Of a stretch of DNA of 27,230 bases, positions 1-27,230 are shown in pieces (position 1 is the first letter of the stretch; every line of letters starts with the position of its first letter). Position numbers and translations under genes: made by a program. The stretch lies in IMG/VR virus record IMGVR_UViG_3300032253_000031, positions 1-27,230 of that record. One strand, 5' to 3'. The stretch is from a virus (taxonomy: Duplodnaviria; Caudoviricetes). Under the pieces are notes generated by a model. The model did not search any database. It was not told the DNA's origin and saw nothing but the letters and a program-made list of their open reading frames with translations.

Positions 1-122
1 GAATAGATAATAATGGAGATTATAAACCAGATAACTGCCGGTGGGCAACAAGAAAAGAGCAAGCAAATAACCGTAGGAAAAGATCAAAAAATAAACCAAA
101 ACCATTCACTGAGGGGGAATGA
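1..122 (+). CDS. HNH endonuclease, C-terminal part (gene starts before the window)
   Basis: The frame from nt 3 reads [25 protein letters not shown]...EGE*. This matches the typical phage HNH homing endonuclease signature (RIDNxGxYxPxNCRWATxxEQxxNRR). The stop overlaps the next start (ATGA). Not in the ORF track. Confidence 0.85.
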
Positions 123-334
123 ATATGACAGACGAAACATGGAAAACTAAAGATGGCAGAGAGATTCTAGTGTCGGATATGACGGAAGCCCACGCAAAGA
201 ACTGTCTATGCCTTCTCATAAGAAGAATTAGAGGGGCGCAAGATAGGGCGGCTTATGGACCGGTTATGAGTAAAGAGAGCTGGGATTTTGGAATGCCGCC
301 CCAAGGCTGTGATGATTACGGGAGTTTAAAATGA
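119..334 (+). CDS. Phage hypothetical protein
   Basis: 71 aa, GAGGGGG Shine-Dalgarno (SD), ATGA coupling at both ends. The [21 protein letters not shown] pattern is recalled from small phage proteins. Confidence 0.75.
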
Positions 335-513
335 ACTACATACCACAAGATATCCAAGACATGCAGGAGGTTCTACCGCCAGATTATCAGAAATGGCTGG
401 ATGAACTGGAACCAACAACAAGCCAGCGTGACGAATCATTAGAGGCGTTAATTGCTGAAACAGTGGAGTTAGATAATGCATATAAGCCAGATGACAACAC
501 TCATCAACAATGA
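331..513 (+). CDS. Small acidic hypothetical protein
   Basis: GGGAG SD, coupled to the upstream stop, 60 aa. Confidence 0.65.
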   Translation: MNYIPQDIQDMQEVLPPDYQKWLDELEPTTSQRDESLEALIAETVELDNAYKPDDNTHQQ

Positions 514-730
514 TCCTGTTGATTATAAGAAGATTAACAGGGCTGTAGCTAGTGTTTTTGATGAGATACATAATGATACGCAAGATGAAATCCAATGCGC
601 TGAAAAACTAAAGATGGTGTATTTTGACCTGTCAGCCGATGAGAAGATGATGCTAAATAACAGGTTAAAAGATTTAAGATATGACAAAAGACAATTAAAC
701 ACCATGCTAAAAGAATACTTGAATTTATAG
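476..730 (+). CDS. Hypothetical protein
   Basis: GGAG SD upstream of the ATG at 476, 84 aa, helical composition. Confidence 0.65.
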   Translation: MHISQMTTLINNDPVDYKKINRAVASVFDEIHNDTQDEIQCAEKLKMVYFDLSADEKMMLNNRLKDLRYDKRQLNTMLKEYLNL

Positions 731-779
731 AGTTCGTTTGCTCTCTTTTAAAAGCATACACATAAAACAGGAAACTGAT

Positions 780-1196
780 ATGAACATCAATGAGATGAAA
801 GAAACTAAGTACCTTAAGAAGGAAGATTGTACGCCTGACAAGCTGGTAACTATTGCAAGAGTCGTACAAGAAGATTTGTCAATGGAAAACCAGCCCCCAG
901 AAATGAAATGGGTAATGTTTATTCAGGAAAATATTGCATCAGACGGTACAAATAAGCCGTTTGTGCTTAATTGGACTAACATACAGCTATGTGCCCAGGC
1001 TACAGGCTCGGAAAATACTGATGACTGGCCTGGAAAGAAGATCGTTTTATTTAATGATCCAAACGTTTCATTTGGGGGCAAATTGACAGGTGGCATTCGT
1101 ATTCGTGCGGCAAAGAATCAGCCCGAGCAACAGTTGCAAAACCAGCCTAGTTCTGGTGATGTAAATTTCAATGATTTAGACGAACCGCCATTTTAA
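780..1196 (+). CDS. Putative single-stranded DNA-binding protein
   Basis: Probable start is the ATG at 780 (AGGA SD). Beta-rich core (KYLKKED...GKKIVLFNDPNVSFGGKLTGGIRIR), Q/P-rich linker and an acidic C-terminal DLDEPPF tail like SSB tips. Confidence 0.65.
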   Translation: MNINEMKETKYLKKEDCTPDKLVTIARVVQEDLSMENQPPEMKWVMFIQENIASDGTNKPFVLNWTNIQLCAQATGSENTDDWPGKKIVLFNDPNVSFGGKLTGGIRIRAAKNQPEQQLQNQPSSGDVNFNDLDEPPF

Positions 1197-1215
1197 CCGA
1201 GTCATAGTAGTAATT

Positions 1216-1242
1216 CCCTCTCCTAATGGGGGAGGGCTTCTT
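1216..1242 (+). terminator. Probable intrinsic terminator or hairpin after the SSB-like gene
   Basis: Stem CCCTCTCC-TAATG-GGGGAGGG followed by CTTCTT (weak U tract). Confidence 0.5.
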
Positions 1243-1255
1243 AAGAGGATAGATT

Positions 1256-1459
1256 ATGTGCAATAAGGTTGGCTATGAAACAAAGCAAGAAGCCAAAAAG
1301 GATGCTGAATTTATTACAAAGTCATCCAGAACACAGAAGCAGAAAATTAGTAAGCCAAAACATGGTAAGAAGATGCGTCCATATAAATGCAAATATTGCG
1401 GATTATGGCACTTAACAACGAAAAAGCAGTTTAAGTGGAGTAAATCCAAATCGGGGTGA
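1256..1459 (+). CDS. Small basic zinc-finger-like phage protein
   Basis: N-terminal Cys plus RPYKCKYCGLWHLT (CxxC...H). GAGGA SD. Confidence 0.7.
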   Translation: MCNKVGYETKQEAKKDAEFITKSSRTQKQKISKPKHGKKMRPYKCKYCGLWHLTTKKQFKWSKSKSG

Positions 1460-1653
1460 ATATTATGGAATACAAAGACACACCAGAAAGCCTAACCGAG
1501 CCAGATAAGCCGGTTACCCGCCATAGACCAAAGGGCCGTGGGATTAATCCATTAGCTGATTTTATGGCGCATGAAAGTAAGCTGTTTCTTAAGTCATTGC
1601 CGGGGGAGACACTTACCCGTTCGAGGCATTCAACTTTAGCGAATAACGACTAA
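1456..1653 (+). CDS. Hypothetical protein
   Basis: Coupled to the upstream stop (GTGA); alternative ATG at 1465. Confidence 0.5.
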   Translation: MNIMEYKDTPESLTEPDKPVTRHRPKGRGINPLADFMAHESKLFLKSLPGETLTRSRHSTLANND

Positions 1654-1683
1654 GATTAAAGAACATTAAAGAGGTAGAAAGCC

Positions 1684-1812
1684 ATGAGCAACCAACAAGA
1701 AAAGAAAATCGAAGCATTAGCAAAGCTAAACCGTGATGGAACAATTAAATTGATTAAGCCAGAACTACGAAAAAGCTTGTATGAGGGCACTAATTTAAAG
1801 GCTGATAAGTGA
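1684..1812 (+). CDS. Small hypothetical protein (42 aa)
   Basis: GAGGT SD. Reads MSNQQEKKIEALAKLNRDG...ADK*, with the stop overlapping the next GTG start. Not in the ORF track. Confidence 0.6.
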   Translation: MSNQQEKKIEALAKLNRDGTIKLIKPELRKSLYEGTNLKADK

Positions 1813-2054
1813 GTAAGGCATCAAGGCACATGGGAAGAGTGGCCGGTCTATCTTGTGCAGCGTGTGATAATTCGCCAGTCGAAGTGCATCACATTAGGAC
1901 TGAGCGCATAAAAGACCCGTTTCTTACCATTCCGCTGTGTTTAGAGTGCCATAGAGGCTCTTTCTCGATTCACATGAGTAAGGAGCAGTTTACGAATGTT
2001 TATGGCTCTGAGCTGCATCTATTGGCCGCGACACTAATGAGGCTGGAAAGTTGA
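1809..2054 (+). CDS. Ref/DUF968-like HNH-type nuclease
   Basis: HMGRVAGLSCAAC...EVHHIR...TIPLCLECH: CxxC, HH and PLCxxCH motifs. Confidence 0.75.
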   Translation: MSKASRHMGRVAGLSCAACDNSPVEVHHIRTERIKDPFLTIPLCLECHRGSFSIHMSKEQFTNVYGSELHLLAATLMRLES

Positions 2055-2419
2055 GAAATCACCTAGAACATGACCACCAAAAGGCATTATTCCAATGGGC
2101 GAGCCACATACCCGAATTAGAATGGATGTTTGCTATACCTAACGGAGCCGTTTTAGCAGGTGACAAGGGCAAAAGAGCTAGACAGATGAACTCACTTAAG
2201 GCCACCGGTTTAAAGCCTGGGGTATGGGATATATTTTTGCCCGTTGCTAAGCATGGCTATCACGGCTTATTTATCGAAATGAAGGCCGGTAAGAACACGC
2301 TAAGCGACAAACAAGAAGACTTTGGTAATAACGTGCATCGTGCTGGTTATCTAACGCATACGTGCTATGACTGGCTAGAAGCTAAAAGAGTAATAACTGA
2401 CTATATGAGGTTTGAGTGA
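2051..2419 (+). CDS. VRR-NUC domain nuclease (Holliday junction resolvase-like)
   Basis: EHDHQKALFQW...FAIPNG...GLKPGVWDIFL...GLFIEMKAGKNTLSDKQ: PD-(D/E)xK VRR-NUC pattern. Confidence 0.9.
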   Translation: MRNHLEHDHQKALFQWASHIPELEWMFAIPNGAVLAGDKGKRARQMNSLKATGLKPGVWDIFLPVAKHGYHGLFIEMKAGKNTLSDKQEDFGNNVHRAGYLTHTCYDWLEAKRVITDYMRFE

Positions 2420-2589
2420 TGTGTGAATACTGCAACGATACCCAAAAAGTTAAAAACAAACCCTGTCAGCATTGTGTGGGTGATCTTAAATCTGATCAAC
2501 CTAAAATAGAGTTAATGACGCTACTACAGGATAAGAATTTTAAGGAAGACTTAAGAAATGCCTTTAATCACGATGGGGTGACGAAGTGA
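2419..2589 (+). CDS. Small zinc-ribbon protein (56 aa)
   Basis: MCEYCNDTQKVKNKPCQHC... has two CxxC pairs. GAGG SD, TGATG coupling. Not in the ORF track. Confidence 0.65.
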   Translation: MCEYCNDTQKVKNKPCQHCVGDLKSDQPKIELMTLLQDKNFKEDLRNAFNHDGVTK

Positions 2590-2933
2590 ATAAGATAGAG
2601 CTGGAAGTTCCAATTACCGCACTCTCTTGCGATAAACGCGTTAAACCGGTCAAGTTGTCGTTACCATTTTATATAGCGAGACTTGGGAAATATTTCCATC
2701 GGGTAAGATCATCATCTAATCATTGGCGCAATGGAAAATATTCTCATACATCTGTTAGCTTTTGGTGTGGTGGCATTGGGTTTGTTGGTGATAAAGGGAC
2801 TTTGCATGGTGAAGTTCACGAAAACGGCACCTTATGCGCAACATGCGAAGGTAGAGCCGTTGGGGCCGGATTGGATGGAGTAAGAATGATAAATGGTAGA
2901 TCGGTAATGTACTCGCCGAGAATTCAAAGATAA
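2586..2933 (+). CDS. Hypothetical protein, possibly zinc-binding
   Basis: 115 aa with H...WCG...LCATC; GTGA coupling. Confidence 0.65.
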   Translation: MNKIELEVPITALSCDKRVKPVKLSLPFYIARLGKYFHRVRSSSNHWRNGKYSHTSVSFWCGGIGFVGDKGTLHGEVHENGTLCATCEGRAVGAGLDGVRMINGRSVMYSPRIQR

Positions 2934-2948
2934 TTAGGATATAAAATT

Positions 2949-3224
2949 ATGTGTGATTGCGTAACAATGTGCTGGATATTTGACCAGATAACAGAAAACG
3001 GAAGGTTTCCTGTGCCTAACCATCATCCAAAGTGCGAAGACTACAAAGCAAAAAGATATATCAGATTATTTGACCCTGATTCCGGCGATGGATTTATAGA
3101 TACTTGTGAGAATCAGTACGGATACATGTCATCTGACGAATTTGACTCTATGAATTTAAGACAAGAAGACGTAGTTCTAACAGAAGATCAATTTTTGAAA
3201 CTTAAAGAATTTACGGGGTTTTAA
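2949..3224 (+). CDS. Hypothetical protein
   Basis: AGGA SD; CxCxxxC...HHPKC N-terminus. Confidence 0.7.
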   Translation: MCDCVTMCWIFDQITENGRFPVPNHHPKCEDYKAKRYIRLFDPDSGDGFIDTCENQYGYMSSDEFDSMNLRQEDVVLTEDQFLKLKEFTGF

Positions 3225-3410
3225 ATGAATAACCTAATACACGGCCTACTACTGGCTATCTGTTTATTTGCTTGCGGTGCTGAGGCTTGTGATGGTGTAT
3301 GGACAGATGAGGTGTGGGCAGAGCTTAGAAAAGAGCAGCTTGAGAAGGCGTTTACTGAGTCGATTAACAAAGAATGCAGCCAATCCTGGTTTGATTGTGT
3401 AGATGAATAG
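3225..3410 (+). CDS. Small exported protein
   Basis: N-terminal hydrophobic signal-like segment (LIHGLLLAICLFACGAEA), Cys-containing mature part. Confidence 0.55.
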   Translation: MNNLIHGLLLAICLFACGAEACDGVWTDEVWAELRKEQLEKAFTESINKECSQSWFDCVDE

Positions 3411-3419
3411 GTGGATAAA

Positions 3420-3533
3420 ATGAATGAGAACGCAATGGTAGCTATAATGATCAGTTGGCTTTGTATATTTGCTATTTTGTGCGGCGGAGAGCCAGATATA
3501 TTGGATGGTTTAATTAAAATAGTGAACCAGTAA
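3420..3533 (+). CDS. Small membrane protein (37 aa)
   Basis: MNENAMVAIMISWLCIFAILCGGEPDILDGLIKIVNQ; AGGTGG SD. Not in the ORF track. Confidence 0.65.
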   Translation: MNENAMVAIMISWLCIFAILCGGEPDILDGLIKIVNQ

Positions 3534-3560
3534 CATCAATCACATAATAGGGGATAGGTA

Positions 3561-3779
3561 ATGGCTGAGAAATTAACAAAAACGGCATTAAAAGACGAAC
3601 TAACAAGAAAGATTAATTGGTTTGAAGATTCATACGGCTTTAATATGGAATATAACTCTGCGCTTGACATGGATGACAAAGGAATACACCTACCTATCGC
3701 TTATGGACGTTATTTAGCTCTAACCGATATGAGAAGTCAGATTGAAAACAACCGATTTATTAACGGTTATTGTGCATAA
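3561..3779 (+). CDS. Hypothetical protein
   Basis: AGGGGA/AGGT SD, 72 aa. Confidence 0.7.
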   Translation: MAEKLTKTALKDELTRKINWFEDSYGFNMEYNSALDMDDKGIHLPIAYGRYLALTDMRSQIENNRFINGYCA

Positions 3780-3853
3780 CAGAACATAAATAATACGTTA
3801 CCGGTATATGTGGCAGTATTTTAATGAAATAGTACTAGAAAGGTAGGTGATAT

Positions 3854-3967
3854 ATGAATAATGAACAGTTTGGACAGTTAAAAACAAAGATAGACGCTAT
3901 ATTTGCTACCCTAATTAGCATATTAATAATATTAACCTGCATCATGGTTATGGTGGGTGATATATGA
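3854..3967 (+). CDS. Small membrane peptide (37 aa)
   Basis: MNNEQFGQLKTKIDAIFATLISILIILTCIMVMVGDI; AGGT SD; one hydrophobic helix. Confidence 0.6.
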   Translation: MNNEQFGQLKTKIDAIFATLISILIILTCIMVMVGDI

Positions 3968-4186
3968 TTGTTGAAAACCGAGCTATAAATATGATTAATT
4001 CATATCCTAAAGATCACAGATTTACATGTATCAGCCTGTACGGACAAACAGGAATACACTTATAACCGTGTTACTGATGAAATCCCGCATATTAAACGCA
4101 CGTTGAAGGCAAAGCGTAAGCCGATCAAACATAAGCCGTTCACAGATGTGATGAGTATTTTTAATTCAATGCCAAAACCGTATTAG
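3964..4186 (+). pseudogene. Possibly frameshifted or internally deleted small gene
   Basis: A 33-aa ORF (3964-4065) with a good SD overlaps a second frame lacking an early ATG. That frame reads like protein (VTDEIPHIKRTLKAKRKPIKHKPFTDVMSIFNSMPKPY*) to the TAG at 4186. Confidence 0.35.
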
Positions 4187-4359
4187 CTTTTAGGCATCTT
4201 AGTGTATTTATCTGCGGCGGCTAGTGCGAATACTGAAGGTATTAGGATGACCAGTATTTGTATTAGCCCTGGATCATCAAACCTGAAATAGCTCAGTGTT
4301 AATACAATGTACGAGAATACCCACTTCTTTTCTGCAAAGATTGTGGTTATGCCTTTCAT
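4183..4359 (-). CDS. Putative holin (58 aa, two hydrophobic segments)
   Basis: MKGITTIFAEKKWVFSYIVLTLSYFRFDDPGLIQILVILIPSVFALAAADKYTKMPKS has two TM-like segments and a basic C-terminus. It is the last gene of the late operon, ATGA-coupled to the upstream gene. Not in the ORF track. Confidence 0.55.
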   Translation of the reverse strand: MKGITTIFAEKKWVFSYIVLTLSYFRFDDPGLIQILVILIPSVFALAAADKYTKMPKS

Positions 4360-4724
4360 GATTTCTTTATCAAGATTTCTAGCATTCCATGCATTGTGGC
4401 GACAGATGTTTGAGTCTCAACCACTGAATCCCTTGTTATTTTGTGCTCATCTTTGAACATGGAAGTTATTGACTCTGTTTTATTGTCGAGCTTTTCACTG
4501 AGATAATTATTGCCAGCCCTGAACTCTGCTAAAGCGTCCTTAATGTCGTCCTTTGTCGCATAATGAGCTTCGATAACGTCCACCCTTTCCTCAAGTCTTT
4601 TAAATTTTGCCCCTGATCTTCTAATTAACAAAGCTGCCAGAAATCCAATAATACCAACACTGCCCTTTACTGCATCTGGATCACTAATCGGCATCTTTAC
4701 CTTCCTACTGTTAAAAAATCTCAT
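4356..4724 (-). CDS. Single-TM coiled-coil protein (holin/antiholin-like)
   Basis: TM segment SVGIIGFLAALLI followed by a heptad-rich region. A second in-frame ATG at 4694 has a strong AGGAAGGT SD. Confidence 0.55.
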   Translation of the reverse strand: MRFFNSRKVKMPISDPDAVKGSVGIIGFLAALLIRRSGAKFKRLEERVDVIEAHYATKDDIKDALAEFRAGNNYLSEKLDNKTESITSMFKDEHKITRDSVVETQTSVATMHGMLEILIKKS

Positions 4725-4785
4725 AAGGCAAGTGCCCTTATGCTAGTTTAGTACACTTTTAACATTTTGCTATCACCCGTATGAG

Positions 4786-4929
4786 TTAATAGTAAATCAC
4801 GGCAACATCATGGCGGTAATCGTTTTCGTTTGTCCAGTGTAGATAAGAGTCGTAAATACGCAACCGGTCTGCTAATGTGCCGGTTATGCTGTATTGTCGA
4901 TACCAATTTTTAAAGCCACTATATTGCAT
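4786..4929 (-). CDS. Small hypothetical protein (47 aa)
   Basis: TAATG coupling to the SGNH gene; reads MQYSGFKNWYRQYSITG...VAVIYY*. Confidence 0.5.
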   Translation of the reverse strand: MQYSGFKNWYRQYSITGTLADRLRIYDSYLHWTNENDYRHDVAVIYY

Positions 4930-6386
4930 TAACTTGGGGCCGCTATAGCCATATACTGTCCATCACCACCAGCTAGCCTTGAATAGTTCGGCGGATTAAG
5001 TATCAATCTATTTATTTCATCGGCAATATATTCACCCCAAAGCGCCTGACCCTTAAGGTTTGGATGGCGACCGGTTGATACCTCATACGATGACAGGGAA
5101 TGATCAGGGTCTGCACCGAATTTAACAGAGCCATATATAATACCCATATCATTTATTGCCTGCTGTCTTGCAACTTCAGATTCAACATATCCTTGGGCTG
5201 TTGTCGCACTGAGGGCGATATTATCCCACTCCACACACCAAACAGGTATGATTCCTTCGCTCATAAGGTTAACAGAGATATCATGTATTGATGTCCTTAG
5301 CGTGAGCGATGCTGTGGCTCCATCATTAATAACGGAACCGAACATCACACAGAAATGCGGTCTATGGCGTTTAACTTGATCCTGATCATTGCCTGTGCCC
5401 GTAGTAAATGCAGTGGCAGTGCCATTGATAATGCGAGACTCCTGATAGGCAATAGCCTGTGCAGAATACCCAGTCGAAAATATTTCAGCCTCAATATTTA
5501 GGTTTTTTAAAATGGATGGATTCAAAGAGTCTACAGTTCCGTATTCATATATTAAGCCTGGGTATCCACCCGCAATACCATTATCAAATGATTTTCTATT
5601 TAAAGCCTGCCTGTCAACGTATGAGTGACCCACCATTGCAATTCTGCATTCCACGGCTCGGCTTCGTGTGAAAGGTCGGTTAATCATTACCAGCTCTTTC
5701 ATGCTAACTTGCGTAGGGCTGCGCTGAAAATCAATCAGATTAAATTCAGTGTCGTAGGTGTCGATAAATCTAATATTTACCAGATAACCGTTCAGAAATA
5801 TACGCTGAACGTTCCCGACCCAATCAATACCATAATTTACATACCCAGCACCATCAGCTAAACCTGCATGGAATACTGTATAAGCATCAACGGCATCATA
5901 AACCTGAGATCCTGCCTGATCAAAACAAGGATTAGTTAACGCTTCATTGCCGTCATAATCTGATACAAGCTGATTATACCTGTCTGTTGCTAATGCTGAG
6001 GTTTGCACCCTGACAATAACCGGAGAACCTATTCCACCAGAGACTGGTGTACTCTGAATTACTATGCCTAATGATGCACCAATTGCATACAAATCTGCTA
6101 AATGTATTTTTATTTGCAATGCGCCACGAGCCATGTATGCAGATCGGATTGCAGAATAGCGCCCTGCTGCATCTGCCATTGTTAAATCTATTTTATTTGC
6201 AACTGTAGCTCTCAAGCCACCGTTAACAATAGTTGCACCATTAGGGGTTACCCAGCTATTGCCATCATAGCCACGCCCAAGCCCTTCAAGCGTATCATCA
6301 GTTGTTGTCCATCCGGCTTTATACAAAACACCGTCAACACCCACTTTTGCTTTGCTAAAGTCTACATCATAAGTATTATAAGACAT
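4929..6386 (-). CDS. Putative virion-associated SGNH/GDSL esterase with an N-terminal lectin/LamG-like domain
   Basis: Block I IAMVGHSYV, block III MFGSVIND, block V TGRHPNLKGQALWGEYIA. The N-terminal half is beta-rich (YGIDWVGNVQRIFLNGYLV). Located distal to the tail genes. Confidence 0.65.
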   Translation of the reverse strand: MSYNTYDVDFSKAKVGVDGVLYKAGWTTTDDTLEGLGRGYDGNSWVTPNGATIVNGGLRATVANKIDLTMADAAGRYSAIRSAYMARGALQIKIHLADLYAIGASLGIVIQSTPVSGGIGSPVIVRVQTSALATDRYNQLVSDYDGNEALTNPCFDQAGSQVYDAVDAYTVFHAGLADGAGYVNYGIDWVGNVQRIFLNGYLVNIRFIDTYDTEFNLIDFQRSPTQVSMKELVMINRPFTRSRAVECRIAMVGHSYVDRQALNRKSFDNGIAGGYPGLIYEYGTVDSLNPSILKNLNIEAEIFSTGYSAQAIAYQESRIINGTATAFTTGTGNDQDQVKRHRPHFCVMFGSVINDGATASLTLRTSIHDISVNLMSEGIIPVWCVEWDNIALSATTAQGYVESEVARQQAINDMGIIYGSVKFGADPDHSLSSYEVSTGRHPNLKGQALWGEYIADEINRLILNPPNYSRLAGGDGQYMAIAAPS

Positions 6387-6883
6387 TAACTGGCCCTCAT
6401 GGTTACATCAACCTGATTTGAGCCAGTGGCGGTTTCCCTTGTAATCCTTATAGACAAAACACCCAAACCTGTTGGGGCATCACGCAATGAAGTTGCTGTT
6501 GGCTCATTTCCGTACCGGTACATTCCTGCGGCCTCAATATTCGTTCCTGCTGCGATTTCTGCGCCTGTAGCTATGTTTATAACTGGAATGGTTACAAAAT
6601 TAACACCGTCTAACGAAATAGCGATAGAAATGTCATCATCAGCATCGACACCCGTCACTTGAAATTGAAAATAACTGCAATCTTCAAGGCCGCCCTCAGT
6701 AATTCGTGAGCCGACTAGGGTATCAGAGTATATTTTTTCTGTGATTGTTTTTATACATGTTAAATCACTTGAGGCAAGGTGCACATGCGCTGCACCGACT
6801 GAGCTTAGGTTATTCTTTATTTCACCGGTTACACTGTCTTCAGATAGCCCAAGAGTTGCGCCATTATGCGGGTCATTAGCCAT
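6386..6883 (-). CDS. Hypothetical virion protein (beta-sandwich)
   Basis: AGGAG SD; beta-strand pattern FQFQVTG...ISIAISLDGVNF; late-operon position. Confidence 0.65.
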   Translation of the reverse strand: MANDPHNGATLGLSEDSVTGEIKNNLSSVGAAHVHLASSDLTCIKTITEKIYSDTLVGSRITEGGLEDCSYFQFQVTGVDADDDISIAISLDGVNFVTIPVINIATGAEIAAGTNIEAAGMYRYGNEPTATSLRDAPTGLGVLSIRITRETATGSNQVDVTMRAS

Positions 6884-6907
6884 TTTAATTACTCCTAAAT
6901 TTAGTTA

Positions 6908-6916
6908 AATATACCA
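6908..6916 (-). promoter_or_regulatory. Possible extended -10 internal promoter
   Basis: TG-G-TATATT in the AT-rich gap upstream of 6883; no clear -35. Confidence 0.3.
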
Positions 6917-6920
6917 TGAT

Positions 6921-9900
6921 TTAGTAATCAACCCTAACAGATGTTAAAACCGCGCCACCATAGGTCGCATCTACATTTTGACCAACAATAACAAATTTAT
7001 TATTTATAAAGGTGATCGCTGTCATTCTTGTGCTTGGAACATTTGCAGGGACATTTATATTTGTCCAGTCAGTAGCATCTTTTGACGTTAGGATAACTGT
7101 CTGTGATGCAAATTCATCACCCGTTGCAACGTAAACACCTTGCGCATACTCAATAGCCCTTAATGGAGTGTCATGTGGTGTTGGTTTTCCTGTCCAAATA
7201 TCCCCATCTGGCGACACATATATACCGTCGCCGTACACGCCAGCTTGGTATGTAGCAACATAGTTTTTACCATCCCATACAAGATCGCTATATAAGCTTA
7301 CACTGGTAGAGCCGATTTGTGTCCAAGTTATACCATCTGGGGACGTAAGAACAACAGATGAAATAATAATCCACTCATTGTTTCCCCAGATAACTTTAGA
7401 GCAATTACCATAAAAAACGGCAGGCGATCTGTCTACCCAGGTTATACCGTCTGTCGATGTTGCGATGTAAGTTATAGGCCCACCGGCACTTGATTCTCCC
7501 GCCGCTACAAATAGCCCGTTATTAAATGCTACAGTAGATAAATTCAAGTTTTGTGGGTTAGTTCTTTCCACCCAGGTTATACCGTCTGTCGATGTTGCAA
7601 TGTATCCGTCAACCCCGTCTTTCTGCCCTACTGCAACAAATAAGCCACTACCATAAGCAGTCCCATTAACAGCGCTTACCGTACCGGGCACCGTTCTAGC
7701 CGTCCATGAGTTCCCGTTATCACTCGATGATTGAATTATGCCAGCCGTACCGCCGATATTAGAGCCTACCGCAACTATCAAACCATTGCCATATGAAACA
7801 TCTAAAAAATTAACCTGTGCGGCCGATCTTCTAGCTGTCCAGCTTTGCAAAAAAGCCTCGCCGATAACAAATTTATCTTTTTGCTCTTCCTCTATGGTTT
7901 CGGATTCAGGCAAATACTGTAAACGATATGACGACTTAAGCCTTGAGCCGCCAGCAAACCCAATCAAAGGCGAGTAGCTATACGGATCTTGATAGCTTGA
8001 AGTGTTGCTTCTATCGCCTCTATATGGACTATTGCCATGATTAGCTATAAAGTTTGCCCCAATACTTGGAGACGTGCTGTTTCCATCAATTAATATTAGC
8101 AATCCGCCTGCTGCTCCACCTGCTCCAGGTGAGCCTATCGCTGTTGATCCGCTGGCATTGATCGCGCTCCCGTTATTTTCAATTGCATCATCGCCGGATA
8201 AATCAATGCTGCCACCAATCCCAAATGAACTACCCCTGGATATAATCAACAATCCGGCGCCACTATTCCCGCCATCCGTCCCGACAACCTCAATAGTTCT
8301 CGTTCTGTTTGAACCAAAGCTAGTGACGCCGCCGCCGCTGCCTGAACTGCCCATTAAGTTAGCAGGTAATCCCGTGAGTGATGCACTGTTGTTTACGACA
8401 TCAAAATAGTTAACGGCATCGCCAGCCGTCACGGTTGGGTCATTATCATAAAAGCCATAAAACAGCCTGTTAGATGGCGGAAGGTCGCCGCATGGTCTTG
8501 TCGTGCCAATATACCCGGCCACACCTATTCCGGCATTATGGGTAAGATGATCACCGGTAAATGTTGTGGTGCCATTGCTCCACAAAGTTGCACCAGCGCC
8601 GCCAGAATAGCCTTGCCCTTTCCCGTCTATGTCCCCGTTTATAGTTAAATGACCTTTTATTCTTAACTGAGTGTTTTTATCAATAGTTATAACAACACCA
8701 GAATCAATAGTTAAATTGCCGTCATAATAATAGATTCCTTCAGCCATCGTATCACCGCCCGTAAGTGATCCGCTAACGGTCACAGAACTACCAACAATAG
8801 TTAATACTGTGCTTAATTCTGTTCCGTCACTGGTGTAAAAGCTATCATCTAGTACACTGCTTAATGCGCTTCTTGTTAGCTCTCCTGCCTTCTGGCTAGA
8901 GCCGAAAAGTTTTAAATTTACATAGCCTGTCATCCAGTTTGTGGAAACTTGCTGTATTTCAAACGCACGGTTTAAGCTTGTGCCAGAATCAACGTTAAAA
9001 TCTCTAATTTGATCTAAATCAACATTAACCACATCGCCAACTTCAAGCGTATTCAGTGACGGCAAAACTTTTAGGCTTAAAAGCTCAGGGGGGCCGCTGT
9101 ATCTATCCCGCATAGAATTAAAATAACTTAATAAATTCTCATCTGTATGGCTTGCCGTATGAACGCCGCGCAGTTTCAATGATTTTATTGGAGCGTCATT
9201 ATGTTTTGAAATTGAATCGCTATCTAGTAATGCTGATGTTTTTGTGTACTCTTTGCTGCCAAATACATAATTCCAATCAATTACTATTTTGTTTATAACA
9301 GACTCATAGTCGTGCTTTAAATCACCATAACTGACTACATTTCTTGCGGTTAACTCTTCTATATAACTTGAATCACTTAATATTGGGGAAAGTAATTTTA
9401 TGCCTATTTGACCATTGGAGTAAACCGGCATAAATGCAGCCAGCCACAACATAATCTGTGTTTCTATGAATTTTTTTCCATCTGTTTTTTTATGCCCCTC
9501 AAATCGAACGTGTCGCCCTTCATCTGTGAACTGGTTCCACATGGAATCGCCCAAGTCCGTATAGTCCTCTAGTCTAACCAGATCTAGGCTCACGCCCAAG
9601 TGCCAGTTGTCTGGTAGGCTTTCTTTTGCTTGTGCGGACCCGGCCGTTTTTACATAAGGTATAAAATAATTAGTTTCTGATAATTGTGCGCCCCATATAA
9701 ATAAATCCTCACCCGCAACAGCAGTATAATATGGCCTTGAATTAGTATATGTTGGTGATGGCCCATCAGCGCCGCCTATAAACAGATTTACATATGTTTC
9801 TGTAACTAAATTACCTGTTATATATATTCTCCAATAAGTATTATGCTTTATCGCGGCGTACCTAATGACAAGCGCACCCGAACTACTATCAGTCGATACT

Positions 9901-11027
9901 ACCCTCCCCGTTTCAAGATCAACAACGATCCCCGCATAAACCGTACCATTTTGTAAAGTTAAGGCTGCATATCTTGACCCGTCATTAGATATAAACGCGG
10001 AACCTGTGACAATCGAATTTAAGGCCGTTGTAGATCCGTCGTATATGTCATGATTTCCAAGTCCTGCATTCATGTTTAGCCTTTCGGCTGTGGTTGTTCC
10101 GTCTGGCGCGACAGCCGCATTCCCATTTAAGGTGGGCCCAGCTAGTACCCAAGCAGGATTTATAAAATCCTCTGAATATGGAAGCAAGTTTTCGGATACA
10201 TGCCCGGTTAAAAGCTGGTAAGCAACTTTAGGCGCTGGGCCAGCTATAAATATATGCTCTGTTACCTTTTTTCGATTACCGGCCGATTTTTCTGTGTCTG
10301 ATTCATGAACAGCAGCCAGCGTGTTCAATGCGCCGCGCTCAACCACCTGAAAAGATGGCCCTGCGTCTGTATGCGTGAATATCCCTGAAAAACAAATAAT
10401 CTCATCATCAACGATTATATAATTAACATTTTCGCTCGGTCTGTCTGAATAGCTTGAATCATGTAATATTGTTGGGTATTTTGTTAAATCTGATAGCGTT
10501 ACTGGAATAAAGTCCTGTGTGCTACTAACCGTTTGGCTTAGTGTCGTTTTTTCAGGTAAAAATATATCCTTTCTGACAATTCTTTGAATGTCTGAGCACG
10601 TTATTTTATAAACACCATTATTATAAGTTGGCTGCTTATCAATTATATACGTTAATATTAAGCTGTACTTTTCCCATAATAGATCCTGGTACCCAACATA
10701 GCATTGCACGCGCTTGTGCCTTAGCCCGTCACCGGAATTTGACTTATCTCTAAAGTACTCAGTTATTGCGCTATCTTTATCAACTAGAGAAAAGCTAAAG
10801 CCACCAATGGTCGAATTTCCACGGTCTGGATTTATTTTTTGAGAAGTTCCTGATATCGCCCTAACTACATCTGAAATAACCGTTCCGCCTGATGTCTCAG
10901 TATTAGGATGTGATGTGAATTCAACATAATCAGTATTTGCATTATCAAAATAAATCCGCACAACATAACGCGGCTTTTTGCTTGCACTGGTATTTTTAGC
11001 TGAAAAATTAGCTGTATCTATTCTCAT
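6921..11027 (-). CDS. Baseplate hub/central tail tip protein with an inserted CBM-like module, a Gly-rich region and a C-terminal beta-propeller
   Basis: Second gene after the tape measure, 1368 aa. It contains the insert NLLPYSEDF...IWGAQLSET, a long Gly-rich stretch and repeated xTSxDGITW (Asp-box/BNR-like) blades. Confidence 0.8.
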   Translation of the reverse strand: MRIDTANFSAKNTSASKKPRYVVRIYFDNANTDYVEFTSHPNTETSGGTVISDVVRAISGTSQKINPDRGNSTIGGFSFSLVDKDSAITEYFRDKSNSGDGLRHKRVQCYVGYQDLLWEKYSLILTYIIDKQPTYNNGVYKITCSDIQRIVRKDIFLPEKTTLSQTVSSTQDFIPVTLSDLTKYPTILHDSSYSDRPSENVNYIIVDDEIICFSGIFTHTDAGPSFQVVERGALNTLAAVHESDTEKSAGNRKKVTEHIFIAGPAPKVAYQLLTGHVSENLLPYSEDFINPAWVLAGPTLNGNAAVAPDGTTTAERLNMNAGLGNHDIYDGSTTALNSIVTGSAFISNDGSRYAALTLQNGTVYAGIVVDLETGRVVSTDSSSGALVIRYAAIKHNTYWRIYITGNLVTETYVNLFIGGADGPSPTYTNSRPYYTAVAGEDLFIWGAQLSETNYFIPYVKTAGSAQAKESLPDNWHLGVSLDLVRLEDYTDLGDSMWNQFTDEGRHVRFEGHKKTDGKKFIETQIMLWLAAFMPVYSNGQIGIKLLSPILSDSSYIEELTARNVVSYGDLKHDYESVINKIVIDWNYVFGSKEYTKTSALLDSDSISKHNDAPIKSLKLRGVHTASHTDENLLSYFNSMRDRYSGPPELLSLKVLPSLNTLEVGDVVNVDLDQIRDFNVDSGTSLNRAFEIQQVSTNWMTGYVNLKLFGSSQKAGELTRSALSSVLDDSFYTSDGTELSTVLTIVGSSVTVSGSLTGGDTMAEGIYYYDGNLTIDSGVVITIDKNTQLRIKGHLTINGDIDGKGQGYSGGAGATLWSNGTTTFTGDHLTHNAGIGVAGYIGTTRPCGDLPPSNRLFYGFYDNDPTVTAGDAVNYFDVVNNSASLTGLPANLMGSSGSGGGVTSFGSNRTRTIEVVGTDGGNSGAGLLIISRGSSFGIGGSIDLSGDDAIENNGSAINASGSTAIGSPGAGGAAGGLLILIDGNSTSPSIGANFIANHGNSPYRGDRSNTSSYQDPYSYSPLIGFAGGSRLKSSYRLQYLPESETIEEEQKDKFVIGEAFLQSWTARRSAAQVNFLDVSYGNGLIVAVGSNIGGTAGIIQSSSDNGNSWTARTVPGTVSAVNGTAYGSGLFVAVGQKDGVDGYIATSTDGITWVERTNPQNLNLSTVAFNNGLFVAAGESSAGGPITYIATSTDGITWVDRSPAVFYGNCSKVIWGNNEWIIISSVVLTSPDGITWTQIGSTSVSLYSDLVWDGKNYVATYQAGVYGDGIYVSPDGDIWTGKPTPHDTPLRAIEYAQGVYVATGDEFASQTVILTSKDATDWTNINVPANVPSTRMTAITFINNKFVIVGQNVDATYGGAVLTSVRVDY
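7435..7604. repeat. Direct repeat within propeller blades
   Basis: ACCCAGGTTATACCGTCTGTCGATGTTGC is identical at 7435-7463 and 7570-7598 (34/35 when extended), 135 bp apart. Confidence 0.9.
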
Positions 11028-12514
11028 ACTTCACGCATCTTAACTGAAATATTGAAATATTCTAATGTGCCATTTCTTGATTCTTTGTGCCCACCATCGG
11101 CAATAACACTAACAGGGTCGTCTTCACTTGCTATTGTTCCGTATGGGTCGAATGTGAACGTCTCACCGGCATTAACCGATTGAAGCCATACCCTATAAGC
11201 TGGAAGCGATGCTTTAGGTATGTTTTTAATATTTATGTCGTATAAAACATCAGCACGTTGAAATACGGTTTCCTGATTTCCGCCAATAGATACGCTTTCT
11301 TTTGAGGTGATATCCTCTGACCTGTTTACTCTATCTAAAGACAAATCAAGGCTATATTCCTCATCAACCTGCGTAAACACTGAGTTTTCTTTAAACATGT
11401 GTTTTTCAGAGTCATAAATGGTTTTTATTTGTGTGGCGGTTAAGGCTGATGGGAGTACGCTCCATAATGCTTGCTCATGGTCGTTTGTATATCCACCTGT
11501 CTGTATCTGAACACCCATCCTCGTTACGGCTGATGCGTCAGTATTGGTATCTGTATTTGCTATGGAATCTGTTAATACACCATTAACATATGCGTACAAT
11601 ATATTAGATGATTTGGTAATGACTACAAATCTCCAAACGTTGTCACTATAATCAACTGTTGCCGAGTTTAAGTGTGCTGATGTCATAAATACACCTAAAT
11701 AACCAGTTGAGCTTAATTGTATTTGAAGCCTAGGTTCAGTTGTCCAACCAGTTCTTTTTCGATCAAATAACCCAACGGATTTATTTGATGATCTAAACCA
11801 ACCGCGAACGGAAAAATCACCAGCACCAAAATCAAGCGCAGAATCATAGCTCTGCTCTAAATAATTGGCAGCACTAAAACCGCTGTAACCCATAACGGTT
11901 GAACCAGTTTCCACGGGTGATTTAGTGATACTACCGTAGTATGCTAAATCATGATCGTTTGCTGATAGGTCGTTGTCTGCAAGCTTACAAGTTATGTTAT
12001 CAAAGTACGCAACATCACCAGAGACACCCCATGCAATACCTCTATTGAGTACAAAGACATAAACCGTGGTTGTTATTGCTGTTGCGATAAATCCAAACTT
12101 TAAACCCTGAGAAGCATCTTCAGAACTAATATGATCTGATTCACCGTCACCAACAGTAGCCCCGTTTGCATCTATTGAAATAACAGCAGCGTTTACCGTT
12201 GTATTTGAGCTAGGAGCATAAGCATCACAAGAAATAACATATAATTTACCAACAACTGTTGTAAAACTCTGCGAACTACCCTGTGCAGTAGTCGCACCCA
12301 TTGTTACCTTCATTCCGCCACTAGTATAAATTGTGGTGTCATGTGTGACCGTTATGCCTGTTCCTGCTATCCAGCCACTAACATTAATAGGAAAATCGCC
12401 ATTAACAATCAACTCAGCACCCACAACAGTTTCAGCCGTAGTGTCAGCAAGCCACGCCCCGACCTCTGTACCTATCAGTTTCAAGCCCTTTTTTGCCGTG
12501 TAAGTTATGCTCAT
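11024..12514 (-). CDS. Distal tail (Dit)-like protein with inserted carbohydrate-binding and LamG domains
   Basis: Directly after the tape measure. The C-terminal ~110 aa look Dit-like (WLQSVNAGETFTFDPYG). Internal modules are ELIVNGDF...YFDNITCK (CBM-like) and DFSVRGWF...WRFVVITK...YVNGVL...ALTATQIKTIY (LamG). Confidence 0.7.
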   Translation of the reverse strand: MSITYTAKKGLKLIGTEVGAWLADTTAETVVGAELIVNGDFPINVSGWIAGTGITVTHDTTIYTSGGMKVTMGATTAQGSSQSFTTVVGKLYVISCDAYAPSSNTTVNAAVISIDANGATVGDGESDHISSEDASQGLKFGFIATAITTTVYVFVLNRGIAWGVSGDVAYFDNITCKLADNDLSANDHDLAYYGSITKSPVETGSTVMGYSGFSAANYLEQSYDSALDFGAGDFSVRGWFRSSNKSVGLFDRKRTGWTTEPRLQIQLSSTGYLGVFMTSAHLNSATVDYSDNVWRFVVITKSSNILYAYVNGVLTDSIANTDTNTDASAVTRMGVQIQTGGYTNDHEQALWSVLPSALTATQIKTIYDSEKHMFKENSVFTQVDEEYSLDLSLDRVNRSEDITSKESVSIGGNQETVFQRADVLYDINIKNIPKASLPAYRVWLQSVNAGETFTFDPYGTIASEDDPVSVIADGGHKESRNGTLEYFNISVKMREV

Positions 12515-14337
12515 GCCTCAAAAAACTCCTGACCGTTACGTGAATCGCTGCGAATTAAAATACCGTCTTTGTTGTCTACAAAATCCTGCAAAGCGGGGAT
12601 TAATTCATCATTCATAAACTCTTCATTTATTACACCGCCAGTTATATTTAAAATTAACTGACCACCACCATTCTGACCCGCTTCTGGGCCGCCTAACGCA
12701 GGTGCAACCGTTGGTACTGACTGAGGTAATCCATTAGAGCCACCACCACCACTTGGCGCAGACACGCCGCCACCTCCGCCGAACTGCTGCGCGTTTATAT
12801 TCTGAATCTGAACGCCCGTAGCTAATGCCGCTGTAGCTGCAAAGGCGGCTCCAACCAAAGGCCCGCCGACACTAGCACCGTGCGCGTATGAGCTAACAAT
12901 TGCCTCGTAGCCTTTTATTGTTGCAGTTGCTAACGAGGCGATCTTGCCTATTTTAAATAACTTTTTAGATCGTGCATTCATTAATGATGACAGGTTGCCT
13001 AATGCGTTCATTGTTATATTTTTCATGGCCTCCCTATGTATACGCTCGCTTCTTTCCTCATTCAGCCTGTGTAGTGAATTTGCATTTGCTATTAATTCAT
13101 TGTTTGATATTTCATCATCTAATAATGCTTGTGATGTTTCCTGTGATTGTAATATTCTAAAGGCATCGGCCGTGGCCTGTAGCTCCTGTAATTGAGCTAT
13201 CTCTTCTATTTTCAACTCAATGGGGCCGCTGCCCTCTTCGCCCTCTTCTTTCGGTGCATCGAATATGCGCTTTTGTTCGATAAGGCGACCATACTCTTCA
13301 CCTAAAACTTTTAGCTCATCAACATAACCGGTAATACCAGTTGCGCCTTTATCCAGGGCGCTGTCCATTGCCTCCTTAGTTTCTTTGATCTTTTCTAAAA
13401 CGACCTCAATTTCTGACCGTTTATCAGTGAATAAACCAAAGATCATCCCCCAGCCAGCAGCCGATTGAACACCTAACTCAACAATTTTAATCATTACGCC
13501 TGCGATGCTTTGTAGTCCTTCAACAATTGCCGGATCGGAAAGTATCTCTCTGAACTCATCCATCGACTCAACCAGGTCGCCGCCCTCGATCGCTCCGAAG
13601 GTTTTTAACGCTGCATTTTCTATCTGTTGATAAGCTTGGGAGATTGTCTTTTCTGTTTGATCGAATTCGGTAGCTAATACTGAAGCCTGAGACTTTAGCG
13701 CGGTTGTAACGACTTCAGCGGTAAGCTTGCCTTCTGCTGCAAGTTCACGCAAAGCGCCTATCTCTACTCCTAAGCCATCAGCAATCGCCCTTGCAAGGCG
13801 TGGCGTTTGCTCCATCACAGAGTTTAATTCCTGACCCCTTAACGCATCCGCCGCTAAACCTTGCCCTAACTGAAAGAGGGCCGCTGAAGCACTCGCCGCC
13901 TCAACGCCGGAAATTGCCACCGCCTGATTAACCGATTCTGTGATACCTAATAAATCAGTTTGTGAAAGCTCCAACTCTTCAGTTGATCGAGCAAGACGAC
14001 TATATAAATCAATGGTGGCCTCATAACTTGCGCGGGTATCCTGTGCGACATCAAATAACTGGCTCTGAACCTGTGCAAGCTCTTCAGTGCCATCAGTGAC
14101 AAGCTTTAATTTATTGGATAGACTTTGATATACACTAACCTGACTGATTAGCTTTTTAGTGACTACAGCAAGACCTAGTGCGGAAATTGCACCGCCCAAG
14201 CCGCTAAATGAATTTCTTAACTTTTTTACCCGGCTTTCTGTTTCTTTGCCCTGCTTTTCAAGGCGGTCAAGTTCAGCAACTGCACGCTTGATATCTGACG
14301 CTTCAATCTTTATACCGAGGGTTGCAATATCAGTCAT
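12511..14337 (-). CDS. Tail tape measure protein
   Basis: MTDIATLGIKIE start; tape-measure domain (QSQLFDVAQDTR...LFQLGQGLAADALRGQELNSVMEQTPRLARAIADGLG); follows the chaperone genes. Confidence 0.93.
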   Translation of the reverse strand: MTDIATLGIKIEASDIKRAVAELDRLEKQGKETESRVKKLRNSFSGLGGAISALGLAVVTKKLISQVSVYQSLSNKLKLVTDGTEELAQVQSQLFDVAQDTRASYEATIDLYSRLARSTEELELSQTDLLGITESVNQAVAISGVEAASASAALFQLGQGLAADALRGQELNSVMEQTPRLARAIADGLGVEIGALRELAAEGKLTAEVVTTALKSQASVLATEFDQTEKTISQAYQQIENAALKTFGAIEGGDLVESMDEFREILSDPAIVEGLQSIAGVMIKIVELGVQSAAGWGMIFGLFTDKRSEIEVVLEKIKETKEAMDSALDKGATGITGYVDELKVLGEEYGRLIEQKRIFDAPKEEGEEGSGPIELKIEEIAQLQELQATADAFRILQSQETSQALLDDEISNNELIANANSLHRLNEERSERIHREAMKNITMNALGNLSSLMNARSKKLFKIGKIASLATATIKGYEAIVSSYAHGASVGGPLVGAAFAATAALATGVQIQNINAQQFGGGGGVSAPSGGGGSNGLPQSVPTVAPALGGPEAGQNGGGQLILNITGGVINEEFMNDELIPALQDFVDNKDGILIRSDSRNGQEFFEA

Positions 14338-14662
14338 TACCTTTGCGCCTTAGAATATCTACTTCTATTAAAATATCGGTTTCTTGACCTGTTAACTCAA
14401 AACCTGATAACTGATTAAACGCCTGAAGCTCTATATACCCGAGCCTTTCACAGCCTTTTAAGGCTTTATTGTATATATCCCATAAATACAAAAACTCATA
14501 AGGGCATTTAGGCTTATTTCTTATAAAAGAACTTTCTTTGCCAGTTCTTTTTTCTATCTCCATTTGTACAGCTAATCGCGTTTGTTTAAATCCTTTTTGG
14601 CAAGTGTGCGCCTCAATCATCCATGCGGCGTACTCCATAAATTCGGCGACTAGCTCACGATA
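14330..14662 (-). CDS. Tail assembly chaperone, -1 frameshift extension (gpT-like)
   Basis: Open in the -1 frame from the slippery site (YRELVAEFMEYAAW...PKCPYEFLYLWDIY...IELQAFNQLSG). Confidence 0.8.
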   Translation of the reverse strand, partial: YRELVAEFMEYAAWMIEAHTCQKGFKQTRLAVQMEIEKRTGKESSFIRNKPKCPYEFLYLWDIYNKALKGCERLGYIELQAFNQLSGFELTGQETDILIEVDILRRKGND

Positions 14663-15012
14663 AAATTTACACGGTTATTTATAAACAATACGGCCTGGTC
14701 AATAATGTAGGGGGCTTTCTGATATAAAACTAACGCCGCCTCTTTGGAAAAATCAAGATCAACACCTCGCCACCCTAATGTGGCATCAAGTATCATACTT
14801 AGATTTTCCTCATCTACATCGCCGCCTTCATCTTTTGTAATCATGCGCCGCACTGCTTCGTGCTGATTTCTACGCGCGTTATCCGTCCAGATTTTAGAGT
14901 CTTGCCCTGCGTAAGTTATGAAAAAATCCGTTTTACTTCCGAATTCATCCAAAACCTGCATTTCAGCCCCTGCATTATGTCTATCAGCCGTGTATAAGCT
15001 TGTGATATCCAT
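14650..15012 (-). CDS. Tail assembly chaperone (gpG-like)
   Basis: Lies between the tail tube and tape measure; motifs AGQDSKIW, TLGWRGV, C-terminal NRVNF. Confidence 0.85.
   Translation of the reverse strand: MDITSLYTADRHNAGAEMQVLDEFGSKTDFFITYAGQDSKIWTDNARRNQHEAVRRMITKDEGGDVDEENLSMILDATLGWRGVDLDFSKEAALVLYQKAPYIIDQAVLFINNRVNFIVS
14662..14668 (-). other. Programmed -1 ribosomal frameshift site
   Basis: In-frame A AAT TTT fits X XXY YYZ, three sense codons before the TAG. The -1 frame is open to 14330. Confidence 0.85.
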
Positions 15013-15404
15013 TATGCAGCCGTACCGATAGTTAGCGCGCCGTTACCTGTAAATGTAAAAGCCTGGGTAACTGTTGAGTCATTCGCTACTGATCGACTAA
15101 TACCGGTCACTGTGGCCGTACCTGAGTAAAGCGCATCACCAGTAGTTAGACCTTCAGGCCCAAGACGAAGGGTAACGCTTGCGCCAATGGTTAAAGCTAC
15201 CTGACCATTAGTATCTGTATCATCCCAGTAGCAATTAACTGAGCCGGACCAGCTATTTAAGCCAGCTAAATGCGTCATTGCAGTATCGCCTAGAACTGTG
15301 TCGTCTACTGTATTGGCTGTTTCTTCAATGCTGAAATCGAGAACTTCTGCAACTGCATTTGCCCCAATTTCAACCGCGCCAGCATTACCGTTAAATGTTG
15401 CCAT
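15012..15404 (-). CDS. Major tail tube protein
   Basis: 130 aa, minimal tube-fold pattern (GAVEIGANAVAEVLDFSIEETAN...AGLNSWSGS...FTFTGNGAL); follows the tail terminator. Confidence 0.9.
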   Translation of the reverse strand: MATFNGNAGAVEIGANAVAEVLDFSIEETANTVDDTVLGDTAMTHLAGLNSWSGSVNCYWDDTDTNGQVALTIGASVTLRLGPEGLTTGDALYSGTATVTGISRSVANDSTVTQAFTFTGNGALTIGTAA

Positions 15405-15540
15405 TATCTTTCACCTTCTTTTCTTTGGTTTTAGTTACTGGCTTTTCAGTCCAGCCGTTAGACTTCATGTATTCAACACGGTCTACACCGCATTTGACGC
15501 TTGATTTTCCGTTGGGAGAAAATAATTCGGTTAACTTCAT
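15391..15540 (-). CDS. Small hypothetical protein (49 aa)
   Basis: GAGGT SD; MKLTELFSPNGKSSVKCGVDRVEYMKSNGWTEKP... fills the gap between the terminator and tube genes. Confidence 0.7.
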   Translation of the reverse strand: MKLTELFSPNGKSSVKCGVDRVEYMKSNGWTEKPVTKTKEKKVKDNGNI

Positions 15541-15542
15541 AA

Positions 15543-15953
15543 TTACCTCTTTGCTGTGTAAGCATAATAAAGCACGTCTACTGAATAATGATACCAGCCA
15601 TCACTATTGCCGATTACTCGCTGTGACGCGCTTCTTATTGTCACTGTGCGGGCGTTATATGTCAGCTCAGTATCACGTTTAAACTGTTCTGCAATCGTAT
15701 CGCTCATGGTAGACGCTTCGTTTTTACCCTCATCAGCTGGGGAAAATATATCAATCTGGTACAGCCCCGTGCTGAAATCAGAGCCTGCGCCTATTGTTGC
15801 CGCTGTTGTTGTCGCGGGTATCAATGTTGGCCTGATAAAAAGCGTGCCTTGTACCGGTGTATACTTTTTATTATGCCATGCAACGGGCGGCAATCCGGCC
15901 ATTGTGTTTAACTGGGTATCAAGGGCCGCTGATATATCAAAAAACACAGTCAC
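15543..15953 (-). CDS. Tail terminator protein (DUF4128-like)
   Basis: PPVAWHNKKYTP...GLYQIDIFSPADEG...IAEQFKR; synteny. Confidence 0.85.
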   Translation of the reverse strand: MTVFFDISAALDTQLNTMAGLPPVAWHNKKYTPVQGTLFIRPTLIPATTTAATIGAGSDFSTGLYQIDIFSPADEGKNEASTMSDTIAEQFKRDTELTYNARTVTIRSASQRVIGNSDGWYHYSVDVLYYAYTAKR

Positions 15954-16381
15954 TTGTTATCCCTTGCTTTTCTCATTACTGTAAATATCCACTCAGCAAT
16001 TGTAACTCTAACCATCCCGCCGACTGCCTGACTTGAAAATCCATTCAATGTTTTATCTGTTTTCCCTTTTCCTTGTGGAAACGTGCCATATTCAACTGTT
16101 CTGGCGTATGGCAAGTTATTCATCATGTATATGCTGTCGCTCAGCCGCATCTTGCTAGTCTCAGTTGCTATCTTTCTCAGTGCCACGTTTGCGCCTGTGT
16201 CCACTTCGCCGCTTCTAGCTGAATTAAGGCTCGTTTGCCAATTTCCGCGCAATCTTCCTGTATCTACTGGTGTACGCTTAACGACTGAGCCTAAAACTTC
16301 TAATGCAGCCCCCTGAAGCACTTTTTTTGCAGCATCTAATGCCTTGTCATTAAACTTCGATAAGTCTTTACCAAAGCTCAT
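15950..16381 (-). CDS. HK97 gp10-like tail completion protein
   Basis: TPVDTGRLRGNW and NNLPYARTVEYG...SSQAVGGMVR motifs. Confidence 0.9.
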   Translation of the reverse strand: MSFGKDLSKFNDKALDAAKKVLQGAALEVLGSVVKRTPVDTGRLRGNWQTSLNSARSGEVDTGANVALRKIATETSKMRLSDSIYMMNNLPYARTVEYGTFPQGKGKTDKTLNGFSSQAVGGMVRVTIAEWIFTVMRKARDNK

Positions 16382-16731
16382 ACACGCAACTGTAATTTGT
16401 ATATAACGACCGTTCCCCCGGGGGATACTTCGTTAACATTCATGACACGATAAACAGAACCGTTATAAGTTACCGTATCGCCGATTAATGGGGCCGTTGT
16501 TACAGCTTGTAATATCAACCGAACATCACCATTCTGGATAACTTCACCGTCAACCTCTGACTTCTTATAATCAAACCCTGCGCCGTAACCTGTATATGTG
16601 CTCGATGCGGTTGTATCAACGCCAGTCACAGGATTAAACCCGCTTGACGTTTCACGGCCAAAGGTTAAGTTTTGACCGTTATCGGTTAGTAGGCTTGTAG
16701 CTGTATTCGCTAATATTGCGTAATCAACCAC
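16378..16731 (-). CDS. Head closure/stopper protein
   Basis: FNPVTG, VDGEVIQNGDVRLI, VSPGGTVVIYKLQLR; synteny. Confidence 0.8.
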   Translation of the reverse strand: MVDYAILANTATSLLTDNGQNLTFGRETSSGFNPVTGVDTTASSTYTGYGAGFDYKKSEVDGEVIQNGDVRLILQAVTTAPLIGDTVTYNGSVYRVMNVNEVSPGGTVVIYKLQLRV

Positions 16732-17197
16732 GAATAGCCATCCCGCTCATATTCTTAACTAATTTATCCAGCTTAGTTTCAGCCGCGGTTAAATATGAGC
16801 TTGAACTGGCCGACTTTGAATATTCGACCTCGATAACATCAACCTTTTCTCGTATCGTTTCACGGCCTAATGTAGAAAGCGGATTAGTACCGCCATCAAT
16901 GCTAATAGCAACCTCACAAAGCGCGTCTATCAGCAATTGTGGGATAGTGTCAGAATCAACATAAAACCGGTCTATATACACGCCGTAACGCGGCCACTGA
17001 AGAGCCTGTGCCTCTGTTAGCTTGTCGCCGATAAAGTTTTTTGACTCGATATAATCCATTGCCTGAATCAATAAATCCGCAACGGTTCCGGTAATTGTTA
17101 TACCTCGATCTGTGGCGTAAGTAGTGCAATCAGCCTCAGAAACATAACTGTTTGCTGTTGCGCTTCCTGTGCCTGTTTCAACTACTATCGTAGCCAT
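16724..17197 (-). CDS. Head-tail adaptor (family often labelled DnaT-like ssDNA-binding protein)
   Basis: IVVETGTGSATANSYVS...QALQWPR...IP...REKVDVIEVEY signature. Confidence 0.85.
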   Translation of the reverse strand: MATIVVETGTGSATANSYVSEADCTTYATDRGITITGTVADLLIQAMDYIESKNFIGDKLTEAQALQWPRYGVYIDRFYVDSDTIPQLLIDALCEVAISIDGGTNPLSTLGRETIREKVDVIEVEYSKSASSSSYLTAAETKLDKLVKNMSGMAIRG

Positions 17198-17343
17198 TAC
17201 TTATCCGCTTTTTCCGTCTTCTCTGCTTTTGCAGGCTTAGCCGGTTTTTCTACGAATAGTTTTTGTTCTTTGTGGTCTTCTTTGTTGATAATAATAAAGC
17301 CTTGACCATTATCAGCTTGAATTTTTACTGTTTCACATAGCAT
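17197..17343 (-). CDS. Small capsid-downstream protein (48 aa)
   Basis: GGAG SD; MLCETVKIQADNGQGFIIINKED... with a Lys/Ala/Glu tail; TAATG-coupled to the adaptor gene. Confidence 0.75.
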   Translation of the reverse strand: MLCETVKIQADNGQGFIIINKEDHKEQKLFVEKPAKPAKAEKTEKADK

Positions 17344-17366
17344 TTGATTGACTCCGTTTAACTTTT

Positions 17367-17391
17367 AAAATGCGCCCCTAATTAAAGGGGC
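17367..17391 (-). terminator. Intrinsic terminator after the major capsid gene
   Basis: GCCCCT-TTAATT-AGGGGC stem followed by GCATTTT. Confidence 0.65.
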
Positions 17392-17401
17392 AACAATTTG
17401 A

Positions 17402-18547
17402 TTAACCCAGTAGCGTAGCAATGCTTTCAGGTTTCCATGCTTTAACACCCCATGCTGCTGAGACATTAACCATAGTTTTCTGGAAACCCTTGTACACTGA
17501 CACATCAAACACAAGGCCAGACCGGTCATCTACAATCATCATGCTATCAACTGCGGCATCACCACCGGGAGGCATCGCAGGCGCGCGCATAGCAATCTCA
17601 AACGCTGAACGCTCAAGGGCTATATTACCTGTGTATGTTGCGCCGATTGTCATAGCTACAGCAGAAGCCGCTAGTGCGACTTTAAGGCCAGGCTCTGCAA
17701 TAACAATGGTTCCAGGAGCTGCGACACCGGTTGTAACGATATACTTATTGGTATCACCGGCAAAAGTAACAACATCACCCGCCAGTACAGTGCCTGAGCC
17801 TGTGATAATTGGGATTGAAGTTGTACCAATGGCGTAGCCCGTTGCAGCGGATGTGTACGAAGTACCTGTACCTGCTGTATGGGTTGTTATCTTGGCAGAT
17901 TCTCGGATAGACAAATCAGACAATGGTAACAAAATGCCCTGACGCAAGGTTGAATCAGTACCGGAGGCACCGACATCGGTTAAATTAGTTAATGTTCGAA
18001 GGTTTGCGCCTGCTGTCGAGTCGATAATAAGACTAGCGTCTGACATTGCAGCGCCATTATCAACTAAGATTTTACGTACCTGCGCCGGGCCGACTAATGT
18101 AGATACAAACGGAGTTGTTCCAGCCGTACCGAATGCGCGGGATGATGCAACGTAAGCAGCGGCCCATGAATCAGTTTCGATTTCATTAGTGAGCGTGCGC
18201 ATTGCCTGAGCGATTTGGTCACCGTAAATGGTCTCGTAACCAGAGCCATTATTAACGCTCATCACGTCTTCACCCGTCCAAGGGATGGGTACGCCACGTG
18301 ATTTAGTGATTGATAAGGTTTTGTTGTCAACCGTTTGATCTGTTCCCTCTGGGATAGTCATTGACGGGGTATTGTCGCCAGCGACTGCGGCGCGTGTGAA
18401 GTGAGATCGTACAGTGTCGCCAACTGCGGCACGTTCTGACCCACCAGCGTTAAGAGTTACAGAGGGCACCATGCCGACCTGTTCTCTACCTACTACATCA
18501 GCCGCCTTATATAGGTCAGCCGCTAAATCTGTTAGTACATTAGCCAT
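17402..18547 (-). CDS. Major capsid protein, P22 coat protein-like
   Basis: MANVLTDLAADLYKAADVVGRE start, an I-domain-like segment (GTVLAGDVVTFAGDTNKYIV) and the C-terminus AAWGVKAWKPESIATLLG; follows the scaffold. Confidence 0.9.
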   Translation of the reverse strand: MANVLTDLAADLYKAADVVGREQVGMVPSVTLNAGGSERAAVGDTVRSHFTRAAVAGDNTPSMTIPEGTDQTVDNKTLSITKSRGVPIPWTGEDVMSVNNGSGYETIYGDQIAQAMRTLTNEIETDSWAAAYVASSRAFGTAGTTPFVSTLVGPAQVRKILVDNGAAMSDASLIIDSTAGANLRTLTNLTDVGASGTDSTLRQGILLPLSDLSIRESAKITTHTAGTGTSYTSAATGYAIGTTSIPIITGSGTVLAGDVVTFAGDTNKYIVTTGVAAPGTIVIAEPGLKVALAASAVAMTIGATYTGNIALERSAFEIAMRAPAMPPGGDAAVDSMMIVDDRSGLVFDVSVYKGFQKTMVNVSAAWGVKAWKPESIATLLG

Positions 18548-18563
18548 TTTATAGCCCTCTAGT

Positions 18564-19265
18564 TTAGATTACTTTGCCGCCGTTTAAAGCGAATTTTTTG
18601 CGCTCAGATTGAGATAAATTATCAAAATCACTTCGCGCCATTTCTTTTGCAGCACCGCCGCCCTTGTTACCATCACCGTTGGCACCGCCACCAGAGGACT
18701 GATTACCCTTTAATAACCCGCTATATGCTGGGTTATTAGCGAATTCTCTTTGTAAGTCTTCAAGACTTGAAACTGTTAGATTTCCGTCTTTGTCTGTTAC
18801 TTTTAGCTCTCCGTCAACAAACTTTAAACGGGACTTTATAGAGCTAGATAAAATTGTTGCGTTTTGTGCGCCGTCCTTGATATTGTCAGCCAGGGTAAAG
18901 GCTATGTTTAACGCCTCTTTACTGATGTTATTGTCAGCATCGCGTTTGTCCCTTTCCGTCAAGCCTGTTTTAAGCTCTTCGTTTTGCTCTAGCTGTGATT
19001 TATACAACTGCTCAAAATCACCGGCCTTTTTAAGCGCATCTTCTGAGCTAGTTTTAGCCAAAGATTCAGCCTCTTCTCTGGCCTTCTTTGCTGCTTTCGT
19101 TTCGCCTAGTAATTCATCATTCTTAGCTAGTACTTTTGTTAATTGGCTTTGTAAATCAGCGATTACCGCTGTCTGATCTTCTCCGCCACCGCCTCCGCCA
19201 TCTCCGCTATCATCGCCTTCTTTTTGATTAAGCTTATATTTTAGGAATTGGTTTCTAAATTTCAT
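18564..19265 (-). CDS. Capsid scaffolding protein
   Basis: Probable ATG at 19265. Gly run, long coiled coil (AKNDELLGETKAAK), SSGGGA linker and a C-terminal MARSDFDNLS helix-turn-helix. Confidence 0.85.
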   Translation of the reverse strand: MKFRNQFLKYKLNQKEGDDSGDGGGGGGEDQTAVIADLQSQLTKVLAKNDELLGETKAAKKAREEAESLAKTSSEDALKKAGDFEQLYKSQLEQNEELKTGLTERDKRDADNNISKEALNIAFTLADNIKDGAQNATILSSSIKSRLKFVDGELKVTDKDGNLTVSSLEDLQREFANNPAYSGLLKGNQSSGGGANGDGNKGGGAAKEMARSDFDNLSQSERKKFALNGGKVI

Positions 19266-19295
19266 AATTTTCTCTTTGGTCACTGACCGTTTTAG

Positions 19296-19378
19296 TTATC
19301 CACAGGATATACACAAATAATAACATACCTATTAACATATACACAACTTATGCACAAGATTTACACAGGTTATCCACA
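19296..19378 (+). promoter_or_regulatory. Array of six co-oriented DnaA boxes
   Basis: TTATCCACA 19296, ATATACACA 19307, ATATACACA 19337, TTATGCACA 19348, ATTTACACA 19359, TTATCCACA 19370. Consensus is TTWTNCACA; the period is 11 bp within each sub-array. Confidence 0.85.
19317..19346 (-). promoter_or_regulatory. Predicted promoter for the scaffold/capsid genes
   Basis: Extended -10 TG-T-TATTAT (19325-19317), with TTGTGT 18 bp upstream. Confidence 0.45.
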
Positions 19379-19411
19379 TGACATTAATCGAATAAAGGGC
19401 TAATCTATAAT
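19378..19411 (+). promoter_or_regulatory. Predicted promoter for the inverted four-gene cassette
   Basis: Perfect TATAAT at 19406-19411; also ATGACA-17 bp-TAATCT (19378-19406). Confidence 0.45.
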
Positions 19412-19431
19412 CATTTATGCGAGCTAATACT

Positions 19432-19635
19432 ATGAACACAGAAGAACTATATAAGCGAAAGCTAAAGCTATCGACAGATATCACTGGCGCAGTTTCAAAG
19501 TTGTATGATGATTTCGTACAGGAAACAGGAGAATGCCCCGAATATATCGGTATCAACTTAATCGACGTGACAAAGGTTGATAGCGATCGAAGAATTCGGG
19601 CTATTTGTAATACTGACGTGGATATTAGAATATGA
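19432..19635 (+). CDS. Small protein with a GnsA/GnsB-like pattern
   Basis: MNTEEL...helix...FVQETGECPEYI...DVDIRI resembles, from memory, E. coli GnsA/B (MNIEEL...NTGKEVSEI...DVKIKI). Upstream alternative ATG at 19417. Confidence 0.5.
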   Translation: MNTEELYKRKLKLSTDITGAVSKLYDDFVQETGECPEYIGINLIDVTKVDSDRRIRAICNTDVDIRI

Positions 19636-19943
19636 ACGAGATAACCAAAGACACGCTGACAAAGGCTTATAAGCCGTATGATGTCATAAGCGACATAAAA
19701 GGCAATGTGGGATTTATTCAAGAAGTTTCAGTTAATGATAGTCAGGATGGATTTGATGACCAAATATCATACTCCATAAAATGGATAGCTGGATATGGTG
19801 ATAGATCAGCATGGTATGGACATAATGAATTGAAATTTCACTGCAATATATTTATATCAATTGCTGAGTGCTCTTGCCATCCTATGGGACGAAATGCTCC
19901 TTATGTTGAGGCTTTATTTAATCACCGGAAAAAGGCAGGCTAA
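19632..19943 (+). CDS. Hypothetical protein, possible SH3-like barrel
   Basis: YKPYDVI...GFIQEV...YSIKW...AWY.HNEL pattern; ATGA-coupled. Confidence 0.6.
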   Translation: MNEITKDTLTKAYKPYDVISDIKGNVGFIQEVSVNDSQDGFDDQISYSIKWIAGYGDRSAWYGHNELKFHCNIFISIAECSCHPMGRNAPYVEALFNHRKKAG

Positions 19944-19944
19944 T

Positions 19945-20313
19945 ATGAATAAACTAAAAAAACGCCAACGCCTAAAGCAAATACTTGTAATTAAAAAGAC
20001 TCTTGAGTTAGGCAACAACATGTTCAAGGCAATAAATAGTTTGCCTGATAACCAGCTTAAGCAGCTAATGGTAGAGCAAATTAAATCTAGTTATTTCGCT
20101 AGAATGGCTGAAATAACTAGAATACCCGCAAAGATACTAAAATCTCATGGTTTACGAATTGACAAAAGAAGGCAGCGACGATTTGTTTATAAAGGAAAGA
20201 GACCGGCTCTTGTTTTCCCTAATATAAACCCTGTCGGCGTTCTTAAAATTGGAAATGAGATAATTGGCACTATTGATGGGGTCAACTATGTTAGAGGCGA
20301 AATAGAGGAATAA
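19945..20313 (+). CDS. Basic hypothetical protein (122 aa)
   Basis: Likely start is the ATG at 19945 (AGGCAGG SD, just after the upstream stop), not the TTG at 19861. Confidence 0.65.
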   Translation: MNKLKKRQRLKQILVIKKTLELGNNMFKAINSLPDNQLKQLMVEQIKSSYFARMAEITRIPAKILKSHGLRIDKRRQRRFVYKGKRPALVFPNINPVGVLKIGNEIIGTIDGVNYVRGEIEE

Positions 20314-20315
20314 CA

Positions 20316-20798
20316 ATGAACAGAAGAGACTTTTTAAAATCACTATCGGCTTTATGCGCTGCGCCAATAATCGCTAAGATACCTGATGTATCGGCAAACG
20401 CTAATAATCCAATCGAGCTCAAGCCGGTTCAAAATTTAGTTATTCCTGAATCGTTTTACACAAACCCTAATATCGGCGGGTTATATAAAGACGGGGAATT
20501 GATCGCTGCTTTTTCTGCATGGGAAGTAACTTCAACAGCCAATTCACACGGATTTATACATAATAGTGGTGGAATTACTAGAATACCATCCTTTATGAGC
20601 TACGAAGGAGAAGGTGAATTATTAGAAATAAATGATTCGGCAATGGTTACCTGTAATGAACGCTATAACGTTAAGCTTTTTAATGGCGAGATTATTATGA
20701 CAATGAATGATGTTATTATTGTACAAAAAATAATATCATTAGATGAATTAAATAGAGTTCATGTTTCTTTTAATTCATCTAATCTTAAGTATAGCTAA
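20316..20798 (+). CDS. Tat-signal protein with a tail-tube-like domain
   Basis: GAGGA SD; MNRRDFLKSLSALCAAPIIA twin-arginine motif. The C-terminal ~110 aa align by eye with the tube protein at 15012-15404. Confidence 0.6.
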   Translation: MNRRDFLKSLSALCAAPIIAKIPDVSANANNPIELKPVQNLVIPESFYTNPNIGGLYKDGELIAAFSAWEVTSTANSHGFIHNSGGITRIPSFMSYEGEGELLEINDSAMVTCNERYNVKLFNGEIIMTMNDVIIVQKIISLDELNRVHVSFNSSNLKYS

Positions 20799-21823
20799 TC
20801 ACCAAACACTAACGGATATCTAGCCCTTAAACCATCAAGACCGATAGTAGACCCGGTGTGCTCATCGGTGAATTGCTCAATCTTAAGCTTACCTGACCTA
20901 AACAGGCTGGCTCTCTCTGGCCCTAACGCCTCATCCTGGAATCCTTTTGATTGTTTCTTTAACCATCCCCCGTAAGTTGTATTTGCGCTTGTTCTACCCG
21001 TTGTATCACCTACCTGTGGGCGCATACCTTTAAGCCTGACTATCGTAAAGGCATCTTTAACTACTGGGATGGTTGTTGATCTGCAAGAAAAATGAGCAGG
21101 CGGTAATGGGCCTGACTTTACAGTGTAAACTTTACCGTCACGACCCGCACACACTAAACTTGTGCGGCTGTCTAATGTTGATACCCATTCGTAACCATCT
21201 AATATATCCGAGTTTTCATCGTAGGTTAGCTCACGCGCAACACTTGATGAGTGATTAATTATTGTTCGTGTTAGCGATTGAATCTGACGGTTTTGCTTAA
21301 CGCCCATTAACTCACTGACTTTTTTGCTTATCTCTGGTGTGGTATCACCTAAAACAATAGAGTCATTAACTAACTGCATAATCTCTTTTGATTTATTCTT
21401 ACAAAAATCACTTAACGCGCCATCAACTAGAATGTTTTTGCCGTCAATAACCATCGGCTTAACTCTTAATGCTACCGCTAATTGCTCATAGATTGGCAAT
21501 CTAATATCAGTGCCTTCCTTTGTGACTGAATCAATCATTCTTCCTGTAAATTCGGTCTCTTGGGTAGCAAAATCTAACGCATTGCTTTTAATCGAGTCAC
21601 TTATATTACCGAACATATCTGAGTAAATGCCATCAAGTGATATTCTAAGTGCGTTTAAACGGTTGGCTCTAAATTCGGTAGGCTCTTGAGATAGCCTTGC
21701 CAATACATCAAGCCTAAGCCTATTAAGTAGCTTTTTAGCATCGTTAGCCTGTCCCGCCGCGTATCGCTGTATAAATACTTGGTGACGGCTCGATGCTTGA
21801 ACAAGGAAGTCTTCAGCAGACAT
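20795..21823 (-). CDS. Minor head morphogenesis protein (SPP1 gp7/Mu F-like)
   Basis: LTRTIINH, YEWVSTLDSRTSLVCAGRDG and PPAHFSCRST motifs. Confidence 0.92.
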   Translation of the reverse strand: MSAEDFLVQASSRHQVFIQRYAAGQANDAKKLLNRLRLDVLARLSQEPTEFRANRLNALRISLDGIYSDMFGNISDSIKSNALDFATQETEFTGRMIDSVTKEGTDIRLPIYEQLAVALRVKPMVIDGKNILVDGALSDFCKNKSKEIMQLVNDSIVLGDTTPEISKKVSELMGVKQNRQIQSLTRTIINHSSSVARELTYDENSDILDGYEWVSTLDSRTSLVCAGRDGKVYTVKSGPLPPAHFSCRSTTIPVVKDAFTIVRLKGMRPQVGDTTGRTSANTTYGGWLKKQSKGFQDEALGPERASLFRSGKLKIEQFTDEHTGSTIGLDGLRARYPLVFGD

Positions 21824-23256
21824 TAGATTATCGGGTTCACGTCTTCTGACTCAGCGTTAAGCATTTCGTCAGTTCTGTCGTCAGCAATCATATTGGCCTT
21901 GCGTAGATTAGCCCTTAAATCGGTTTTAGCGTAAACACCGCGATCAAGTAATTGAATCCCTGCCATAATTGTTTGCGGGTCAATTGTCTTGTCATAGAAT
22001 TGAGTATTAAACTCTAATACGATTTCGCCGTCTGACCCCATATACTCCATTGACCATTGTAAACACTTGGTTAACGCGTCTTTCGTATTAGATACAATCA
22101 ATGATAGCTTTGAATTCTGGCCTGCGTTTCTCATGTTGGTAGCATCTACGTTTTCATTAGCTCTACCTGTATCTTGGATAATTCGTGCGCCTATATTTAC
22201 CATTTGCTGTTCTTTTTGCTCCATGCCACGCTCTGGCATTTGATTTGGATTAGCTTGCAGTAAATCAGCGCCGCCACCTTCTGGCAATAGAATGGCTCTG
22301 CGGGAACCCATCATGACGCCTTTTTTCATATTTGCATTAACCCATGATTGAGATAATCCCCATATAACCGGAGTAGGCTGTCCAACCTGATAAGAGCTTT
22401 CTTCATAATCAGCACTATTGCGATAATGAGCGACGTTAATTTCTGCTATATCATAAAGCGGAATTTTATCAACGTTCACATCATTTTCTTCTGATCCGAC
22501 AAATACGAAAGGAATCTCTTTCCATGTAGAGCCTTCGTTGTTTGTTGGCACTAACTCATCGCCTAGCATATCTCCGTTTTCATCATAGAGCTGCTGCTTA
22601 TATATGCCATTTTCTAAAAATAATACGCGGTGATAATCAAGTACCTTTGTTTCAAATCCAGTGACAACTTCTGTCGGCTCGCACAACACAACCATCGAAA
22701 TCATGGTTACTGAACCAACCGTAATGGTGCGCCAGTTAATTATAGACTCAGCCTTATACGACTTTATTGTTGCCCGTACCATCCTATCGGCGACTTGCTG
22801 CTTTGTTAGCCCTTCCTCGGTTTGCGGGTAGTCAACCAGTAATCCGTCACGCCCGGCTTGTAATAGCTCACTAACAATAGATTGACTTACTTGCTCTAAT
22901 GATAATCCGTTACCGTCTGCATTCTCTAACAAGTAATCAATAGATTGAGGTAATGTAAAAACAGGCGGCTTTCTAAACACCATCCCAACCATGCCCTCAA
23001 GGGTAAAGCCGGTAAAGTTTACAAAATTGGCTCTTTCAAGATATGAATAATAACGCTCTTTATTTTCCTGAGACGTGTCTGCTGGGTTGGGTGGTGGTAA
23101 GTATCGGGTGCCTTTCATGCCCCATAATTCCGACCCGCTACCCATTCCGCCGCCTGTGCGTAATTTAATAGCCTGTGCGCCTTCGACACAATCTCGGACT
23201 ATATCTATTTTAGGGCGGTTCTTTGTGTATTCAGCGTGTTTGGTATCGACAGCCAT
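21823..23256 (-). CDS. Portal protein (DUF4055 family)
   Basis: RYLP...Y.SYLERANFVNFT, GRDGLLVDYP, IPLYDIAEINVAHYRNSADYEE; follows terL. Confidence 0.92.
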   Translation of the reverse strand: MAVDTKHAEYTKNRPKIDIVRDCVEGAQAIKLRTGGGMGSGSELWGMKGTRYLPPPNPADTSQENKERYYSYLERANFVNFTGFTLEGMVGMVFRKPPVFTLPQSIDYLLENADGNGLSLEQVSQSIVSELLQAGRDGLLVDYPQTEEGLTKQQVADRMVRATIKSYKAESIINWRTITVGSVTMISMVVLCEPTEVVTGFETKVLDYHRVLFLENGIYKQQLYDENGDMLGDELVPTNNEGSTWKEIPFVFVGSEENDVNVDKIPLYDIAEINVAHYRNSADYEESSYQVGQPTPVIWGLSQSWVNANMKKGVMMGSRRAILLPEGGGADLLQANPNQMPERGMEQKEQQMVNIGARIIQDTGRANENVDATNMRNAGQNSKLSLIVSNTKDALTKCLQWSMEYMGSDGEIVLEFNTQFYDKTIDPQTIMAGIQLLDRGVYAKTDLRANLRKANMIADDRTDEMLNAESEDVNPII

Positions 23257-23261
23257 TGTAT

Positions 23262-24506
23262 TTACCTTGCAAATGAAACTTTAAGTTTAGCCACCGGCTT
23301 TGTGATTGGTAATTCAAACGCAATTGGGTATGTTCCTGCGTCTGGTAAATGATCTAAATTACTTGCTTTGTCTGGTTGCCCGTTTTTATCATAGGCTAAT
23401 TGCTCCATACACTTTGCAAATTCAGGACATTTAATATCGTTAATATACAATAAACCCTTGCTAAATGCGACATTAGTACTTAACACCCTGTCTTTTATTA
23501 GTGGATTTGCTTTGTTTGCGTAGACAATAAACCCTGCTTGCTCAAGCAATGATATATCACTGATCGAAGCATCTACCGTTTTTCGACTCTTTCCGCTTGC
23601 ATCAGGATAAACACGAACATTATGCTCTGGGTATCGCTCTTCTATTACCTTAATGATTGCCGGTGTATCATAAGCGCCTGATATTTCTTCGGCTGCGTGC
23701 CATTCCTTATCCCGCATAACATAAACAACCGCGCTCATATTGGTAACGTTGAAGTCCATTCCGATGCGTAGCGGCTCTTTGTCTTCAATAAAAGCTATTG
23801 ATCTGTGCTTTATTCGATTGTAAGCATTAAATACAGTACCAGACTTGAGATTAACAAACTTACCTCCAATATAAGCATCAACCAGCTCGGGCGGGTAAGT
23901 CTCAAGTAGTGATGGTATATAATCATCAGGCAAATACTCTTCGTTCTCATAGCTGGATGCCTGTACCATTGAATAACTAGCCGTGGGGTCTTCTGCAAAC
24001 TTACTGTATACGAATAGAAAGCCTTCTGGCGTGGTTGTCACCCCTATGCCGTTCTCGACTCCTGGTATCTTTAATCGAAGCCTAGCTATTATCTTATTCC
24101 ATGCCAATGTTGCTTTATCTTTAGGCATGGTGTCGATCTCATCAACCAGCGCCCTAGCTATCTTAAATCCAATAATTGAGCCTGGGTTATCCATTGACCG
24201 GCATATGATAGTCCCGTAATAAGCGCGGCCCCTGTATAAATGCACTTCTTTGTTACCGGTCTTTATATCAACCGTGAATTCCATTAACTGCGCGGCCTCT
24301 TCTATGGTCTGGTAGAAGATGTCCCTAATATCACCATAAGTCGGTGCAAAATAGCCTTGACGTGTCTTTGGATGCTTACTGGCAAATATTAGTAGATCAA
24401 GGCAACCGCTGAAAGTCTTAGAGCTACCGAAGCCACCAACAAAGGCCCTGTATTTAGTATTAAGCTCATTAAGGAATATGTGTTGCGGTGCATTAAGTCT
24501 TAGCAT
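23262..24506 (-). CDS. terL: Terminase large subunit
   Basis: Walker A GGFGSSKT, Walker B ALVDE, coupling motif TTTPEG, RNase H-like GMDFN and DHLPDA. Confidence 0.96.
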   Translation of the reverse strand: MLRLNAPQHIFLNELNTKYRAFVGGFGSSKTFSGCLDLLIFASKHPKTRQGYFAPTYGDIRDIFYQTIEEAAQLMEFTVDIKTGNKEVHLYRGRAYYGTIICRSMDNPGSIIGFKIARALVDEIDTMPKDKATLAWNKIIARLRLKIPGVENGIGVTTTPEGFLFVYSKFAEDPTASYSMVQASSYENEEYLPDDYIPSLLETYPPELVDAYIGGKFVNLKSGTVFNAYNRIKHRSIAFIEDKEPLRIGMDFNVTNMSAVVYVMRDKEWHAAEEISGAYDTPAIIKVIEERYPEHNVRVYPDASGKSRKTVDASISDISLLEQAGFIVYANKANPLIKDRVLSTNVAFSKGLLYINDIKCPEFAKCMEQLAYDKNGQPDKASNLDHLPDAGTYPIAFELPITKPVAKLKVSFAR

Positions 24507-24918
24507 TCGTGATGCTGATTTCCTGCACAGGATCTTTTACTTCAAAAGTTATGCTTAATGGAGGGGCTGGTTCGTCGTCTTGAGCTTCATTCTTTTCTGA
24601 ATAGCCGTGATTAGTTAGTATAAGCTTTGTAATTGTTGAATTGAATGTGCCATTTAATCCATTATTAAGTAAGTGCATTTCTTGAAAATCAGAAAGGGCG
24701 CTTAAAGTGTTGGAAAATTCTGGATGCTTATCACCGTCCGCCCATTCATAAATAGTTGATCTATTTACATTTAAGCATATTGCTAAACCAGCAACAGACG
24801 GAATAACCTGATTATAGTCTTCTATGTTTTCCACATAGTGATTAGCCTTATTAAGCATTGTTTTAGAATACTTTGTCGGCCTCCCGACTGGATTAGCCTT
24901 TTTCTTCTTAGCTGCCAT
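24493..24918 (-). CDS. terS: Terminase small subunit
   Basis: GRPTKY, HTH (SVAGLAICLNVNRSTIYEWA), GLNGTFNSTITKLILTNHGYSEK; overlaps the terL start. Confidence 0.9.
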   Translation of the reverse strand: MAAKKKKANPVGRPTKYSKTMLNKANHYVENIEDYNQVIPSVAGLAICLNVNRSTIYEWADGDKHPEFSNTLSALSDFQEMHLLNNGLNGTFNSTITKLILTNHGYSEKNEAQDDEPAPPLSITFEVKDPVQEISITNAKT

Positions 24919-24952
24919 ATCTACCCACTAGGTAATTTCGAGGCACTACCTC

Positions 24953-24981
24953 AGTATATTAAAATGGAGAACATTTATCAA
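24953..24981 (-). promoter_or_regulatory. Sigma70-type promoter upstream of terS
   Basis: TTGATA (24981-24976), 17 bp spacer, TATACT (24958-24953). Confidence 0.65.
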
Positions 24982-25390
24982 ATAAACTACTTTCATGATT
25001 GTTGACCACATAACCATTAACATCAAGCAAGTAATGGATCATTTCATGCCTAATTGTTCTGCTATAAACAAGCATATACTCAACTTCAATAACGTTATCA
25101 TGCCTATAATATAGCCCATTATAATCTTGTATTTCATTCACAACAGCAATGTATGGCGCTGTATTTGATGTTAATCTAGTACAATCTTGAACAGCAAACC
25201 AAATACTTTTTATTGTTTGCAGGTTAATGTCACCATGCAGCAAAATAACATCATTATCAATACTGATCTTTAGCTCTGTTTCATAATCAATTAAATTATA
25301 TTGATCTTTGTCCCTACCTGATACTATGTCAACCTCATGGTTACATCCTAAAATAAAGATTGATATAGCTAATAATATTAATAATCTCAT
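24959..25390 (-). CDS. Lipoprotein with an HExxH zinc-metallopeptidase motif
   Basis: Lipobox MRLLILLAISIFILG-C; YNGLYY strand followed by TIRHEMIHYLL and a downstream His; AAGGGG SD. Confidence 0.75.
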   Translation of the reverse strand: MRLLILLAISIFILGCNHEVDIVSGRDKDQYNLIDYETELKISIDNDVILLHGDINLQTIKSIWFAVQDCTRLTSNTAPYIAVVNEIQDYNGLYYRHDNVIEVEYMLVYSRTIRHEMIHYLLDVNGYVVNNHESSLFDKCSPF

Positions 25391-25407
25391 TGTAATCCCC
25401 TTATATT

Positions 25408-25437
25408 AAAAAAATGACTTTTTGCCTTTGGAAGCCA
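25408..25437 (-). terminator. Possible intrinsic terminator/attenuator
   Basis: TGGCTT-11 nt-AAGTCA followed by T7. Confidence 0.45.
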
Positions 25438-25469
25438 GAAACCAGCGGGAATCACGATAGTGATAACTT

Positions 25470-25478
25470 ATTATAGCA
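25470..25478 (-). promoter_or_regulatory. Perfect extended -10 promoter element
   Basis: TG-C-TATAAT in intergenic DNA about 80 bp upstream of the lipoprotein start. Confidence 0.6.
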
Positions 25479-25483
25479 CGATA

Positions 25484-25567
25484 TTATGTCATTGCTATAA
25501 CGATTAGGGCGATTATCATAACCCCGGCCACCATAAACAATACAATCCCAATCTGTCTTTGCTTCAT
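25484..25567 (-). CDS. Small membrane peptide (27 aa)
   Basis: MKQRQIGIVLFMVAGVMIIALIVIAMT; GAGG SD; ATGA-coupled. Confidence 0.55.
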   Translation of the reverse strand: MKQRQIGIVLFMVAGVMIIALIVIAMT

Positions 25568-25881
25568 TTCTTCGCCTCATGACCAAACAATTTATCTATT
25601 TCTTTTCCTTCATCAAAATCATATTTTGTCTGCAACTTTAAAACTTCATATCGTAGCTTTCCAATTACTTCCGCTATATTTGATACTAGATAATCTTTAA
25701 AACCGAAATCGTACATTTCTTGATAACTAAAATCATATTCTTCCAGATCTTCCGGTTTACATGATTCAACTATTTCTGCGGTGCATTCGCAATCAGATGT
25801 ATTAAATGCCTCACAATCTAGCCCACAATTGCCGCTCATTCCATTTGAGTGACATATACCATGCCAATCTTCCGCGCTCAT
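25564..25881 (-). CDS. Cys-rich hypothetical protein
   Basis: Likely start is the ATG at 25881 (ATGA coupling); CH...CGLDC...CEC cluster. Confidence 0.65.
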   Translation of the reverse strand: MSAEDWHGICHSNGMSGNCGLDCEAFNTSDCECTAEIVESCKPEDLEEYDFSYQEMYDFGFKDYLVSNIAEVIGKLRYEVLKLQTKYDFDEGKEIDKLFGHEAKK

Positions 25882-26078
25882 TTTTCTAAACTCCTTTGAA
25901 CTTGCTGCATAGCCCAATCAAGACTTTCATCTGGCATATCATCGACAACATCACTAATATTCTTTAATAGGTCATTGTGCGAATACATGCGTTTAAATAG
26001 CATGACTTGTTTAGCGTCTAATTTTGCTAAGCCCAACTTTAACGTCGATCTTGCAAATTCCTGTAATTGCTTATTCAT
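25878..26078 (-). CDS. Phage hypothetical protein
   Basis: 66 aa, AGGTG SD, coupled to both neighbours. Confidence 0.7.
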   Translation of the reverse strand: MNKQLQEFARSTLKLGLAKLDAKQVMLFKRMYSHNDLLKNISDVVDDMPDESLDWAMQQVQRSLEK

Positions 26079-26332
26079 TTCTTCACCTTCCCGTACTTCT
26101 TAACCACCCATGAACACTTGATATGCTTATAGTAATATTTTTTGTTTTCTTTGCAATAGTTATACTTTTTCTGGGCTGCTGCTTTCGTTAGCCAGCTTTC
26201 AGGGGTAATTGGCTTAATCTCAAATACCTTAGCATCGACAAGCTTAGAATATGAACATACTGTTAATATTATGAACGCTATTAACCAGGGCAGAGCCAGT
26301 ATTAGCCATGATATTGGGTTGTGCTTGTTCAT
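26075..26332 (-). CDS. Membrane-anchored hypothetical protein
   Basis: N-terminal TM helix, basic C-terminus with two Cys. Confidence 0.65.
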   Translation of the reverse strand: MNKHNPISWLILALPWLIAFIILTVCSYSKLVDAKVFEIKPITPESWLTKAAAQKKYNYCKENKKYYYKHIKCSWVVKKYGKVKK

Positions 26333-26655
26333 GTATTTGTTTCCTCGTAGATTTTAATTAAGCACTGGCGAATAGCTTCTTTAGGGTCTTTGTTTTGTGA
26401 AAAACCTAAAATATATGGCCCATAACTATCCCTGGATTTTGTTTTATACGCGCTCCATTCTGGGTCATCTTCAGGATCACTCTCACTTGTTACGGAAAAC
26501 TTCCATGCCAGCGGCATCAGCAGATTTAAGTCGTTGTAATAGTCCGGTGTTGGCATGACATCTTCATTTTCGTCATAGCACATTATTCCATGAGTTCCGA
26601 ATGGTCTAAAACCTTTTAGCTCAGCCATCTTGCGGTTAAAGTCTATTGGGTTCAT
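26329..26655 (-). CDS. NinX/phage ABA-sandwich-like protein
   Basis: NRKMAELKG...PDYYNDLNLLMPLAWK...PKEAIRQCLIK pattern. Confidence 0.65.
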   Translation of the reverse strand: MNPIDFNRKMAELKGFRPFGTHGIMCYDENEDVMPTPDYYNDLNLLMPLAWKFSVTSESDPEDDPEWSAYKTKSRDSYGPYILGFSQNKDPKEAIRQCLIKIYEETNT

Positions 26656-26957
26656 TTGCTTAGTACCTCAATAGCTTTATTGATTCCTACAGCATAACCA
26701 AAATCTTTTTCATTTTTTATAGATACTATTTTTAACAATCTAACCTTCTCAATAAGCTCAGCCTTTATGGTGGCTATTGATTGAGTTTGTTCGGCTTCTG
26801 AATATTCAGGCTTTGGAAGGCTTTTTAAATATTCAACAAGATCATAGGCAAAGTCGCCAGCAAGTCCGTTTGAATTTCTTTCTATATAATGCGTATAAAA
26901 TCTAAATTCTGGAATTTCCATTAAGTACTTACGCGCTTCTTGTGTCTTATCACTCAT
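26652..26957 (-). CDS. Hypothetical protein
   Basis: Likely start is the ATG at 26957 (GGAG SD); C-terminal GYAVGINKAIEVL motif. Confidence 0.65.
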   Translation of the reverse strand: MSDKTQEARKYLMEIPEFRFYTHYIERNSNGLAGDFAYDLVEYLKSLPKPEYSEAEQTQSIATIKAELIEKVRLLKIVSIKNEKDFGYAVGINKAIEVLSK

Positions 26958-27039
26958 TTTTGCTTGCTCCACTCAATTAAATACGATTCACTCATGTTAT
27001 TACCTTATAGGGTGCGCTTATTAGTTGCCTAGCCTTGTG

Positions 27040-27228
27040 TTATTTGTTTAAGGCTTTCTTTCCATCGCTTGTCACTCGGTAGTATTCATCTGGCACAAAT
27101 GACTTCTTACCAGCGGATTCCATTAATCCGCCTTCGCACAGTTTGTCCATATCTTTGCTTCCGCCGCAGAATATTCCATTTTTAATGGTGTGCTCAATTA
27201 TTGCTTTTTGCTCATTATTTAATTCCAT
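27040..27228 (-). CDS. Small winged-helix-like protein (start may lie outside the window)
   Basis: LNNEQKAII...MDKLCEGGLME...YYRVTSDGKKAL. Confidence 0.6.
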   Translation of the reverse strand: MELNNEQKAIIEHTIKNGIFCGGSKDMDKLCEGGLMESAGKKSFVPDEYYRVTSDGKKALNK

Positions 27229-27230
27229 CA

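Follow-up and report, generated by a model that had tools for sequence, protein, structure and literature searches.

P0001 (160 aa; 20316..20798, plus strand) is the product of a real, conserved and undescribed kind of phage gene, in which a twin-arginine (Tat)-type leader is joined by a linker to a whole domain that, judged from profile comparisons and a predicted structure, is homologous to siphophage tail tubes. It is encoded in the window, as the whole stretch of 27,230 nt analysed here is called, a siphophage record with a completeness estimate of 73% from a sequencing run labelled as microbial mat metagenome. The closest cultured phages, compared by their capsids, are 45–52% identical and have Proteobacteria as hosts. 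The ORF had been picked out in the first-pass annotation and appears genuine, with an ATG start, three relatives and a ribosome-binding site (GAGGA; 20305..20309, plus strand) 6 nt 5′ of the ATG and immediately 5′ of the stop codon that ends the preceding ORF. Its product consists of the leader (aa 1–27; 20316..20396), an unconserved linker (aa 28–48; 20397..20459), with pLDDT below 50 over residues 13–44, and the tail-tube/Hcp-fold domain (aa 49–160; 20460..20795). This composition, as originally read from the letters, is supported by both the family profile and the predicted structure.

The minus strand of the window carries a siphophage morphogenesis module of terminases, portal, MuF-like minor head protein, scaffold, capsid and neck, which continues with tail terminator, tube, chaperones and tape measure; the plus strand holds small early-type genes at 1–4000. 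The true tail tube of the phage, P0002 (130 aa; 15012..15404, minus strand; phrog_1407, E 1.8e-13), is placed between the tail terminator and the tail chaperones. The P0001 gene is the last of four plus-strand ORFs that form a cassette (19417–20798), which contigs of the one DNA run listed as containing it, possibly the source, span without variants or joints; no RNA run was listed. ORF 1 (72 aa; 19417..19635) has no assigned function and a 69% identical homologue in a related locus, L337; ORF 2 (103 aa; 19632..19943) has weak small-barrel look-alikes only, and the basic ORF 3 (122 aa; 19945..20313) has no match above cut-off in Pfam, PHROG or NCBIfam. On the minus strand the cassette is flanked by genes for a MuF/SPP1-gp7-like minor head protein (20795..21823; PF04233, TIGR01641, phrog_241) and a head scaffolding protein (18564..19283; phrog_206). 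The P0001 gene had been described as antisense within the head genes; antisense it is, but it lies between the MuF-like and scaffold genes and not inside one, overlapping the former by 4 nt only, at the stop codons. Its GC content is 34% (GC3 27%) versus 42% (36–40%) in the flanking head genes. Scans for sigma-70 promoters (8 versus 7.3) and terminators (2 versus 1.3) gave matches at chance level, and a Pfam/PHROG scan of the approximately 50 ORFs of this 73% complete record found no TatA, integrase or repressor.

The P0001 gene is absent from all 42 related locus rows that hold both flanks, some of which are near-copies, and in 35 of these the gap between the MuF-like and scaffold genes is 135 nt or less. 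Three of the 42 hold other antisense small-gene cassettes at this site (L337:11700-12290, L341:7821-8149 and L345:13762-14904), the first of which carries the ORF 1 homologue in the same orientation. The MuF–scaffold site is an accessory-gene hotspot in the clade, with genes oriented like early genes. Upstream of the cassette, and likewise 5′ of the divergent scaffold gene, are six same-strand DnaA-box-like 9-mers (19296..19378, plus strand; three exact, three with one mismatch); four of their five gaps are 11 bp. At least one exact DnaA box is located less than 200 nt from the scaffold start in 6/42 related rows, cassette-less relatives among them, and L337 has six exact boxes near its scaffold start. 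The array in the window is possibly an origin, a DnaA-titration site or a DnaA-controlled promoter.

The Tat consensus is (S/T)-R-R-x-F-L-K near the N-terminus, and the RRxFLK of this family fits it. P0001 begins MNRRDFLK, followed by an uncharged run of 12 residues (S9–A20), K21 and the putative sites V25-S-A27 and A27-N-A29. Thus the near-canonical motif, hydrophobic stretch and possible AxA site noted at first reading are present, and they form a conserved pattern in all four family members, with R3, R4, F6, L7, K8, A15, P17 and A27 invariant. The V/I-x-A peptidase-type sequence pattern is kept in 4/4 around the invariant A27 column, which suggests real cleavage after A27. P0001 scores below threshold against Pfam TAT_signal PF10518 (19.9 bits, cut-off 22.7) and TIGR01409 (14.1, cut-off 16.7); the PF10518 cut-off is passed by one relative (23.3), with the other three of the four leaders below it. 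The uncharged stretch is 12–13 residues long in the family versus a median of 15 across 158 phage leaders. P0001 is likely, though unproven, to be a Tat substrate.

An exhaustive phmmer search over 1.84 billion representatives found three relatives, P0003–P0005 (E 6e-11, 1e-10 and 7e-5; 30–38% identity). All four proteins are singletons in the clustering, and they share the same length (~160 aa), the same leader–linker–domain plan, 19 invariant columns and an invariant motif, G54-G-L-Y-K-D59, which true tubes do not have. Word-based protein searches returned the query alone or the same four members. Shorter family forms were absent among 73 candidates and family members among 126 candidate stretches of genome contigs; the best match in cultured phages had E 0.5 (query P0003), and a metagenome locus search over 31 of 64 parts yielded the window's own contig and otherwise only matches to the leader. 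P0001 itself has no Pfam, PHROG or NCBIfam match except the sub-threshold Tat signal, and the family profile had no match at E ≤ 10 among PDB sequences.

A relationship to the phage's own tube was initially drawn from 9 identities in 48 columns. The count was reproduced but not its value as evidence, since at least 9 identities were reached in 300/300 shuffles when the best one-gap 48-column identities were counted. Additionally, the local score between the two proteins (p = 0.38) and BLASTP (E = 14) are at chance level, and pairwise evidence for the link was rejected. An HMM built from 69 tube relatives likewise scores P0001 at chance; with it P0003 and P0005 beat 3000/3000 shuffles, while P0001 and P0004 alone do not. 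Homology to tubes is seen instead with the profile formed with the three relatives. Compared with 23 tubes by HHalign, the family profile gave 92.8%, E 3.9e-7 over 98 columns, and its score of 32.6 was reached in 0/100 column shuffles (maximum 17.75). The same profile recovers the alignment register first proposed (E61/N16, SYEG/SWSG, VTCN/LTIG, VHVSF/QAFTF). Among 6,095 ORFs, a set tube-rich by construction, a four-domain profile ranks 81/89 tube ORFs above the first non-tube. By these profiles the P0001 domain is homologous to tail tubes.

Structure prediction, which had been suggested as a check, gave a tube fold over residues 49–160. An ESM Atlas model matches tube clusters with TM 0.64–0.76 over 107–115 residues (~48–160), and AF2 on the four-row alignment reached pLDDT 60 (2/5 models); a single-sequence AF2 model (pLDDT 32) was discarded. 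Foldseek matches are nearly all tubes and Hcp, the best in the PDB having E 4e-3, and nine BFVD matches have E ≤ 0.001, with a tube at the top. By VIA-align the model reaches Z 8.7 to 8GTB (109 aligned, rmsd 4.1), Z 8.7 to 2GUJ and Z 8.1 to Hcp 8Z7K; PilZ domains come close (Z 8.2), though with only 80–93 residues covered. Both the sequence and the predicted structure indicate a complete tube domain rather than a fragment.

P0001 had also been called a paralogue of the phage's tube; that the two belong to the same family stands, whereas a closer relationship to this tube than to others does not. P0001 is 14.5% identical to the own tube, versus a mean of 15.1% and a best of 20% across 23 tubes; in rank the own tube comes 78th. 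In the tree the four family proteins group together (100/99) outside the 23 tubes, with long branches and an unsure attachment point; their end branches are 0.9–2.1 versus a median of 0.16. On identity, rank and tree position a recent duplication of the own tube was rejected. The region equivalent to the ring-stacking β-hairpin of tubes (aa 69–98; 20520..20609, plus strand), placed by alignment and with low pLDDT at 76–92, keeps its length in all four proteins (27–30 versus 31 aa) and has lost the conserved tube motif, and two loops that are conserved in tubes are shortened. A functional tube is encoded in the tail operon and has no leader, whereas P0001 is encoded antisense among head genes and has one; we know of no tail tube that carries a signal peptide. 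P0001 is a tube homologue and probably not a functional tube.

Three leader patterns searched in IMG/VR gave 227 loci with 197 distinct ORFs, the 174 closed ones having a median of 104 aa. The 158 that were kept (RR intact, 55–299 aa) fall into 139 cargo groups, and 150 of their 152 non-redundant members were scanned. PHROG matches at E ≤ 0.005 were found for 19 of the 150 and none for the other 131; 14 are named, namely eight capsid pieces, three fibre or spike pieces, one scaffold and one structural piece, which makes 13 virion pieces in all, and a lipase. Among 120 upstream neighbours used as a control, 11 are named, including three particle parts and two terminases, and one of the three particle-part matches is itself a Tat-leader capsid piece. 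Six of these 11 (helicases, HNH, thymidylate synthase or Lar-like) point to an early or replication context. The virion share among named ORFs is thus 13/14 versus 3/11 (Fisher p 0.002), or versus 5/11 with terminases counted (p 0.02); among all ORFs the enrichment is weak, at 13/150 versus 3/120 (p 0.04) or versus 5/120 (p 0.22).

Tube profiles found no convincing match among the surveyed cargoes. A second whole-tube cargo suspected by eye (L125:901-1380, plus strand, 160 aa) came top of the 158 against the family profile, with a probability of ~6% only, and is no more than a weak lead. At least two Tat-like starts within 1.8 kb occur in 12/227 survey loci, and at L172:601-1373 (minus strand) two Tat-leader ORFs are adjacent, the upstream one with capsid matches. 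In the relative L032, whose tube is 63% identical, another Tat-leader ORF of 95 aa (L032:19318-19605, minus strand) lies with genes oriented like early ones; of the 74 ORFs of L032, the tail hub matches this ORF best, at E 0.04 only.

The most probable single reading, though a tentative one, is that P0001 is a decoy made early for fold-sensing immune receptors, which it would tether or evict via Tat. Avs sensors read the core folds of divergent monomers, with Avs16 contacting the tube β-hairpin (PMC13581612). The hairpin is also what DSR2 binds, and the tube mimic DSAD1 blocks this receptor (PMC10973363); in the tube itself the hairpin stacks the rings (PMC10973363, PMC13581612). Receptor ligands include both capsid and tube; tail fibre and spike are absent from the listed Avs ligands (PMC13581612). 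Tat substrates fold and acquire partners in the cytoplasm, and Tat co-exports such bound partners, known as hitchhiker export, and accommodates substrates in the size range of 20–70 Å (PMC4273604).

The leader of such a decoy would engage TatBC, and the domain would fold as a monomer that has ceased to polymerise with the tube of its own phage. In the cytoplasm this domain would be bound by receptors that read folds, such as those of the Avs16 or DSR2 type, and a bound receptor would stay at the membrane, be exported along with P0001 or be degraded, so that neither oligomerisation nor cell killing would follow. Receptors would be tethered or removed before the phage makes its real tube, and late transcription across the locus would shut the cassette down. 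Of all this, the conserved leader (4/4), the tube homology and the variable antisense cassette oriented like early genes are what was observed. The retained hairpin length and the early or replication context of the neighbours in the survey also speak for this reading. Weight shifts towards receptors as the target because the fold is kept while the tube-family motifs are lost and because the cargoes of the class are mostly capsid. A protein whose fold persists while its assembly motifs are gone would fit a target that reads folds, and the assembly of its own phage would be spared. Likewise, since capsid pieces have no evident periplasmic target, binding in the cytoplasm is the more likely common logic.

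Several points stand against a receptor decoy. A whole tube fold could trigger a receptor rather than block it. Receptor complexes probably exceed 20–70 Å, so that true co-export is doubtful and tethering must be assumed. The uncharged stretch is short and three of four leaders are sub-threshold; 131/150 cargoes are without a PHROG match and the enrichment is weak over all ORFs; and 3/13 virion cargoes are fibre or spike, outside the listed Avs ligands. A generalised form, which is rather doubtful, is a modular toolkit in which a Tat leader is joined to a copy of any virion part sensed by bacteria (capsid piece, tube or others) and the receptor is evicted or immobilised. Each copy would bind the matching pattern-recognition receptor by its fold and ride the hitchhiker route of the host Tat system; P0001 would be the whole-tube member.

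Close behind the receptor decoy, although unlikely when taken alone, ranks the poisoning of assembly in competing phages, the main functional idea of the first-pass annotation. At the edge of a rival's tube monomers or rings the domain would join on, fail to stack and, being tethered or exported via Tat, leave tailless particles; it would be made from a prophage or early in infection, and late transcription across the cassette would spare the carrier. The retention of a whole tube domain with an altered hairpin motif and two shortened loops is consistent with such a role. The layout is also exactly that of the prophage defence gene tai in phi80, an antisense gene of the late operon that Q-driven transcription reduces (PMC11364771); by this analogy the position favours assembly poisoning over a receptor decoy. 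Tab is a late-operon moron that blocks tails (PMC10884400). Temperate kin may exist, as TerL relatives at 54–64% identity are found in large contigs of Pseudomonadota MAGs; however, no integrase or repressor is present among the ORFs scanned in the 73% complete record, and none of the 126 candidate stretches places a family member in a genome contig. Additionally, at 15–26% identity to tubes and ~30% among relatives, specific co-assembly surfaces would be hard to keep.

Superinfection exclusion at the envelope is distinctly improbable. P0001 would be exported and cleaved after A27, and from within the periplasm it would then target the tail tip or the tape-measure protein of phages that try to enter, either singly or assembled into a ring. 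The V/I-x-A pattern and invariant A27 in all four members fit this, envelope exclusion proteins such as Ltp and SieA are known, and the three fibre or spike cargoes among the 13 would suit an envelope role. However, eight of the 14 named cargoes of the class are capsid pieces, and capsids stay out of the periplasm. A hexamer ring is probably above the Tat size range, so that assembly could take place only after export.

It is less probable again that the leader serves mainly for something other than export, as an inner-membrane anchor, for SlyD-like chaperone recruitment or for clogging of Tat. In the clogging version the domain would capture a large viral assembly, with membrane leak and abortive infection as the outcome. 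The short h-region and sub-threshold leader scores are compatible with this, and, according to a Tat review, SlyD has a high affinity for RR leaders and phiX174 hijacks it (PMC13673990). That one leader type spans 139 cargo groups (158 ORFs) may mean that function lies chiefly in the leader. However, a conserved peptidase-type site together with a foldable whole domain bearing G54-G-L-Y-K-D59 argues that export and cargo both matter. That P0001 has no selected function, being encoded by a drifting tube gene that ended up behind a mobile Tat-like leader, is very unlikely, for although the branches are very long, the four proteins are singleton clusters and the gene is absent from 42/42 related loci, these proteins at 30–38% identity keep an open frame, length, plan, 19 invariant columns and a family motif that true tubes lack, and the P0001 gene has a strong ribosome-binding site.

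P0001 is homologous over its whole domain to siphophage tubes (PF06199 Phage_tail_2/phrog_1407; 8GTB, the tube of vB_DshS-R4C), but adds a Tat-type leader and a linker and lies outside the tail operon on the opposite strand. T6SS Hcp, which is not known to carry a signal peptide, has the fold predicted for P0001 and leaves the cytoplasm, as P0001 would, but does so in the form of the T6SS tube; the sequence profile of P0001 points to phage tubes. With class I Tat substrates (PF10518, TIGR01409) it has in common RRxFLK, an uncharged stretch, a peptidase-type site and a folded passenger; unlike them it is phage-encoded, with a virion-fold passenger and a short h-region. To our knowledge, DSAD1 of SPbeta, an anti-DSR2 protein, has no export signal. 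DSAD1 is a tube look-alike that occupies a receptor, as is proposed for P0001; it is, however, a functional mimic with an eight-strand, one-helix structure of its own, whereas P0001 is, by its profile, a true tube homologue with a leader (PMC10973363).

Tai (phi80 and PICIs; PMC11364771) is likewise an accessory gene antisense in a late operon and plausibly aimed at tails, and Tab of JBD26, also a late-operon accessory, has no similarity to known domains (PMC10884400). The P0001 gene is such an accessory gene in a late operon; in the accessible portions of those reports neither Tai nor Tab is described as a tube homologue or Tat substrate (PMC11364771, PMC10884400), and, in contrast to them, no anti-protein was identified at the P0001 locus. 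Under the two leading readings P0001 would work, by analogy, like DSAD1 or Tai, and it is a member of neither group. The Tat review names no phage-encoded Tat substrate in its four passages on phages (PMC13673990). A Tat leader joined to a virion fold was not found described in the partially available literature, although annotation tables in supplements could list such genes, nor in passages of that review or of a counter-defence editorial, both from 2026 (PMC13673990, PMC13728456).

The design is not a one-off, as four distant proteins share it and many small viral ORFs begin with a Tat-type leader, their named cargoes being nearly all virion pieces. Since receptors read virion proteins by fold, escape by point mutation is not easy for a phage. 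A fold decoy routed to an export machine would, if the favoured reading is true, be a general answer to fold sensing and a new principle of counter-defence; if P0001 instead poisons the assembly of rivals, it would represent a new mechanism of phage competition.

Two tandem, near-identical tail tube genes are present at L075:8413-9214, L080:10001-10802 and their kin. Within the window, a 143-aa ORF 5′ of the small terminase gene (24959-25390, minus strand) has a lipoprotein-like leader (phrog_21339, E 0.003) and an HExxH motif, and may encode an envelope metallopeptidase. A 485-aa ORF after the tail genes (4929-6386, minus strand) has no Pfam/PHROG match, and its C-terminal half appears SGNH-hydrolase-like by eye.
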